A stretch of 64,000 nucleotides of DNA from contig JBAQNU010000024.1 in NCBI GenBank assembly GCA_049304095.1, forward strand, positions 87,644-151,643, given 5' to 3'. Below are positions 1 through 64,000 of this stretch, one piece after another; within the stretch, counting starts at the first letter, position 1; every line of letters begins with the position of its first letter. The DNA is from Candidatus Moraniibacteriota bacterium. Lineage in GTDB: Bacteria > Patescibacteriota > Minisyncoccia > Moranbacterales > UBA2206. The translations under genes were made by a program, and so were the position numbers. The notes below the pieces were generated by a model. It was not told the DNA's origin and ran no database searches. It saw only the letters and a program-made list of their open reading frames with translations.

Positions 1-662
1 TGGAGCTGATTGAAAAAGAAAAACTGAGTATTACTGAGTTGAATTTGGCGCGGGTAACCGACCAATATCTAGAGCATATTCGTGACAATCAAGGTATTCA
101 CCTGGAAAATCTGGCGGATTTTTTGTCGGTGGCGGCAAAATTAATCCTGATCAAATCGCGCGCACTTTTGCCAGTTTTGAAACTAAGCGAAGAAGATGAA
201 GAAGAGATTGGTGATTTGACACGGCAACTGGAGGAGTATAAAAAATTTAAGGAGATTTCGGCGCAAATGGGAAAGCTCGCCAGCCTTGGGCGCATTAGCT
301 ATGCGCGCCCAGCATATTTTGGTTTGAAAGCAGTTTTCTATCCGCCGGAAAATCTCACTGCAACGGATCTCAAAAACTATTTTGAAAAAGTGCTTTTGGA
401 TGTGCCATCTGTTCAAATTCTGCAAGAAGAATTAGTTGGCGAGATTGTAACGCTAGAAGAGCGGATTAGTGATTTGGAAGTAACGCTGAGAAAAAAAATG
501 GAAACTTGTTTTTCAGAAGTGGTTGCTCAGGCGAAAGACAAGGTGGATGTGATTATTTCTTTTCTGGCTATGCTTGAAATGGTTAAGCAAAGAATGATTC
601 ATGTTGAACAATCAGAATTGTTTCACGAAATCAAACTGAGCATGCGCAGTGGCAATGAATAA
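1..662 (+). CDS. scpA: Segregation and condensation protein A (ScpA), 5' partial; the in-frame translation runs from the window edge (ELIEKEKLSITELNLARVTDQYLEHI...)
   Basis: Kleisin N-terminal motif (LIEKEKLxIxEIxLAxVTDQYL) continues in frame to position 1. The listed ORF begins at an internal TTG. It is followed by scpB. Confidence 0.8.
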   Translation, partial: ELIEKEKLSITELNLARVTDQYLEHIRDNQGIHLENLADFLSVAAKLILIKSRALLPVLKLSEEDEEEIGDLTRQLEEYKKFKEISAQMGKLASLGRISYARPAYFGLKAVFYPPENLTATDLKNYFEKVLLDVPSVQILQEELVGEIVTLEERISDLEVTLRKKMETCFSEVVAQAKDKVDVIISFLAMLEMVKQRMIHVEQSELFHEIKLSMRSGNE

Positions 663-682
663 AAAATAATTTAAAAATATTT

Positions 683-1282
683 ATGGAAACAGAAAAATTG
701 AAAATCACGATTGAAAGTTTGCTTTTTGCCAGTGGGGAGCCGATCAAGATCGCTAAGTTGGCCAAAATTTGCGCTGTGAGCGAAGAAGAGGTGGAGGGCG
801 CCGTTTCATTGCTAGGAGAGGACTATGCCAAAGGGCGAGGCCTAGCGCTCGCCAGAATCGCTGATGCGGTGCAACTAGTGACCAATCCGGCGAGTGCGGA
901 ATATGTGGCTGAGCTGATGAAAAGTGATATTTCCGAGAATTTGAGCCAAGCCTCGCTCGAAGTGCTTTCCATTGTGGCCTATCGTGGTCCAATCACGCGA
1001 GCGGAAATCGAAGAAATCAGGGGCGTCAATTGCACTTTCACCTTGCGGGCATTGGCCATTCGCGGCCTCATCGATAAGATTGAAAACATCAAAGACAACC
1101 GACGCTATCTCTATAGCGTTTCGTTTGATTTTTTGAAAAAAATGGGATTGGAAAGTGTGGAAAAGTTGCCAGACTGGGAAAGACTAAACAAAAAACCGGA
1201 AAATCACGAAGAAGTTTCCGCAATGGAAAAAGTGGAAGTGGTTGAGGGTGAGAAAGAAAAAGAAAATGAGAGTGAGATCTAA
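683..1282 (+). CDS. scpB: Segregation and condensation protein B (ScpB)
   Basis: IESLLFASGEPIKIAKLAKI... winged-helix ScpB signature, acidic C-terminal tail, adjacent to scpA. Confidence 0.8.
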   Translation: METEKLKITIESLLFASGEPIKIAKLAKICAVSEEEVEGAVSLLGEDYAKGRGLALARIADAVQLVTNPASAEYVAELMKSDISENLSQASLEVLSIVAYRGPITRAEIEEIRGVNCTFTLRALAIRGLIDKIENIKDNRRYLYSVSFDFLKKMGLESVEKLPDWERLNKKPENHEEVSAMEKVEVVEGEKEKENESEI

Positions 1283-1358
1283 AAATAGCCTTGTACGGTG
1301 TATTGAAGATAACTAGCGGATATGCTAGAGTTAATAGGCGTTAAAATCAAAATAATTC

Positions 1359-2390
1359 ATGTTTAGCATAATCTCAACTTTTTTATTTTTCCTTCTGCTC
1401 CCCGGATTTCTTCAGGGGAATTTTGATCTTAGTTTGACGCATCAAAAAAACACTATCATTGTCCAGCAACCGGTTGAGGAAAAAGTGTTGGGAGAGGAAA
1501 ATGAGAATGTGTCAACGGAAGACGGAAGCGCGCAAAATATTTTTTCTGCCTACTCGGGTAATGTGGGTATTGTGCCGGTGCGCAAAGCAGATTGTCCTGA
1601 TCTCAAAATGTGGGCGGGAGCTTCTGTTTCCATTGATGTGACGAGCGGAACAATTTTGCATTATGATAATGGAAGGAAGCAGACGCAGATTGCCTCACTT
1701 ACCAAGATAATGACAGCCATTCTGGCCGTGGAAAACATCAAAGATTTTGATGAGGTGGTGACAATTCCCAAAGAAGCGCTCCAGGTTGATGGCACAGTTG
1801 TGGGTTGTCCGACCAGTGTTTTTTGCAATGGCAACCGCATGTTTGTGGGAGAAAAAGTGCGCGCGATTGATCTTTTGAAAGCGATGCTTTTGAATAGCGC
1901 CAATGATGCAGCCACGGCTCTGGGCATTCACATCGCTGGCTCAAAAGAAAATTTTGTGATTATGATGAATGAGCGGGCGCATGAATTGGGACTTATTGAT
2001 ACGCATTTTTGCACTCCATCGGGCCTTGAGATTGATGGACGGGAAAATGAATGTTATTCTTCCGCCTATGACATTGCGCGCATTGGCGCTGAATCAATGA
2101 AGCACGAGCTTATCTGGGAAACAATGAAGATTGAAGAAGGGCAGTTTTTTTCAACCGATGGAAAGCGCATGCATCTATTGAAAAACACTGACTTGCTTTT
2201 GGGCAACATTTCCAATTGCTTGGGAGGAAAAACCGGCTTTACGCCAATGGCGGGAAAATCACTTTTGATGGGGTCTACCGATGTTACGGGAAAACACAAA
2301 ATAATCTCTGTGCTTTTGAATGATGAGAAACGCTGGGAAGATATGCGGACGCTTGTCAACTGGGTGAATAATAGCTATATTTGGAAATAA
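1359..2390 (+). CDS. Serine-type D-alanyl-D-alanine carboxypeptidase (PBP5/DacA family)
   Basis: Signal/TM N-terminus. Active-site motifs SLTK (SxxK), SANDAA (SxN) and KTGFT (KTG) are present. Confidence 0.8.
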   Translation: MFSIISTFLFFLLLPGFLQGNFDLSLTHQKNTIIVQQPVEEKVLGEENENVSTEDGSAQNIFSAYSGNVGIVPVRKADCPDLKMWAGASVSIDVTSGTILHYDNGRKQTQIASLTKIMTAILAVENIKDFDEVVTIPKEALQVDGTVVGCPTSVFCNGNRMFVGEKVRAIDLLKAMLLNSANDAATALGIHIAGSKENFVIMMNERAHELGLIDTHFCTPSGLEIDGRENECYSSAYDIARIGAESMKHELIWETMKIEEGQFFSTDGKRMHLLKNTDLLLGNISNCLGGKTGFTPMAGKSLLMGSTDVTGKHKIISVLLNDEKRWEDMRTLVNWVNNSYIWK

Positions 2391-2404
2391 TTTTTTATAA
2401 TAAT

Positions 2405-2583
2405 AGGAGTTACGCATTTCCCCTCACAGCCATATTGACTAAAAAAATAACTCGAACGCTCTTTTTTCTTTTCAAAACTTTCCCTCTCTCGACGGCATCC
2501 AGTGGAAAGTTTTGAAGAAAAAAGGCATTCTCAGACAGGATTTTTTTAGCCAATACGGCTGACTCGGGTAAATGCGTAAGTCG
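2405..2583 (+). mobile_element. Copy 1 of a ~180-bp MITE-like structured repeat: terminal inverted repeats ttacgcattt / aaatgcgtaa, a long flanking helix and a conserved central 13-bp hairpin (ttcaaaactttcc ... ggaaagttttgaa); flanked by 7-bp direct repeat taataat (2398-2404 and 2584-2590)
   Basis: About 90 percent nucleotide identity to copies at 4847-5030 and 30979-31157. It fills the dacA|mraY spacer. The minus-strand ORF 2410-2601 is an artefact of this repeat. Confidence 0.7.
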
Positions 2584-2593
2584 TAATAATTTT

Positions 2594-3700
2594 ATGGACA
2601 TTGCTCAAATTCAAACTATTCCTGAAGTTGTAAATGCGATGAAAGTGCTCCTTACTGGCTTTTTGGCTTTTGTGATTGCCTTTGCCCTCACTCCGCTCAT
2701 GACTCATTTTTTATATAAATATAAAATTGGAGTCAAAATTAAAACTAATGATGTTTCTGGGGAAAAATTGACTTTTGTCAGTGAGATGCACAAGCATAAA
2801 AGTGGCACGCCAGTGATGGGCGGTATTTTGGTCTGGTTTAGTGTGCTTATTTTAGTCTATGCTTCACATTACCTTTTTCCTTTGATTGCACAATGGACCG
2901 GAGTCAATTTTTTTGCGCGATTGGACTTTCTTAGTCGCAAGCAAGTTTGGTTGCCACTTTTCGCACTTGTGGCGGCTGGAATCTTGGGACTTTGCGATGA
3001 TTGGGCGAGTGTCAAAGGCTTGGGAAAAAACAAGGGCGGTGGGATTAGATTTCTTTCTCGTTTTGGCTGGCTGATTGCTATTTCCGCCTTGGGCGCTTGG
3101 TGGTTTTTCGCTAAATTGGGTTGGGACAAAGTGCATCTTCCGGCAATGGGGGATTTTAGTATTGGTTTTTGGTATATACCGCTTTTTATGTTTATTATCC
3201 TTTTCACGGCAATTTCTTCCAACGAAACGGACGGATTGGATGGCCTTAATGGTGGAGTACTGCTCATTGCCTTTAGTTCATTTGCGCTGATTTCTTTTTC
3301 GCAAAACAAGATGGATCTGGCGGCTTTTTGCGCAGCTATTTCCGGCGCGCTTTTGGCTTTTCTTTGGTTTAATATCTATCCCGCACGTTTTTTTATGGGG
3401 GATACGGGTGCGGTTTCTTTGGGAGCGACGCTTGGCGTGGTGGCGATGCTTACTAATTCAGCCTTGGTTCTCTTGGTGATTGTTTTTATCTATATTCTAG
3501 AATCAGGTTCAGTCGTGATCCAACTCACCTCCAAAAAACTATTCAAACAAAAAGTTTTCCTGGCAGCACCGCTCCATCATCATTTTGAAGCTAAGGGTTG
3601 GCCAGAAACAAAAGTGACGATGCGCGCCTGGATTTTCACGCTGGTCACTGCACTCATTGGCGTGATTGTGGGAATCTTGGGAATGGGGAAATATCATTAA
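2594..3700 (+). CDS. mraY: Phospho-N-acetylmuramoyl-pentapeptide transferase (MraY; polyprenyl-phosphate GlcNAc-1-P transferase superfamily)
   Basis: HKHKSGTPVMGG, LGLCDDW, NETDGLDGL and MGDTGAVSLG motifs; about 10 TM segments. Confidence 0.8.
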   Translation: MDIAQIQTIPEVVNAMKVLLTGFLAFVIAFALTPLMTHFLYKYKIGVKIKTNDVSGEKLTFVSEMHKHKSGTPVMGGILVWFSVLILVYASHYLFPLIAQWTGVNFFARLDFLSRKQVWLPLFALVAAGILGLCDDWASVKGLGKNKGGGIRFLSRFGWLIAISALGAWWFFAKLGWDKVHLPAMGDFSIGFWYIPLFMFIILFTAISSNETDGLDGLNGGVLLIAFSSFALISFSQNKMDLAAFCAAISGALLAFLWFNIYPARFFMGDTGAVSLGATLGVVAMLTNSALVLLVIVFIYILESGSVVIQLTSKKLFKQKVFLAAPLHHHFEAKGWPETKVTMRAWIFTLVTALIGVIVGILGMGKYH

Positions 3701-3718
3701 TTTAGTTTTGCAAAAAAA

Positions 3719-4840
3719 ATGAAAATTGCCATTCAAGCGGCGGACCTCGATGCAAGAAGAATTGATGGTACCCGCGTCTATATCCTCAATCTGCTCAAAT
3801 TTTTTGGACAACTGGACATTACTAGCAAGTTTTTGATCTATCATCGAAAAAAATTTAATCCGGAACTCATTCCGCCGGATTTTTCCAACTACGAAATTAT
3901 TCAAAAAAGCGCACCATTTCTCTGGACGCAAACGCGCTTTGCCTATGAGCTCAAAAAAGACTTGCCAGACGTGCTTTGGATGCCGATGCAGGCCTTGCCT
4001 CTTTTGCGACCAAAAGGCATGCAGACTGTGATCACGGTGCATGATTTGGCTTTCAAAGTTTTTCCCAAGATGTTCCCCAAAAAAGATTTATGGCAATTGA
4101 ATTTTTATGCTGATTATGCGATTAAAAATTCCGACAAAATTATTGCTGTTTCTGCCTCGACGAAAAAAGATATTTTGCGATTTTATCCTAAAATTAATCC
4201 GCAAAAAATTCGGGTGATTCATCATGGTTTCGACGCGGAATTATTTTCTCAAAAAATCGACAAGGAGACGCAAAAAAGATTTCGAGCGAAATATTTAATT
4301 GACGACGCACCCTATTTGCTCTATGTTGGAGCGATTCAGCCGCGCAAAAATCTGGTTACATTAATCGAAGCTTTTGGAAAGCTAAAAGAGACCGGCAATT
4401 ATCCTAAGCTGAAATTAGTTTTGGCTGGCGCGCCGGCTTGGCAAGCGGAAGGCACGCTCGAGGCGGTGCAAAACTCACATTATTCCAAGGAGATTATTCT
4501 CACTGGACGAGTTAGTTTTTCTGATTTGGCTAAATTTTATCAGTGCGCAGATGTATTTATTTTTCCTTCACTCTATGAAGGTTTTGGCATTCCTATTTTG
4601 GAATCTTTCGCTTCCGGCACGCCAGTTATTTGCGCCAATAATTCTTCACTTCCAGAAGTGGCAGGGAACGCCGCACTCTATTTTACCAGTGGAGACGTAG
4701 CTGAACTCGAAACTAAAATTAAAGAAATATTGGAAAATGCTCCATTGAAAGAAAACTTGATCAAAAAAGGTTATTTGCGCTTGGAAGAATTTTCCTGGGA
4801 AAAATGCGCCGAGGAATCTTTGGAGTTTATTAAAATCTAG
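3719..4840 (+). CDS. GT-B glycosyltransferase (GT4-like / glycosyltransferase group 1)
   Basis: C-terminal EGFGIPILESFASGTPVI...E motif typical of retaining GT4 enzymes. Confidence 0.75.
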   Translation: MKIAIQAADLDARRIDGTRVYILNLLKFFGQLDITSKFLIYHRKKFNPELIPPDFSNYEIIQKSAPFLWTQTRFAYELKKDLPDVLWMPMQALPLLRPKGMQTVITVHDLAFKVFPKMFPKKDLWQLNFYADYAIKNSDKIIAVSASTKKDILRFYPKINPQKIRVIHHGFDAELFSQKIDKETQKRFRAKYLIDDAPYLLYVGAIQPRKNLVTLIEAFGKLKETGNYPKLKLVLAGAPAWQAEGTLEAVQNSHYSKEIILTGRVSFSDLAKFYQCADVFIFPSLYEGFGIPILESFASGTPVICANNSSLPEVAGNAALYFTSGDVAELETKIKEILENAPLKENLIKKGYLRLEEFSWEKCAEESLEFIKI

Positions 4841-4846
4841 AGTTAT

Positions 4847-5030
4847 AGAAATTGCGCGTTTACCTTCACAGCTGTATTTTCTAAAAAAATAACTCGAACG
4901 CTCTTTTTTCTTTTCAAAACTTTCCCTCCCTCGACGGCATCCAATGGAAAGTTTTGAAGAAAAAAGGCATTCTCAGACAAGATTTTTTTAGAAAATCCAG
5001 CTGACTCAGGTAAGGGTGCAAGCAAGTCGT
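4847..5030 (+). mobile_element. Copy 2 of the MITE-like repeat, flanked by a perfect 7-bp direct repeat gagttat (4840-4846 and 5031-5037) that overlaps the stop codons of both convergent flanking genes
   Basis: Conserved core shared with copies 1 and 3. The flanking helix sequence differs from the other copies but keeps pairing through compensatory changes. The minus-strand ORF 4843-5025 is an artefact. Confidence 0.7.
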
Positions 5031-5033
5031 GAG

Positions 5034-6827
5034 TTATTTATTCAAAAGATAAATTTTGCCGTTCGTGGTGTTTTCTGTTTTTTGTGGCAAGCCAATTGGA
5101 GCACTAGGCATTTCTTCTGGGTCAAAGGTGGAAAGGAAAGTCCTATCCAGTGCATAATCTTTGTAGACGCTAAATTTAGCAAGAAATCCATCCTTCTCAT
5201 AGAAGGCTAAATTTTTATCGGGAACAATTAGATAGACATTGGAAAATTTTGTTGTGTCAATTTTAGCCAAATCATTGGGGTTAAAAAAATAGACTGCATT
5301 TTTGCCAAAGAGAAAACTCATGGGTGCGCCGAGCATTGACCAGCCATCGCCAGAAGCCAAGCGGTCAACAAGGATAAGATCGGTGTTGGAAAAATTTTCG
5401 CTAAGCTGGTTGGTTTGCGCAGTCAAGTCGGCGTTTTCTCGGAAAGTGAAATAGGGCCAAGAAATAATTAGGTTGGTAATGATTAGAATACTAATCAAGA
5501 TTGACGCATAGATTTTTTTGGTAAACAGTCGATCAATGACGAGAATGGAATAAAAAATCGCTCCAGGAATAATAGTGAAAGCAAAACGTCTGAGCATCCA
5601 GGGATGATCGAGTGAGATGCCGGGATGAATGAGATAGATGAAGGTGGGCAAAATTATGAGAGCAGGCACGAGAATGACGTAGTTTCTTTTGAGCAAAAAA
5701 TAGCTTAGTCCGATTGCTCCAATGATCAGAAATGGCAGGATGTTATAGAGAGAGAATATTTCAAAGAGATAACTAACAGCGGAAAAAGGCACAGAACTGC
5801 TTTCGCCAGGTGAAAATGAGCGTAGAAGACCTTTGAGAGAGGCTAGGTAGAATTGATTATTGACAAATATATTGATGAGATAGACGAAAAAAAATCCGCC
5901 CAAGAGCCAGACTGTTTTTTTCAGTAGTGTTTTTTCCAATCCAAACTTAGTCTTTTTTTGAACTATGCCAAACAGGACTAATAGCATCAAAAGAAATGCC
6001 CAGGTTTCTATTCGAGTGAAAGTGAGGATGAGAAAGGCCGAGAGCGCACCTAGAAGATAGAGAGACTTTTTGAATTTGAAAAATAGGCTGAGCTCTAAAA
6101 GACCAAACCAAATAAAGGCTAGTGCGATATTTTCGCTGAGTGTGAATTTGAAAAGCCAGGCGAAAACAAACGAACTGAAAAGACAACCAAACGCCCAAAA
6201 AGCCGGCTTGGTCGAAGAGTGAAGTTCCGTGAGTAGGAAAAAAGCTAGAAGGAAAAGAAAGAATGTGATGCTGTTGGCAATGACGAACCCAATGAGGCCA
6301 AAGAGGGAGTAGAACGTTGCTAGCCATGCAATGTAGCCAAGGGAAAAATGGGTAATCAGGCTTCCTGAGCGAGTATAATTGAAGCCGGGAAAATTGAGCG
6401 CCGTGCCTGGGCCATAGATTTTGAAAAATTCTTGCGAAGCGGTTGAGCTAAAGGCTAATTGATGATTTTGCGCCAGGCGCACGGCTGCTTCGCTAAAGGA
6501 GCCTTGGTCGCGTCCAGAAAAAACAGTTGGCACAAAAGAGAAGGCTAGGAAAATAATAAAGCCAAGCGAGAGGAATGTAGCGGAAAGGAAACTGGCTGAT
6601 TTCAAAGCTTGACGATTGTGAACGAAAAGCGAGAGGAAGAATGAGCCACCGAAAAAAAGATAGCCAGCCAAAATCGGCCAATAGAAAAAATTAGTTAGCG
6701 CGAGCACAATTGCCAAAACTTCCAGGCCAATGAAAAAGAGTCCTAGAAAAGAAAATAGCTGGTATTTGTTGAGGTTTTTTGGTAGTTTCATTATTCCAAT
6801 TATAGCGTCAAAAATTCTTTTTGCCAA
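5034..6827 (-). CDS. Multi-pass membrane protein, probable GT-C-fold glycosyltransferase (ArnT/PMT-like)
   Basis: More than 10 TM helices N-terminal with an RDQGSFSEAA loop after TM segments (resembles the DE/RDE motif of GT39/GT83 enzymes); soluble C-terminal domain; sits in the glycan locus. Confidence 0.4.
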   Translation of the reverse strand: MAKRIFDAIIGIMKLPKNLNKYQLFSFLGLFFIGLEVLAIVLALTNFFYWPILAGYLFFGGSFFLSLFVHNRQALKSASFLSATFLSLGFIIFLAFSFVPTVFSGRDQGSFSEAAVRLAQNHQLAFSSTASQEFFKIYGPGTALNFPGFNYTRSGSLITHFSLGYIAWLATFYSLFGLIGFVIANSITFFLFLLAFFLLTELHSSTKPAFWAFGCLFSSFVFAWLFKFTLSENIALAFIWFGLLELSLFFKFKKSLYLLGALSAFLILTFTRIETWAFLLMLLVLFGIVQKKTKFGLEKTLLKKTVWLLGGFFFVYLINIFVNNQFYLASLKGLLRSFSPGESSSVPFSAVSYLFEIFSLYNILPFLIIGAIGLSYFLLKRNYVILVPALIILPTFIYLIHPGISLDHPWMLRRFAFTIIPGAIFYSILVIDRLFTKKIYASILISILIITNLIISWPYFTFRENADLTAQTNQLSENFSNTDLILVDRLASGDGWSMLGAPMSFLFGKNAVYFFNPNDLAKIDTTKFSNVYLIVPDKNLAFYEKDGFLAKFSVYKDYALDRTFLSTFDPEEMPSAPIGLPQKTENTTNGKIYLLNK

Positions 6828-6919
6828 ACTGGCGTTTTTCGGGTAGAATAATAATGTTTTCTATGGGGCGAAAATGAACCTAAAAATTAATCCGCCAGAG
6901 GGCGAAAAAATAATTTAAT

Positions 6920-8380
6920 ATGTCGAGAATAATGTTTGAACAGAGAAAGCCTAATCGGCTAAGGGTTAAGTTGTATTTGTGGAAAATAAAGTTGATGCAA
7001 AAAAAGGTGCTTATGCGATTAGCCCTTTTTGTTTTGTTCATAGGTGTCTCTGTGTTTCTTTTTTCCTTCGTGCGGACCAATAAACAAATAATTGGCATGA
7101 AAACATTGTCTGCTCTGAACCGCTTTTCCTCACTGTTGCCAATTACTCCCGATGAACAAAAAGAGTTGAATGTTTTGGACCAGTTGGTGGAAAACTTTAG
7201 CAAAAAAGATGGCGTGACCAGGACATTTATGCTGATGCTACAAAATAACATGGAACTGCGACCCGGTGGGGGATTTTTGGGTCAATATGCCATCATCAAA
7301 CTCAAAGATGGCGCAGTTGTTTCATCGTACTTTGAAGATGCAAATCTTTTGGATCAGAGAATTAAAACCAAAGTACCGACGCCTTATCCGTTTGAACGGA
7401 TGATGCAACTCAAAAATTGGAAATTTCGTGATTCCAACTTTTCGCCAGATTTTCCCACTAACGTTGAAAAAGCCAAATATTTCTATCGTCTAGCAGGCAT
7501 GGGAACGAGTACTTTCGATGGAGTGATTGCCGTTAATTCCCAGGTCTTAAACGATATTTTGAAAGTAACTGGACCAATTACTGTCCCGGGCTATAGCGCC
7601 GAATTTACAGCCGATAATGCCTTTCTCAAATTGGAGGAAATAGTGGAAAAACAATATATCTTGAATCCAGACATTGATACGCAAAACCGAAAAGCAATTA
7701 TGAAAAAAATGCTACCAATCATTATTGACAAGTTGTTTAGCGTAAATAACATTTCCAAGCTGGCGGATTTGGCTCATCAAGAATTCAAAGCCAAAAATAT
7801 TATGGTCAATTTCAAGGATGAAAATCTCCAAGCACTGGCGGCGAGCGTTTTTTGGACCGGTGAGATGGCCAAAGATTGGAGCGGGGACTACTTAATGATG
7901 GTGGACTCTAATATGGGAGCACTCAAAACGGATTATTATATGAAACGAGAAATCAACTATGACATTGATCTCACAGGCGAAAAACCAATCGTTAACTTGG
8001 GAATTCTCTACAAAAATACTGCTCCCTATGGCGATTGGCGCACCAGCGACTATCATTCCTATATGCGTCTTTATCTTCCTTTGGGCGCGAAATTACTGGA
8101 AAGAACAATGGTCAACAACATCAGCTCCGGCGAAGATTTCGGCAAAACTTGGATTGGTTTTATGGCGCACGTGCTTATTAGCAGAGAAACTGACGCCAAG
8201 ATTAAATATGAGTTACCAGCCGATTTTCCCCGCGATAACTATCGCTTGCTCATCCAAAAACAATCCGGCGTGACCGACATTCCGGTGAGAGTGCATGTCA
8301 AAACCAAAGATGGTGATTTCAATCAAGAACAACTAATGACCCAGGATTTGAAATTTGAAGTTAAAAATGAGGAAAAATAA
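6920..8380 (+). CDS. N-terminal TM-anchored extracytoplasmic protein, DUF4012-like (NNMELRPGGGFLGQY, DGVIAVN motifs)
   Basis: Single TM after a basic N-terminus. Motifs recalled from the DUF4012 family, which is often found beside polysaccharide genes. The true start may be the internal MQKKVLMRL. Confidence 0.4.
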   Translation: MSRIMFEQRKPNRLRVKLYLWKIKLMQKKVLMRLALFVLFIGVSVFLFSFVRTNKQIIGMKTLSALNRFSSLLPITPDEQKELNVLDQLVENFSKKDGVTRTFMLMLQNNMELRPGGGFLGQYAIIKLKDGAVVSSYFEDANLLDQRIKTKVPTPYPFERMMQLKNWKFRDSNFSPDFPTNVEKAKYFYRLAGMGTSTFDGVIAVNSQVLNDILKVTGPITVPGYSAEFTADNAFLKLEEIVEKQYILNPDIDTQNRKAIMKKMLPIIIDKLFSVNNISKLADLAHQEFKAKNIMVNFKDENLQALAASVFWTGEMAKDWSGDYLMMVDSNMGALKTDYYMKREINYDIDLTGEKPIVNLGILYKNTAPYGDWRTSDYHSYMRLYLPLGAKLLERTMVNNISSGEDFGKTWIGFMAHVLISRETDAKIKYELPADFPRDNYRLLIQKQSGVTDIPVRVHVKTKDGDFNQEQLMTQDLKFEVKNEEK

Positions 8381-9552
8381 TGAACATATCGCTTAAAATT
8401 GACAAGGTTCGGACTTTAATTCGCAGTAATGGAATTTTCGGCAGTGCGAAAAAAGTTTTTGGCTATGCTCAAAAATATCGCGCTGCTTTTACTGTAGCGC
8501 CAGGGGATATTCTTTTCATCGCTTCTGGTGTTGGTGATAGCGCGCATTTTCGCACTTGGAATGTGGCAGAGGAATTGCAGTTGCACGGTTTTCGCGCGTC
8601 AGTGACAATTGCTGATAATCCCAATCTTTTGAAATTAGTCGATGATTTCAAGATATTTATTTTTCACAAAACGGTTTATTCGGAAAAAATTGCCAAAGTA
8701 GTTGAAAAAATTAAAGCGCAAAAAAAAGAAATTATTTTCGACACGGATGATTTGAATTTTGATCCCGCATATTTGGCGCAGATTGATTATCTAAAAAATG
8801 TTGGCGAGGCGGAAAAAGCGCAATATGCCAAAGGGTTGGGGCGAGAAATTTTGGAAGACTCTTATGTGAAAGTGGCAACGACTACAACGACCTATTTAGC
8901 AAAAATTATGAAAGAAAAAGGCAAAAAAGTTTTTGTGGTGACTAATAAGATTTGTAATGAGGAATTGGAAATAGCAAATAAACTAAGGCACGCTGGGAAA
9001 AAAATCAAAGACGATTTTGTTTATCTGGGATATTTCAGTGGAACTCCGAGTCATAATAAAGATTTTGCTACAATCACAGACGCGCTTCTTGCGGTAATGC
9101 GAAAATATAAGAAGACTAAATTGATTCTTGCTGGACCATTGGAGCAGGAAAATAGTCTCAATGAATTTTCTGACAGAATTATTAAATTGCCATTAGTGCC
9201 GAGAGGTGAGCATTATCGAAATGTTCAAAAAGCGGATATTAATCTTGCTCCCCTGGAGAGCACTCCGTTTTGTGAAGCGAAATCAGAAATTAGATTTACC
9301 GGAGCGGGGATTCTTGGTATCCCGACGGTAGCTGTGAGAAATGAAACGTTCTCTGGCGCAATCGAAGACGGCGTGACTGGATTTTTGGCTGGAAATAAGC
9401 TAGAATGGACGGAGAAATTGGGGCGCTTGATTGAAGATGTAAATCTGCGCCGTGTGCTGGGCGAGCGGGCGCGAGAGAAAACGCTCAAGGATTACACGAA
9501 TAAAAACAGTCATAGAGAGGATTACTATAATTACTTAAGAAAAAAACTATGA
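8380..9552 (+). CDS. GT-B glycosyltransferase (GT4-like)
   Basis: C-terminal ESTPFCEAKSEIRFTGAGILGIPTVAV...EDGVTGFL resembles the GT4 E-x7-E region. Confidence 0.5.
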   Translation: MNISLKIDKVRTLIRSNGIFGSAKKVFGYAQKYRAAFTVAPGDILFIASGVGDSAHFRTWNVAEELQLHGFRASVTIADNPNLLKLVDDFKIFIFHKTVYSEKIAKVVEKIKAQKKEIIFDTDDLNFDPAYLAQIDYLKNVGEAEKAQYAKGLGREILEDSYVKVATTTTTYLAKIMKEKGKKVFVVTNKICNEELEIANKLRHAGKKIKDDFVYLGYFSGTPSHNKDFATITDALLAVMRKYKKTKLILAGPLEQENSLNEFSDRIIKLPLVPRGEHYRNVQKADINLAPLESTPFCEAKSEIRFTGAGILGIPTVAVRNETFSGAIEDGVTGFLAGNKLEWTEKLGRLIEDVNLRRVLGERAREKTLKDYTNKNSHREDYYNYLRKKL

Positions 9553-10502
9553 AAATACTTATCACAGGAGGAGCGGGGTTTATTGGATCAAACTTGGCAA
9601 ACAAATTGCTGGAGCGCGGGGATCAAGTCGTTATTATTGATAACTTCAATGATTACTATGACCCGAAAGTGAAACGTGATCGGATTAAAACAATCCTTAA
9701 AGGCAAAAAATTTAAGCTCTACAAAGGTGATATTCGCGATGTGAAACTTTTGGAGCGCATTTTCAAAACCGAAAAATTGGACAAGGTGGTGCATCTCGCT
9801 GCAATGGCCGGTGTGCGTTATGCGATTGAAAATCCCTTGATTTATGCGGACGTGAATGTTTTGGGCACAACCAACCTTTTGCAACTGGCGGCGAAATATA
9901 AATTGAAAAATTTTGTCTATGCCTCGTCTTCTTCGGTCTATGGAAATAATAAAAAATTGCCGTTTTCCGAAACGGATTCGGTGGACACGCCAATCTCACC
10001 CTACGCCGCAACCAAAAAAGCAACGGAGTTGATGGCGCATGTTTTTTCTCATGTACATGGATTGCCTACAACTGGATTGCGATTCTTCACAGTCTATGGA
10101 CCGTGGGGGCGACCGGATATGGCGCTTTTCAAATTTACTAAAAATATTTTGGCCGGGCTTCCAATTGATGTCTATAATCATGGCAAAATGAGTCGCAATT
10201 TTACCTATGTCGATGACATTGTTTCCGGCACAATCACTGTGCTTGATGCGAATTTGCCCTGCGGTGTGATGAATATTGGCGGAGACAAAGAAGAAACACT
10301 GATGCGTTACATTGAAGTGTTGGAAAAATGTCTAGGGAAAGCTGCAAAGAAAAATATGATGCCAATGCAACAGGGTGATGTGCCATCAACTGTGGCAGAC
10401 ATCAAAAAATTGCGTAAATTAGGCTGGAAGCCGACAACGAGGATTGAAAAAGGCATTGCCAATTTTGTCGCGTGGTATAAGGAATATTATAAAATTAAAT
10501 AA
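9549..10502 (+). CDS. NAD-dependent UDP-glucuronate 4-epimerase-like SDR (GalE family)
   Basis: GGAGFIGSNL Rossmann motif, YAATK catalytic YxxxK, FFTVYGPWGRPDMA typical of UDP-GlcA/UDP-GalA epimerases. Confidence 0.8.
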   Translation: MKILITGGAGFIGSNLANKLLERGDQVVIIDNFNDYYDPKVKRDRIKTILKGKKFKLYKGDIRDVKLLERIFKTEKLDKVVHLAAMAGVRYAIENPLIYADVNVLGTTNLLQLAAKYKLKNFVYASSSSVYGNNKKLPFSETDSVDTPISPYAATKKATELMAHVFSHVHGLPTTGLRFFTVYGPWGRPDMALFKFTKNILAGLPIDVYNHGKMSRNFTYVDDIVSGTITVLDANLPCGVMNIGGDKEETLMRYIEVLEKCLGKAAKKNMMPMQQGDVPSTVADIKKLRKLGWKPTTRIEKGIANFVAWYKEYYKIK

Positions 10503-10512
10503 GCCAAATTGC

Positions 10513-11463
10513 ATGAGCGAGAAAAAAATAATCTCAATTATTGTTCCGGTCTATAACGAAGAAAAAAACGTGCCGCTTTTCTATAAGAAAATCAGGCCGA
10601 TTTTGGAAAAATTGTCCTATGATTGGGAATTAATTTTCATAAATGATGGCAGTTTAGACAAGAGCATTATTGAATTGGAAAAGCTAGAAAAAGCCGATTC
10701 ATGTGTACGGGTGATTGATTTTTCGCGTAATTTTGGCAAAGAATTGGCAGTGACGGCAGGCATTAATAATTGCCAAGGGGCGGCCTGTATTATTTTGGAC
10801 GCCGATTTGCAACATCCAATTGAAAAGATTCCTGAGTTTGTCGCGAAATGGGAGCGTGGCGCTGAGGTGGTAGTGGGTGTGCGGGAGAAAAATAAAGGCG
10901 AAGGCTGGGTGAAAAAAATGGGATCGTATTTTTTCTATAAACTGATTAACCGCATTTCAGATATGGAAATCGTCACACGTGCAACAGATTATCGCTTGCT
11001 CGATCGTGGAGTAATTGCGGAGTTTAATCGATTGACAGAAAAAAATCGTATGACCAGGGCACTCATTGATTGGCTGGGCTTTCGACGCGAATATATCTAT
11101 TTTGAGGCGAATGAAAGAATTCATGGCGTTCCCTCATACAATTTTTGGAAATTGGTAAAGTTAGCTTTTAATAGTGTGGTTTCTTTTAGTCTTCTGCCTT
11201 TGAAGTTTGCTGGATATCTCGGAATGTTTATTATGCTTTTTTCGGGTGCGGCGGGGCTCTATATACTTTTGGGAAAATATTTTTTTCACACGCCTTTTGC
11301 TTCTACTTTTTCCGATGCGGAGAATCTGGCAATTATGATTGTTTTTCTGGTGGGAATTATTTTGGTTTCCATTGGACTTTTGGCGCTCTATATTGCCAAC
11401 ATTCACACCGAGGTGACGAATCGTCCACTCTACATCGTGCGAAGGCCTAATAAAAAAGAATAA
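10513..11463 (+). CDS. GT2 polyprenyl-phosphate glycosyltransferase (DPM1/ArnC/GtrB-like) with C-terminal TM helices
   Basis: IIVPVYNEE...NDGSLD...DADLQH GT-A motifs plus 2 C-terminal TM segments. Start moved to ATG 10513; the listed ORF overlaps the previous gene. Confidence 0.75.
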   Translation: MSEKKIISIIVPVYNEEKNVPLFYKKIRPILEKLSYDWELIFINDGSLDKSIIELEKLEKADSCVRVIDFSRNFGKELAVTAGINNCQGAACIILDADLQHPIEKIPEFVAKWERGAEVVVGVREKNKGEGWVKKMGSYFFYKLINRISDMEIVTRATDYRLLDRGVIAEFNRLTEKNRMTRALIDWLGFRREYIYFEANERIHGVPSYNFWKLVKLAFNSVVSFSLLPLKFAGYLGMFIMLFSGAAGLYILLGKYFFHTPFASTFSDAENLAIMIVFLVGIILVSIGLLALYIANIHTEVTNRPLYIVRRPNKKE

Positions 11464-11466
11464 GCT

Positions 11467-11964
11467 ATGAATCTATCATTACCAGTCCATTTGTCTATCC
11501 ATATTTTTTTCAGTCTTTGTGCAGGACTAATTGTTTGGCGCATTTGGAAAAAACCGCTGGTCGCTTTTGCTGGTGGTATTTTGGGTGGGTTTTTGGTTGA
11601 CCTAGATCATTTCATTGACTATTTTCTAGCTTTTGGTTTTGATTGGAGCTGGTTCTATTTCAAAAACGCCTTTCAAGTTCTAAAATCAGGTAAAATTTAT
11701 GTCTTGCTTCATGGTTGGGAATTTGTGACGATTTTACTGCTTTTAGTGTTTTTGTTTAGGAATAAATATGCTAAAACTATTTTTCTCAGCCTAGCAATTG
11801 GACTCTTCTTTCATCTCTGGGCTGATGTTGTGATTGATGATGTTACGCCAAAAGCCTATTTCCTAACCTATCGCATAAAACATAATTTCAATAACAAAGC
11901 CATTAGTAGCCCGGAAAATTATGAAAAATATCTCTATTATAGAGTTCAAGCGGGGTTTGAATAG
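11467..11964 (+). CDS. Hypothetical 4-TM membrane protein
   Basis: ORF with hydrophobic segments; no recognised motif. Confidence 0.4.
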   Translation: MNLSLPVHLSIHIFFSLCAGLIVWRIWKKPLVAFAGGILGGFLVDLDHFIDYFLAFGFDWSWFYFKNAFQVLKSGKIYVLLHGWEFVTILLLLVFLFRNKYAKTIFLSLAIGLFFHLWADVVIDDVTPKAYFLTYRIKHNFNNKAISSPENYEKYLYYRVQAGFE

Positions 11965-12013
11965 AGTTGATTTGACAATTGGCGTAAATTTGTGAAATAC
12001 TAAGCATAAGCTT

Positions 12014-12091
12014 ATGCGAAAAAATAATTTAGCAACAAAAATTAATTGCTGTTGTCTCGAAATAATATTGTCGAGAAATTTTTGTTGTTGA
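12014..12091 (+). CDS. Candidate 26-codon leader peptide MRKNNLATKINCCCLEIILSRNFCC (five Cys codons) upstream of cysK
   Basis: ATG sits inside the perfect 14-bp palindrome gcataagcttatgc. Cys codons are at 12047-12055 and 12083-12088. The ORF overlaps alternative hairpin arms tctcga (12055-12060), tcgaga (12071-12076) and the terminator arm tctcgac (12123-12129). Confidence 0.45.
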   Translation: MRKNNLATKINCCCLEIILSRNFCC

Positions 12092-12122
12092 TTATTCTAA
12101 GCCTAAACTCATAAACAAACTT

Positions 12123-12148
12123 TCTCGACCTGGTCGAGATTTTTTTTA
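12123..12148 (+). terminator. Intrinsic terminator / attenuator hairpin tctcgac-ctg-gtcgaga followed by 8 T, 20 nt upstream of the cysK start
   Basis: 7-bp GC-containing stem with a 3-nt loop and a U8 tract; its 5' arm is complementary to the upstream tcgaga at 12071-12076 (candidate antiterminator). Confidence 0.6.
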
Positions 12149-12168
12149 ATTCTTAATTACTAAATCAA

Positions 12169-13068
12169 ATGATCTATAAAAATATAATTGAAATGATTGG
12201 CAACACGCCAATGGTGAAAATTAACAAACTCAATCCCAATTCTAATGTGACAATTCTAGCCAAATTGGAAGGAAGTAATCCCGGTGGAAGCATCAAAGAT
12301 CGCATTGCGCTCAAGATGCTGGAAAAGGCTATTTTGGAAAAAAAGCTAACGAAAGATAAAACGATTATTGAACCGACCTCAGGAAACACCGGCATCGGCT
12401 TGGCTATGCTTGGCACAGTTTTAGGTTATGCGGTGGAAATTGTGATGAGCGAAGCAGTTTCAGCGGAAAGAAGAAAAATGATTAGTGCTTTTGGCGCCAA
12501 AATTATCCTGACTGATCCGCAAAAAGGTACAGACGGTGCGATCATCAAAGCGCGTGAGCTGGTGGCAAAAAATCCGCAAAAATATTTTATGCCCGATCAA
12601 TTTTCCAACTCTGGCAATATCGCGGCGCACTATGAGGCAACGGCAGATGAGATTTGGAAAGACGCTGATGGCAAGGTGGACTATTTGGTTTCCAGTATTG
12701 GAACTTCCGGCACGATTATGGGCGTTTCCAAGAGGCTAAAAGAGCTTAATCCTGAAATAAAAATTGTCTGTGCCTATCCGGAAAAAGGCCACTATATCCA
12801 AGGGCTCAAAAACATGGAAGAGGCAATTGTGCCTAAAATCTATGACCGCGCAAAGATTGACGAGTTTATTACGATTGAAAGTGAGAAGGCCTTTGAGATG
12901 GTGCGACTTTTGGCCAAAAATGAAGGACTGTTTGTGGGAATGTCTAGTGGCGCGGCAATGCTGGCCGCACTGGAAATGGCGAAAAAAATCAAAAAAGGCC
13001 AAATCGTGGTAATCTTTCCTGACCGCGGAGAAAAATATCTCAGCACGGAGCTGTTCGGTATGAAATAG
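12169..13068 (+). CDS. cysK: Cysteine synthase (O-acetylserine sulfhydrylase, CysK/CysM family)
   Basis: PLP-fold motifs GSIKDR and PTSGNTGIGLAM; 299 aa. Confidence 0.85.
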   Translation: MIYKNIIEMIGNTPMVKINKLNPNSNVTILAKLEGSNPGGSIKDRIALKMLEKAILEKKLTKDKTIIEPTSGNTGIGLAMLGTVLGYAVEIVMSEAVSAERRKMISAFGAKIILTDPQKGTDGAIIKARELVAKNPQKYFMPDQFSNSGNIAAHYEATADEIWKDADGKVDYLVSSIGTSGTIMGVSKRLKELNPEIKIVCAYPEKGHYIQGLKNMEEAIVPKIYDRAKIDEFITIESEKAFEMVRLLAKNEGLFVGMSSGAAMLAALEMAKKIKKGQIVVIFPDRGEKYLSTELFGMK

Positions 13069-13133
13069 CTAAATTTGAACAAATTTAACAAAAGCGCTAT
13101 AATTGAGAAAGATTAAATATTAACTAAAAAAGC

Positions 13134-14072
13134 ATGGAAGAGAAAAAAGAGTTATCAATTATTGTGCCACTTAACAATGAAGAAGGAAATGTGAAAGAAA
13201 TGCACAGGCGAATTGTGGAGGCTTGTGAAAAAATGGGCAAGAGCTACGAGATTATTTTTATCAACGATGGATCTACAGATAAAACCCTTGAGAATTGTAG
13301 GGGTCTCTCACCACTCAAGTTGATTAATTTTCGAAAATGGTTTGGTCAAACAGCTGGGTTTGATGCGGGAATTAAACTTGCTAAGGGGGATATTATTATT
13401 ACGACAGATGGAGATTTACAAAACGACCCAGCTGATATCCATTTACTTCTGGAGGAAATGGCAAAGGGCTATGATGTCGTAGCTGGTTGGCGTTGGCAAA
13501 GAAAGGATTCGCTGAGTAAAAAAATATTTTCACGAGGCGCAAACTTGTTGCGAAAAGTTTTGATTCAAGACAAAATTCACGACAGTGGGTGTAGTCTTAA
13601 GGCATATAGAAGGGAATGTTTTGCCGATGTGGATTTATTTGGTGAGATGCATCGCTTTATCCCAGCAATCCTGGAAATGCAAGGCTATCGAGTTGGAGAA
13701 GTGAAAGTGTCGCATCATCCGCGGATTCACGGTGTAACTTTCTATAACTGGAAAAGAGGAATCAAGGGCTTTGTCGATATGATTTCGATTTGGTTTTGGC
13801 GCAAATATGCTAACCGGCCACTGCATCTTTTTGGCGGATCAGGCATCGTTTTGTCTGTCCTAGGAGCGGCAATCCTTTTTTGGATGGCGATTGAAAAAAT
13901 CTTTTTTCATAGCTCATTGGCACAAAGAATTTGGCCATTAATTGGGATCTTTTTAATCTTGGCTGGTATCCAGCTCTTCATTTCTGGATTGCTTGCCGAC
14001 ATCCTAATTAAAAATCACTATAAAAACCAAGGTCGGATGAACTATTCCATTAAAGAAATCATTGAAAGTTAA
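13134..14072 (+). CDS. GT2 glycosyltransferase (dolichyl/undecaprenyl-phosphate hexosyltransferase-like) with C-terminal TM helices
   Basis: IIVPLNNEE...NDGSTDKT...TDGDLQNDP GT-A motifs plus 2 C-terminal TM segments. Confidence 0.75.
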   Translation: MEEKKELSIIVPLNNEEGNVKEMHRRIVEACEKMGKSYEIIFINDGSTDKTLENCRGLSPLKLINFRKWFGQTAGFDAGIKLAKGDIIITTDGDLQNDPADIHLLLEEMAKGYDVVAGWRWQRKDSLSKKIFSRGANLLRKVLIQDKIHDSGCSLKAYRRECFADVDLFGEMHRFIPAILEMQGYRVGEVKVSHHPRIHGVTFYNWKRGIKGFVDMISIWFWRKYANRPLHLFGGSGIVLSVLGAAILFWMAIEKIFFHSSLAQRIWPLIGIFLILAGIQLFISGLLADILIKNHYKNQGRMNYSIKEIIES

Positions 14073-14095
14073 AAAATAAATAATCGAGCAATTTT

Positions 14096-15421
14096 ATGAA
14101 AATCGCAATGATTGGCACAGGCTATGTGGGCCTGGTGAGTGGCGCTTGTTTTTCCGAGATGGGCAATGATGTGATTTGCGTGGATGTGAACACGCAAAAA
14201 ATTGAAAATCTTAAAAATGGCATTATCCCAATCTATGAACCGGGACTGGAGGATATGGTCCTTAAAAATAGTGCTAATGGCAGTCTGACTTTCAGCACTG
14301 ATTTCAAAGGCGCGTTGGAAAAGGCACATATTATTTTTGTTGCCGTAGGCACACCGATGGGTGAGGATGGTAGCGCTGATTTGCAATATGTCTTGGGAGT
14401 GGCCAAGGAAATCGGTCAAAATATGACACATCATTTGATTGTGGTGGACAAATCAACTGTGCCGGTGGGAACGGGAGAGCGAGTGCGCGCCGCGATTCAA
14501 GCTGAACTTGACGCGAGAAAATCAGATTTGACGTTTGATGTGGTGAGCAATCCAGAATTTCTCAAAGAAGGGGACGCCGTTAAGGATTTTATGAAACCGG
14601 ATCGCGTTGTCGTTGGCGCTGACAATGAAAAAGCACTGGAAGAAATGCGCGAACTGTATGCGCCATTCATGCACTCACACGAGCGCTTCTATGCAATGGA
14701 TATTCGCAGTGCGGAATTAACCAAATATGCTGGTAACGCCATGCTCACTACCAGAATTTCTTTTATGAACGAGTTAGCACTCCTTTGTGAAAAAGTGGGA
14801 GCAGATATCAACAAAGTGCGTGTGGGCATTGGTAGTGATAGTCGCATTGGTGGAGCCTTTCTCTATCCCAGTTGTGGCTATGGTGGATCATGTTTTCCCA
14901 AAGATGTGCGGGCATTGGAAAAATTAGCGGCGGATAATGGCATTGAGCTTAAGATTATTCGTTCCGTGCAAGATGTGAATGATCGGCAAAAATTGGTGAT
15001 TGTGCAAAAAGTTGTGAAAAAATTTGGGCAAGATCTCACGGGAAAAACTTTTGCAGTTTGGGGTTTGGCCTTCAAGGCAGAAACGGATGATATGCGCGAA
15101 GCCAGCTCGATTGTGATTATCAGTGAGCTAACTAAATTGGGCGCAAAAATCGTGGCCTATGACCCGAAAGCTATGGACGAAGCGAAGCGCTGCTATTTGA
15201 AAGATAATGTCGCTGTGAGTTATGTGGAAAGCAAATATTCCGCCCTCACTGGCGCCGATGCGCTCATTCTACTCACTGAATGGAAAGAATTTCGCAGTCC
15301 GGATTTTGAAGAAATGAAAAAGCGTCTCAAAAATCCAATTATCTTTGATGGCAGAAATATCTATGACAAAGACCGAGTCAGGGAAGACGGTTTTGAATAC
15401 TCGGGAATCGGAATTGCCTAG
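14096..15421 (+). CDS. ugd: UDP-glucose 6-dehydrogenase
   Basis: MKIAMIGTGYVGLVSGACF N-terminal NAD motif and GGSCFPKD catalytic Cys motif. Confidence 0.85.
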   Translation: MKIAMIGTGYVGLVSGACFSEMGNDVICVDVNTQKIENLKNGIIPIYEPGLEDMVLKNSANGSLTFSTDFKGALEKAHIIFVAVGTPMGEDGSADLQYVLGVAKEIGQNMTHHLIVVDKSTVPVGTGERVRAAIQAELDARKSDLTFDVVSNPEFLKEGDAVKDFMKPDRVVVGADNEKALEEMRELYAPFMHSHERFYAMDIRSAELTKYAGNAMLTTRISFMNELALLCEKVGADINKVRVGIGSDSRIGGAFLYPSCGYGGSCFPKDVRALEKLAADNGIELKIIRSVQDVNDRQKLVIVQKVVKKFGQDLTGKTFAVWGLAFKAETDDMREASSIVIISELTKLGAKIVAYDPKAMDEAKRCYLKDNVAVSYVESKYSALTGADALILLTEWKEFRSPDFEEMKKRLKNPIIFDGRNIYDKDRVREDGFEYSGIGIA

Positions 15422-15493
15422 AATACTTTTGTGGCATTTGTATTAATCTGAAATTTATTTTATAATTGAAAGGTAAAATAAAATATTTTTGGA

Positions 15494-16762
15494 ATGGGTA
15501 TTTTTTCTAAAATTTTAGGCGGAAGCAAATCGTCTTCGCAGTATTATTTATCGCTTGATATTGGCACGGAAGTGGTCAAGGCGCTCGTGTTTAAGGTGGA
15601 CGTAGAAAATGGCACGGGCATCGTGAAGGGTGTGGGACGAGCCAGGCAAGGCATCAAAGATATGCACAGCGGTGCTGTTTCTGATATTACGGGCGTAATT
15701 GAAAATTGCGCGCGGGCGATTGAAGCTGCCAAATCAATGGCGGGGGCAAAAAAAGTGGAAAAAGCGATTGTGGGCATTGCCGGCGAGTTGGTCAAAGGCA
15801 CAACCACCACTGTGCACTACGAACGCATCAAGCCAGAAGTGCGCATTGATTTTCCAGAACTGAAAAATATTATTCAAAAAGTGCAATGGAAGGCGTTTGA
15901 TCGTATTAGGCAACAACTAGCCTGGGAAACAGGACACAATGAAATTGAAGTGAAACTGATCAATGCAGCCATTGTGGATGTGCGCATCGATGGCTATAAA
16001 ATTACTAATCCCTTGGGTTTTCAAGGCAAGGATGTATCTATTGCCGTTTTCAACGCCTATGCTCCAATGGTGCACTTAGGCGCATTGCAGACAATTGCAG
16101 ATGAATTGAAATTGGAACTGCTTTGCATCGCAGCAGAGCCCTATGCGGTAGCCAAATCAATGGGCGTGGATGACGTTTTGGATTTTAGCGCCATTTTCAT
16201 TGACATTGGTGGTGGCACAACTGACATTGCCCTTGTGCGAAACGGAGGTTTGGAAGGTACAAAAATGTTTGCGCTAGGTGGACGAGCCTTTACTAAGCGC
16301 CTTGCGATGGAACTTAATGTTGGATTTGAAGAGGCAGAAAGTTTCAAGATTCGCTATGCAGAGGGAAAGCTCGGCAAAGATGTTTCGGATAAGTTGGAGA
16401 AAATATTTTTTGATGATTGTAATGTTTGGCTCTCGGGAGTGGAGTTGTCATTGTCAGAATTTTCCGATAGTGATCTTTTGCCACATCGCATTTTCCTTTG
16501 CGGTGGTGGCTCAGGATTGCCTGGAATCAAAAAAGCTTTGCTTTCAGCGCAATGGACAAAGAATTTGCCTTTTGCTAAGGAAGTGGAGGTTAATTTTTTG
16601 CAGCCAAAAGATGTGGTAAATATTTTTGATGAAACGAGAGAGTTACGTGACCCACAAGATATCACTCCGATGGGCTTGGCTAATCTCGCACTTGAAGCGG
16701 TTGGCGAAGAGAAGGTATTGGCCGGAATATTGCGCAGAGCTGTGAAGATGATTCAAAAATAA
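15494..16762 (+). CDS. Actin-fold ATPase, FtsA-like (alternatively PilM-like)
   Basis: LSLDIGTEVVKALVF phosphate-1 and IDIGGGTTDIALV phosphate-2 motifs. The basic/hydrophobic C-terminal segment (LAGILRRAVKMIQK) resembles the FtsA membrane-targeting helix. No ftsZ is adjacent. Confidence 0.5.
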   Translation: MGIFSKILGGSKSSSQYYLSLDIGTEVVKALVFKVDVENGTGIVKGVGRARQGIKDMHSGAVSDITGVIENCARAIEAAKSMAGAKKVEKAIVGIAGELVKGTTTTVHYERIKPEVRIDFPELKNIIQKVQWKAFDRIRQQLAWETGHNEIEVKLINAAIVDVRIDGYKITNPLGFQGKDVSIAVFNAYAPMVHLGALQTIADELKLELLCIAAEPYAVAKSMGVDDVLDFSAIFIDIGGGTTDIALVRNGGLEGTKMFALGGRAFTKRLAMELNVGFEEAESFKIRYAEGKLGKDVSDKLEKIFFDDCNVWLSGVELSLSEFSDSDLLPHRIFLCGGGSGLPGIKKALLSAQWTKNLPFAKEVEVNFLQPKDVVNIFDETRELRDPQDITPMGLANLALEAVGEEKVLAGILRRAVKMIQK

Positions 16763-16810
16763 AATAAGTTAAATTTGCATTTTGATTTTTAATTTTTGAT
16801 TTTTTAAAAT

Positions 16811-18757
16811 ATGCACCAAACATTTTATATTGACATTGATGAGGAAATAACTTCAATCGTGGAAAAGTTGCGAAAAACTGAAGCGCCAGAGGTAATTATG
16901 GTTGTGCCAAAACGGGCACTGCTTATTCAAAGTATCGTTAACTTAAAACTTTTGCGAAAAGTGGCGGAGGAGCTGGGATTGAAAATCAGTATTGTGACCC
17001 AAGATAAACTAGGTAAAATGCTTGTCAACAAAGCAGGCATTGCTGTGCAACAAAAATTGGAAGATGACCCCGAGGAGTTGGAAGCGACTTCGGATAATGG
17101 AGAAAATGGCAAAAAAGTAGTCTTGGAAGATGGCGCAGAGGGTGAACCAGCATCATTGCTAAATAGCAAACAAAACAGACGTCTTGATAGGATTGGTTCC
17201 GCGGAATATTTTAATTATAATAATGAAGAAAATATTCACACCGAATTGGAGCAAATCGAAAAACCAAAAAAACCTTTGGCGCAGAAAGTGCCAATATATG
17301 TTGAAAAAAATAGGCCGAGTGTTGAAAATCCACTTTCTGGCATTCGTTTAGATGAGGAAATACCGGTTGTCAAAAAAAGATCTCCTAGTATGGATGTTTC
17401 GCGTTCAAACATGAGAAAGCCAATCCCAACGCGGGTCGTGCGAGAAAAAACGGTTTTTCCTGAGGAGAAGCAAGGGGAATCTTCTCGCGATGAGCAACTG
17501 GAACAGTTTTTCTATGCGAATAATTTTGCGGATAGAAAAAAATCTGATTCTCTTGGAGAAGAACGTAGCAAAAAAAACGTTGGAACAGGGCTTAAGATCC
17601 TGGCTATTATTTTGGCCATTGCACTGACCGGAGGATTGGCTTATGGAGCCTATCTCTATGTGCCTAAAGCTATAATCACTCTTTCTGCTAAAAAGGAAGT
17701 AAAATCAACTGAAGCAAACATCACTGCTACTACCAACCAAGAAAGCATTGATTTGGAAAAATCAATTATTCCAGCAAAAGTGTTAGATTTTGATGATACA
17801 GTTTCTCAAACCTTTGTAGCTACTGGGGAAAAGAGTGTTTCTGATCAAAAAGCCAAAGGTAAGATTACAATCTATAATGAATTCAGTTCTTTGCCGCAAC
17901 CGCTAGTGGCAACAACCAGGTTTATAAGCGAAGACCAGAAAATATTTCGTTTAGTGCAAAGTGTGACCATTCCCGGTACCACTAAAGTTGGCACGGAAAT
18001 AAAGCCAGGCGTTACCGAAGCGGAAGTTATTGCTGATGAATCTGGCGATGGCTATAACATTCCTGCGGCCAATTTTTCCATCCCTGGTTTCAAAGATAGT
18101 GGCAGTGAGAAATATGCCAAGATTTATGCCAAGTCTACCGCGGCAATGACTGGTGGTGGAACGGGTGGCAGTACTGTGAAAATGATTACTGACAAGGATT
18201 TGGCAGACGCAAAAGACAAAATTTCCCTGGAGATTACTGATGCGATAAAGCAAAAAGTTAAGGATTCAGTCGGCTCTGGTCAGGTCGTTTTGGACAAAGC
18301 AATTTCCCTGGAGGAACCAGTTTATACCTTGTCTGGTGCAGTTGGTGATATTGTGGATAATTTTGAAATAAAAGTTCAAGCCAAAGCCAAGGCAATTGTA
18401 TTTCTGGAAAGTGACCTAAAAAAACTTGCTAACACCATCATTGTTAAAACAAAAAATAGTAAGGTAAACCTGAACGATGGGGCATTGATTATCGACTATG
18501 GGCAAGTAAATGCTGACTTTAGTGCAAATACTCTGGATATTGCAATAAAAGCTTCCAGCGTGACAGAGCCGAATTTTGACTTGGAAGCTATGAAAAAAGG
18601 CTTCCTGGGGAAAGACACAGAAGCGTTGACGGATTATCTGAAGAGTTATCCTAACATTGAAAAAGCGGAAGTGGAATATTGGCCGCCAGTGTTTGTGAAC
18701 AAGGTTCCAATGCAAGAGAAGAGAGTGGAAGTGATTTTGGATTATATCATGCCCTAG
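16811..18757 (+). CDS. Hypothetical bitopic membrane protein: ~255-aa cytoplasmic N-domain, one TM, ~370-aa extracytoplasmic domain
   Basis: TM segment GLKILAIILAIALTGGLAYGAYLYV. Downstream of and likely co-transcribed with the FtsA-like gene. Confidence 0.4.
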   Translation: MHQTFYIDIDEEITSIVEKLRKTEAPEVIMVVPKRALLIQSIVNLKLLRKVAEELGLKISIVTQDKLGKMLVNKAGIAVQQKLEDDPEELEATSDNGENGKKVVLEDGAEGEPASLLNSKQNRRLDRIGSAEYFNYNNEENIHTELEQIEKPKKPLAQKVPIYVEKNRPSVENPLSGIRLDEEIPVVKKRSPSMDVSRSNMRKPIPTRVVREKTVFPEEKQGESSRDEQLEQFFYANNFADRKKSDSLGEERSKKNVGTGLKILAIILAIALTGGLAYGAYLYVPKAIITLSAKKEVKSTEANITATTNQESIDLEKSIIPAKVLDFDDTVSQTFVATGEKSVSDQKAKGKITIYNEFSSLPQPLVATTRFISEDQKIFRLVQSVTIPGTTKVGTEIKPGVTEAEVIADESGDGYNIPAANFSIPGFKDSGSEKYAKIYAKSTAAMTGGGTGGSTVKMITDKDLADAKDKISLEITDAIKQKVKDSVGSGQVVLDKAISLEEPVYTLSGAVGDIVDNFEIKVQAKAKAIVFLESDLKKLANTIIVKTKNSKVNLNDGALIIDYGQVNADFSANTLDIAIKASSVTEPNFDLEAMKKGFLGKDTEALTDYLKSYPNIEKAEVEYWPPVFVNKVPMQEKRVEVILDYIMP

Positions 18758-18803
18758 GGTGGAGGCAGTGGGCAAAAATTAATTTTTATGCTATCCTAAA
18801 ACT

Positions 18804-19418
18804 ATGAAAAAAATGGAAAATACAGAAGAAGAGATTGTAATTTTAGCCAGTGATTCGCGAGAAGATAAACTATTGACACGTCTTTTTTTTGTGGTGTTTT
18901 TTGGTTCAATATTTTTTGGTTTTCTCCGGTTTGTAGTTTTTAAAAACTATTATATCGAAGCACAGAGTGATTGCGATCCGACGGCGGAAAAATGTTTTGT
19001 TTGGCAGTGCGATCCCGAATCGACAGTAGAAGGCGAGGCTTGCACGGGCGACCCGGAGAGTGATGCTTCTTATTATAAAATAATTAAAAAGAAAGCTAAT
19101 ACGGTTCCGGCTTGCGATCCGAATAATGATGAAAATTGTCCGCAAATAATTTGTGCGCTAGGTGAAAAAAATTGCACGGAAATTTTTTGCAATGAGGAAA
19201 ATAAGATTGACCAGGAAGCGGAGTGTAATGATCCAGAACAATATTTAAAAGATAATCCACCCGAAGAGGAGGAGGATTTAGTTGATGATGGGGATGCTGC
19301 CGAAGAAAGCGATGAATTGGTTGACGAAGTGGATTCTAGCGATACTTCTGAAGCGAGTATCCAAGCTGTCGAAACTACTACTGACCCAACTGCTGTTGAG
19401 AATAGTTCTGATAACTAG
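18804..19418 (+). CDS. Hypothetical N-terminally anchored Cys-rich protein (about 12 Cys) with an acidic D/E-rich C-terminal tail
   Basis: TM at residues ~25-45, then CDPxxxxC / CxxDPES repeats, then EEEEDLVDDGDAAEESDELVDEVDSSD. Confidence 0.4.
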   Translation: MKKMENTEEEIVILASDSREDKLLTRLFFVVFFGSIFFGFLRFVVFKNYYIEAQSDCDPTAEKCFVWQCDPESTVEGEACTGDPESDASYYKIIKKKANTVPACDPNNDENCPQIICALGEKNCTEIFCNEENKIDQEAECNDPEQYLKDNPPEEEEDLVDDGDAAEESDELVDEVDSSDTSEASIQAVETTTDPTAVENSSDN

Positions 19419-19432
19419 CAATATTACGCACA

Positions 19433-19661
19433 ATATCCGAAAACACTTCGCATATAAACGAGTTGTGGCGAAATGTCACGCGCTCCGCTTGTTCCATTTC
19501 ACCACAACGTGAAGCTATGCGAAGGGGGCTCTCTCATTTCAGAATAGAACCGCCCTTAACCGCCGCACGTGACACATCGCACAACACCAGATATGCGGCT
19601 ATCGCCCAAATCCCGATGAGTACATCGGGACTTCGCATAGCTTCACGTTATCGGAAATAAT
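19433..19661. repeat. GC-rich island of nested inverted repeats: hairpin gttgtggcgaaatg/catttcaccacaac (19462-19507), perfect 19-bp inverted repeat aacgtgaagctatgcgaag (19506-19524) / cttcgcatagcttcacgtt (19631-19649), 9-mer cttcgcata three times, outer atatccgaaaac / gttatcggaaat
   Basis: Seen directly in the sequence. Local GC is far above the surrounding AT-rich DNA. ORFs 19282-19512 and 19463-19660 are Arg-rich and probably non-coding. Confidence 0.5.
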
Positions 19662-19727
19662 TAAAATTTTTTATCTTTTTTTAAAAATAATTAGCTGGAA
19701 CTATTTTTTAAAATTAACATAAATTGT

Positions 19728-19985
19728 ATGAAAAAAACTACTTATTTAATCATCGCCATAATTTCTTTGATTGTTTCTTATCTCTCTTACGAATTGCTTA
19801 TCGCAACTATTGCATGCACTAATTGCTCTGAATGTGTTAGTGCTTGCACTATATTGTTTTTCAAGATAGGCGAAAATAAATTATCTTCTGGTGAATTATT
19901 CAACATATCCAGATTAGTTTCCGTTTTTATTTTCATTTTAACTTTTTTAGGAATATACTTTTTTAAAAAAAATAGTTTCAAATAA
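19728..19985 (+). CDS. Hypothetical small 2-TM protein with CTNCSECVSAC motif
   Basis: 85-aa ORF: hydrophobic helix, Cys cluster, hydrophobic helix. Confidence 0.35.
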   Translation: MKKTTYLIIAIISLIVSYLSYELLIATIACTNCSECVSACTILFFKIGENKLSSGELFNISRLVSVFIFILTFLGIYFFKKNSFK

Positions 19986-20121
19986 TTTTTCAATAATGAG
20001 GATAAAAAATTCTAATTACATCCGATAACACGGCATATCCGGTTCAGGAATTTTTTTTGGCAATTTTCTAGGTCGGAATAGCTCATCCTAAGATAATAAT
20101 TTTTTTAACAAAACAAATATT

Positions 20122-20508
20122 ATGAAAAAAATAGTAACATTAAGTTTTGTGGTGCTTGGGGTAGTCTTTTTGGCTGGGTGTGGTCAACAGGCAGCGACGA
20201 CAGTACCAGCGGCGCAGCAACCAACTCAGTCAGTTACAACTCAACAGTTCGCAGCTACACCAGTTGCAGAAACTAAAATTGTTTTACCAATTGATTCCAA
20301 AGAAGAAGCTTGTTTGGCTTGGGATAATTTAAAAATTTCATATGGATCATATGGTCCACAAAGTTGTTATGATGCTCAAGATAAAGGTGATTATTGGGAA
20401 ATAAGAGCTTCGGGAAATGGTTGTACTGGTTGCGACGGTAGAATAAATAAACAGGATGGATCTTTTGTTGACAAACAATGTTTCATAGCTAATACCTGTA
20501 ATGAATAA
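20122..20508 (+). CDS. Hypothetical secreted lipoprotein (lipobox LAGC), 8 Cys
   Basis: MKKIVTLSFVVLGVVFLAGC signal peptide with lipobox, Q/T-rich linker, Cys-rich C-terminal domain. Confidence 0.45.
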   Translation: MKKIVTLSFVVLGVVFLAGCGQQAATTVPAAQQPTQSVTTQQFAATPVAETKIVLPIDSKEEACLAWDNLKISYGSYGPQSCYDAQDKGDYWEIRASGNGCTGCDGRINKQDGSFVDKQCFIANTCNE

Positions 20509-20801
20509 ATTACCAAAGAAATACACTAAGGAAGAAGAAATTTCTGGCTACATCACATAACAACGCATATCTGGCTACAGGAAATTGACCAAAGCGATTC
20601 AAGGAGTGTCAATTTCCCTTCGCCCAAATTTTCATTCCTTAGTTTTGATGAAGGTTTAGGCGGGGATAATTAAATAAAGCTTTGTCTGAAATCAAGAGTC
20701 TATCCTGCTAAGTCGGGATGAAAACTTCAGATGATGCGTAAACGTTGTGGCGAAATAGATTTTTTTGTGTTTGCGAGAAACCCCAAATCCGATTATAATA
20801 A

Positions 20802-20830
20802 CAGCAGAGAGAAATCTCTGCTGTTTTTTT
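20802..20830 (+). terminator. Intrinsic terminator cagcagag-agaaat-ctctgctg followed by 7 T, ending immediately before the ATG of the ABC exporter
   Basis: Perfect 8-bp stem and T7 tract. It lies inside the listed ORF 20765-22618, whose true start is therefore ATG 20831. Confidence 0.6.
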
Positions 20831-22618
20831 ATGCAAATTATTATGCCAAAAGAAGTAGAAGCAAAAATTGATCTAAGGAGTTTTTGGAAGCATATTTGGA
20901 AACTTCTGGAGCCAAGTCAAAAACAGATAAAACACTTGCTCGTTTTGATTATGGCAATGGAGGTTGTGCGCTTGGCTGGTCCCTATATGCTCAAATTAGT
21001 AATTGATAAAATTACTCACTTTGACGTGGCCCAGCTCGGAGGCGTTTTATTTTTAGTGGGAATGATGTTTCTTATCAATCAAATTCTTTCATTGACTGAT
21101 TATATAACGGATATAAAAATATTTAACATTTTCGTGGACATTGACGCCTATTTAGCCAACAATGCTCACAAAAAAATGGTTTTTTTGAGTTTGGGTTATC
21201 ATGAAAAAGAAAATACTGGCAGTAAAGTCATCAAAATAACTCGCGGTATTGATAAGATTGATGGTTTGTTTGGTGATTTTTGTTGGGAGGTAGCGCCAAC
21301 TGTTTTTCAAATCATCCTAACGACAGTTACCCTTTTTGTGGTTAACTGGCGTTTTGGATTGATCATTTCGATCTTTGTGCCTATCTTTGTTTTTCTTACT
21401 CTGCGTGTTAATAGACTGGTGTTTCCTTTTCGCAAAAAACGGTTTGATGAGCAGGAGGTGGCGGCAAGTCTCATGACTCAATCAATCATCAACATCAACA
21501 CGGTGAAATCTTTTGTAGCGGAAATGCGTGAATATACTAAATTTTCTCAAGCAACAAAAAATGTAAAAAACAGTGTGCTTAAGGAATATGGCAAAATTAT
21601 CCAATATAACGTAGCTCGAAACCTAGTAATTGATCTTGGGCGCGCGTTTGTTTTGATTTTTGGCATTTATCTTGTGATTAAGGGGCAAATCACCATTGGT
21701 AGTATCGTTTTTGTCTACACTATTTCGGAAAAAGCCTTGCTATCACTGTTTCGCATCTCGCGCCTCTATGATCGCATTATGGAGTCCAGTGAAGCGGTTG
21801 AACGCCTATATGCACTGTCAATCGAAAAAGAGACCATCAAAAATAATCCCAGGGGGTTGAAACCAAAAAATATCGAGGGTACGATTGAGTTCAAAGACCT
21901 ATCGTTTTGTTATGCGGATAGCGATAACCGGGCACTTGATAGGGTAAGTTTTACGATTGGTTCTGGCTGTGTAACGGCGCTGGTTGGTCCGTCGGGCGGA
22001 GGGAAGACTACGGTTGTCCGGATGCTCTATCGGCATTATGATCCCGCGAGCGGACAAATTCTTTTGGATGGACATGATTTGCGCGACTATGATCTCTATG
22101 CTTTTCGCCGTTTTATGGCGATTGTTCCTCAGGAAGTGGAAATTTTTGATACGAGTGTGCGAGAAAACATTGCTTATGCTAAAGCTAACGCAACGTTGGC
22201 AGAAATAAAAGCGGCGGCGCGCATTGCCAATGCCGAGGAGTTTATCTTGCAATTGAAAGATGGCTATGACACGACAGTTGGAGAGCGCGGAATCAAGCTT
22301 TCTGGAGGACAAAGACAACGCGTGGGAATTGCTCGAGCAATTCTGGCCAATCCGCGCATTCTTGTTTTTGACGAAGCAACATCTAGCCTTGACTCCTATT
22401 CGGAACGACTCATTCAAGATGCTATGGATAAAATTAGCAAAAATAGAACGGTGATTGTGATTGCTCATCGCTTAAGCACAATCAAAAAAGCGGACAAGAT
22501 CATAGTTCTCGAACGAGGAAAAGTGGTTGAGGCGGGCAGTCACCTAGAATTGTCTCATATGGCTGGCGGACTTTATCATAAATTGATCAAGCTGCAAGAA
22601 GTGGGGGATGTGGAATAA
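20831..22618 (+). CDS. ABC transporter, fused permease/ATPase (MsbA/lipid-A exporter-like, type I exporter)
   Basis: 6-TM domain followed by Walker A GPSGGGKTT, signature LSGGQRQR and Walker B ILVFDEATS. Confidence 0.8.
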   Translation: MQIIMPKEVEAKIDLRSFWKHIWKLLEPSQKQIKHLLVLIMAMEVVRLAGPYMLKLVIDKITHFDVAQLGGVLFLVGMMFLINQILSLTDYITDIKIFNIFVDIDAYLANNAHKKMVFLSLGYHEKENTGSKVIKITRGIDKIDGLFGDFCWEVAPTVFQIILTTVTLFVVNWRFGLIISIFVPIFVFLTLRVNRLVFPFRKKRFDEQEVAASLMTQSIININTVKSFVAEMREYTKFSQATKNVKNSVLKEYGKIIQYNVARNLVIDLGRAFVLIFGIYLVIKGQITIGSIVFVYTISEKALLSLFRISRLYDRIMESSEAVERLYALSIEKETIKNNPRGLKPKNIEGTIEFKDLSFCYADSDNRALDRVSFTIGSGCVTALVGPSGGGKTTVVRMLYRHYDPASGQILLDGHDLRDYDLYAFRRFMAIVPQEVEIFDTSVRENIAYAKANATLAEIKAAARIANAEEFILQLKDGYDTTVGERGIKLSGGQRQRVGIARAILANPRILVFDEATSSLDSYSERLIQDAMDKISKNRTVIVIAHRLSTIKKADKIIVLERGKVVEAGSHLELSHMAGGLYHKLIKLQEVGDVE

Positions 22619-22639
22619 TAAATTAGCTAAACTAAATCT

Positions 22640-23350
22640 ATGCTAGACCAAATAGATAGAAAAAAAATAATTTTTTCCGCGGATGATTTTGGAGTGAATG
22701 CTCTCGCCAGTGCTAATATTTTGCAATTGGCAAAAGCAGGTAAACTAGATCGGGTGGAAGTGATGATCAATGCTAGCTTGCAAAAAGCGCAGGCATTGGA
22801 ACTGCAAGCAACTGGCGTGAAGCTAGATATTCACTTGCACTTGATTGATTATGCTTGCGATTATTGGCAAGGTAATCGGCACCTAGAAAGAGGCGCCTTG
22901 AAAAGAATGCTACTTTTTGTGGGTCATTATTTGAGTGGCAAAAATAGTACTCAAAAAGTTACCGCGCGCTGGGAAGATCAGATTAAAAAATTCAAAGAAC
23001 TTTTTGGCACCTATCCGGCAGGCATTGGTTCGCATGAATATATTCATCATTTTCCGCCCTACTTCAAAATTGCTGTGGGTTTATGTGAAAAATATAAAAT
23101 CAGTTTTTTGCGTTATGGTCTTGGCAATTTTGAACACAGTTGTCTGATTAGTAAAATCCTCAATAGGCTCCGTGGTCAAAATAGACAGTATTTTAAAAAG
23201 ACCAACCTAGAAACTTCTGATTATTTGGTTAGTTTTGATTGGACCGATAATCTGGAGTTTATCACTAGCCTGCCGACAGAAAGTCGCACAGAAGTGGTTT
23301 TTCATCCGGAAAGAGCCCAAGAATTTGGTTTTTTGCAAGAATTGAATTAA
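22640..23350 (+). CDS. YdjC/ChbG-family carbohydrate deacetylase
   Basis: N-terminal KKIIFSADDFGVN motif typical of the YdjC family. Confidence 0.6.
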   Translation: MLDQIDRKKIIFSADDFGVNALASANILQLAKAGKLDRVEVMINASLQKAQALELQATGVKLDIHLHLIDYACDYWQGNRHLERGALKRMLLFVGHYLSGKNSTQKVTARWEDQIKKFKELFGTYPAGIGSHEYIHHFPPYFKIAVGLCEKYKISFLRYGLGNFEHSCLISKILNRLRGQNRQYFKKTNLETSDYLVSFDWTDNLEFITSLPTESRTEVVFHPERAQEFGFLQELN

Positions 23351-23403
23351 TGTTTTTAAGCTAAAAAGCTTTGAAAAATTACGTCTAGTGAACAAATTTA
23401 GGC

Positions 23404-23432
23404 TTGACAAGGGCATTTTTTTGCGCTAGAAT
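23404..23432 (+). promoter_or_regulatory. Sigma70-type promoter TTGACA-17 nt-TAGAAT, placing the start site at or next to the yidD ATG (leaderless transcript likely)
   Basis: Near-consensus hexamers with a 17-nt spacer; the -10 ends 7 nt before ATG 23440. Confidence 0.45.
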
Positions 23433-23439
23433 AAGGCCA

Positions 23440-23679
23440 ATGAAACGAATCATTTTGGGCGCAATTAAGCTCTATCAAAAGACACTTTCTCTTGATCAGG
23501 GACCGCTTTCCTATCTTTTCTCTGAACGGATTTGTCGTTTTCATCCGTTGTGTAGTCAGTATGCCGTTGAAGCAATTGAGCGTTTTGGGGTCGTCAAAGG
23601 ATCCTGGCTGGGGATCAAACGTGTCGCACGTTGTCATCCTTGGAACGACGGCGGATATGATCCGGTGCCTAAAAAATAA
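23440..23679 (+). CDS. yidD: Membrane protein insertion efficiency factor YidD
   Basis: [44 protein letters not shown] matches the YidD family. Start moved to MKRIILGAI. Confidence 0.8.
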
Positions 23680-23699
23680 TTTTTTAAACGAACAATATT

Positions 23700-24659
23700 G
23701 TGTTTACCGATGAAGTAAAAATTTCGGTCATTGCTGGTCGCGGAGGCGATGGGGTAGTGGCTTTCAATAAAGTCAAAATGAGTCTTGGTCCGACTGGCGG
23801 AAGAGGTGGCAATGGTGGCAGTGTCTATTTTGAAGGTGTCTCCAACTTGTCCGCTCTGAATAAATATAAGCACAAAAACGAGTATTATGCCGAAAATGGA
23901 ATGAATGGCAAAAAGGATAACTCAGAAGGCAAAAGAGGAGAAGATTTGATTTTGACTGTGCCGATTGGCAGCGTTCTTCACAATTTGAAAACAAAAAAAG
24001 ATATTGATATTGTGGAAGTCGGACAAAAAGTAATGGTTTCTAAGGGCGGAATTGGTGGTCGAGGTAATTTTTGTTTTCGTGGGCCCACCAATACTTCCCC
24101 CAAAGAAAAAGAGTTTGGTCAGCCAGGCGAAGAAGCGACCTTCTATATTGAATTGCGATTCATCGCTGACATTGGCCTTATCGGTCTTCCAAGTGCCGGA
24201 AAATCATCTCTACTAAACGAACTGACCAAGGCCAATGCTAAAGTGGGAAACTATGACTTCACCACATTGGAGCCCAATTTGGGCGTGATGGATGATGTGA
24301 TTCTGGCGGATATCCCCGGTCTCATTGAAGGCGCTTCTGCTGGGAAAGGCTTGGGCGTGAAATTTTTGCGTCACATTCAAAGAACAAAAGTGTTAGTGCA
24401 TTGCATCAGTCTTGAATCGCTCGATCCTAAAAAAGATTATGCGATCATTCGCAAAGAACTGGAAAATTATAGCCCTGACTTGGTGGCCAAAAAAGAAATC
24501 ATTTTGCTAACCAAAACAGACTTAGTTGATGAAAAAATGATTAATAAAACAAAAAAACAGATGCAAAAACTCAACCCGGATGTGGCTGTTTCTTCTATTC
24601 ACGACGAAGAAAAACTACTCCTACTAAAGAAAACACTACTAACTATGCTGGAGAAATAA
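23700..24659 (+). CDS. obg: GTPase Obg (short form lacking the C-terminal domain)
   Basis: Gly-rich Obg fold N-terminus (GGDGVVAF...GGRGGNGG), G1 GLIGLPSAGKSSL and G3 DIPG. Confidence 0.85.
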   Translation: MFTDEVKISVIAGRGGDGVVAFNKVKMSLGPTGGRGGNGGSVYFEGVSNLSALNKYKHKNEYYAENGMNGKKDNSEGKRGEDLILTVPIGSVLHNLKTKKDIDIVEVGQKVMVSKGGIGGRGNFCFRGPTNTSPKEKEFGQPGEEATFYIELRFIADIGLIGLPSAGKSSLLNELTKANAKVGNYDFTTLEPNLGVMDDVILADIPGLIEGASAGKGLGVKFLRHIQRTKVLVHCISLESLDPKKDYAIIRKELENYSPDLVAKKEIILLTKTDLVDEKMINKTKKQMQKLNPDVAVSSIHDEEKLLLLKKTLLTMLEK

Positions 24660-24663
24660 ACCT

Positions 24664-25371
24664 ATGTATTGGATTTTTTCTGTTTTGTTTATAATTGCAG
24701 TGATGATTCCTGATATTATTCGAGATAGTGTCTATTTTTTAGCGGAAGAGCGCGCGGAAGAAGTAGTGCTTTTCATTTTAGGTTCAGTGGCCTTTCTGGC
24801 TTTTTTGCAAAATGAACGGCGCATAGCGATTCAGCGCAAGGAAAAAGAAAACGCCCAAAAAAAGATGAATCAGACCGTCAAAGACCTAGTTGATTCCTAT
24901 AGCTATATTGGTGAAGTGAATCGCAAGATGGACATTTTGATGGAAGTGGCGCTAGGCCTTGCTGATCGATCGCTTTTGGACCGAAAAAAGGAGCGCGAAG
25001 TTTATGAGTCTATTGTTAATGCCGCTAATTTTCTTTTAAAAGCTGACGCAACAACTCTGCGTTTTGTTAATGCTAAAACAGGGAAGACGGAACAAGAGCT
25101 GGGACTACCAGAGAAAGCCAATATATCCGTTTCCAACGAAGCACTGCTCGATATGCCAGAAAATGTGAATGTGAAAAAAGAAAAAAATTGTTTGATCATT
25201 TCTTCCTCGCAGACGATCAATCAGATCAAGGGCTATTTCATAATTAGCGATTATGATGATAGTGAGGAGAAAAAGCCAAAAAATATTGAGATATTGAAGC
25301 TCTTTGCTTCTCAGGCGATTTTCCTACATGCTTATGCCGAAAAAGAAGCAGGCGTGGAGTGTCGCTGCTAG
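24664..25371 (+). CDS. Hypothetical N-terminally TM-anchored protein
   Basis: ORF with an N-terminal TM; no recognised motifs. Confidence 0.4.
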   Translation: MYWIFSVLFIIAVMIPDIIRDSVYFLAEERAEEVVLFILGSVAFLAFLQNERRIAIQRKEKENAQKKMNQTVKDLVDSYSYIGEVNRKMDILMEVALGLADRSLLDRKKEREVYESIVNAANFLLKADATTLRFVNAKTGKTEQELGLPEKANISVSNEALLDMPENVNVKKEKNCLIISSSQTINQIKGYFIISDYDDSEEKKPKNIEILKLFASQAIFLHAYAEKEAGVECRC

Positions 25372-25402
25372 AAAAAAAGCTAATCATTAATTTATTAAAA
25401 AT

Positions 25403-25675
25403 ATGCAAAAAAATATCAAACCGCTAGGGGAAAACGTATTGGTTAAGCTTATGAAGGCCGACTCGAAAACCAAATCAGGCATTGTGCTTCCCGAAACAAC
25501 AGAAACTGATCGTCCTCAAGAAGGGAAAGTTATGGCGATTGGGGAGAGTGAAAAAATTAAAGTCAAAAAAAATCAAATCGTTATTTTTGCCAAATATTCT
25601 GGATCAGAAATTAAATTGGCTGGAGAAGAATTCTTAATCCTCAAAGCGGAAGATATTCTTGCGATAGTAGAATAG
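25403..25675 (+). CDS. groES: Co-chaperonin GroES
   Basis: IKPLGENVLVKLMKADSKTKSGIVLPE...GKVMAIGE; 90 aa; no groEL adjacent. Confidence 0.85.
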   Translation: MQKNIKPLGENVLVKLMKADSKTKSGIVLPETTETDRPQEGKVMAIGESEKIKVKKNQIVIFAKYSGSEIKLAGEEFLILKAEDILAIVE

Positions 25676-25676
25676 C

Positions 25677-26519
25677 TTAGTTTGCAATTTCAAAGCCTTG
25701 TTTTTTCCAACCGTCCAGTCCGTCAGACAGGGCAAAGACATTGAAAAAACCAAGATCAAACAGGCGCACGGCGCCCTTGAACGCATCGATTCCTGTAGTG
25801 GCATAAAGAATAGTTTTTCTGTTGAAAGGAATTTCTTTGCTTCTTTTTTCCAGCTCTTCCAAGGGAATATTTATTGCCCCCACAAGATGTCCCGAACTAA
25901 ATTCGGGACTTTTTCGCAGATCAACAATAGTCAGCTTTTGATTACTGATTTTTTTTAGCTCAACGCTTGCGATGAAGTTAACCTTGGCTTGATCGGAAAA
26001 AGAGGTGGGGTCTCCTGCACTGATGGTAGATCCGAATTCTTTTTTCCAAGCCTCAAATCCACCTTCCAGATAATGGATATTTTTGAAGTTTTTAGCTGAA
26101 AGAGCGTCAGCAAAGGCGTTTACGATAATTGTTTCACATTGCGTGTCAAAAAGCACATATTCTTTGTTTTTGTCTAAGCGGTCAAAAGCGGAAAAACCCT
26201 CAGAGAGAGGGATATTTTGCGATTTTACAAGGTGTTCTTTTTCATAGTCAGCTCTTTCTCGCAGGTCGATAATGAGCATAGCGCCAGAGTCAGCTTGATT
26301 TTTTTTGCCAAGTTCTGCTGGTGTGATTTTGCTAATTTTCGTGCTATCGACACTTTCGCGTGCTTTCAAATCAAGGTCGGTTTTTTGATTGGCTTTTATG
26401 GGATTTTTGATGAAACCGGATTTGAGCAGTGTGATTGAAGCGATGATAAGGATGAGCCCAAAGCCAATCGCTAGCGCTTTGAGATTGCCATTTTTTTGCT
26501 CGGAGTAATTGTTTTGCAT
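25677..26519 (-). CDS. Tandem rhodanese-domain sulfurtransferase with N-terminal TM anchor
   Basis: Two rhodanese-like modules (DLRERADYEKEHL...; VDLRKSPEFSSGHL...); catalytic loop Cys in CETIIV. Confidence 0.6.
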   Translation of the reverse strand: MQNNYSEQKNGNLKALAIGFGLILIIASITLLKSGFIKNPIKANQKTDLDLKARESVDSTKISKITPAELGKKNQADSGAMLIIDLRERADYEKEHLVKSQNIPLSEGFSAFDRLDKNKEYVLFDTQCETIIVNAFADALSAKNFKNIHYLEGGFEAWKKEFGSTISAGDPTSFSDQAKVNFIASVELKKISNQKLTIVDLRKSPEFSSGHLVGAINIPLEELEKRSKEIPFNRKTILYATTGIDAFKGAVRLFDLGFFNVFALSDGLDGWKKQGFEIAN

Positions 26520-26526
26520 AAAGAAA

Positions 26527-27489
26527 CTATTTTAAAATACTGCCGATGAAATCAGGGTTGCCATTCAAAAAGTCTTTGATTTTGAGATTAGTTTTGCCTT
26601 CGCGTTGCAATTCTTCTAGAAAAATGAGGCCTTTGCCAGCTTGAACCGCAATTTTCTCTTGCGTCTCAAAAACCTCTCCGATGCGATGATTTTCCGGCAG
26701 ATTGTTTTCACTAAAACTGATGTTATTTAGTTTGATGCGAACGAGCGCCGAAGCTTTCTCCCAATGGGTGAAAATTCCCGGCCAAGAAAAAAAAGCGCGA
26801 TATTGATTATGGATTTCTCGCGCCGAATCGGACCAGATTATTTTTCCATCACCCCGTTCAATTAGTTGGCATAGCGAGGCTTTCTTGTCATCTTGCGCAG
26901 TGGGCTTCACTTTTCTCTCAATCCACTGGGGAATTGTTTCCAAGAGTAATTTTGCGGATAATTGTGCCAGGCGCGCGGAAAGCTCGTCGCTTGTTTCATT
27001 AGGTCCAATTGCGAGTTTTTTTTGACTAAGCATTGCTCCTGTGTCAATTCCGGCGTCCATCAGCATAATAGTTGCACCAGTTTCTTTTTCGCCAGAAAGG
27101 ATGGCATTTTGAATGGGAGACGGTCCGCGATAATTGGGCAAAAGTGAAGCGTGCACATTGATTGCACCAAAACCAGGCAAATCTAAAACCGCTTGAGGTA
27201 AAATTTTTCCATAAGCGGCTACAATTAAAAGATCTGGTTTTTGCGTCTCCAGTTTTGTGATTTCCGTTGCGTCAAATCTTGTGGGAGAAAAAACAGGAAT
27301 TTTCGCTGTCTCGGCGGTGATTTTGACGGCCGATTTTTCTAGCTTCTGTTCACGGCCAACTTTTTTGTCCGGCTGAGTATAGACGCCAATAATATTATAT
27401 TTATTCGCCAGAAGCGCCGTTAGGATTGCATCGGCAAAACTGGATGTGCCCATGAAGATAACTCGCAGTTTGATGGATTTTTTTGGCAT
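26527..27489 (-). CDS. fmt: Methionyl-tRNA formyltransferase
   Basis: RVIFMGTSSFA N-terminus and NVHASLLPNYRGPSPIQ catalytic motif. Confidence 0.85.
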   Translation of the reverse strand: MPKKSIKLRVIFMGTSSFADAILTALLANKYNIIGVYTQPDKKVGREQKLEKSAVKITAETAKIPVFSPTRFDATEITKLETQKPDLLIVAAYGKILPQAVLDLPGFGAINVHASLLPNYRGPSPIQNAILSGEKETGATIMLMDAGIDTGAMLSQKKLAIGPNETSDELSARLAQLSAKLLLETIPQWIERKVKPTAQDDKKASLCQLIERGDGKIIWSDSAREIHNQYRAFFSWPGIFTHWEKASALVRIKLNNISFSENNLPENHRIGEVFETQEKIAVQAGKGLIFLEELQREGKTNLKIKDFLNGNPDFIGSILK

Positions 27490-27518
27490 AGTTTTCTTTT
27501 TATGTTTTGTGCTTATTT

Positions 27519-27959
27519 TTAGATTCTGTCGATATAGAGAATTCCATCCAAGTGATCAATTTCGTGTTGAAAGGCGCGGGCTAAAAGTCCTTCCGCTTCA
27601 AGCAAAACTTCTTTTCCGGCCTTATTCTTTGCGCTCACTTTGACTTTTTTGGAACGTTTGACAGGCAAAAATTGCCCGGGAAAAGAAAGGCAACCTTCGT
27701 CGGCGATTTCTTTGCCCCAAGATTTGGACTTTATTTTTGGATTAATGAGCACATAGGTTTTTCGTTCAAATTTGACGACACAAAGGCGCAGTGATTTTCC
27801 CACTTGTGGAGCAGCTAAACCCATGCCATTGTTTTCCTTCATCGTTTCGAGCATATCCAAAATCAACTCCTGAATCATAGGGTCTTTGGGATTTTCGACT
27901 TCCTCAGCCTTCTTCAAAAGGCAGGGCGCGGGATAAATTTTAATTGGGAGTGTAGTCAT
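27519..27959 (-). CDS. def: Peptide deformylase
   Basis: GLAAPQVG, EGCLSFPG and QHEIDHLDG motifs. Confidence 0.9.
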   Translation of the reverse strand: MTTLPIKIYPAPCLLKKAEEVENPKDPMIQELILDMLETMKENNGMGLAAPQVGKSLRLCVVKFERKTYVLINPKIKSKSWGKEIADEGCLSFPGQFLPVKRSKKVKVSAKNKAGKEVLLEAEGLLARAFQHEIDHLDGILYIDRI

Positions 27960-27967
27960 GAGTTATT

Positions 27968-29983
27968 TTAAGTAGTAGAAATTGGATCAATGTCAATGTT
28001 CCAGCCAGCATGGAGAGTTTTGAGGATTTTTGTTGCCTCCTCTGGCAGCGCCAAGTTGAATTTAATAATCAGTTGTTTAGAAAAACGTCCGCGGACCTTT
28101 GGCACAAAAGCTTCCTGGGGTTCAGTTATTCGCAGACTATTTTCAATAGCAACTAATTGCTCAAAAACCGCTTTTGTTTCAGTGTCAACCTTTTTTTTAT
28201 TATAATCTTGAAAGGTCAATTTGGCAATTTTTCCGAGAGGGGGATAGCTGAGTGCTTCGCGATCAGCCAACTCTTTTTGATAGAAGGAGAGATAATTTTT
28301 TTCGGCTACTGCCGCGAGAAATTTGTTTTGTGGGTGATAGGTCTGCATAATCACTACCCCTGGAAAGCGTGCGCCGGGACGAGCTACTCGACCAGACAGT
28401 TGCACGAGATCAGCATAAGCTTTTTCTCCCGTGTTCCAACTAGGAAAAGTTAAAAGGTTGTCGGCGTCAATCACGGCGACCAGCGCCACACGTGGCAAAT
28501 CCCATCCCTTGGTGATCATTTGGGTGCCAATGAGGATGTCGAATTCACCGCGGGAAAATTCTTGATAGGCCTTTTGTTGAAAATCTTTAGTCTTGGCGTT
28601 TTGTGCGTCGATGCGTAAAATTTTAGCTTCTGGAAAAAGACTCGCCACTTCTTTTTCCACTTTTTGCGTGCCCAGGCCAATATTGCGAAAAACAATTTTT
28701 TTACACTTGGAGCATTCAGGAATAACTGGCGAGCGATAATTGCAAGAGACACAGCGATACTCTCCTGTATTGCCATAAACTAATGCGCGATCGCACTTGG
28801 GACAGCGCAAAACGGTCTTGCAAGCGTCACAAACAGAAAAAGCGCTCATGCCTTGGCGGTTAATAAAAAGAATGACCTGCAAGCGATTTTTGAGCGCATA
28901 ACTGATTTCTGCTTTAAGTTTTTTGGAAATACAAGAATAGTTTTTAACCCAGCGTTCTTTTTTCATGTCCACTAAAATTGTTTCCATTGGTGGTTGTTTG
29001 AGTCGGTCTAATTTTAGCGGTGGCAGTTCAAGCAGTTGAGCCGTTCCGATTTGCGTCCGATAGAAAGATTCCACTCTTGGTGTGGCAGAACCGAAAACAA
29101 TCTGGCAGTCATATATCTCTGCCAGTTTTTCCGCTACCGTTCTAGCGTCATAGCGCGGGCTCATATCCCAAGACTTGAAAGACATGTCTTGTTCTTCATC
29201 AATCACAATGAGCGAGAGTTTTTGAAAAGGTGCAAAAATGGCCATGCGTGTGCCGATAATAATTTTCGCCTCGCCAGAGGCGATGCGCGACCAGTTGGCA
29301 AAAAATTCTCCGGCAGAGAGATTACTACTGAGTAGTGCGATCTCGTTTGGATTAAAATAGGCGCCATAACGTTCTAGTGCTTGTGGCGTTAATGTTTTTT
29401 CTGGTACTAAAATCAAAAATTGATTTTCGGGATTTTGTTTTTTGAACTCGATGACGGAGTGAATATAGACTTCTGTTTTTCCTGCTCCGGCTGGACCGAA
29501 AAGCAAGTAAGTTCTATTTTTCGCAGCGTCTTTTTTTGAATTAGTTTTGGAAATCAATATTACAGCTTTTTTTTGTTCTGGTGTTAATGTAATCTTTGGC
29601 GTTATTTTCTCCCCGATAGTTATCGTGGATTTTTTTGGTTTTGTTTTTTGGGATTTTATTACAAAGCTTTTGAGCACAACGCCAAGTGACGAAAAATAAT
29701 ACCCAGAAATATATTCGGCTAATTTGAGTTGTTGTGCTGTGAGAAAATTTTCCTCCAAAACTTTCTCGATTTTTTTAAGCACCATTCCACCTGAGCGAGA
29801 AAAATCAGATTTACTTTCAATCACAACACCGGAAATAGTTTTTCGTGAAAAAGGAATAGACACCAATGTTCCGGCGGATAATTTTTTACTCGCTAGGTAA
29901 TAGAAAAACTGCTCGCGACTAAGCGGGATTTTGACGAGCGGAACAACGCTAAGGATGAATTGTTGTCCTTTTTCTTTTGCCAT
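27968..29983 (-). CDS. priA: Primosomal protein N' (PriA helicase)
   Basis: Walker A GPAGAGKTEVY, DEEQD box, two CxxC...CxxC zinc motifs. Start trimmed to MAKEKGQQ because the longer ORF N-terminus (AELVDAHDSKSCGSN...) is the translated tRNA gene. Confidence 0.8.
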   Translation of the reverse strand: MAKEKGQQFILSVVPLVKIPLSREQFFYYLASKKLSAGTLVSIPFSRKTISGVVIESKSDFSRSGGMVLKKIEKVLEENFLTAQQLKLAEYISGYYFSSLGVVLKSFVIKSQKTKPKKSTITIGEKITPKITLTPEQKKAVILISKTNSKKDAAKNRTYLLFGPAGAGKTEVYIHSVIEFKKQNPENQFLILVPEKTLTPQALERYGAYFNPNEIALLSSNLSAGEFFANWSRIASGEAKIIIGTRMAIFAPFQKLSLIVIDEEQDMSFKSWDMSPRYDARTVAEKLAEIYDCQIVFGSATPRVESFYRTQIGTAQLLELPPLKLDRLKQPPMETILVDMKKERWVKNYSCISKKLKAEISYALKNRLQVILFINRQGMSAFSVCDACKTVLRCPKCDRALVYGNTGEYRCVSCNYRSPVIPECSKCKKIVFRNIGLGTQKVEKEVASLFPEAKILRIDAQNAKTKDFQQKAYQEFSRGEFDILIGTQMITKGWDLPRVALVAVIDADNLLTFPSWNTGEKAYADLVQLSGRVARPGARFPGVVIMQTYHPQNKFLAAVAEKNYLSFYQKELADREALSYPPLGKIAKLTFQDYNKKKVDTETKAVFEQLVAIENSLRITEPQEAFVPKVRGRFSKQLIIKFNLALPEEATKILKTLHAGWNIDIDPISTT

Positions 29984-30037
29984 AGGTTTATTCCAGTATA
30001 GCAGAAAAAGGGATATTTGGGGAAGATTTTTGCTTTG

Positions 30038-30121
30038 TGCCAAAGGAGAGAATCGAACTCTCATGGGATTACTCCCGCACGATTTTGAGTCGTGTGCGTC
30101 TACCAATTCCGCCACTTCGGC
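30038..30121 (-). tRNA. tRNA-Leu (anticodon CAA) with long variable arm
   Basis: Reverse complement folds as a cloverleaf: acceptor stem GCCGAAG/CUUUGGC, D arm, anticodon loop CUCAAAA, 16-nt variable arm, T arm GAGAGTTCGATTCTCTC. CCA is not encoded. Confidence 0.8.
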
Positions 30122-30166
30122 AAATATTTGGACTTAAATTTGATTTGTAGTATACTGTAATTAATT

Positions 30167-30958
30167 ATGGCAAAGATTATTTCATTAGTCAACCAAAAGG
30201 GCGGAGTGGGCAAAACTACCTCGGCCATTAACCTTGCGACATACCTTGCGTCAGCAGGGAAATTTGTGCTCCTTGTTGACCTTGATCCGCAGGGCAATGC
30301 TTCGTCAGGTCTGGGAATTGACATCCGTTCAGTCAAAAAAAGCCTCTATCACACAATGATTTTGGGGGAACACCCGAAAAATGTCATTATGCGTACGGAA
30401 ACATTGGGACACGATTTGATGCCTTCATCGCAAGATTTGGCCGGAGCGGGGATTGAGCTTGTGCACATGGACAATCGCGAATTTCGACTCTACAATGTTC
30501 TGCGTGAAATTCGTACCAGCTATGATTACATCATTATTGATTCGCCACCGAGCCTCGGATTGCTCACGATTAACGGCCTCGTGGCAAGTGATGAAATCAT
30601 TATCCCTGTCCAGACAGAATATTTCGCCCTAGAAGGCTTGAGCCAACTTTTGAATACGATCAGCCTTGTGAAAGAAAATTTACAACCCAAGTTGAAAATT
30701 ATGGGAGCGTTGCTCACGATGTATGACAAGCGCAATCGCTTGTCGCGTCAAGTGGTGAAGGAAGTGCAAGATCATTTTCCCGGGCATGTTTTTGACAGCG
30801 TGATTCCACGCAGTGTGCGCTTGGCTGAAGCGCCAGGATTTGGCAAATCAATCTTAGGATTTGATGCATTTTCTCGTGGCGCGAGGTCATATAAAAGTTT
30901 TGCGAAAGAAGTGATTGGCCTTGAAAAGACAGAGGAGCCAAGAAAATTTAGTGTTTAA
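30167..30958 (+). CDS. parA: Chromosome partitioning ATPase ParA/Soj
   Basis: Deviant Walker A KGGVGKTT; followed by parB. Confidence 0.85.
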   Translation: MAKIISLVNQKGGVGKTTSAINLATYLASAGKFVLLVDLDPQGNASSGLGIDIRSVKKSLYHTMILGEHPKNVIMRTETLGHDLMPSSQDLAGAGIELVHMDNREFRLYNVLREIRTSYDYIIIDSPPSLGLLTINGLVASDEIIIPVQTEYFALEGLSQLLNTISLVKENLQPKLKIMGALLTMYDKRNRLSRQVVKEVQDHFPGHVFDSVIPRSVRLAEAPGFGKSILGFDAFSRGARSYKSFAKEVIGLEKTEEPRKFSV

Positions 30959-30978
30959 AAGATTTATTTAAATAATAT

Positions 30979-31157
30979 AGGAGCTACGCATTTCACCTCG
31001 CAGCCGCATTGACTAAAAAAATAACTCGAACGCTCTTTTTTCTTTTCAAAACTTTCCCTCACTCGGCGGCATCCAATGGAAAGTTTTGAAGAAAAAAGGC
31101 ATTCTCAAACAGGATTTTTTTAGCCAATACGGCTGACTCGGATAAATGCGTAGGTCA
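30979..31157 (+). mobile_element. Copy 3 of the MITE-like repeat, inserted between the parA stop and the parB start
   Basis: Near-identical to copy 1 (same ends aggagnTACGCATTT ... AAATGCGTAgGTC). Degenerate AT-rich flanking repeats (aaataat / aaataaa). Confidence 0.7.
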
Positions 31158-31169
31158 TGAAATAAAAAA

Positions 31170-32102
31170 ATGGCACAAAATTATGGATTAGGTCGGGGAC
31201 TTTCTTCACTTATTCCCCAAAAAGCAAAAAAACTGACTGAACCAGAAGCGGATTTTAATTATTTTGGCTCAGGAAAAAGAGAGGAGAATGATAAGATTGC
31301 ACCAACTAGTGCGCCAAAGTTGATTGAAGACAATGAAGTCGAGATTTCGCGCATCGTGCCCAATCCACATCAACCGCGTTTTCATTTTGATGAAACGAAA
31401 TTGCAAGAGTTGGCCAATTCCATCAAAGAGCATGGCATCATCCAACCGATTGTGGTGAGCAAAAATAATGAAAATAGTTTTGAAATTATTGCCGGGGAAC
31501 GGCGTTTTCAGGCTGCCAAACTGGCGGGACTACTGAAAGTGCCGGTGGTGGTGCGTGATGTAACAGAGCAACAAAAACTAGAGCTGGCGATTATTGAAAA
31601 CATTCAACGGCACGATTTAAATCCAGTGGAAGAGGCCAGATCATATCAAAAACTAATTGATGAGTTTGATTTGAGTCAAGAAGAAGCGGCCACAAAACTT
31701 GGTAAGAGTCGCTCTTCCGTGGCGAATAAGTTACGAATTTTAAGTTTGCCGGTGGAGATTCAAAAAGCGCTGATGGAAGGCAAGATCACCGAAGGTCATG
31801 CCAAGGCAATTCTCGCCATTGAAAACCCCGAAAAGCAAAAAGCGCTATACGAGCTAATTTTGAAAAGTGGTCTGACGGTGCGTCAAACGGAAGAGAAAAC
31901 CAAAGAAGTTTCCGTACGCACACACAAACGCTTAGTCAATGTCGACCCAGAGCAAAAAGCTCTAGAAGACAATCTTTCGCAAGCCCTGAAAACAAAAGTC
32001 AAACTGCAAAAATCCGGCACCGGCGGAAAAATTGTGATTGAATTTTATTCCCAAGAGGAGTTGCAAAGCATCGCAGAGAATATCGAGAGGATTGGGAGAT
32101 AA
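31170..32102 (+). CDS. parB: Chromosome partitioning protein ParB/Spo0J
   Basis: ParB box IIAGERRFQAAKLAG and HTH domain. Confidence 0.85.
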   Translation: MAQNYGLGRGLSSLIPQKAKKLTEPEADFNYFGSGKREENDKIAPTSAPKLIEDNEVEISRIVPNPHQPRFHFDETKLQELANSIKEHGIIQPIVVSKNNENSFEIIAGERRFQAAKLAGLLKVPVVVRDVTEQQKLELAIIENIQRHDLNPVEEARSYQKLIDEFDLSQEEAATKLGKSRSSVANKLRILSLPVEIQKALMEGKITEGHAKAILAIENPEKQKALYELILKSGLTVRQTEEKTKEVSVRTHKRLVNVDPEQKALEDNLSQALKTKVKLQKSGTGGKIVIEFYSQEELQSIAENIERIGR

Positions 32103-32140
32103 AATATTAAATTAACAAAAATTAACTTTAATCAAAAAAT

Positions 32141-32671
32141 ATGGAAAATATTTACAAGCGCGACGTTCGGCCTGGTAATTGGGAAGACTTACAGCATGAT
32201 AAAAGGGCTAATAGCCTCTTAAATTTAAACGAAAACTTAAATTTTCTTGGATTGAAAAAACAAATCACGTCCGATTCGAATATATTAGATATTGGCTCAG
32301 GGAAAGGAGCATTTTCGGAACAATCGATGGAAGAGGGTTTTAAAAATACGATTTCACTTGATATAAATCCAAGGAGCAATAATAAATCATTGAATGAAGT
32401 TAAGGCCAGAATTGAAAGACTTCCTTTTGCTGATGAAACACTTGACCTTGTTCATTCTCAAATGTGTTTTGATGATGAGGTTTATAAACAAAATCAAAAG
32501 CAGATGATGGCAGAAATCGCAAGAGTTTTAAAAAAAGGAGGAATTTATTTTTCATCTGAATATTATTTAAACTCTCAAATTGCTGAAGAGTGTGGACTAA
32601 AGAGAATGATACCTAAAGGGAGGTATCCAGGATATATTGGAGTAGCATCAATTTATTCAAAAGCTGAATAA
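32141..32671 (+). CDS. Class I SAM-dependent methyltransferase
   Basis: Motif I ILDIGSGKGAFSE and post-I acidic residue (SLDIN). Confidence 0.6.
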   Translation: MENIYKRDVRPGNWEDLQHDKRANSLLNLNENLNFLGLKKQITSDSNILDIGSGKGAFSEQSMEEGFKNTISLDINPRSNNKSLNEVKARIERLPFADETLDLVHSQMCFDDEVYKQNQKQMMAEIARVLKKGGIYFSSEYYLNSQIAEECGLKRMIPKGRYPGYIGVASIYSKAE

Positions 32672-32708
32672 AAGGGATTTTTTGTAAATTTGACGTTTAT
32701 TCGTTTTT

Positions 32709-32960
32709 GTGCTAATGTCGTGGTATAAAGTAATTAATTATATGCGTAAAATTGATCTAAAAAATGTGGTTTGGAAAGAGGGGGAGTATTATGTTGCCCA
32801 GTGTTTGAACGTGGACGTTTCTAGCTTTGGAACAACCAAAAAAGAGGCACTGTGCGCATTAGACGAAGCACTTGAATTATATTTTGAGGATATAAAAGTT
32901 CCCAAAGTGACTAGCATTGAAAGACCGGAACTTGTCCAAATGTCAATTTGCCATGCCTAA
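32709..32960 (+). CDS. hicB: HicB-family antitoxin (UPF0150, RNase-H-like fold)
   Basis: 83-aa protein with the YVAQCLNVDVSSFGTTKKEALCALDEALELYFE pattern; overlaps hicA by 8 nt (ATGCCTAA). Confidence 0.6.
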   Translation: MLMSWYKVINYMRKIDLKNVVWKEGEYYVAQCLNVDVSSFGTTKKEALCALDEALELYFEDIKVPKVTSIERPELVQMSICHA

Positions 32961-33171
32961 ACTTTATTCATCTTCAGAAATTATCAAAGTCCTGCAAAAA
33001 CGGGGCTTTGTTTATATTTCCCAAAAAGGCAGTCACGCAAAATTTAGAAAAACTGCCAGTCCAACCTTGACAGCGATTGTTCCAGCGGGGAAAAGAGAAA
33101 TTCCTTTTGGAACTTTCAGATCAATTTTGCGTCAAGCTAATCTAAGTGAAGATGATTTTAGGAAAAAATAA
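32953..33171 (+). CDS. hicA: HicA-family mRNA interferase toxin
   Basis: GSHAKFRK...VPAGKREIPFGTFRSILRQANL matches the HicA/YcfA family. Start set to MPKLYSS, overlapping the hicB stop. Confidence 0.6.
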   Translation: MPKLYSSSEIIKVLQKRGFVYISQKGSHAKFRKTASPTLTAIVPAGKREIPFGTFRSILRQANLSEDDFRKK

Positions 33172-33179
33172 TTCCCTGT

Positions 33180-33206
33180 GTCATCCCCGAGAAGTCGGGG
33201 ATCCAG
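33180..33206 (-). repeat. Small GC-rich palindromic element, inverted-orientation variant gtcat-ccccga-gaag-tcgggg-atccag
   Basis: Same flanks (ctggat...atgac) as the elements at 33308-33335 and 55778-55805; the stem sequence differs but pairing is kept by compensatory changes. Confidence 0.6.
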
Positions 33207-33307
33207 GCACCTCAGGTAATAAAAAAAGAAAAACGAGATTTATTAGTTAAGAAATAGAAGTTAGAGGATTTATAATTCGATTGTTTGTAATCTATAGCCA
33301 GTGGAAC

Positions 33308-33335
33308 CTGGATTCCCGCCTTCGCGGGAATGACA
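33308..33335 (+). repeat. Small GC-rich palindromic element ctgga-ttcccgc-cttc-gcgggaa-tgaca
   Basis: 28-nt identical copy also at 55778-55805. Confidence 0.65.
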
Positions 33336-33343
33336 TTTCTTAG

Positions 33344-34840
33344 CTACAACAAATTATCCTTTTTCAAATACTTCTTAATATGACTCTTAGCCGCAGACGT
33401 GCGGACGAATTTTAGCCAGTCGCGGCTGGGATTTTTGTGGTCGCGAGAAGTGATGATGTCGATTACTTCGCCATTTTGAATCTTATAATCCAAAGTGACC
33501 ATCTTGCCGTTCGCTTTGGCTCCTGTGGCGCGATTGCCAATTTCACTGTGCACGCGATAGGCAAAATCAATCGGCGTGGCGTCTTCCGGCAAATCAATGA
33601 TGTCGCCCAGTGGAGTGAAGGCAAAAATGTGATTTTTGAAAAAATCTAATTTGAGACCCTCCATAAATTCTTGATTGTCCGTGCCCAGTTCAGTTTGCCA
33701 TTCGCGCAGTTGCTTGACCCAAACTAGATCTTCTTCCGGTACAGCGTGCTTGCTTTTGATAAAGAAATTTTTCAACGTGCGCTTTTTTTCGGAATAGATC
33801 CAGTGCGAAGCGATACCATATTCCGCTTCGTCATCCATTTTTTTGGTGCGAATTTGCACTTCTAGGAATGTGCCTTCTGGACCAAAGATTGTCGTGTGAA
33901 TGGATTGATAGCCATTGGGCTTAGGTAGGGAAATATAATCCTTGATTCGTCCAACTAGTGGGCGATATTTTTTATGCACAATACCCAGTGTTTCATAGCA
34001 ATTAGCCAAGTCTGGCACAATCACGCGCACACCAACCAGGTCATAAATTTTGCTAATATCCATGTCATGACGTTTTAGTTTTTGAAAGAGGCTGTGCAAA
34101 TGTTTGGTTCGGCCAAAAATATCGAGCACATTAATGCCTTCCTTGAGCAGTTCTTTTTTGAGCTCATTGACAATGCGATCGATATTTTTTCGGCGTTGTC
34201 CATATTGATCGTGCAATAACTGCTTAGTATAGTTGTAGTTTTTTAGATCAAGATATTGAAAAGCCAGATCTTCCAAGCGCACTTTGACTTCTCCGATTCC
34301 CAGACGGTTAGCAATTGGCACATAGACTTCCATAGTTTCCAAGGCGATGCGTTGTTGTTTTTCCGGTGGCAAATATTCTAGCGTCTCCATATTGTGCAAA
34401 CGGTCAGCCAGCTTTATGAGCACCACACGAATATCAGATGCCATGGCCAGAAACATTTTGCGCAAATTTTCCAAATACAATTCTTCCTTTGTTCCGCGCA
34501 ACTTAATCTTTCCTAGTTTTGTTACGCCGTCCACAAGACTTGCAATTTCTTTGCCAAATTTTTGCTCGATTTCTTTGAGCGTTACTTGTGTATCTTCCGG
34601 GACATCATGCAGAAGTCCTGCGGTGATTGTTTTTGCGCCAAGTCCGATTTTGGCCAAGTTAAGTGCTGTGTTTAGAGGGTGCTCAATATATTCATCGGTG
34701 CCAGATTTCCTTTTTTGTCCCAAATGAGCCTTTTCCGCCATAACATAGGCACTTCTAATTAGCGCCTCGTGCTTGAAATCGAGTTTGAATTTGACATTTT
34801 TGAGGACATCATCAATGGTTATTTTTTTTTCCGCAAACAT
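33344..34840 (-). CDS. rel: Bifunctional (p)ppGpp synthetase/hydrolase (Rel/SpoT homolog, short form)
   Basis: HD hydrolase motif (LLHDVPEDT) and synthetase motif RIKDYISLPKPNGYQSIHTTI. Confidence 0.8.
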   Translation of the reverse strand: MFAEKKITIDDVLKNVKFKLDFKHEALIRSAYVMAEKAHLGQKRKSGTDEYIEHPLNTALNLAKIGLGAKTITAGLLHDVPEDTQVTLKEIEQKFGKEIASLVDGVTKLGKIKLRGTKEELYLENLRKMFLAMASDIRVVLIKLADRLHNMETLEYLPPEKQQRIALETMEVYVPIANRLGIGEVKVRLEDLAFQYLDLKNYNYTKQLLHDQYGQRRKNIDRIVNELKKELLKEGINVLDIFGRTKHLHSLFQKLKRHDMDISKIYDLVGVRVIVPDLANCYETLGIVHKKYRPLVGRIKDYISLPKPNGYQSIHTTIFGPEGTFLEVQIRTKKMDDEAEYGIASHWIYSEKKRTLKNFFIKSKHAVPEEDLVWVKQLREWQTELGTDNQEFMEGLKLDFFKNHIFAFTPLGDIIDLPEDATPIDFAYRVHSEIGNRATGAKANGKMVTLDYKIQNGEVIDIITSRDHKNPSRDWLKFVRTSAAKSHIKKYLKKDNLL

Positions 34841-34851
34841 ATTGATTGAAT

Positions 34852-37110
34852 TTAGCTAGCAAAATCACAATCCTTATTGGAACACTTGTTCTTTCCTTTT
34901 GTAGCGAAAACTAACAGCGAATTGCACTTGGGGCAGGCGTCTCCGGTAGGCTTGGTCCACAGAGAAAAATCACAAGCTGGATAAGTGTTGCAACCATAGA
35001 AGGAGCGTCCTCGTTTAGACTTCCTTTCAACAATGTCTCCAGTTTTACATTTTGGACACTTAACGCCGGTTTTATTTTCAATCCGTTTGATGTTTTTGCA
35101 AGTTGGATAGTTGGAGCAACCTAAGAATGTGCCGAATTTGCCTTTTTTGACAGCCATCTTAGCGCCACATTTTTCGCAAATTTCTCCGGAAAATTCTTGT
35201 TCTAATTTTTTCTCTTCGCCGGTTTTTTCTGTATAACGACAATTAGGATAATTAGAGCAAGCGATGAATTTGCCAAACCGCCCAAATTTCATAATCAGTT
35301 CGCCTCCGCAATCCGGACAGTTTCGATCCAGTTTTTCTTGAAATTCTTCTTTCTTAACTTCCTTGGTTTTGCTTTTCAAGTTTTTGTGAAACGGTTCATA
35401 GAACGCGCGAATGACTGGTACCCATTCTTTTTTGCCTTCAGCAATTTCATCAAAATCTTTTTCTAGTGTCGCGGTAAAGGTAATGTCCACAATTTGCGGA
35501 AAATGCGCAGTCAGAAGATCACTCACCAGTGTGCCAATTTCCAGAGGATAGAGCCTTTTTTCTTCATTTTTATCCACATATTTTCGATCAATAATTGTGG
35601 AGATGGTCGGCGCATAGGTTGATGGTCGGCCGATGCCATGCTCTTCTAGGACCTTCACCAGCGTTGCTTCGTTGTAGCGAGGAGGTTCTTTGGTGTTTTT
35701 TTCTTCCGGAATAGCAGAAACCAGGTCTAATTTATCACCAGTTTCCATTGGAGGCAAAAGTGCATCAGTTTCACTAGTTTTCTTCCCAGCATAAACTTTG
35801 AGATAGCCTTCAAAAGCAACTGTTGATCCGCTAGCGCTGAGCAAATAACTATTTTTTAAATTTTTAGCTGACGCCCCAATCTCAACCTTGACTGAATTGA
35901 AAATGGCTGGTGCCATTTGAGAGGCCAGCATGCGATTCCAGATTAAGCGGTAAAGTTTGTGTTGCTTTGGCTCCAGTTTTGCAGCCAGACTTTCTGGCGA
36001 TTTTTGGGGATCAGTCGGACGAATCGCCTCATGCGCTTCTTGAGCCCCCTTAGAATTATTTTTATAATAGCGTGGCGAATCCAGTGCGAATTCTTTCCCA
36101 AATGTTTTTTGAATCATTTTTTGCGCCGAAACGAGTGACTCCAAGGAAAGATTGACGCTGTCTGTTCGCATATAGGTAATAAAACCTTGTTCATAGAGTT
36201 TTTGGGCCAGCATCATGGTTTGTTTCGAGCTATAACCGAGATTGCTAATGGCTGATTGTTGCAATGTCGAAGTAGTGTATGGCGGTGGCGGAGTTTTTTT
36301 GGTTTCGCGCTTAGTCACATCACTCACAACATATTGACACTTCTCCAAATCAGCGACGATGGTTGTTGCTAATTTTTCTTTGTCTAGAATTGTTTTTTTG
36401 ATTTTATAATCTCCCGCGAAGAGTTTTAATGTTGTTACAGCTTCAAGTTTAGTGTCATTTTGTTTAACTAATTCTGCGGAAAATTCATTGTCCGTGGTTT
36501 CTCTTTGTGTTTTTAGGCGCAGATTAATATTCCAAAAATTTTCACTCTTAAATTTTTCAATTTCTTTTTCCCGTTCAGAGATGATGCGCAAAGCCATTGA
36601 TTGAACGCGTCCAGCGCTGAGGCCTCGACGAATTTTTTTCCAGAGAAATGGCGACAGTTCATAGCCCACCAAGCGGTCGAGGACACGTCTGGCTTGTTGC
36701 GCATCAACTAGATTGAGATCAATCTCTCGAGGATTGGCCAGCGCTTTTTCAATGGCGCTTTTGGTGATTTCATGAAAAACGATGCGGGCAATTTTTTCGC
36801 CATGCATTTTCTTTTGAAGTTCAAGCGCTGTGGCGAGGTGCCAGGAAATCGCCTCTCCTTCGCGGTCTTCGTCAGTTGCCAGAATTACCTCGTCAGCTTT
36901 TTGGGTTAGTTTTTTCAGTTCAATAACGCGATCTGCTACTTTATTGGGAATGACATACTGGGGGGTAAAATTGTTTTCAATATCCACGCCCATTTCTTTT
37001 TCCGGCAAATCGCGAATATGGCCAAAACTAGACTTGACTGTGTAGCTTTTATCTAGAAATTTGGAAATGGTTTTGGCTTTAGTAGGGGACTCAACGATAA
37101 TTAGTTTCAT
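34852..37110 (-). CDS. topA: DNA topoisomerase I
   Basis: Toprim N-terminus MKLIIVESPTKAKTI, catalytic core, C-terminal C4 zinc ribbons. Confidence 0.9.
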   Translation of the reverse strand: MKLIIVESPTKAKTISKFLDKSYTVKSSFGHIRDLPEKEMGVDIENNFTPQYVIPNKVADRVIELKKLTQKADEVILATDEDREGEAISWHLATALELQKKMHGEKIARIVFHEITKSAIEKALANPREIDLNLVDAQQARRVLDRLVGYELSPFLWKKIRRGLSAGRVQSMALRIISEREKEIEKFKSENFWNINLRLKTQRETTDNEFSAELVKQNDTKLEAVTTLKLFAGDYKIKKTILDKEKLATTIVADLEKCQYVVSDVTKRETKKTPPPPYTTSTLQQSAISNLGYSSKQTMMLAQKLYEQGFITYMRTDSVNLSLESLVSAQKMIQKTFGKEFALDSPRYYKNNSKGAQEAHEAIRPTDPQKSPESLAAKLEPKQHKLYRLIWNRMLASQMAPAIFNSVKVEIGASAKNLKNSYLLSASGSTVAFEGYLKVYAGKKTSETDALLPPMETGDKLDLVSAIPEEKNTKEPPRYNEATLVKVLEEHGIGRPSTYAPTISTIIDRKYVDKNEEKRLYPLEIGTLVSDLLTAHFPQIVDITFTATLEKDFDEIAEGKKEWVPVIRAFYEPFHKNLKSKTKEVKKEEFQEKLDRNCPDCGGELIMKFGRFGKFIACSNYPNCRYTEKTGEEKKLEQEFSGEICEKCGAKMAVKKGKFGTFLGCSNYPTCKNIKRIENKTGVKCPKCKTGDIVERKSKRGRSFYGCNTYPACDFSLWTKPTGDACPKCNSLLVFATKGKNKCSNKDCDFAS

Positions 37111-37202
37111 AATTTAACATAAGACTAGAAATTAGACGTCCACAATGTATCATAAACTAAAACTGCGATTTCTCCAAACTTACTTGATTTTTCCTTGTGA
37201 CA

Positions 37203-38318
37203 CTAGGAGAGAATATAATTTTGTCCGCCGATATTTTTTGTCCAGCCTTTGAGTTCCATCATGGTGAGGACGGAAGTAGTCATGGCAGTTCCAAGATTTG
37301 TTATTTTTCCAATGACATCAATGTGAAGTGGCACTTCAGAAAGCACTCCTAAAATTAGTTCCTCCTCTTTATTTTCAGCGATACGCAATGGCCTTGTTTC
37401 AGTTTTTGCTTGCTGTGAAAAATTCAATTCTTCCAAAATATCCGTAATATTGGTGACTGATTTTGCTCCACTTTTAATGAGATTATTGGTACCAATAGAG
37501 TTCTCGGAAAAAATAGATCCAGGAATGGCAAACACTTCGCGATTATTTTCCAGCGCCATCCTGGCTGTGATAAGTGCCCCACTTCTTTCTCCTGCTTCGA
37601 TAACGAGTGTTCCCAATGACAGCCCGGCAATTAGTCGGTTTCGCGCGGGAAAGGTAAAATTATTAGCTGGAGTCTCTGGCGGATAATCACTCAAAAGTAA
37701 TCCGTCACACGCAATAATTTCATGAGCAAGCGCCAGATTTGCTCGAGGATAGATATTTCTCTCATCAATACTACTGCCTAAAACCGCTAGGGTTTTTCCT
37801 TGGGATTCCAGCGCGCTTTTGTGAGAAATGGCATCAATGCCCAGTGCTAATCCACTAACAATCACAAATCCAGCGGCAACTAAGTCATGCGCGAAACTGG
37901 TGGCCAGTTGTGCGCCATAGGGGGAATTTTTTCGAGAACCGACAATTGCAATGGCGGGATGTGCGTTCAAATCTAGTCGTCCTCTTGTATAGAGTAAATA
38001 GGGAGGATTATGAGCTTCCTTGAGAAGCGTGGGATAGGCGGGATTTTCAAAATCAATCAGCCGAATTTGTTCTCTTTCCAAATTTTTCCACTCCGCATCA
38101 GGGTTGATCCTATCTTTTTCTTGCCAAATTTTTTGGGCTAATTTGTGCCCCTCTAAAGCTGCGTTTAATTGAAAAAGATCAGCGCGCCAAATACTTTCGG
38201 CCGTGCCAAAATAGGCCAGAAGCTTTTTTATTTTTTGTGGCCCGACATTTTCAATTTTATTCAACGCATGAAGATATTTCATTTCAAAAGCATACCATAA
38301 ATAGTGAAAGGTTGACAA
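37203..38318 (-). CDS. dprA: DNA processing protein A (DprA/Smf)
   Basis: Rossmann-like IAIVGSRKNSPYG...GIDAISH motifs; usual smf-topA linkage. Confidence 0.8.
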   Translation of the reverse strand: MSTFHYLWYAFEMKYLHALNKIENVGPQKIKKLLAYFGTAESIWRADLFQLNAALEGHKLAQKIWQEKDRINPDAEWKNLEREQIRLIDFENPAYPTLLKEAHNPPYLLYTRGRLDLNAHPAIAIVGSRKNSPYGAQLATSFAHDLVAAGFVIVSGLALGIDAISHKSALESQGKTLAVLGSSIDERNIYPRANLALAHEIIACDGLLLSDYPPETPANNFTFPARNRLIAGLSLGTLVIEAGERSGALITARMALENNREVFAIPGSIFSENSIGTNNLIKSGAKSVTNITDILEELNFSQQAKTETRPLRIAENKEEELILGVLSEVPLHIDVIGKITNLGTAMTTSVLTMMELKGWTKNIGGQNYILS

Positions 38319-38341
38319 ATTTAGGGGATATGTGATAGTAT
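38312..38341 (+). promoter_or_regulatory. Candidate sigma70-type promoter TTGACA-18 nt-TAGTAT in the dprA-divergent intergenic region
   Basis: Hexamers read off the sequence about 45 nt upstream of ATG 38383. Confidence 0.35.
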
Positions 38342-38382
38342 GTATGGAAGTCTAGTCTAACTATTTTTATCAAACCTAACAA

Positions 38383-39435
38383 ATGGAACTACAACCCAAA
38401 AAAGAAGTGGCCCCGGAAAGAGAATATGAATTTTTTACTGTAGCTATGAATCTGCTCTCTGAGTTGCCTGAGCGAGCACAAAGCATTTTTTGCCAACGTT
38501 TTGGCTTGGCTTCTAGTTTTAAGGTGGAAACACTGGATCAGATTGGTGCAAATCATAAAGTCACGCGAGAGCGCATCCGGCAGATACTCACTTTTCACAA
38601 AAAACAAATCGCGCAAAAATGCGAAGGACCAGAGTTTAAGAAAGCAGAAAAAGAATTACTTTTTACGATTGCAAATAATTATGGTATAGTGAAAGAAGCT
38701 CATGCTATAAGACATCTGAATAAAAAGGAAGCGCTTGCCGAAGAGAATGCTTTGCGCTTTTTGGTTCATTGTTCCAAAAAAATCCAAGCTGTTTTTGAGC
38801 GAACTTTTTTGGAAAAATCTTGGGTGACTTCGCGTGAAGCATTGAATCAAGCGAAAAAGCTGATTGTAGAAGCGGAAAATACTCTAAAAAAAGAAAAACA
38901 ACCGCTGACCGGTGACGCCCTAGCCAAAAAGCTGAGCGCGCAATTTCCTGCTCTTTCCAAAAAAGCTATTTTGAATTTCTTGGAAAGTTCCGCTCAACTC
39001 AAGAGAAATAAATTTGGAAAATGGGGCTTTCATGACTGGTCAGAAATTAATCCAAAGGGTAGTCGAGAAAAAATTTATCTTGTTTTGAAAGAATCAAAAA
39101 AACCTCTGCATTTCACCAAGATCGCCAGCTTGATTGACAAACATGAATTGGGAAAGCGAAAGGCACATCCACAAACCATCCATAATGAACTAATTAAAGA
39201 CAAAAGATTCATTCTAGTTGGTCGAGGTATTTACGCCCTTTCCGAATGGGGTTATTATAGAGGAACAGTGCAAGATGTTATTCGCGACATCCTAACTAAA
39301 AATGGACCAATGGAGCGCAACGTGTTGATTGCCGAGATTCTCAAAATTAGAAAAGTGCAAAAATCAACAATTACGATTAATTTGAACCAAAAAAAATTCT
39401 TTAATCGAGCAGGAGATATCTATAGTTTGAAATAG
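38383..39435 (+). CDS. Putative DNA-binding regulator: N-terminal sigma-70 region-4-like HTH plus C-terminal HARE-HTH-like domain
   Basis: LPERAQSIFCQRFGL...TLDQIGANHKVTRERIRQIL resembles sigma region 4.2. The C-terminal FILVGRGIYALSEWGYY resembles the HARE-HTH/RNAP-delta fold (from memory). Confidence 0.45.
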   Translation: MELQPKKEVAPEREYEFFTVAMNLLSELPERAQSIFCQRFGLASSFKVETLDQIGANHKVTRERIRQILTFHKKQIAQKCEGPEFKKAEKELLFTIANNYGIVKEAHAIRHLNKKEALAEENALRFLVHCSKKIQAVFERTFLEKSWVTSREALNQAKKLIVEAENTLKKEKQPLTGDALAKKLSAQFPALSKKAILNFLESSAQLKRNKFGKWGFHDWSEINPKGSREKIYLVLKESKKPLHFTKIASLIDKHELGKRKAHPQTIHNELIKDKRFILVGRGIYALSEWGYYRGTVQDVIRDILTKNGPMERNVLIAEILKIRKVQKSTITINLNQKKFFNRAGDIYSLK

Positions 39436-39476
39436 TATAAACCAAACAGGCGAGGATAATCCTAAAAAATAAAAAA

Positions 39477-40748
39477 ATGGATAGTCCGATAAATTCTTTT
39501 GAAATATTAAAAACTTTTGGCACAGTTTTCTATCATGCTTGGTGGATTGTTTTAGTTTGGCCATTTTGGTATATTTTCAGTGATATATGGGGAGAATATG
39601 TTGCAATCTACGCTGACAACTCATTTTATAGCAAATACAAATGGACGATGCTGGAAATCATTCCGCCTCGTGACATTGAACGCGGTCCTAAGCCGATGGA
39701 AAATATTTTTGCTGGCTTGACTGGTGTTTGGTCAACTCGTAATCCTTTTGATTCGCATATTACTGGAGCCTATCGGCAAGATCCGTTTAGTTTTGAATTG
39801 GTCGGCGAAGAAGGTCGCGTACATTTCTATATTCGCACCCTAAAAGGTCGGCGCAATATGCTGGAAGCGCAAATTTATGCCCAATTTCCCGGAGCGCAAA
39901 TTATTGAAGTAGAGGATTACTATAATAAATTCCCAAAAATTGTACCCAATCGTGATTGGGATCTCTGGGGATCGGATTTTGATTTTGTGCAAAAAGACCC
40001 CTATTACCCGATCAAAACTTATGATCAATTTGAAGAGAGCATTACGGGTGAAATGATTGATCCAATGGCGGCGATTGTGGAGCAACTGGGAACACTTGGC
40101 CCGGGGCAACACATCTGGCTCCAATATATGACTGTTATGATTAGTGAGCCTGAGTCTTTTAAGGCTGGAAAGGCCTTGATAGACAAATTAAAAGGCAAAG
40201 AAGCGCCTGTAGCGATGGGTCTTTTTGGACATCTTCTCGATGTGTTTAAAAATATCCTCCCAGCTCTTTCTGCGCCAGTGGAATTCAAGACTTCTTCTAA
40301 AAAAGAAGACGCACCACTTGACACGCGCCTTTCGCCAATGGAACGAGAAGTCTTGAAATCTGTCGAAGAAAATGCGGGAAAGAATTTCTTCAAAACCAAG
40401 ATGCGCATGATCTACATTGGAAGAAAGGATGGTTTTGATCGAGGATATGTTGGTGGTTTTATTGGTGCGATCAAGCAATTTAATGATTCTCATTTTAATG
40501 GAGTGAAGCCGGAAGCGGTGAGTAAAACTGTGGGAACAATTTTTTTCACAAAGCAAAGAGCGGACTTTCGCAAGCGCAAAATTTATGATCGCTACAGAAG
40601 GCGCAATATGGATGGCTACAACTTGATACTTTCTGCAAAAGAACTGGCCACAATGTATCATTTTCCAGATATGATGGTAAAATCACCCTCTCTCACTCAG
40701 ATCACGTCTAAGGTGGGGGTTGCTCCAGCTAATTTGCCAGTGGAATAA
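39477..40748 (+). CDS. Hypothetical protein with one N-terminal TM helix and a ~390-aa soluble domain
   Basis: ORF only; FGTVFYHAWWIVLVWPFWYIF TM segment; no recognised motif. Confidence 0.4.
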   Translation: MDSPINSFEILKTFGTVFYHAWWIVLVWPFWYIFSDIWGEYVAIYADNSFYSKYKWTMLEIIPPRDIERGPKPMENIFAGLTGVWSTRNPFDSHITGAYRQDPFSFELVGEEGRVHFYIRTLKGRRNMLEAQIYAQFPGAQIIEVEDYYNKFPKIVPNRDWDLWGSDFDFVQKDPYYPIKTYDQFEESITGEMIDPMAAIVEQLGTLGPGQHIWLQYMTVMISEPESFKAGKALIDKLKGKEAPVAMGLFGHLLDVFKNILPALSAPVEFKTSSKKEDAPLDTRLSPMEREVLKSVEENAGKNFFKTKMRMIYIGRKDGFDRGYVGGFIGAIKQFNDSHFNGVKPEAVSKTVGTIFFTKQRADFRKRKIYDRYRRRNMDGYNLILSAKELATMYHFPDMMVKSPSLTQITSKVGVAPANLPVE

Positions 40749-40762
40749 AATCGAAACAACAT

Positions 40763-42601
40763 ATGAGTGAAATCAATTTTTTCGCCAAAACCAATTTTCG
40801 CAATCAAGAACGGATTTTCGGTATCAAAGAAGATGACCGGAGACGCCACATGTATATCATTGGAAAAACTGGCATGGGCAAATCCAGTCTCTTGGAAAAT
40901 ATGGCCATTCAGGATATTCGAAATGGTAAAGGTCTTTGCGTGGTTGATCCGCACGGAGAATTCGCGGAAAAGATGCTTCGCGCCATTCCCAAAAATCGCA
41001 TCAATGATGTGGTCTATTTCAATCCGTCTGATGTGGAATTTCCAGTGGCTTTCAATATCCTGGAAGCAGTTGATCCAGATAAGAAAAATTTAGTGGCATC
41101 AGGTCTCATGGGAGTATTTAAAAAGATTTGGCCAGATGTATGGAGCTCGCGCATGGAATATATTCTCAATAACGCTATTTTGGCTCTTCTCGATTATCCT
41201 GGCTCAACCCTTTTAGGGGTAAATCGCATGATGTCAGATGGAAATTTTCGCAAAAGAATCTACACAAAAATTACCGACCCCGTTGTGAAAGCTTTTTGGA
41301 TTAATGAGTTTGACAAATGGGATGACAAATTTAGGAAAGAAGCGGTAGCGGCGATTCAAAACAAGGTAGGACAATTTCTATCCTACACGCTTGTGCGACA
41401 CATCATCGGCCAACCCAAGTCTACAATCGATATGCGCGAGATAATGGACAATCAAAAAATTCTAATTGTCAATCTTTCCAAAGGAAAAATCGGTGAAGAT
41501 GCAATGCGACTGCTTGGCGGAATGATTATCACCAAAATTCAATTGGCCGCAATGAGTCGCGTGGATATTCCCGAAGACGAGCGCAAAGATTTCTATCTCT
41601 ATGTCGATGAATTCCAAAATTTTGCCACAGAAAGCTTTGCCAACATTCTCTCGGAAGCGAGAAAGTATCGCCTCGCTCTTATTTTAGCCCATCAGTATAT
41701 CAACCAACTGATTTTTGATGGCAATGCCACAGTGAAAGACGCTATTTTTGGCAACGTGGGAACGATGCTTACTTTTCGAGTTGGCGCGGAAGACGCGGAG
41801 GCACTAGAAAAAGAATTTGATCCAGTCTTTCTCATGAATGATATTGTTAATTTGTCAAAATATGATATCTATTTGAAACTGATGATTGATGGAATCGCTG
41901 GTGACGCTTTTTCAGCCAGGACTCTTCCTCCAGTCGATCTTTCCGAGACAGCCGCTAACACAGAAAAAGTGATTGCCATCTCTCGTGAACGCTATGGAAA
42001 ATCAAGTGTTGAGGTGGCGGAAAAAATTTCCCGCTGGAGTGGGATGGATTGTTTCGAAGAGGGAACAAATAATGTTCAAAAGATAACCTTGAGTGAACAA
42101 AAAACAACTCCAGTTGCCAGACAAGAAATAACCAGAGAAAGACAAGTAGTAGAAAGTATTACCCCTAAATCAGAAGAAAGCAAATTGGTCGCAATGACTC
42201 CGCCAACAAAACCACAGACTGATCTATTTGAAGCCACTTGCTATACTTGTGAAGAAAAAATTACTGTACCCTTTAAACCTGACCCCAGTCGAAAAACTTT
42301 TTGCAAAGAATGTCTCAAGGAATACCAAAGAATGAAAGCGAAGGTTGCACCGCCTATTGAAAACATCAAAAAGCCATTATCCAATTCCACGCCTGCCCTA
42401 GGAGCAGAAAAGACGGAACGAGTGCCTAGTCGAGAAGCGCAAGCCTTTCAATCGCCAGGACATGTGTCAAGTGAAAAAACAATTAGTCTCAATCAGATTA
42501 GCAATATTGCCCCAAAAAAATTTACTGCTCAAAAAAAGAATCTCAATCTTGACTCGGATGGGATTAGGGCGCTAATTAATAAAACCAAGGTTGCGCAATA
42601 A
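40763..42601 (+). CDS. FtsK/HerA-superfamily P-loop ATPase (DUF87/AAA_10-like) with C-terminal CxxC...CxxC zinc ribbon
   Basis: Walker A IIGKTGMGKS at residues ~33-40, followed ~20 aa later by VVDPHGEF, Walker B FYLYVDEFQNF, ARKYRLALILAHQ. C-terminal CYTCEEK...FCKECLKEY. Confidence 0.6.
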   Translation: MSEINFFAKTNFRNQERIFGIKEDDRRRHMYIIGKTGMGKSSLLENMAIQDIRNGKGLCVVDPHGEFAEKMLRAIPKNRINDVVYFNPSDVEFPVAFNILEAVDPDKKNLVASGLMGVFKKIWPDVWSSRMEYILNNAILALLDYPGSTLLGVNRMMSDGNFRKRIYTKITDPVVKAFWINEFDKWDDKFRKEAVAAIQNKVGQFLSYTLVRHIIGQPKSTIDMREIMDNQKILIVNLSKGKIGEDAMRLLGGMIITKIQLAAMSRVDIPEDERKDFYLYVDEFQNFATESFANILSEARKYRLALILAHQYINQLIFDGNATVKDAIFGNVGTMLTFRVGAEDAEALEKEFDPVFLMNDIVNLSKYDIYLKLMIDGIAGDAFSARTLPPVDLSETAANTEKVIAISRERYGKSSVEVAEKISRWSGMDCFEEGTNNVQKITLSEQKTTPVARQEITRERQVVESITPKSEESKLVAMTPPTKPQTDLFEATCYTCEEKITVPFKPDPSRKTFCKECLKEYQRMKAKVAPPIENIKKPLSNSTPALGAEKTERVPSREAQAFQSPGHVSSEKTISLNQISNIAPKKFTAQKKNLNLDSDGIRALINKTKVAQ

Positions 42602-42603
42602 AA

Positions 42604-42771
42604 ATGGATAAATTCAATCTGGACCAAAAAATTTCCAGCTATCTAGCTTTTTGCTTTATTCTAATCCTAAGTTTTGTTGTGGCCTGGAAAGCGCTATCAG
42701 TGGGAAACACAATTATTGAAAATGCCCCAAATTCAAACGCTTTCAATCCAATGAAAGACGCACTGAAATAA
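42604..42771 (+). CDS. Candidate 55-aa single-TM small protein (MDKFNLDQKISSYLAFCFILILSFVVAWKAL...), not in the ORF track because it is under 60 aa
   Basis: ATG 3 nt after the ATPase stop and ends 4 nt before mnmA; one hydrophobic helix. Confidence 0.3.
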   Translation: MDKFNLDQKISSYLAFCFILILSFVVAWKALSVGNTIIENAPNSNAFNPMKDALK

Positions 42772-42775
42772 GCCT

Positions 42776-43855
42776 ATGCAAAAAAACGATTCTGTTTCTG
42801 AGAAAAAAGTATTAGTGGGGATTTCTGGCGGAGTTGACTCTGCTGTGACTCTCGCACTTCTCAAAAATGCTAATTATGCCGTGGAAGCGGTTTTTTTGCG
42901 TCTGGCAGACACTTCTCAAAAGGCCAAAGAATCACTCCAAGACGCTAAAAAAATCTGCCAACTATTGGCTGTGCCACTGCACATTAAAGATGCGCGCGCT
43001 GTTTTTGAAAAAACAGTAATTAAATATTTTCTGGCTGAATATGCCAAGGGCAACACGCCCAACCCTTGCGTTTTTTGCAATGAACAAATCAAATTTAAAC
43101 TACTATTAGAAATCGCTAAAAAATTAGAGTTTGATTTTGTAGCAACTGGACACTACGCTCGTATAAAAAAAGTAACAGATGGCGTGGAAATAAAATATAA
43201 ACTTGTAGCAGCAAAAGATGAAAAAAAAGATCAAAGCTATTTTCTGTATCGCTTAAAACAAGAGCAATTGGCGAAAATTATTTTTCCGCTAGGTGATTAT
43301 CAAAAAGACGATGTGCGTGAATTAGCAAAAAAATTCAATTTACCCGTTTTCAATAAACTTGATTCGCAAGATGTTTGTTTTATGCAAAATAATAAGCTAG
43401 AGGAATTTTTGCGGAAAAAAATAAAACTGATCAGGGGCAAAATTGTCGATACGAAAAATAAAATTATTGGTGAGCACAAGGGCCTCGCACTCTATACAAT
43501 TGGTCAACGCAAGGGAATTGAGATTGGTGGTAGTGGGCCATATTTCGTAGTCGCTAAAAATTTGAAAAAAAATCAACTTATTGTGACCAATAATCCAGCG
43601 CATCCGGCACTTTCTCTGAAAAAAATAAACCTCAAAAAACTTTCTTGGACCAACGCTTGTCCCAGACTACCATTGGCCGTTCTCGTGCGGACGCGCTACC
43701 ATAATTTTTTGGAATCTGCTATAATTAAAACCGATAAGGCAAAAAAGACTTATTGGCTAGAACTTAGAAAACCCCAAAAAGCTGTCGCCCCTGGACAGTC
43801 CGCCGTATTCTACACAAAAAACGGGGAAATCTTGGGTGGAGGAATAATCAAATAG
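42776..43855 (+). CDS. mnmA: tRNA-specific 2-thiouridylase MnmA
   Basis: PP-loop VLVGISGGVDSAV and catalytic Cys residues. Confidence 0.85.
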   Translation: MQKNDSVSEKKVLVGISGGVDSAVTLALLKNANYAVEAVFLRLADTSQKAKESLQDAKKICQLLAVPLHIKDARAVFEKTVIKYFLAEYAKGNTPNPCVFCNEQIKFKLLLEIAKKLEFDFVATGHYARIKKVTDGVEIKYKLVAAKDEKKDQSYFLYRLKQEQLAKIIFPLGDYQKDDVRELAKKFNLPVFNKLDSQDVCFMQNNKLEEFLRKKIKLIRGKIVDTKNKIIGEHKGLALYTIGQRKGIEIGGSGPYFVVAKNLKKNQLIVTNNPAHPALSLKKINLKKLSWTNACPRLPLAVLVRTRYHNFLESAIIKTDKAKKTYWLELRKPQKAVAPGQSAVFYTKNGEILGGGIIK

Positions 43856-43883
43856 GCTTATATCAACCTAATGTAATAGCATT

Positions 43884-44315
43884 ATGAAAACTAAATTAAA
43901 AAAAATGGATAAAAAAACAGAGGAGCTATTTAAAGCCAGTAGCGTGGCGGTTCTTTTGGAAAATATGAACGACAATATTAAAATTCTCGCGGAAGGACAA
44001 CTGAGTTTGCGAGAAGAAATGCACAGAAATACTGACGACCTGCGAGGAGAAATAAGCGATTTGCGAGGAGAGATGCGCGGAGCAATAAATAATCTACGAG
44101 GAGAGATGAAGGAGATGAGAGGGGGTTTCGATTTACTCATGGAATACGTGAAGCGCATTGATGAAGAAGTGACTAGCATCAGAAAAGAATTCGAAGGCGT
44201 GAAAGAAAAAAAGGTTGATTGGAGTATTTATTCCGCCTTGGAAAAACAAATGAACGTGGCCGAAATTCAGATAGAAAAAATGAAAGTCTTGCTTAAGTTA
44301 AAAAATAGTAACTAA
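43884..44315 (+). CDS. Hypothetical coiled-coil protein with tandem (D/N)LRGE(I/M) repeats
   Basis: DLRGEISDLRGEMRGAINNLRGEMKEMRGG; encoded by imperfect ~24-nt tandem DNA repeats at about 44040-44125. Confidence 0.4.
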   Translation: MKTKLKKMDKKTEELFKASSVAVLLENMNDNIKILAEGQLSLREEMHRNTDDLRGEISDLRGEMRGAINNLRGEMKEMRGGFDLLMEYVKRIDEEVTSIRKEFEGVKEKKVDWSIYSALEKQMNVAEIQIEKMKVLLKLKNSN

Positions 44316-44316
44316 T

Positions 44317-44619
44317 ATGTATATTCGAAACGCAACAAGCACGAGCACCGATGACACTGAGGACAAGCAAAAAAAAGCGGAAATTGAAAGCAAAAAAAGA
44401 CGCATTCAGATGGAGATTTTGATTATGGAGGGCGATTTACGGAAAATAAATACCGACAAAATTTCTGCTGACAATGACATTCGTAAATTAACTCGTGACG
44501 CTGAGCGCATTCGCATCAATTTGGACGAAAAAAAACGCCATCTGGCAAAACTGATGCAAGACGCCAGAACGACTGAAGACGAATTGCGCACCCTCCGCAA
44601 AAAACTTAATTTGTTATAA
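44317..44619 (+). CDS. Hypothetical 100-aa coiled-coil protein
   Basis: Charged heptad-rich ORF. Confidence 0.35.
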   Translation: MYIRNATSTSTDDTEDKQKKAEIESKKRRIQMEILIMEGDLRKINTDKISADNDIRKLTRDAERIRINLDEKKRHLAKLMQDARTTEDELRTLRKKLNLL

Positions 44620-44638
44620 TTTTTAAAATTAAAATTGT

Positions 44639-44863
44639 ATGTTGTCAAATTTCAAAGGCATCGTAGAAGATATTGCTAAAACTAAAGATAAAATAGATGC
44701 GTATGACTGGGAGAAGAAAACTGAATATATCGAAGAGGATTTAAATAATGGCAAGATAGATCTATCAACAGCATTGGAAACATTAAAGGATACTTTCAAG
44801 TCTGAATTAAGTGCTGATGACTATAGGAAGATAGAAAAAGAGGTGGGGTATAATGTTAAGTAA
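44639..44863 (+). CDS. Hypothetical 74-aa acidic protein
   Basis: ORF only. Confidence 0.3.
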   Translation: MLSNFKGIVEDIAKTKDKIDAYDWEKKTEYIEEDLNNGKIDLSTALETLKDTFKSELSADDYRKIEKEVGYNVK

Positions 44864-44869
44864 AATTTT

Positions 44870-46690
44870 ATGATTACCGCGAAAGATCTCCGACAAAAAT
44901 ATCTCGATTTTTTCAAAAGCAAAGGACATGCTGTCATCCCTTCTGCGCCACTGGTGCCGGAAAATGATCCGACGACGCTCTTTATTAATTCCGGCATGCA
45001 TCCGCTGGTGCCATATTTGATGGGCGAAAAGCATCCACTGGGAAAAAGACTAACTGATGCGCAAAAATGTATCCGCACGGGGGACATTGATGAGGTGGGG
45101 GACACGACTCATCATACTTTTTTTGAAATGCTGGGAAATTGGTCGCTTGGTGATTATTTCAAAAAAGACGCACTGGAGTGGAGTTGGGAATTTCTAACTT
45201 CGCCAGAATGGTTGGGCCTTGATAAAAAAAGAATCGCTTGCTCGGTTTTCGAAGGAGATGAGGACGCGACTTTTGACGACGAAGCGCACAAGATTTGGCT
45301 CGAGATCGGAATGCCAGAAAAAAAGATTGCCAAATTGCCTAAGAAAAACAATTGGTGGGGGCCAGCTGGAGTGACAGGCCCGTGCGGACCAGACAGTGAA
45401 ATGTTCTATTGGGTGGGCGAAGAAGACAGCGTGCCAGATAGCTTTAATGATGATAATGCTTTGTGGATAGAAATCTGGAATGATGTTTTTATGGAGTTTA
45501 ATAAAAACGAAAAAGGAGAATATGGAAAACTAGCCGCGCAAAATGTGGACACAGGCATGGGGCTGGAGCGAGTTTTGGCGGCGCTAAATGGACAAAGCGA
45601 TAATTATCGCACAGAACTTTTTTGGCCATTGATTCAAAAAATAGAGGAATTGTCAGGAAAAAAATATGCCGAAAGTGATGGCATAAAAAAAGCCATGCGA
45701 ATTATTTCTGATCACATTAAAGCCGCCGCTTTTATTATTGCTGACGGCGTAGAGCCATCCAACACAGAAAGGGGCTATATTCTGCGTCGTCTTATTCGTC
45801 GTGCGATTCGACAAGGACATCTTTTGGGAATTAATAAAAATTTTACAACTGAAATTGTGAAAGTTGTGCAAAATATTTATGGCGAAATTTATCCGGAAAT
45901 TTTGCAAAACAAAATTTTAGTTGAATTGGAAAAAGAAGAAGAAAAGTTCAGAAAAACGCTAGAAAATGGGCTAAAAGAATTAAAAAGAATTATTGATAGT
46001 AGAATCAAGGGATTTGATCCTGCTGGTTCGAATAAATTTATTGATTGTAAAATAAGAGTCAATGGAAGAGATATTTTTAATGTTTATCAAACATATGGTT
46101 TCCCGCCGGAGCTTTCCCAAGAGGTGGTTTCGGATTGGGGGATTGCATTTGATGAAGAAACAATGAATGAATGTAAGAGAGAATTTGAAAAACATCAAGA
46201 ACTCTCTCGCACAGCTTCCGCCGGAATGTTTAAGGGTGGGCTTTCAGACACAAAAGAAAAAACAACCGAGCTACATACTGTGGCGCATTTGATGCTGGCG
46301 GGACTGCGCAAAGTGCTTGGAGAAAATGTGCATCAAAAAGGATCAAACATTAATGGCGAACGCATTCGTTTTGATTTTTCGCATCCGGACAAAATGACTG
46401 ACGAACAGAAAAAAGCTGTGGAGGATTTTGTGAATAAGGCAATTGAATCAAAAACAGAAGTAGCAATGGAAGAAATGACTCCAGATGAAGCGAAAAATGC
46501 CGGAGCAGAAGGGGAGTTTGGGCATAAATATGGTGATCGGGTCAAGGTCTATTCTATTGGAGAATATTCCAAAGAAATTTGTGGCGGACCACATATTAGC
46601 AATACTTCCGAGATCCAGGGAAAGTTTAAGATTCAAAAAGAAGAAAGCTCTTCGGCTGGTGTGCGGAGGATTAAAGCGGTGCTGATTTGA
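44870..46690 (+). CDS. alaS: Alanine--tRNA ligase, truncated form (catalytic plus editing domains, no C-Ala domain)
   Basis: Class II AlaRS N-terminus (FFKSKGH..., GDIDEVGDTTHHTFFEMLGNWSLGDYFK) and editing-domain HxxxH ... GGPH. Confidence 0.85.
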   Translation: MITAKDLRQKYLDFFKSKGHAVIPSAPLVPENDPTTLFINSGMHPLVPYLMGEKHPLGKRLTDAQKCIRTGDIDEVGDTTHHTFFEMLGNWSLGDYFKKDALEWSWEFLTSPEWLGLDKKRIACSVFEGDEDATFDDEAHKIWLEIGMPEKKIAKLPKKNNWWGPAGVTGPCGPDSEMFYWVGEEDSVPDSFNDDNALWIEIWNDVFMEFNKNEKGEYGKLAAQNVDTGMGLERVLAALNGQSDNYRTELFWPLIQKIEELSGKKYAESDGIKKAMRIISDHIKAAAFIIADGVEPSNTERGYILRRLIRRAIRQGHLLGINKNFTTEIVKVVQNIYGEIYPEILQNKILVELEKEEEKFRKTLENGLKELKRIIDSRIKGFDPAGSNKFIDCKIRVNGRDIFNVYQTYGFPPELSQEVVSDWGIAFDEETMNECKREFEKHQELSRTASAGMFKGGLSDTKEKTTELHTVAHLMLAGLRKVLGENVHQKGSNINGERIRFDFSHPDKMTDEQKKAVEDFVNKAIESKTEVAMEEMTPDEAKNAGAEGEFGHKYGDRVKVYSIGEYSKEICGGPHISNTSEIQGKFKIQKEESSSAGVRRIKAVLI

Positions 46691-46727
46691 CAAAAAATCA
46701 AATCCGCTCTATACTATAAATATTAAA

Positions 46728-46749
46728 AAAAGCCCCCGAAAGGGCTTTT
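46728..46749. terminator. Bidirectional-type terminator hairpin aaaagccc-ccgaaa-gggctttt between alaS and secE
   Basis: 8-bp stem flanked by an A-run and a T-run. Preceded by promoter-like TTGACA (46687-46692, overlapping the alaS stop), 17-nt spacer, TATACT (46710-46715). Confidence 0.5.
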
Positions 46750-46771
46750 AAAAGAGCTTAAAAAATGCCCT

Positions 46772-46963
46772 ATGCAAAATAACAAAATTGTTCAATTTCT
46801 AAGAGAGGCCAAGGTGGAATTGCAAAAAGTTAACTGGCCAACCAAGCAGCAAACAATCAACTATACCTTGATTGTAATTGGAATTAGCGTGGCGATTTCT
46901 CTTTTTCTGGGTGGGCTAGATTTCATCTTTGAGTTTATTCTAAAAACATTCATTTTAAAGTAA
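46772..46963 (+). CDS. secE: Preprotein translocase subunit SecE
   Basis: 63-aa single-TM protein upstream of nusG. Confidence 0.8.
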   Translation: MQNNKIVQFLREAKVELQKVNWPTKQQTINYTLIVIGISVAISLFLGGLDFIFEFILKTFILK

Positions 46964-46991
46964 GTAAATTTAATTAGTTTTAGAGAAAACA

Positions 46992-47537
46992 ATGGCAAAA
47001 CAATCACAACATCATGGAAGGTCTTGGTATGTGCTGCATACCTATTCTGGTTATGAGGACAATGTGTCGCGTAACTTGAAACAAAGAATTGAATCGATGG
47101 ACATGCAGGAGTTCATTTTTGACGTTATGGTTCCGGTAGAAAAAAAGATTAAATTGAAAGGTGGAAAAAAGACCGTGATTGAAGAGCGCATCTATCCGGG
47201 CTATGTGCTTGTGGACATGATTGTAACAGATGCTTCATGGTATGTGGTGCGAAACACGCCTAATGTGACTGGCTTTATCGGCCTAGGCACAACCCCAACA
47301 CCAGTTGATCCACGCGAAATCGAAGCACTCAAAAAACGCATGGGTGTGGCTGAGCCAAAATACAAGATGGATGTGGCGGAAGGGGAGACAGTTAGGATTA
47401 TTGACGGACCGTTTAAGGATTTTGATGGAAAAGTAAGTGAAGTGGATGAAGAAAAGGGTCGCGTGAAGGTTTTGGTTTCTATCTTTGGTCGCGAAACTCC
47501 AGTTGAACTAGATTTCTTGCAAATTCATAAATTATAA
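46992..47537 (+). CDS. nusG: Transcription termination/antitermination factor NusG
   Basis: NGN domain [11 protein letters not shown] and C-terminal KOW motif. Confidence 0.9.
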
Positions 47538-47554
47538 TTTATAGCATTACACAT

Positions 47555-47980
47555 ATGGCCAAGAAAATTAAAACAGTAGTTAAATTACAAATCCAAGCCG
47601 GAAAAGCCAATCCAGCGCCTCCAGTCGGACCAGCCTTGGGACAGCACGGAATTAATATTGGTGATTTTTGCGCCAAGTTTAATGATGCAACCAAAGACAA
47701 AATGGGCGACATCATTCCAGCCGAAATCACAATCTATGAAGACAGAAGTTTTGACTTCATCTTAAAAACTCCTCCAGCATCAGACCTATTGCGAAAAGCA
47801 GCTGGCGTGGAAAAAGGTGCTGGCAATCCATTGAAAGATAAGGTTGGAAAAATCACTGCCGCAAAATTGCGAGAAATTGCGGAAAAGAAAATGAGTGACC
47901 TGAACGCCAATGACGTGGAAGCAGCGGAGAAAATTATCGCCGGAACTGCGCGTTCAATGGGAGTGAAAATTGAAGGGTAA
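47555..47980 (+). CDS. rplK: 50S ribosomal protein L11
   Basis: [35 protein letters not shown]. Confidence 0.95.
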
Positions 47981-48032
47981 TTAACATTTAATCAGTGGGA
48001 GGCTAAAAAGTCGCTTGAACCACAAAAATCAT

Positions 48033-48722
48033 ATGACACACGGAAAAAAGTATCGGGCAGTTGCCGAAAAGCTTGATCGAGAAAAAAGCTATTCTTTGGA
48101 AGAGGCTTTGAAACTCGTTCGAGAAAACAAAATTGCCAAATTTGACGAATCAGTTGAGGTGCATATCAAAACTGGGATTGATCCGAAAAAAACTGACCAA
48201 CAAGTGCGCAGTGCGGTTTCTTTGCCACATGGCACAGGAAAGAACAAGAAAGTTGCTGTCATCACTTCGACGAGCGTTGAAGACGCTAAAAAAGCTGGAG
48301 CAGAAATCGTAGGCGGAGAAGAATTGATCGAAAGAATCAAAAATGGAAAAATCTTTTCTGAAGATGGAGGATTTGATGTTCTCGTCGCAACCCCTGAGAT
48401 GATGCCAAAACTGGCAATTGTCGCAAAAATTCTGGGACCCAAAGGCCTCATGCCAAACCCAAAAACGGAAACTGTAACGACTAAAATCAAGGAAACTGTA
48501 GACGCTTTGAAAAAAGGTCGCGCCGCTTATAAAACTGACAACTCTGGCAATATCCATCAAGTGGTGGGAAAATTATCTTTTACTGACGAAAAACTTTTGG
48601 AAAATATTAAAGCTTTCCTTGAGAGCGTGGAAAAAGTTAAGCCGGCCAGTCTTAAGGGCAAATTGGTGAGGAATCTATCACTTTGCTCTACAATGGGCGT
48701 CAGCTTCAAAATCACAATCTAG
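48033..48722 (+). CDS. rplA: 50S ribosomal protein L1
   Basis: L1 family; start set to MTHGKKYRAV. Confidence 0.9.
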   Translation: MTHGKKYRAVAEKLDREKSYSLEEALKLVRENKIAKFDESVEVHIKTGIDPKKTDQQVRSAVSLPHGTGKNKKVAVITSTSVEDAKKAGAEIVGGEELIERIKNGKIFSEDGGFDVLVATPEMMPKLAIVAKILGPKGLMPNPKTETVTTKIKETVDALKKGRAAYKTDNSGNIHQVVGKLSFTDEKLLENIKAFLESVEKVKPASLKGKLVRNLSLCSTMGVSFKITI

Positions 48723-48796
48723 TTCATATCACACAAAAATCTTTCAGTTTTAGCTGAAAATTTTTGTTTTTTGTCGCTTAATATTAAACAAAAAAT

Positions 48797-49360
48797 ATGC
48801 AAAAAAAAATAATCATTGGACTGATTGGGGAAAAAGGCGCGGGCAAAGGTACTGTGTCAGATCGCTTGATTGAGAAATATTCGGCAGTGCATTATGGCAC
48901 ATCCAAAATTTTGCGTCGCACACTAGAAGATCTGCATTTGCCTGTAACGCGTGATAATCTAATTAAACTTGCGCTAGTGCTCAAGGAAGGTTATGGTCCA
49001 TCAGTTATCATTGATTCTCTAATCCAGGATATGGAAAAAGACAGCGCGAATGTAATTATTGCTGATGGAATCAGAATGCATGGAGATGTGGAACCGTTTC
49101 GCAAAAAATATGGCGCTGATTTTTATTTGGTCTATGTGACAGCTGATTTGCAATTGCGCTACGCGCGCACAAAATTGCGCAAAGAAAAAATCGGCGAAGC
49201 CGATGCGACACTTGAACAATTCTTGGAAGAAGAGGGGAAGTTAACTGAAATTTCAATCCATGAAATTGGTAGAACGGCTGAATTTAAGATAAACAACAAT
49301 GGTTCTTCTGAGAACCTGGGAAAGCAAGTGGACGAAATGATGCAACAACTTTTAGGCTAA
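48797..49360 (+). CDS. P-loop nucleotide/nucleoside kinase-like protein (adenylate/dephospho-CoA kinase superfamily)
   Basis: Walker A GLIGEKGAGKGTV; 187 aa; specific substrate not assignable. Confidence 0.4.
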   Translation: MQKKIIIGLIGEKGAGKGTVSDRLIEKYSAVHYGTSKILRRTLEDLHLPVTRDNLIKLALVLKEGYGPSVIIDSLIQDMEKDSANVIIADGIRMHGDVEPFRKKYGADFYLVYVTADLQLRYARTKLRKEKIGEADATLEQFLEEEGKLTEISIHEIGRTAEFKINNNGSSENLGKQVDEMMQQLLG

Positions 49361-49903
49361 AATCATTTTTTCAATTATCTGAAAAATAGCTGGCTTGGTT
49401 TTTTCGATTTTTTCCTGCTCAGCTTTGGTCAATTTTCCCAAAACAAAATCACTCGTTTCTATTGGCGAAGGCGCAGATGCGTCTTCGTTTTTGTTTCCAA
49501 TGCCAACGCGCAAACGAGCAAATCTTTTAGTGCCCAGCACATCGATGATATTTTGCACTCCGTTGTGTCCAGCCGAAGACGATTCAACTGCCAGGCGAAA
49601 GTCTCCACACGAGATATCTTTGTCATCATGCAAGACTAAAAGATCTTCTGGTGTTAATTTGTAGAACGCCAAAATCTTTTGCACCGCCGTGCCAGAAAGA
49701 TTCATAAAAGTGTGCGGTTTAACAAGAATCACTTTTTCACCACCACGCACCGCTTGAGAAATCTCCGCTTCTATTTTTTTTTGCAAAGCAAATATTGGAA
49801 ATTGCCATTCTGCTTGCAATTGATCCAGCAAAAAAAAGCCCACGTTATGCCGCGTTCCCTCATATTTTTGACCAGGATTGCCCAGGCCGACAATTAGTTT
49901 CAT
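49352..49903 (-). CDS. pth: Peptidyl-tRNA hydrolase
   Basis: MKLIVGLGNPGQKYEGTRHNVGF. Confidence 0.9.
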   Translation of the reverse strand: MKLIVGLGNPGQKYEGTRHNVGFFLLDQLQAEWQFPIFALQKKIEAEISQAVRGGEKVILVKPHTFMNLSGTAVQKILAFYKLTPEDLLVLHDDKDISCGDFRLAVESSSAGHNGVQNIIDVLGTKRFARLRVGIGNKNEDASAPSPIETSDFVLGKLTKAEQEKIEKTKPAIFQIIEKMILA

Positions 49904-49907
49904 ATTT

Positions 49908-51413
49908 TTAATTAGTTGGATTAGTCAAATAATCTTCGGTCTCTTGTGCTTTTTTGAAATCTTCAATTGAGTCTTCTGCCATATTGTAACGCGAAATCAA
50001 ATCCTTGCCAATAACTAGCACGATTTCTGCTTGATTTTTTTCACCAAGTTGACGATAACGTTCTGGCAAAGCATAGGAAACACTGGCCGGAAGTTTCAAG
50101 GCTAACTCATCAAGTGTGAAAGGCTTAATTCCGTCAGTCAAATCATAGACAAAAGTTGTGTTCTCGCTATCAGCATTCGCGTCATCCATAACAGAAACTT
50201 TTTGATAGGTTAGATTTTCACCCAGCATCTTTTTTATTTTTGGAGTAATTGTATTGTCACCGCTCTTATTAATCAAAATGATTGACGCGTTCTCCTTGGC
50301 AATTTCTGCTCGACGTCTTTTGATCACATTGAGATCAAAAATATTTTGTGCCAAATCTTCGATTTCACTATAATTTCCCACACGAGGAATAAGCACAAAA
50401 GCGAGAACGTCCCCATAGAGAATATGCGAGACGCGCAGAAGACTATCAGGATTCCAGGCATCCACGGCTGCATTGGAAATATTTACCGTGTCCAATTTTT
50501 TAGTCAACTCAAAAAAATCACTTAATTCTTCCTGGGAAAGATTGGTTTTGATATTATCGCCCAGGGTGTTAAATAGATTATTTAGGGTTGTTATATTAAA
50601 AAGGGTGCTGGTAGAAAAAACCTTGTTTTTGACTGCTTGGATGATCTGCTGTTGACGCCTAGAGCGCCCAAAATCGCCATCAGGGTCATCATGTCGCTCT
50701 CTGGCATATTTAAGCGCCATATCTCCATTTAGGTGCTGGAGGCCCTTTTTGAGCTCGAATGTCTCATAGCTATAATTTGCTCCGGGATAGCGCGGATCAT
50801 AAATATCCCGTTCATTAGTAATATTCACTCCGCCAATAGCATCAATGATTTTTTTAAAGCCATCAAAATTAAGCACAGCATAATAATCCACTTCTTGAGA
50901 AGTAATTCCTTTGACACTGGTTAATAGTGGAGTAATTGCTTCGCTATCATTTTTAGCATTATTTAGTCCCGCCTGGTAGATAGCATTTATTTTCATATTC
51001 ATATCTGGAACATAAAAATCCCGTGGCAAAGAAAGCAAGGCTACTTGGTTGGTCTTGAGATTAATACTCAAAAGAATGACTGTGTCGGTTAGGTTCTGTC
51101 CGGGCTTACCCTTTCCGGCCACGCCCAAAAGCAGTACATTGATTCGTCCGTCTGCGGATTTCTTTAAATTTATCTCTTTACTTTCCACTGATTTCACAAG
51201 GGAGTTAATAGTGCTGAAAATTCCGACTGATTTGCTGTCACTGACCCGATTGCTCAGAGAGTTTATTCTATAGAGCAAAAAAGCGCCATAGGCAATTGCG
51301 CCAACTAAAATTAGCAAAATAAGCCACAGAATTATTTTGACCACTATTTTTCGTGCTGTCATCTCTAAATCATACCCCAAAAAAACCCCAATCGTCAAAT
51401 CGTGGCTTAACAA
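49908..51413 (-). CDS. LytR-CpsA-Psr (LCP) family cell-envelope glycopolymer transferase with C-terminal LytR_C-like extension
   Basis: N-terminal TM; LCP motif YARERHDDPDGDFGRSRRQQQI. The true start may be the internal MTARK. Confidence 0.75.
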   Translation of the reverse strand: MLSHDLTIGVFLGYDLEMTARKIVVKIILWLILLILVGAIAYGAFLLYRINSLSNRVSDSKSVGIFSTINSLVKSVESKEINLKKSADGRINVLLLGVAGKGKPGQNLTDTVILLSINLKTNQVALLSLPRDFYVPDMNMKINAIYQAGLNNAKNDSEAITPLLTSVKGITSQEVDYYAVLNFDGFKKIIDAIGGVNITNERDIYDPRYPGANYSYETFELKKGLQHLNGDMALKYARERHDDPDGDFGRSRRQQQIIQAVKNKVFSTSTLFNITTLNNLFNTLGDNIKTNLSQEELSDFFELTKKLDTVNISNAAVDAWNPDSLLRVSHILYGDVLAFVLIPRVGNYSEIEDLAQNIFDLNVIKRRRAEIAKENASIILINKSGDNTITPKIKKMLGENLTYQKVSVMDDANADSENTTFVYDLTDGIKPFTLDELALKLPASVSYALPERYRQLGEKNQAEIVLVIGKDLISRYNMAEDSIEDFKKAQETEDYLTNPTN

Positions 51414-51510
51414 AGAGGAAAAAAGGCCTTGCCAAGCAAATAAATTTCTGCTATGCTTAGAATGTTGTTTCGCCTAAGCTAAACCACACTAAGCAGTAGC
51501 TTGCCAAAGA

Positions 51511-52146
51511 ATGGAATTACACAATAAAATCGACGAACCTAACAAAAGCAACGATTCAGAGTATGTCGGCGTAGGTGGTTTTGTTTTGGAGGTGATCAAG
51601 ATTATTCTGCTCGCTTTTTTTATCATCGTGCCAATTCGTGTTTTCTTGTTCCAACCTTTTTTTGTGCAAGGCGCTTCAATGGAACCAAATTTTGAAAATG
51701 AGCAATACCTCATCATCAACGAACTGGGTTACAAAAAAACTACCATCGGAATCAGTGACATCAATTTTTTCTCCGTCAATCCGTTTCGCAAAATTGAACG
51801 AGAAAAAGTTTTGGTTTTTCGCTATCCAAGAGATCCTAAGAAATATTTTATCAAGCGTGTTATTGGACTGCCTGGTGAAAAAATAGAAATTAAAAATGGA
51901 GTTGTTACAATTTTCAACACAGATCATCCCGAGGGCTTTGCTCTTGATGAAAGAGCCTACCTAGCACCCGAAGTCAAAACTGCCGGCGACATTGTCCTGA
52001 CACTTAAAAATAATGAATATTATATGCTAGGCGATAATCGCACTGCCAGCTCTGACTCCCGCTTTTGGGGACCCGTTACGGATGATCTGATTGTTGGAGA
52101 AGTGCTACTTCGCGCCTGGCCACTGACTGAAATTAAAACATTCTAG
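51511..52146 (+). CDS. lepB: Signal peptidase I
   Basis: GASMEPNF (S box), K box, GDNRTASSDSRFWGPV. Confidence 0.85.
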   Translation: MELHNKIDEPNKSNDSEYVGVGGFVLEVIKIILLAFFIIVPIRVFLFQPFFVQGASMEPNFENEQYLIINELGYKKTTIGISDINFFSVNPFRKIEREKVLVFRYPRDPKKYFIKRVIGLPGEKIEIKNGVVTIFNTDHPEGFALDERAYLAPEVKTAGDIVLTLKNNEYYMLGDNRTASSDSRFWGPVTDDLIVGEVLLRAWPLTEIKTF

Positions 52147-52176
52147 TTTATATATCTCTAATTAAAATGCATCTTT

Positions 52177-53592
52177 ATGATTAAACTGAAAAAAGCGCCC
52201 GCCAAAGAAAAAGCTTCCAAGCCAATTAAAAAGGCTGTGGTTGGGAAAAAAGTCAAAGCAGAAAAAGCCAAAGAAGAGCCCCTAGTTCTTCAGACGCTTC
52301 GCGGAATGAAAGATGTCGTACCAGAAGAACAGCCCTATTGGGATCAAGTACGCCGAGTTAGCGAACGTTTGGCACGTGACTATGGTTTTTCCCGTCTTGA
52401 CACTCCTATTGCGGAATTTAGCAATCTATTTGTCCGCAGTATTGGTGAAGGCACAGATATTGTGGAAAAAGAAATGTATTCTTTCGTTACTCGTGGTGGA
52501 GATAAAATTGCCCTTCGTCCAGAATTGACCGCTGGCAATTGTCGCGCCTACATCCAACACGGAATGCACACGATGCCAAAGCCAGTCAAGATTTTTTCCA
52601 CCGGCCCAGTCTATCGCTACGAAAGACCCCAAGAAGGTCGCTATCGCGAACATCACCAAATTAATTTTGACGCTTTTGGTGAACAAGATCCAATTTTGGA
52701 CGCGCAAATAATTCAAATTGCCCACCGATTGGTCCAATGTTTGGGCATAAAAACAATTCAAATTCAAGTTAATTCTATCGGATGCCCAGTTTGTCGCAAA
52801 AATTATCGCGATTTACTTATCAACTATCTTGAGTCTAGAAAAAGCAAGCTTTGTCAAGATTGCAAACGAAGATTGGAGCTAAACCCTTTGCGCGTATTGG
52901 ATTGCAAGGAGGACAAATGTTCTCAAATAGCTGCCACAGCGCCTCAATCTGTGGATCACTTATGTGAAGAATGTCGCGTGCACTTCAAAACTCTTTTGGA
53001 ATATCTCGATGAGTTAGCGTTGCCCTATACCATCAATCCACATCTAGTGCGTGGCTTGGATTATTACACTAAAACTGTCTTCGAAGTTCTCTCTGGACAA
53101 GAAGAAGGAAAGCAAAGCGCCCTTTTTGGTGGTGGTCGCTATGATCGTCTCATGAAAACGATGGGCGGCGAAGACACGCCAGCGATTGGCTTTGGCATGG
53201 GCATCGAACGGATCATTATGGAAATGAAGCGCGTTCAAGCAAAATCATACAAGCCTCTGCGACCACGTGTCTTTTTGGCTCAACTTGGCAACCTGGCAAA
53301 GAAGAAAAGTTTGCGCCTATTCGCCGAACTAGAAAAAAATGGTATTTTGGTGGCCGAAAGTTTTGGCCGAGGCAGTCTCAAATCTCAACTCAAAATTGCT
53401 AATCGTTTGGGGGCGGAAATTACTTTAATGCTGGGACAAAAAGAGGCATTGGACGGAACAGTAATTGTCAAAAATATGGCAACTGGCGCGCAAGAAACTG
53501 TTAGTATGGAAAAATTAGTTGATCTCATTAAGAAAAAACTAAAAACAGACAATGTAATTGTCTATCACAATGGTGACGGAGAGCATAACTAA
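52177..53592 (+). CDS. hisS: Histidine--tRNA ligase with Lys-rich N-terminal extension and Cys4-pair insertion
   Basis: Class II motifs including YRYERPQEGRYREHHQINFDAFG. N-terminal KKAPAKEKASKPIKKAVVGKKVKAEKAK. Insertion CPVCRK...CQDCKRR...CKEDKC...CEECRVHF. Confidence 0.85.
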   Translation: MIKLKKAPAKEKASKPIKKAVVGKKVKAEKAKEEPLVLQTLRGMKDVVPEEQPYWDQVRRVSERLARDYGFSRLDTPIAEFSNLFVRSIGEGTDIVEKEMYSFVTRGGDKIALRPELTAGNCRAYIQHGMHTMPKPVKIFSTGPVYRYERPQEGRYREHHQINFDAFGEQDPILDAQIIQIAHRLVQCLGIKTIQIQVNSIGCPVCRKNYRDLLINYLESRKSKLCQDCKRRLELNPLRVLDCKEDKCSQIAATAPQSVDHLCEECRVHFKTLLEYLDELALPYTINPHLVRGLDYYTKTVFEVLSGQEEGKQSALFGGGRYDRLMKTMGGEDTPAIGFGMGIERIIMEMKRVQAKSYKPLRPRVFLAQLGNLAKKKSLRLFAELEKNGILVAESFGRGSLKSQLKIANRLGAEITLMLGQKEALDGTVIVKNMATGAQETVSMEKLVDLIKKKLKTDNVIVYHNGDGEHN

Positions 53593-53612
53593 ACAAAAAC
53601 AATCATAAAAAT

Positions 53613-53972
53613 ATGTGTATTTTTTGTAAAATTATCAAAAAAGAGCTTCCTGCAGTCACAGTCTATGAGGACAATGATGTTTTGGCTTTCAAAGATGTGC
53701 GTCCACTCGCTCCAGTTCACATCCTCATTATCCCTAAAAAACACATCGAGAGCGTCAATGAATTAACGGAAAGCGATAACGAGCTAATAGGCAAATTAAT
53801 CCTCACCGCTAAGAAAATTGCCATTGACTTTGACATTTCGCCAAAAGGGTATAAACTACTATTTCGGGTCGGGGAGTGGGGCGGACAAGAAGTTCCCCAT
53901 ATTCACCTGCATCTGATTGGCGGAGTGCGACTATTTGAAAATATTCGCCCCTGGACAAATATTAAGGAATAA
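53613..53972 (+). CDS. HIT-family (HinT-like) nucleotide hydrolase
   Basis: Histidine triad HIHLHLIGG. Confidence 0.8.
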   Translation: MCIFCKIIKKELPAVTVYEDNDVLAFKDVRPLAPVHILIIPKKHIESVNELTESDNELIGKLILTAKKIAIDFDISPKGYKLLFRVGEWGGQEVPHIHLHLIGGVRLFENIRPWTNIKE

Positions 53973-53994
53973 AATTGTAGAAAGGAGGTTTTTT

Positions 53995-54249
53995 ATGATT
54001 GAAGTTAAAAGAAAAGATCGCGAAACACCAGAAAGTTTGATTCGCCGTTTTAGCCGAAGAATTCAACAAAGTGGCGTTTTGTCACGCGCGCGAAAAGTGC
54101 GTTTTCGAACTGATGAAAAAAGCAAAACTGAACTGCGCGCTGGCGCTATGTATAAAGTCAAGGTTCGCAAAGTGGTTAATCGATTGAAAAAAATCGGCAA
54201 GTTTGATGAACAAAATTTCAAAAACACGAAAAAGAAATTAATCAAGTAA
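53995..54249 (+). CDS. rpsU: 30S ribosomal protein S21
   Basis: MIEVKRKDRETPESLIRRFSRRIQQSGVL; preceded by a GGAGG ribosome-binding site. Confidence 0.75.
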   Translation: MIEVKRKDRETPESLIRRFSRRIQQSGVLSRARKVRFRTDEKSKTELRAGAMYKVKVRKVVNRLKKIGKFDEQNFKNTKKKLIK

Positions 54250-54260
54250 AAAATATCACT

Positions 54261-54713
54261 ATGTTAAAACAACAGCTACTTGATGAATTAAAAACAGCTA
54301 TGAAATCTGGCGATACCGCCAAAAGGGATGTTCTTCGCATGCTTGATTCAATGATTAAAAACGTTGAGATTGAAAAGCAAAAACGCGAAACAGGACTAAC
54401 TGATGAGGAAACGCTCGAAGTGATTGGTAAGGCCGTGAAACAAAGAAAAGACGCCGCAGCGCAATATTCCGCCGGTGGCAGAGCAGATTTGGCTGAAAAA
54501 GAACAAGCAGAAATTGCAATCCTCTCTGCCTATCTTCCAGCTCAACTGGACGAAGCGACTGTACGCGAAGCTGTGAAAGCGGTGATCGTCGAAACTGGCG
54601 CAACCAGCCCAACTGACATTGGACGCGTAATGGGCGCATCGATGGCAAAATTGAAAGGTCAGGCAGATGGTAATCTGGTGAAAAAAATCGCCGAAGAAGA
54701 ATTAGGAAAATAG
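54261..54713 (+). CDS. GatB/YqeY-domain protein
   Basis: MLKQQLLDELKTAMKSGDTAKRDVLRML matches the YqeY family. Confidence 0.75.
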   Translation: MLKQQLLDELKTAMKSGDTAKRDVLRMLDSMIKNVEIEKQKRETGLTDEETLEVIGKAVKQRKDAAAQYSAGGRADLAEKEQAEIAILSAYLPAQLDEATVREAVKAVIVETGATSPTDIGRVMGASMAKLKGQADGNLVKKIAEEELGK

Positions 54714-54730
54714 AGCCTCAAAAAAAATAA

Positions 54731-54766
54731 CAAAAACCGTTCTTTTTTTAGAACGGTTTTTGTGTT
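54731..54766. terminator. Intrinsic terminator aaaccgttc-ttttttta-gaacggttt followed by a T-rich tail
   Basis: 9-bp stem; A-run before and T-run after (bidirectional shape); follows the yqeY stop. Confidence 0.6.
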
Positions 54767-54777
54767 AATATGGTATT

Positions 54778-55320
54778 ATGAAACGAAAAATATTTATTAG
54801 CATCAATCTAGCAAGCCAAGTCAGGCGACGACTGATCAAAAGTTGTGCGAAATGGCAAACGCTTCCGGTGAAATGGACCAAGGAGGAAAATTTGCACGTT
54901 GAGCTGTTTTTCCTAGGCTACATCGATAATGACGTGGTGGCTGATGCTTGTCAAAAAGTGCAGGAAGCTGTCTGCGACATTGAACTATTTGATTTGGAGT
55001 TTGAAAAAATCATCCTCGCTCCCAGCGCTGAGAATCCACAAGAGTTTCGCGTCATTGGAAAAGCCAGCGAACAACTAAAAACTCTTCGCGAAGCAATTGA
55101 AAAAGAACTGGGAATTTTTATTGTGTCCAAAAAAGTTTTTTCTCCACACATCACTTTGGGGAAAATCCGCAAAGAAAAGTGGGCGGAGCTAGAAAACACG
55201 CCAGAAGTGAACGAAAAAGCCTCTTTCGCCGTCAGTGTCGAAGCTGTGGACATTATGGCCAGTCATTTTGATGAAGGGAAAAATAGTTTTGTTTTGATTG
55301 AGAGTTGTCCTCTGAAATAA
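54778..55320 (+). CDS. thpR: RNA 2',3'-cyclic phosphodiesterase (ThpR/LigT, 2H family)
   Basis: Two HxT/S motifs (HVELFF... and SPHITLGKI). Confidence 0.75.
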   Translation: MKRKIFISINLASQVRRRLIKSCAKWQTLPVKWTKEENLHVELFFLGYIDNDVVADACQKVQEAVCDIELFDLEFEKIILAPSAENPQEFRVIGKASEQLKTLREAIEKELGIFIVSKKVFSPHITLGKIRKEKWAELENTPEVNEKASFAVSVEAVDIMASHFDEGKNSFVLIESCPLK

Positions 55321-55321
55321 T

Positions 55322-56065
55322 ATGAAAATTTTAGGTGTGCGGGTAGATAATCTTTCTCAAAAAGAAATCCTCGAAAAAGTTGAGTGTTTTTTGAATGAAG
55401 AAAAGTTTCATCAGATTGCCACAGTTAATCCGGAATTTATCCTGGAAGCACAAGATAGTCCAGAGTTTAAAAATATTCTCAATAGTTGCGCGCTGAATGT
55501 GGCTGATGGATTTGGTGTTCGCTGTGCTTTTTGGCGCTTTGGTAAACATCTAACAGCTAGGATGACTGGAGCGGACTTGCTACAAGAAATTCTCAAAATT
55601 GCCAATGAAAAAAACCTGAAAGTGTTTTTAGCGATAAATAAAGATGGGCTTAGTAGTTTTGAAGAGATAAAAAAAGCAATCTTGAAAATTTATCCAAAAT
55701 TGCAAATAGAGGGTGCCAGCTTGGATTGCTATTCTCATGAAGACACAAAGCCCATCGCTCATTCTTTGGCATCTACACTGGATTCCCGCCTTCGCGGGAA
55801 TGACAAGTATATACTTTTTTGCAACTTCGGCGCTCCACATCAAGAAATCTTTCTTAATTCTCAAAAAGATGCTACAATACGCCTAGCGATGGGTGTGGGA
55901 GGATCCTTTGATTTTTTGACGGGAAAAGTCAGGCGCGCCCCGGTTTTTATGCGAACAATTGGCCTGGAATGGCTTTGGAGACTTGCTCAACAGCCTAGGC
56001 GTCTGCCAAGAATTCTGCGCGCCACAATTTTGTTTCCCCTGAGGATAATTTTTAATTTCAAATAA
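55322..56065 (+). CDS. WecG/TagA/CpsF-family glycosyltransferase (GT26) carrying an in-frame 9-codon insertion (LDSRLRGND)
   Basis: MKILGVRVDNLSQKEIL N-terminus and NFGAPHQE, GLEWLWRL motifs. The insertion is encoded by the palindromic element at 55778-55805. Confidence 0.8.
   Translation: MKILGVRVDNLSQKEILEKVECFLNEEKFHQIATVNPEFILEAQDSPEFKNILNSCALNVADGFGVRCAFWRFGKHLTARMTGADLLQEILKIANEKNLKVFLAINKDGLSSFEEIKKAILKIYPKLQIEGASLDCYSHEDTKPIAHSLASTLDSRLRGNDKYILFCNFGAPHQEIFLNSQKDATIRLAMGVGGSFDFLTGKVRRAPVFMRTIGLEWLWRLAQQPRRLPRILRATILFPLRIIFNFK
55778..55805 (+). repeat. GC-rich palindromic element ctggattcccgccttcgcgggaatgaca inside the wecG/tagA-family CDS, in frame
   Basis: 28-nt identical to 33308-33335. 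It sits between the conserved IHAS and ILFvnFGAPKQE blocks, where the E. coli WecG sequence (recalled from memory) has no equivalent residues. Confidence 0.6.
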
Positions 56066-56072
56066 AAAAAAT

Positions 56073-56492
56073 ATGACAAAAACAACTAAAATTATTCGCA
56101 CAGTTTATCTCTATATCGCAGCGCTAGTCAGCCTCATTTTTGTAGCAGTCGGGTCTGGAACACTGATTAATACTGCTCTCAAAACCTATGTTTTCCCAAA
56201 AGCAGAAAAAGGCGGTTATGGCCGTTGCAACCAACAGCCTCCAGTCTATGGGCTAGATAATCTCAAAGGAGCAAATCTGACAACCGAAGAACAGAAACAA
56301 CAGGTTGCGAATATGCTTACTGATTATGAAACTTGGAAAAAAGACAATTCTGGCGAAGAATGTCTAAGTGCTGAGAGGCAAAATAATGTGGTAAATGCGC
56401 TCACAATGATTATCATCGCTCTGCCAATTTATTTATTTCATTGGAGGATAATTAAGAAAGAAAAAGAGGAGAAAGAAGAAAAAACAGCCTAA
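56073..56492 (+). CDS. Hypothetical 2-TM membrane protein with K/E-rich C-terminus
   Basis: ORF only. Confidence 0.4.
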   Translation: MTKTTKIIRTVYLYIAALVSLIFVAVGSGTLINTALKTYVFPKAEKGGYGRCNQQPPVYGLDNLKGANLTTEEQKQQVANMLTDYETWKKDNSGEECLSAERQNNVVNALTMIIIALPIYLFHWRIIKKEKEEKEEKTA

Positions 56493-56511
56493 TATTTTCA
56501 GTCTAAACTTT

Positions 56512-58008
56512 ATGGATGATAACAAAAAAGTTAGGGTTAGATTTGCTCCGTCGCCAACCGGATTTATTCACATCGGAAATCTGCGCACTGTTTTGTTTGG
56601 ATATTTATTTGCCAAAAAAAATAATGGCACTTTTGTTGTTCGTATAGAAGATACTGATCAAAGCAGGGAAGTAGCAGGATCATTGAAAAAAGTACTAGAA
56701 ATGCTTCAATGGATAAACCTAACAACCGACGAGGGTGCGATGCTGGATGAAAAAAATAATGTGATTGAGAAAGGTGACTATGGGCCGTATATTCAGTCAA
56801 ATAGACTAGAACTATATAGAAAATATGCCCAAGAGTTGATTGAAAAGGACAAGGCTTATCCCTGTTTTTGCAGTGAAGAAAGATTAAAGCAGATGCGAGA
56901 AGATCAACAGAAAGATGGCGTTGCTCCAAAATATGATGGATGTTGCCGCAAATTATCTCAAACTGAGGCGCAAGAAAAAATAGCTAACGGGGAAAAATAT
57001 GTCATTCGAATGAAAATTCCTGAAAATGAAACTGTGAAATTTACCGATCTGGTTTATGGAGATATTAAGATTGAATCTGATAATATTGATGATCAGGTTC
57101 TCATGAAATCTGATGGTTTTCCCACCTATTTTCTAGCCGTTGTGGTTGATGATCATTTGATGGAAATTTCACATATTTTCAGAGGGGATGATTGGATTTC
57201 CAGCGCTCCCAAATTGGTCTTATTGTATGATTTTTTTGGTTGGGACATTCCTGCCTTTGTCCATGTACCTAATGTTATTAGTAATAATGGGAAAAAGTTA
57301 TCCAAAAGACGTGATAGTGTGAGCGTGGAGCAATTCAAAACTGATGGATATTTACCAGAAGCTTTGGTGAATTTTCTGGCTCTTCTTGGTTGGAATCCAG
57401 GCGCAGGGGAGACACAAGAGATTTTTTCGATTGATGAAATCATTCAAAGATTTGATTTAGGTCATGTACACAAGGCCGGCGCGGTTTTTGATTTGAAAAA
57501 ATTAGATTGGATCAATGGTCAATATATTAAAAAATTATCTATCGATGATTTATATAAACAAGCCTTGCCATTTTTTGAACAAAAAGATTTCTATCAAAAA
57601 GCTGGCACTGAAAAAAAATCTTCAGATTTTTTGAAGCGAGTCTTGACTGTTGAATTGGATCGCTTGCCTAAACTATCTGATGTGGGAGAAAACAATCAAT
57701 TCTTTTTTGCGACTAATTTGCAATATGAAAAATCCCTTTTGCGCTGGAAAGAAATGAGTGATGCAGAGCTGAAAGAAACATTGGAAAAAGCAAAAAATAT
57801 TTTGGAAAATATTTCCGCTGAAAATTGGACAAAAGAAAACTTAGAAAAAAATTTAATGGAAGCAGCAGGGGATAGGCGAGGAGAGCTCCTCTGGCCATTA
57901 CGCGCAGCGCTGACTGGAGCACAAAAATCACCTTCCCCTTTTGAGGTGGCTTGGGTTTTGGGAAAAACAGAGAGCCTTAGGAGAATTGAAAAAGCCCTGG
58001 CGCTTTAA
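56512..58008 (+). CDS. gltX: Glutamate--tRNA ligase
   Basis: HIGH-type motif PSPTGFIHIGNLRT, KLSKR (KMSKS), Cys-cluster region. Confidence 0.9.
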   Translation: MDDNKKVRVRFAPSPTGFIHIGNLRTVLFGYLFAKKNNGTFVVRIEDTDQSREVAGSLKKVLEMLQWINLTTDEGAMLDEKNNVIEKGDYGPYIQSNRLELYRKYAQELIEKDKAYPCFCSEERLKQMREDQQKDGVAPKYDGCCRKLSQTEAQEKIANGEKYVIRMKIPENETVKFTDLVYGDIKIESDNIDDQVLMKSDGFPTYFLAVVVDDHLMEISHIFRGDDWISSAPKLVLLYDFFGWDIPAFVHVPNVISNNGKKLSKRRDSVSVEQFKTDGYLPEALVNFLALLGWNPGAGETQEIFSIDEIIQRFDLGHVHKAGAVFDLKKLDWINGQYIKKLSIDDLYKQALPFFEQKDFYQKAGTEKKSSDFLKRVLTVELDRLPKLSDVGENNQFFFATNLQYEKSLLRWKEMSDAELKETLEKAKNILENISAENWTKENLEKNLMEAAGDRRGELLWPLRAALTGAQKSPSPFEVAWVLGKTESLRRIEKALAL

Positions 58009-58034
58009 GCGCAAAAAAGTGAGAAAATAAACAT

Positions 58035-59366
58035 ATGCGTAAAATACAAATTTATAATTTAATATTTCTTGCAACTTTTGCGCTAGTTTTTTTTGACGGA
58101 AAAAACGCACTGGCTGATTCTTGTAGCGATACATGTGAAACAAAATGTGTGGCCCTCTATCCAGATAGCACTAGCAAAAAAGATGACTGTCAAGATAGTT
58201 GCGTAGATGATTGCAAAAACCTGGAAAAAAAGGCCAAGATCTATGAGGATCTAATTAGGTTGAAAAATAAACAGCAAAGCGCATTGGCTGATCAGTTAGA
58301 TAATATTAACAGCGAACAAGCCAAAACCCTAGCACAGTTGCAAACAGCCCAGACGCAAGTGCAAACATTGCAACAACAAATTGATAGCCTAGAGCAAGAC
58401 ATTAAAGATAAGGAAGCTATGATGGTGTTGCAAAAGAAAATGTTGACCAGTTTTATGCAATCCTACTATGAATATGATCAGCAAGACGTTTTGCCCATAG
58501 TACTCACCAACAAAGATTTTTCTGATATTTTTAATCAATCCGATTATCTGGGGCAGTCCAGCTCAAAAGTTTCCACAACGTTAGCGGAAATTTTAGCTAT
58601 CAGAAAGTCGCTCCAAGATAACCAAGACATTCTAAAGCAAAAAAAGGCAGACAGTGATAACGCCAAGGCAGATTTGGTTGATAAAAAAGAAAATTTGCAA
58701 GCCACTGAAAATCAAAAAACAAATCTTTTGGTTCAAACTCAGGGCGAAGAAGAAAAATACAAGCAGCTGCTCGCTCGAGTTGAAGCGCAAAAACAAGAGC
58801 TGTTTGATTTCGGTGCTGCGAGCAACCTTGATGATGTCAGTTCGAGTGTGAAAAATTATCCTAGCCCTTCTGATAATCTTGCTCCAACTAGTTGGTATTT
58901 TTCTCAAAAAGATTCACGCTGGGGGAATAAAAGAATTGGCAATTCAAAAACACTAATGAAAGATTATGGTTGTGCTGTCACTGCTGTTGCTATGGTTTTC
59001 CGTGAAAAAGGTGCAAGTATTGACCCTGGAAGAATGTCCTCACAAAAAATCTATTCCTATGACCTCATCAATTGGCCCACCACCTGGTCCCCAGGTATCA
59101 GCCTGAAATCATCTACTGGGCACGGAAATATTAACTGGTCTACCATTGATGCACAAATCAAAAAAGGTAATCCGGTCATTGTCTACATCAAGCGCAGTCG
59201 TGGCGGTGGCCACTACGTGGTAGTTACCGGAAAGGATAAAAAAGATTATATCGTTCATGATCCATATTTTGGAGCAAATCTCTATCTGGGCACCTCAAAA
59301 TCATTGGTAGGAAAATTAGGAACAAATAGCAGTGTTTCAATTGATCAAATGATTGTTTATAACTAA
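58035..59366 (+). CDS. Secreted protein: Cys-rich N-region, long Q-rich coiled coil, C-terminal papain-like (C39_2/CHAP-like) cysteine peptidase domain
   Basis: Signal peptide; DYGCAVTAVAMVF (Cys nucleophile) and GGGHYVVVTG...HDP (His). Architecture resembles cell-wall hydrolase activators/peptidases. Confidence 0.45.
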   Translation: MRKIQIYNLIFLATFALVFFDGKNALADSCSDTCETKCVALYPDSTSKKDDCQDSCVDDCKNLEKKAKIYEDLIRLKNKQQSALADQLDNINSEQAKTLAQLQTAQTQVQTLQQQIDSLEQDIKDKEAMMVLQKKMLTSFMQSYYEYDQQDVLPIVLTNKDFSDIFNQSDYLGQSSSKVSTTLAEILAIRKSLQDNQDILKQKKADSDNAKADLVDKKENLQATENQKTNLLVQTQGEEEKYKQLLARVEAQKQELFDFGAASNLDDVSSSVKNYPSPSDNLAPTSWYFSQKDSRWGNKRIGNSKTLMKDYGCAVTAVAMVFREKGASIDPGRMSSQKIYSYDLINWPTTWSPGISLKSSTGHGNINWSTIDAQIKKGNPVIVYIKRSRGGGHYVVVTGKDKKDYIVHDPYFGANLYLGTSKSLVGKLGTNSSVSIDQMIVYN

Positions 59367-59770
59367 AAATATATTCGTCTTTTTTATTAACTACTCAGTT
59401 AGGGGAGATACCAAAAAAATAAAAACTTTTCCAAAAAACGAGCCTCAAAATTGAGCTAGGAGCAAATTAAATTAACAGGTTGGTGCAAGCGTATCAAGCT
59501 ATTGAATCAAATTAAAAGATTTCATAAGACCCAGTTGGTCAGTTTAAAAAACCCACCGTGTCGCAAAAGTTACCTTGTGCGACACGCTCAATATTTCTCA
59601 AAGGGCCACTAATAACCAAAAAACCACACTTCCCTTTCGTATAAAACGAATTTTAGGTTGGTGGTTTTTAAAATAGAAATAAATAAAAAATAAATATATT
59701 TCTATTATTATTTTCTATTATCTTCCCTGCTATTATAACTCCAGCTTGCCGTAATCTTACAAAAGTTTTT

Positions 59771-60154
59771 TTATTTCTTTTTTCTATAATTATCAATTGC
59801 CGCCGTCAAAGCTTCACTGGCAAGATTCGAACAATGCATTTTAATTGGTGGCAATCCATTCAAGGCCTCGGCAACATCATCTCGAGTGATTTTGCTCGCC
59901 CGCTCAATAGTTTTACCTTTAGCGAGATCCGTAATCATGGAAGACGTCGCAATGGCACTGGCACAACCCAGTGTTTCAAATTTGATATCAGAAATAATCT
60001 TTTCGCCTTTTTTATTCTTCTTTATTTTGAGATAGATCTTCATCAAATCTCCGCAAATTGGATTGCCAACCATCCCCACACCATCAGGACTCTTAATTGC
60101 GCCCTGGTTATGCGGATTAGTAAAATGTTCTAACACTTCTTTGGAATAATTCAT
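59771..60154 (-). CDS. iscU: Fe-S cluster assembly scaffold IscU/NifU-like
   Basis: NPICGDLMKIYL, LGCASAIATSSM, KMHCSNLASEAL motifs. Confidence 0.85.
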   Translation of the reverse strand: MNYSKEVLEHFTNPHNQGAIKSPDGVGMVGNPICGDLMKIYLKIKKNKKGEKIISDIKFETLGCASAIATSSMITDLAKGKTIERASKITRDDVAEALNGLPPIKMHCSNLASEALTAAIDNYRKKK

Positions 60155-60176
60155 AATTTTTTTTAATTAACGCGAG

Positions 60177-61388
60177 TTATTTCTTAGCATAATATTCAGC
60201 CAAAACTCCACCAGAAACTTTTCGCAACTTTATTATTATTTTTTCTAATTTAGAAATAAAAACAGTCAACTCTTTTTTAGTAGTGTGCTTGCCAAGACTT
60301 ATGCGCAATGATCCGTGTGCTTCTTCTGCTTTCAGTCCCAAGGCAATAAGGACATGAGAGGGACTGAGCGATCCAGAAGAACAGGCGGAACCAGTAGAAG
60401 CAGCGATGCCTTCGGAGTCAAGATATAGCAGGAGACTCTCCCCTTCCACTCGCGCAAAACTAAAATTGGCATTATTGGGGGAGCGTTTTTTGCGTGATCC
60501 GTTTAGTTTTACATCGGGAATTTTTTTGAGCACTTCGGAAATCAAATAATCACGTAATTTTTCAATTTTTTTCGCGTCTTTATCTTTATTCTTTTCCAAC
60601 ACTTCAATTGCTTTTCCGAGACCTACAATACCCGTGGAATTGAGCGTGCCAGCACGCAAAGCAAATTCTTGTGTTCCACCATCTTGAATTTGCTTGATTT
60701 TTGTGCCTTTTTTGACCATTAGCATCCCGATACCCTTGGGACCATATATCTTATGCGCCGACATTGAGAGCAAATCAACACCCAATCTTTTGACATTTGT
60801 GTCGAAATAGGCCACGGCTTGTGTCGCATCAGTATGAAAAATTATTCTCTCTTCTCGTTTTGCGTTAACACGCGCCAGCAGTTTTCCAATTTGCGCAATT
60901 GGTTGCACTGTCCCAATTTCATTGTTCACATACATAATGGATATGAGTAGTGTGTTTTCCTTGATAGCTTTTTCCACATCAGCCACTCTAATAATTCCAT
61001 CAGCATAGACTGGAAGATAGGTTACTTCCGCCCTCCCCTCTTTTTCCATTTTTTGACAAGTTTTCAAGACACAACTATGTTCAAAAACGGTCGTGATGAT
61101 ATGGGGAATCTTCTTATTCTTATCATGAGCACGCAGCGCTCCCTTGATCGCCAAATTATTCGACTCTGTTGCACCGCTCGTGAAAATAATCTCTTCCGGA
61201 ATGCATTTAAAAAAATGGGCTAGCTTTTTACGCGCATCAAAAATAGCATCAGCCGCAGTTCGACCAAACGAGTGGAGTGACGAAGCATTACCAAAATCTT
61301 CACTGAAATATGGCAACATCGTGCCTAGTACATCAGCATCGACTGGAGTTGTCGCTGCGTAATCTAGATATATCTTCTTGCTATCCAT
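60177..61388 (-). CDS. iscS: Cysteine desulfurase (IscS/NifS)
   Basis: PLP lysine in SAHKIYGPKGIG, catalytic Cys loop SACSSGS. Confidence 0.9.
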   Translation of the reverse strand: MDSKKIYLDYAATTPVDADVLGTMLPYFSEDFGNASSLHSFGRTAADAIFDARKKLAHFFKCIPEEIIFTSGATESNNLAIKGALRAHDKNKKIPHIITTVFEHSCVLKTCQKMEKEGRAEVTYLPVYADGIIRVADVEKAIKENTLLISIMYVNNEIGTVQPIAQIGKLLARVNAKREERIIFHTDATQAVAYFDTNVKRLGVDLLSMSAHKIYGPKGIGMLMVKKGTKIKQIQDGGTQEFALRAGTLNSTGIVGLGKAIEVLEKNKDKDAKKIEKLRDYLISEVLKKIPDVKLNGSRKKRSPNNANFSFARVEGESLLLYLDSEGIAASTGSACSSGSLSPSHVLIALGLKAEEAHGSLRISLGKHTTKKELTVFISKLEKIIIKLRKVSGGVLAEYYAKK

Positions 61389-61401
61389 GATATTTTTTAA
61401 T

Positions 61402-61785
61402 TTATATTAATTCACTTAATTTAATTGCGAATAGGGTTTTTTTGATTTGAAATGCTAGTTTGTTCCAAACAAGACTGGACGCGCAAACTTTTGCTTTCAT
61501 ACAATTACTTCCATCGCATTTAGAAACAATTGGTCCCTCCATAATTTCAATAATTTCTCCAGCAGAAATATTTTTTGGATTTTTGATCAGTGTATATCCC
61601 CCACTTTTGCCCTTTTGGCTTTTGACCAAACTATTTTTACGCAATCTTCCAATCAGTGTCTCCAGATATTTAGCTGAGATGTTTTCTTCCTGAGAAATTT
61701 CGGTGATATTTTTTTGGCCTGGATAAGCCCGCGCCAAACATACCATCGCACGCAGTCCATATTCAGCTTTAGTGGAAAAATGCAT
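61402..61785 (-). CDS. iscR: Rrf2-family transcriptional regulator (IscR-like)
   Basis: MHFSTKAEYGLRAMVCLAR winged HTH and 3 Cys (CDGSNCMKAKVC); first gene of the isc operon. Confidence 0.8.
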   Translation of the reverse strand: MHFSTKAEYGLRAMVCLARAYPGQKNITEISQEENISAKYLETLIGRLRKNSLVKSQKGKSGGYTLIKNPKNISAGEIIEIMEGPIVSKCDGSNCMKAKVCASSLVWNKLAFQIKKTLFAIKLSELI

Positions 61786-61875
61786 CTATTTGATGAGTAT
61801 TAACGCTTATTAAACCCTACTAGATTAGTATGGTTTAATTATAGCGCTTTTGAGCTTTCTGTCAAATCTGCTATA

Positions 61876-63039
61876 ATGCAGAGGCTAAATAGCCTAAAAA
61901 CAACTACTATGCGCATTTCATATTCTGCCCTTGATACCTATAAAAGCTGTCCGTTGAAGTATAAATATCAGCAAATCGACAAGATTAAAACGCCCAAATC
62001 CAAAGAAGCTGTATTTGGGACAATTTTGCACTCAACAATGAAATTCATTCACACGCCTGGCATTCTCTCCCCCACGCTGGAGCAAGCGATGGAGTTTTTT
62101 TCCAATTCTTGGAACCCAGCTGTGTTTGATTCGCCCGAAGAAGAACGCGCCGCTTTTGTGCAGGGCGTGAAAATTATTCAAGATTATTATCAAAAAAATA
62201 ATCCGGCTGATTTTAATATTGTGAACTTGGAATCACGATTTCAGATTGAAATTGGAGAGAAGGATAATCGACATATTATTTCCGGAATTATTGACCGGAT
62301 TGATCGCACGGCGGATGGGTTTGAAATCATTGATTACAAAACAACCAAAAAAATGCCCACGCAAGATCGCGTTGAGGGTGATATGCAACTTTCGGTCTAT
62401 CTCGCCGCTTTTCTTTCCTATTATCCCGAGGAAAGGAAAAATTTAGACAAACTCAAGGTTAGTCTCTACTTTCTGAAACACGGGGTAAAATTATCAGCCA
62501 CACGAACTGAAGAACAGCTCAAAGAAAATGAGGCAATCTTTTTGGAAACAATCAAGCTGATTGAAGAAGGAAACTTTGAACCAACCATTTCCCCGCTTTG
62601 CGATTGGTGTGGCTATCAAAATATCTGTCCCATGTGGAAGCATAAATTCAAGGAAGCGAGAAAAATTGACACTCAAGAGATTGCGGGACTGATTGATGAA
62701 TATATTGAACTCAAATCTGCTATGTCACTCACGAAAGATCGTTTGGCAAAAATCCAAGAAGACATTGTGACATATATGGGCCAAGAAGGCGTCGAGCGGG
62801 TTTTTGGCAGTCAGGGCATCATAGCGAGGAGCCTCCGCGTGACCTATAAATATGACGAGGAAAAGATTCAAGCAATCCTAGAGCCCCTGGGAAGGTGGCA
62901 AGAGGTACTAAAACTCGACAAAACCGCCCTCAAAAATGTAACTGAACTTTTGCCAGCACCGGTCAAAAAGGAAATTGAAAAAGCCAAAATTGAAGATAAA
63001 ACGACTAGCAGTTTGATTGTGAAAAAAGGAAGCCAATAA
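61876..63039 (+). CDS. PD-(D/E)XK nuclease with C-terminal Cys cluster (Cas4/AddB-like, PDDEXK_1 family)
   Basis: N-terminal ISYSALDTYKSCPLKYKY (first Cys), IIDYKTTKK core motif, C-terminal CDWCGYQNICPMW. Confidence 0.55.
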   Translation: MQRLNSLKTTTMRISYSALDTYKSCPLKYKYQQIDKIKTPKSKEAVFGTILHSTMKFIHTPGILSPTLEQAMEFFSNSWNPAVFDSPEEERAAFVQGVKIIQDYYQKNNPADFNIVNLESRFQIEIGEKDNRHIISGIIDRIDRTADGFEIIDYKTTKKMPTQDRVEGDMQLSVYLAAFLSYYPEERKNLDKLKVSLYFLKHGVKLSATRTEEQLKENEAIFLETIKLIEEGNFEPTISPLCDWCGYQNICPMWKHKFKEARKIDTQEIAGLIDEYIELKSAMSLTKDRLAKIQEDIVTYMGQEGVERVFGSQGIIARSLRVTYKYDEEKIQAILEPLGRWQEVLKLDKTALKNVTELLPAPVKKEIEKAKIEDKTTSSLIVKKGSQ

Positions 63040-63040
63040 A

Positions 63041-63502
63041 ATGTATTGCTATATCCAAAAAACTAAAAAATACGTCAAACAGTTTTTTCTGATTGATGAC
63101 ACCCCACACAAAGTCGCGGCTGGTTTTGCGCTGGGTGTTTTTTGGGGCATTATGCCGGGCGAAGGTGTTGGAATAACCCTGCTTACCGCCTATATTTTGC
63201 GTCTCAATCGACTTTCAGCAACCGCTGGGGTTCTCGCTAGCAATATGTGGATGACTTTTGTTGTCTTGCCCCTTGCCACAACGGTTGGTAGTTTCATTTT
63301 TCGCGTCAGTCCGGAATTTTTGATGAACAGTTTTCACGAAACCTATGGCTTGGGCTGGAAATATTTTTTCACTGAAACAATTTTTCTCAAAATTCTCACA
63401 CCGTTTTTTGTCGGATTTTTTATTGTTTCAATCGCAATTGCTTTATTTTTTTACGTCTTGCTTTATTTTCCTTTGAAATATAAAAAGATTAAATTTAAAT
63501 AA
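63041..63502 (+). CDS. DUF2062-family small membrane protein
   Basis: AAGFALGVFWGIMPGEGVGITL motif; 4 TM segments. Confidence 0.5.
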   Translation: MYCYIQKTKKYVKQFFLIDDTPHKVAAGFALGVFWGIMPGEGVGITLLTAYILRLNRLSATAGVLASNMWMTFVVLPLATTVGSFIFRVSPEFLMNSFHETYGLGWKYFFTETIFLKILTPFFVGFFIVSIAIALFFYVLLYFPLKYKKIKFK

Positions 63503-64000
63503 CTTTTCTTGTGTTTTCTCCCGCAAGATATCCCGTACTCCAACAAATCTGCAAATTATACCCGCCCGTCGGACCATCGAGGTCTAAAATTTCTCCGGCG
63601 AAATATAGATTTTCGATAATTTTTGATTGCATGGTTTTAGGATCAACTTCCTTGAGAGCTATTCCCCCGCTGGTGATCATCGCTGACTCAAAACCCATTA
63701 CATCGAGGACGGTAAATTTCAAAGACTTCAAAAGCGCCACGACTTTCTGGCGTTCTTTTTTTGTGAGAAAGTTTAGCTTTTTGTCCGGATCAATCTCGGC
63801 TAGTTTCAAAATTAGCTCTAGCATTTTTCGCGACAAAATTTCTCTAAAATAGTTTTTAATATCTTTTTTATTATTCTTCTCAAAAGCCAAGACTAGCTTT
63901 TTGTCTAATTCAAAGGTAGCTAGTTCAGGAAAAAGTTCCAACTCAATTGTGACCGAACCCTTTTGCAAAAACGCGCTAATAGCTTTGCTCGCATTAATAA
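63495..64000 (-). CDS. HI0933/BaiN-like FAD-dependent flavoprotein, C-terminal part only; the gene continues beyond the window end
   Basis: ENLYFAGEILDLDGPTGGYNLQICWSTGYLAGEN C-terminal signature. No stop upstream in frame before position 64000. Confidence 0.6.
   Translation of the reverse strand, partial: INASKAISAFLQKGSVTIELELFPELATFELDKKLVLAFEKNNKKDIKNYFREILSRKMLELILKLAEIDPDKKLNFLTKKERQKVVALLKSLKFTVLDVMGFESAMITSGGIALKEVDPKTMQSKIIENLYFAGEILDLDGPTGGYNLQICWSTGYLAGENTRKVI

Follow-up and report, generated by a model that had tools for sequence, protein, structure and literature searches.

The question raised by this locus is whether a short palindrome read in frame within a conserved gene is a private selfish element of its genome or a copy of something more widely distributed. 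The window, meaning the whole 64-kb stretch of Candidatus Moraniibacteriota DNA that was analyzed, contained two exact copies of a 28-mer (CTGGATTCCCGCCTTCGCGGGAATGACA; 33308-33335 and 55778-55805; 0 expected), one of them within CDS 55322-56065. No further match was found in the window at up to three mismatches, and 100 dinucleotide shuffles gave 0 matches. Read on the minus strand, the 28-mer is TGTCATTCCCGCGAAGGCGGGAATCCAG. Its perfect stem is 8 bp long (ATTCCCGC/GCGGGAAT), rather than the 7 bp given in an earlier, sequence-only reading, which had correctly reported both exact copies as well as an inverted variant (GTCATCCCCGAGAAGTCGGGGATCCAG) at 33180-33206 with the same flanks and a different stem that still pairs. 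With its T tag base, this variant spans 33179-33206, and its stem differs from the canonical stem by one compensated pair. It was noted that the flanks of the window hairpins are constant while the stem varies and remains paired, and that five of the six hairpin reading frames lack a stop. As single-stranded DNA, the 28-mer is predicted to fold at -8.7 kcal/mol (z = -4.2) and the 33179 arm at -8.3 kcal/mol (z = -4.5). A comparison with Rfam placed no family at the hairpins, the sole window match above the gathering score being a tRNA. Because the window holds only three hairpins at two loci in 64 kb, the host genome shows no expansion of the repeat. The coordinates of all features are collected in the table below.

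Features of the two hairpin pairs and of the host gene in the 64-kb window
Feature	Position	Strand	Description
Intergenic composite unit, 157 nt	33179-33335		Flanked by convergent genes, whose ends are at 33171 (+) and 33344 (-)
Left arm of the intergenic composite	33179..33206	+	TGTC-ATCCCCGA-GAAG-TCGGGGAT-CCAG
AT-rich spacer inside the intergenic composite, 101 nt	33207..33307	.	
Right arm of the intergenic composite	33308..33335	-	Same sequence as the genic copy
Host gene, WecG/TagA/CpsF (GT26) glycosyltransferase, intact, 247 aa	55322..56065	+	PF03808, E = 7.5e-35
Decayed left arm of the intragenic dimer	55727..55754	+	TGCTATTCTCATGAAGACACAAAGCCCA, reads CYSHEDTKPI
Spacer between the intragenic arms, 23 nt	55755..55777	+	Reads ...AHSLAST
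Intact right arm of the intragenic dimer	55778..55805	-	TGTC-ATTCCCGC-GAAG-GCGGGAAT-CCAG (tag, 8-bp stem, 4-nt loop, tail)

We consider it probable that these hairpins belong to the Ssn-type family described as SRM, NTS, dRS3 or CGTC-1 REP, that they occur here in two non-autonomous pairs, and that the pair within the gene is old and half decayed. On its sequence, the 28-mer can be identified as the Ssn-related motif (SRM), alias NTS, dRS3 and CGTC-1 REP, an already named and near-universal family. The NTS/SRM repeat has an oriented 28-nt consensus, CGTCATTCCCGCGMAVGCGGGAATCYRG, which its authors searched for with one mismatch allowed (Chenal et al., Nat Commun 2025, PMC11893778). The minus-strand 28-mer agreed with this consensus at 27 of 28 positions, the lone mismatch being the first base (T in the window, C in NTS). 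The degenerate SRM pattern HGTCWYN(0-2)YYVSBRHN(0-5)WNVSBRGN(0-2)RNCYNB (PMC11893778) matched twice in the window (null mean 0.09, max 1; 200 shuffles) and did not match the 33179 variant. The dRS3 repeat is defined as a 20-bp palindrome, ATTCCC-N8-GGGAAT (Bentley et al. 2007, PMC1797815); it was found as ATTCCCGCCTTCGCGGGAAT at 33312-33331 and 55782-55801, the copy at 33183 reading ATCCCC...GGGGAT instead. CGTC-1 REPs carry an unpaired CGTC, TGTC or CCTC tag, an 8-bp stem starting with AT, a 4-nt loop and a CCA tail, and are mostly arranged as inverted dimers whose arms lie about 20-100 bp apart (Di Nocera et al. 2013, PMC3733652). All three window hairpins possess these parts in order (TGTC, ATTCCCGC or ATCCCCGA, GAAG, the complementary stem and CCAG), and both loci are inverted dimers, with a 101-nt spacer in the intergenic unit and a 23-nt spacer in the genic one, where the partner arm has decayed.

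The family was found to be distributed far beyond the host genome. The exact 27-mer was recovered in at least 120 stretches of the genome contig collection, and the matches listed covered more than 15 phyla, among them Proteobacteria, Chloroflexota, Planctomycetota, Nitrospirota, Zixibacteria, Omnitrophota, Gemmatimonadota and Leptospiraceae, as well as five Patescibacteria loci. A loop-degenerate pattern was likewise present in at least 120 stretches of the viral contig collection. In the sampled loci, hairpins lying no more than 400 nt apart were arranged tag-outward in 37 pairs vs 3 in the opposite order, with spacings clustered at 42-110 nt and 290-366 nt. The element family that had been proposed for this genome is thus pan-bacterial, already named and provided with a characterized partner, Ssn. 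The likeness to Rickettsia palindromic elements (RPEs) that had been suggested from the sequence was apt, since R. conorii RPE-6 and Neisseria dRS3 fall in the same CGTC-1 REP family (PMC3733652). We also considered the TGTC tag as a CPR-specific feature; this was rejected, as T was the first tag base in 61 of 161 sampled copies from many phyla and TGTC is a variant listed by Di Nocera et al. (PMC3733652). That the palindrome is a chance property of an ancestral coding segment, or an assembly artefact, has a vanishing probability: the ORF reads through it and nothing more speaks for this, while the same 28-mer occurs as non-coding sequence in the same window and the repeat recurs, in more than one reading frame, across independent assemblies and isolate genomes from many phyla.

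Ssn is a small single-domain GIY-YIG nuclease (cd10448-type) that is specific for single-stranded DNA and has the hairpin as its binding and cleavage site (PMC11893778). For Neisseria, DNA cleavage by Ssn and an influence on transformation have been published, with no demonstrated transposition. We found that hairpin pairs of 334-352 nt in three sampled loci (L295, L090 and L064) enclose a GIY-YIG ORF of ~95-105 aa. When GIY-YIG loci were picked by protein similarity alone, about 24 of 33 had hairpins within 150 nt, and the hairpin stems co-varied with the GIY-YIG protein. In Patescibacteria, ssn-like homologs were flanked by TGTC-tagged hairpins, and three loci carried an ssn-like gene between the GT26 gene and gltX. 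The hairpin-ssn-hairpin arrangement was therefore recovered independently here, Patescibacteria included; the link itself had already been published. A tblastn search for an ssn homolog in the 64-kb window found none. Ssn matches of E about 0.1 at 55692-55763, antisense to conserved GT26 coding sequence, were judged to be chance and arise from a shared GTLY motif.

A different enzyme could be imagined for such repeats, in that short hairpins that bear a tag, form inverted doublets and lie mostly in intergenic regions where genes converge follow the same logic as GTAG-tagged REP/REPIN elements mobilized by RAYTs (IS200/IS605-like tyrosine transposases) or as MITEs of DDE transposons. We regard this origin as highly improbable. 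The tag is TGTC or CGTC, not GTAG, and no tyrosine transposase has been linked to CGTC repeats (Di Nocera et al., PMC3733652). When neighboring genes were clustered across 240 hairpin loci, no ORF family occurred at more than 9, and the hairpin-adjacent cluster among those inspected was a small GIY-YIG protein. Neither the GTAG tag nor the RAYT association that characterize GTAG REPs and REPINs was found. The intergenic composite has the inverted termini of a classical MITE (27-28 nt) and lacks its target-site duplication, no duplication or direct repeat being present at the composite borders in the window or in L321, a locus of another genome.

Mobility of the composite unit is suggested by a full-length homolog in a different context in L321, where it lies upstream of the GT26 gene. 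The similarity between the two starts at CTGTGTCAT and ends at ATGACA, and the spacer at 33207-33307 retains many conserved columns along with the arms. Across all fetched loci, no copies of this spacer were found besides those of the window and L321. The window thus holds two non-autonomous hairpin pairs, this 157-nt intergenic unit and an old pair of ~81 nt within the GT26 gene.

Assignment of the host gene to the WecG/TagA family, as originally proposed, was supported by the Pfam match, which covers profile positions 3-167 of 168. The host protein is 100% identical to a Candidatus Moraniibacteriota protein and matches the TagA structures 7mpk and 5wb4. Position 55778 is a codon start (offset 456 = 152 x 3) and the ORF is intact, so the in-frame LDSRLRGND noted previously stands; on the plus strand, the right arm encodes it as residues 153-161. 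It was not a lone 27-nt insertion, as had been thought: the genic copy is what remains intact of a ~81-nt inverted hairpin dimer (55727-55805), namely its right arm, the left one having decayed. Both arms are retained in orthologs L122 and L124, and the decayed TGCTATTCTCATGAAGACACAAAGCCCA proved homologous to the intact TGTCATCCCCGCGAAAGCGGGGATCCAG (CHPRESGDPV) of L122 in protein and DNA alignments. The supposedly conserved IHAS block upstream is actually IAHS, is not conserved and forms part of the inter-arm spacer.

To compare the loop among relatives, we used alignments of 40 and 120 orthologs, DNA views of selected loci and relatives read with 10-kb flanks. The genic pair is common to a sub-clade of Moranbacteria-like orthologs at the same codon, the orthologs that share it being 73-93% identical. 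Orthologs P0002-P0005 carry the segment and P0006 and P0007 (74-77% identity) lack it; the predicted absence from close relatives was therefore found in these two, and failed in other close relatives that carry the segment at the same codon. Patchiness was judged from a crude NJ tree. The sequence-only reading had named two findings that would speak against it, the same residues encoded by divergent DNA and a lack of further copies; instead, the relatives' DNA is identical and further copies exist. The pair thereby resembles RPE-type insertions in being read through in frame without a stop within an intact, conserved gene, and in being present in some orthologs and absent from others.

These comparisons bear on the age of the genic copy. 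A single selfish palindrome of 27-28 nt from a genome-specific family that recently hopped into the gene would account for the 28/28 identity with the intergenic copy, 22 kb from it, and for the segment missing from some close orthologs. Such an event is nevertheless very unlikely, because orthologs of 73-93% identity have the arm at the same codon with identical nucleotides, the decayed partner is found 23 nt upstream of it and the family is pan-bacterial; the copy is neither recent nor private to this genome. An old, half-decayed pair, which we prefer, is also in keeping with the left-arm and spacer codons, of which only 4 of 18 columns were invariant in amino acid among five orthologs. In at least one lineage (L138, P0096), the left arm is in another reading frame, which speaks for multiple events.

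The right arm has behaved differently. It is nucleotide-identical in five lineages (the window, L121, L360, L358 and L359), and its codons were identical in 8/8 columns among five orthologs, vs 41% at amino-acid-invariant columns elsewhere (P about 9e-4). Compensatory stem changes were found in L124 and in the 33179 arm of the window. This identity fits selection, gene conversion or re-insertion alike. Several hairpin families are found in the GT26 loop across orthologs, as are nested mini-palindromes; nested inserts of 30 nt (L121 and L360) and 21 nt (L359) occupy the identical loop position. A search of all fetched loci found the 30-nt insert in L121 and L360 only.

In the protein, residues ~136-161 derive from the repeat and are bordered by strands 128-134 and 163-167. 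The AlphaFold2 model (mean pLDDT 87, pTM 0.85) gave residues ~135-162 a pLDDT of about 48-52, blocks 141-160 scoring 48-52, without secondary structure and flanked by two confident strands. The repeat is thus predicted to sit in a disordered loop, a location that, by this model, the fold would tolerate, as for RPE-type insertions. In an alignment to the solved TagA structure, the repeat region shows only one gap, of 8 residues. Since TagA has the segment HHGYFTEEEENKIIEEINNKGAE at the same place, the repeat largely takes the place of a segment instead of simply adding residues.

It is unlikely, in our assessment, that the hairpin is kept for an RNA- or DNA-level role within the gene, independent of the nuclease (for example in mRNA stability or translational pausing, or as a recombination hotspot), or that the peptide LDSRLRGND is needed. 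The right arm with 0 substitutions in five lineages beside variable flanking synonymous sites, the compensatory stem changes of L124 and the view of Di Nocera et al. (PMC3733652) that many such repeats are RNA elements would agree with such a role. It is at odds with close orthologs that lack the hairpin or carry entirely different hairpin families there, with the predicted disorder of the segment and with a sequence that is the universal family consensus and not gene-specific.

For a family hairpin held in an old pair, the following course may be suggested. SRM hairpins are typically found as tag-outward inverted pairs, flanking ssn or, far more often, only a short spacer. One such pair may have been inserted into the GT26 gene in an ancestor and presumably survived there because its length was a multiple of three. 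The intact arm would then have been retained, or restored time and again, at the level of the DNA, possibly by gene conversion, by re-insertion or by selection tied to the Ssn/hairpin system, and extruded hairpin loops may have served as entry points for further mini-palindromes. Any mechanism of hairpin spread is inferred, in the literature as here. A bolder proposal, which we hold to be improbable, is that the GT26 loop is an actively maintained recombination or conversion hotspot for Ssn-type hairpins. Pointers of this kind are one arm that is nucleotide-identical across lineages, hairpin families that turn over at one fixed codon, mini-palindromes that enter the apical loop and an ssn-like gene just downstream in sister genomes, between GT26 and gltX. 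If true, this would amount to nuclease-driven diversification, in CPR bacteria, of an exposed part of a cell-envelope glycosyltransferase, and to natural evidence that Ssn/SRM units move or convert.

Compared with the published NTS/SRM-Ssn system (PMC11893778), the window shares the 27/28 agreement with CGTCATTCCCGCGMAVGCGGGAATCYRG, the SRM pattern match and the oriented hairpins in inverted pairs, and the sampled loci share the hairpin-ssn-hairpin units with stems that co-vary with the protein. The window differs in the T of its first tag base, its very low copy number, its lack of an ssn gene and its translated copy within a gene, a situation absent from PMC11893778, as well as in its Patescibacteria (CPR) host, a group unmentioned there. 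With CGTC-1 REPs it has in common the TGTC variant, the 8-bp stem starting with AT, the 4-nt loop, the CCA tail, inverted dimers and a location between convergent genes; intragenic in-frame dimers of 20-30 residues have also been reported (PMC3733652). That survey covered five phyla and no CPR, reported no dedicated enzyme and described neither turnover of hairpin families at one orthologous codon nor nested loop insertions. The intergenic unit further resembles the dRS3-RS-dRS3 arrangement of Neisseria NIMEs (PMC1797815). The REP/REPIN-RAYT systems are similar in having a single-copy gene for a hairpin-recognizing enzyme between its own hairpins alongside many non-autonomous inverted doublets, and differ in the GTAG tag and in an HUH tyrosine transposase in place of a GIY-YIG protein, no RAYT association being seen here. 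Rickettsia palindromic elements (RPE-1 and others) were reportedly described in frame within ORFs by Ogata and colleagues in 2000, and PMC3733652 also refers to them. RPE-1 is longer, at ~100-150 bp, with an unrelated consensus, and to our knowledge only RPE-6 and RPE-4 among the RPEs belong to the CGTC superfamily. RPEs and the window element alike are palindromes that a conserved gene reads through in frame, that some orthologs carry and others lack, and that lie in a region tolerant of insertion; the window element is unlike them in that it is half decayed and takes the place of a segment canonical to the fold.

The finding is mainly a re-identification, in which a seemingly private selfish palindrome turned out to be a copy of a very widespread bacterial hairpin repeat. 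It extends the Ssn/SRM system to the reduced genomes of Patescibacteria, a group unmentioned in PMC11893778 and PMC3733652. Literature searches gave no earlier account of in-frame palindromic elements in CPR genomes, and nothing of use on the translated peptides. For annotation, it serves as a warning that peptides such as LDSRLRGND, WIPAFAGMT, VIPAKAGIQ, SFPRRRESS and CHSRESGNP are translated hairpins, which yield spurious N-terminal extensions, as in P0007. SRM hairpins can last a long time as translated sequence within an otherwise conserved GT26 gene, comparable to the situation in Rickettsia. One orthologous loop shows decay, collapse, family replacement and nested insertion together, and the GT26 loop thereby offers a natural data set on the spread and homogenization of SRM hairpins.

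The palindromic repeat described in the sequence-only reading was confirmed, with the 28-mer CTGGATTCCCGCCTTCGCGGGAATGACA found exactly at 33308-33335 and 55778-55805 and an inverted variant, GTCATCCCCGAGAAGTCGGGGATCCAG, recovered by motif search at 33180-33206. Beyond its two copies, the 28-mer had no match in the window at three or fewer mismatches, and none occurred in 100 shuffles. A scan for GC-rich perfect hairpins (window G+C 40%) gave all three as an 8-bp stem with a 4-nt loop, correcting the 7-bp stem first proposed. Predicted single-stranded DNA folding of the window hairpins yielded -8.7 and -8.3 kcal/mol (z ~ -4.2 to -4.5).

We determined that these hairpins belong to a family already known under several names. 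CGTC-tagged REPs were defined by Di Nocera et al. 2013, and the CGTC-1 type carries a CGTC tag (variants TGTC, CCTC), an 8-bp stem starting with AT, a 4-nt loop and a CCA tail, occurring mainly as inverted dimers with 20-100-bp spacers (PMC3733652); all three window hairpins have these defining features. The core of the 28-mer also fits the Neisseria dRS3 consensus ATTCCC-N8-GGGAAT, copies of which flank 50-150-bp RS units in NIMEs (PMC1797815). Chenal et al. 2025 extended dRS3 to the oriented 28-nt NTS, CGTCATTCCCGCGMAVGCGGGAATCYRG, generalised as SRM (PMC11893778). The NTS matches the window sequence at 27 of 28 positions, and the SRM pattern has 2 window matches against 0.09 expected. The earlier interpretation was thus partly right: the likeness to Rickettsia palindromic elements (RPEs) is genuine, CGTC-1 having been equated with both dRS3 and R. 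conorii RPE-6 and in-frame intragenic dimers coding 20-30 residues having been reported (PMC3733652), but the supposed family particular to this genome is a near-universal one, present in many phyla and with a known partner enzyme. A dedicated transposase for CGTC repeats was not found by Di Nocera et al. (PMC3733652). The partner, SsnA, is a single-domain GIY-YIG protein of ~100 aa that, on single-stranded DNA, binds this hairpin and cleaves close to it; its gene is typically hairpin-flanked, it modulates N. meningitidis transformation, and homologs occur across phyla (PMC11893778). The text of that study mentions neither Patescibacteria nor intragenic copies, whereas the genic copy has both attributes.

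Repeat-bearing features of the window
Feature	Position	Reads or size	Remarks
GT26 host ORF	55322-56065	247 aa	WecG/TagA/CpsF, PF03808 E = 7.5e-35
Left arm of genic pair	55727-55754	CYSHEDTKPI	decayed
Right arm of genic pair	55778-55805	LDSRLRGND	intact
Composite unit	33179-33335	TGTC-hairpin-CCAG, 101-nt AT-rich spacer, CTGG-hairpin-GACA	between convergent genes

The genic copy lies in frame as claimed, since 55778 is a codon start within the PF03808 ORF and the repeat translates as LDSRLRGND; the GT26 protein is 100% identical to one from a Candidatus Moraniibacteriota MAG. We then aligned 40, then 120, GT26 orthologs. In both sets the segment from the strand ...IEG to ...ILFCNFGAP was hypervariable (14-55 residues), and approximately one fifth of the aligned orthologs carried, whole or in part, CHSRE(S/N)GNPV, a spacer and LDSR(L/F)(R/H)GND. 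In DNA the two peptides are opposite orientations of one hairpin, as seen in the loci L122 (TGTCATCCCCGCGAAAGCGGGGATCCAG ... CTAGATTCCCGCCTTCGCGGGAATGACC) and L124, the latter with compensatory stem changes in both arms (CCTGC/GCAGG and CCCGT/ACGGG). The insert is therefore an inverted hairpin pair of ~81 nt, not the single 27-nt insertion originally suggested.

Decay of this pair has been asymmetric. The same decayed left arm stands at the orthologous position in five orthologs of 73-93% protein identity (the window, L121, L360, L358 and L359), and each has a nucleotide-identical right arm beside synonymous sites that vary. The shared right-arm codons were identical across the five in 8 of 8 cases; among amino-acid-invariant codons in the rest of the gene the figure was 41% (P ~ 9e-4). 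The expected absence of the segment from close relatives held for P0006 and P0007 (74-77% identity), which lack the pair and have a 17-residue loop and no hairpin (P0007 DNA seen in L321), and failed for L121, L360, L358 and L359. The genic copy represents one half of an ancient dimer that some relatives also carry.

Other tagged hairpin families were found to start at the same codon, from TGTCAT (CHS...) to ...ATGACA (...DDK or ...NDK). The L356 loop is a heterodimer, ATTCCGGA-CTTGA-TCCGGAAT plus ATCCTGAA-ACAAG-TTCAGGAT; L357 holds a long palindrome with an extended near-continuous stem (-31 kcal/mol), and L355 a collapsed single hairpin with both tags, TGTCATTCCCGCGAAGGTGGGAATGACA. L138, P0096, P0058 and L127 translate the left arm in a different frame (S-VIPAQAGIQ, S-VIAS...), so more than one event must have happened.

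Nested inserts enter the right-arm apical loop at one exact point, after CCTTC: 30 nt in L121 and L360, and 21 nt in L359 with the 19-nt core CTGCCTACCGGACAGGCAG. This core (read LPTGQAG) is identical at L359 4352, L142/L143 3421 and L122 1908, lying in an SRM apical loop in L359 and alone within the GT26 loop in L142/L143, and it seems to represent a small family of repeats in its own right, spread over different CPR loci. The 30-nt insert is found in L121, which shares 93% identity with the window, and in L360, a more distant ortholog, yet is missing from the window, so the perfect window arm implies precise loss, conversion or parallel gain; the intergenic copy, 28/28 identical, is a candidate conversion donor. 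The same nesting pattern was observed in L365 (~920-1000, Shapirobacteria), where a GC-rich hairpin, CCCCGCTACTGCGGGG, sits in the loop of an SRM hairpin 5' of an ssn-like GIY-YIG gene.

The intergenic composite unit occurs in two contexts. An element 5' of the GT26 gene in L321, from a different genome, aligns with the whole unit, spacer included, the similarity beginning at CTGTGTCAT and ending at ATGACA. Its flanks are unrelated and the window-L321 comparison gave no target-site duplication, the signature of a discrete unit set into different contexts. The annotated 38-residue N-terminal extension of P0007 (...SGTWIPAFAGMTIH; ...WIPAFAGMT...; L321 1031-1140) is this element translated ahead of the true start, the kind of annotation error that these repeats typically produce.

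Several other window features were noted. Two small overlapping ORFs (32709-33171; 83 and 84 aa) directly 5' of the composite unit look, from sequence, like a HicB/HicA-type antitoxin-toxin pair. A 180-nt intergenic repeat (2403-2582, 4845-5024, 30977-31156; 87-94% identical) has the structure of a long, imperfect inverted repeat in which the changes seen in the 4845 copy look compensatory; of the three copies, two lie just 5' of plus-strand genes, the one at 31170 seemingly ParB-like, and Rfam yielded long-hairpin matches below threshold but no family. A perfect 13-14-bp AT-rich hairpin, ACAAAAACCGTTCTTTTTTTAGAACGGTTTTTGT (54730-54763), between an ORF ending at 54713 and a LigT-like ORF starting at 54778, looks like an intrinsic terminator.

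The exact 27-mer GTCATTCCCGCGAAGGCGGGAATCCAG had at least 120 matches in one-genome-per-species contigs; hosts among the matches listed included Proteobacteria, Chloroflexota, Planctomycetota, Nitrospirota, Omnitrophota, Gemmatimonadota, Leptospiraceae, a Rickettsia endosymbiont and at least five Patescibacteria loci (Falkowbacteria and Uhrbacteria among them). The loop-degenerate pattern had at least 120 matches in viral contigs. L201 (4525-4661), labelled 'MAG: Klebsiella pneumoniae', also carries the exact 27-mer as an inverted pair, which seems unexpected in Klebsiella, and the contig may be mis-binned.

Among the loci listed, 37 of 40 pairs no more than 400 nt apart were tag-outward, with spacings clustering at 42-110 and 290-366 nt, and pairs of 334-352 nt enclosed a GIY-YIG ORF (PF01541) in L295, L090 and L064. 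In the reverse check, 33 GIY-YIG loci were picked from protein alone: ~24 had hairpins within 150 nt, typically with one ~17 nt ahead of the start codon and its inverted counterpart 22-37 nt past the stop, and stems co-varied with protein subtype. The association includes the CPR, as Patescibacteria homologs (sources named Patescibacteria group, Paceibacterota, Minisyncoccia and Shapirobacteria) have on either side TGTC-tagged hairpins drawn from the families that occupy GT26 loops. In three related Patescibacteria loci, L199 (2461-2838), L361 and L362 (both 1001-1357), an ssn-like gene flanked by TGTC hairpins lies between GT26 and gltX. In the window this interval holds a DUF5671 ORF (56073-56492), and no ssn homolog was found within the 64 kb. 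The L199 GT26 ORF is ~160 aa longer at its C-terminus, with an apparently NUDIX-like extension.

In a phmmer search of solved structures, TagA (7mpk, 5wb4) aligned to the GT26 protein, its segment HHGYFTEEEENKIIEEINNKGAE facing the repeat-derived stretch with a gap of just 8 residues. The AlphaFold2 model from the 40-sequence alignment, of high overall confidence (mean pLDDT 87.1, pTM 0.85), placed residues ~135-162 at pLDDT ~48-52 without secondary structure, between strands 128-134 and 163-167. The repeat-coded residues thus probably swap a canonical segment for a floppy loop, a prediction that fits tolerance rather than function. We suggest that the pair entered GT26 in the ancestor of the sub-clade and may have persisted because 81 nt keeps the frame, stops are absent from five of the six hairpin frames and the loop is tolerant. 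The intact arm would have been kept or restored by conversion, re-insertion or selection tied to the hairpin system, and extruded hairpin loops could be targets for other mini-palindromes. The family and its partner enzyme were already known; what is new is the host lineage, an intragenic hotspot where hairpin families turn over, and insertions nested in hairpin loops, making the GT26 loop a natural record of SRM dynamics.
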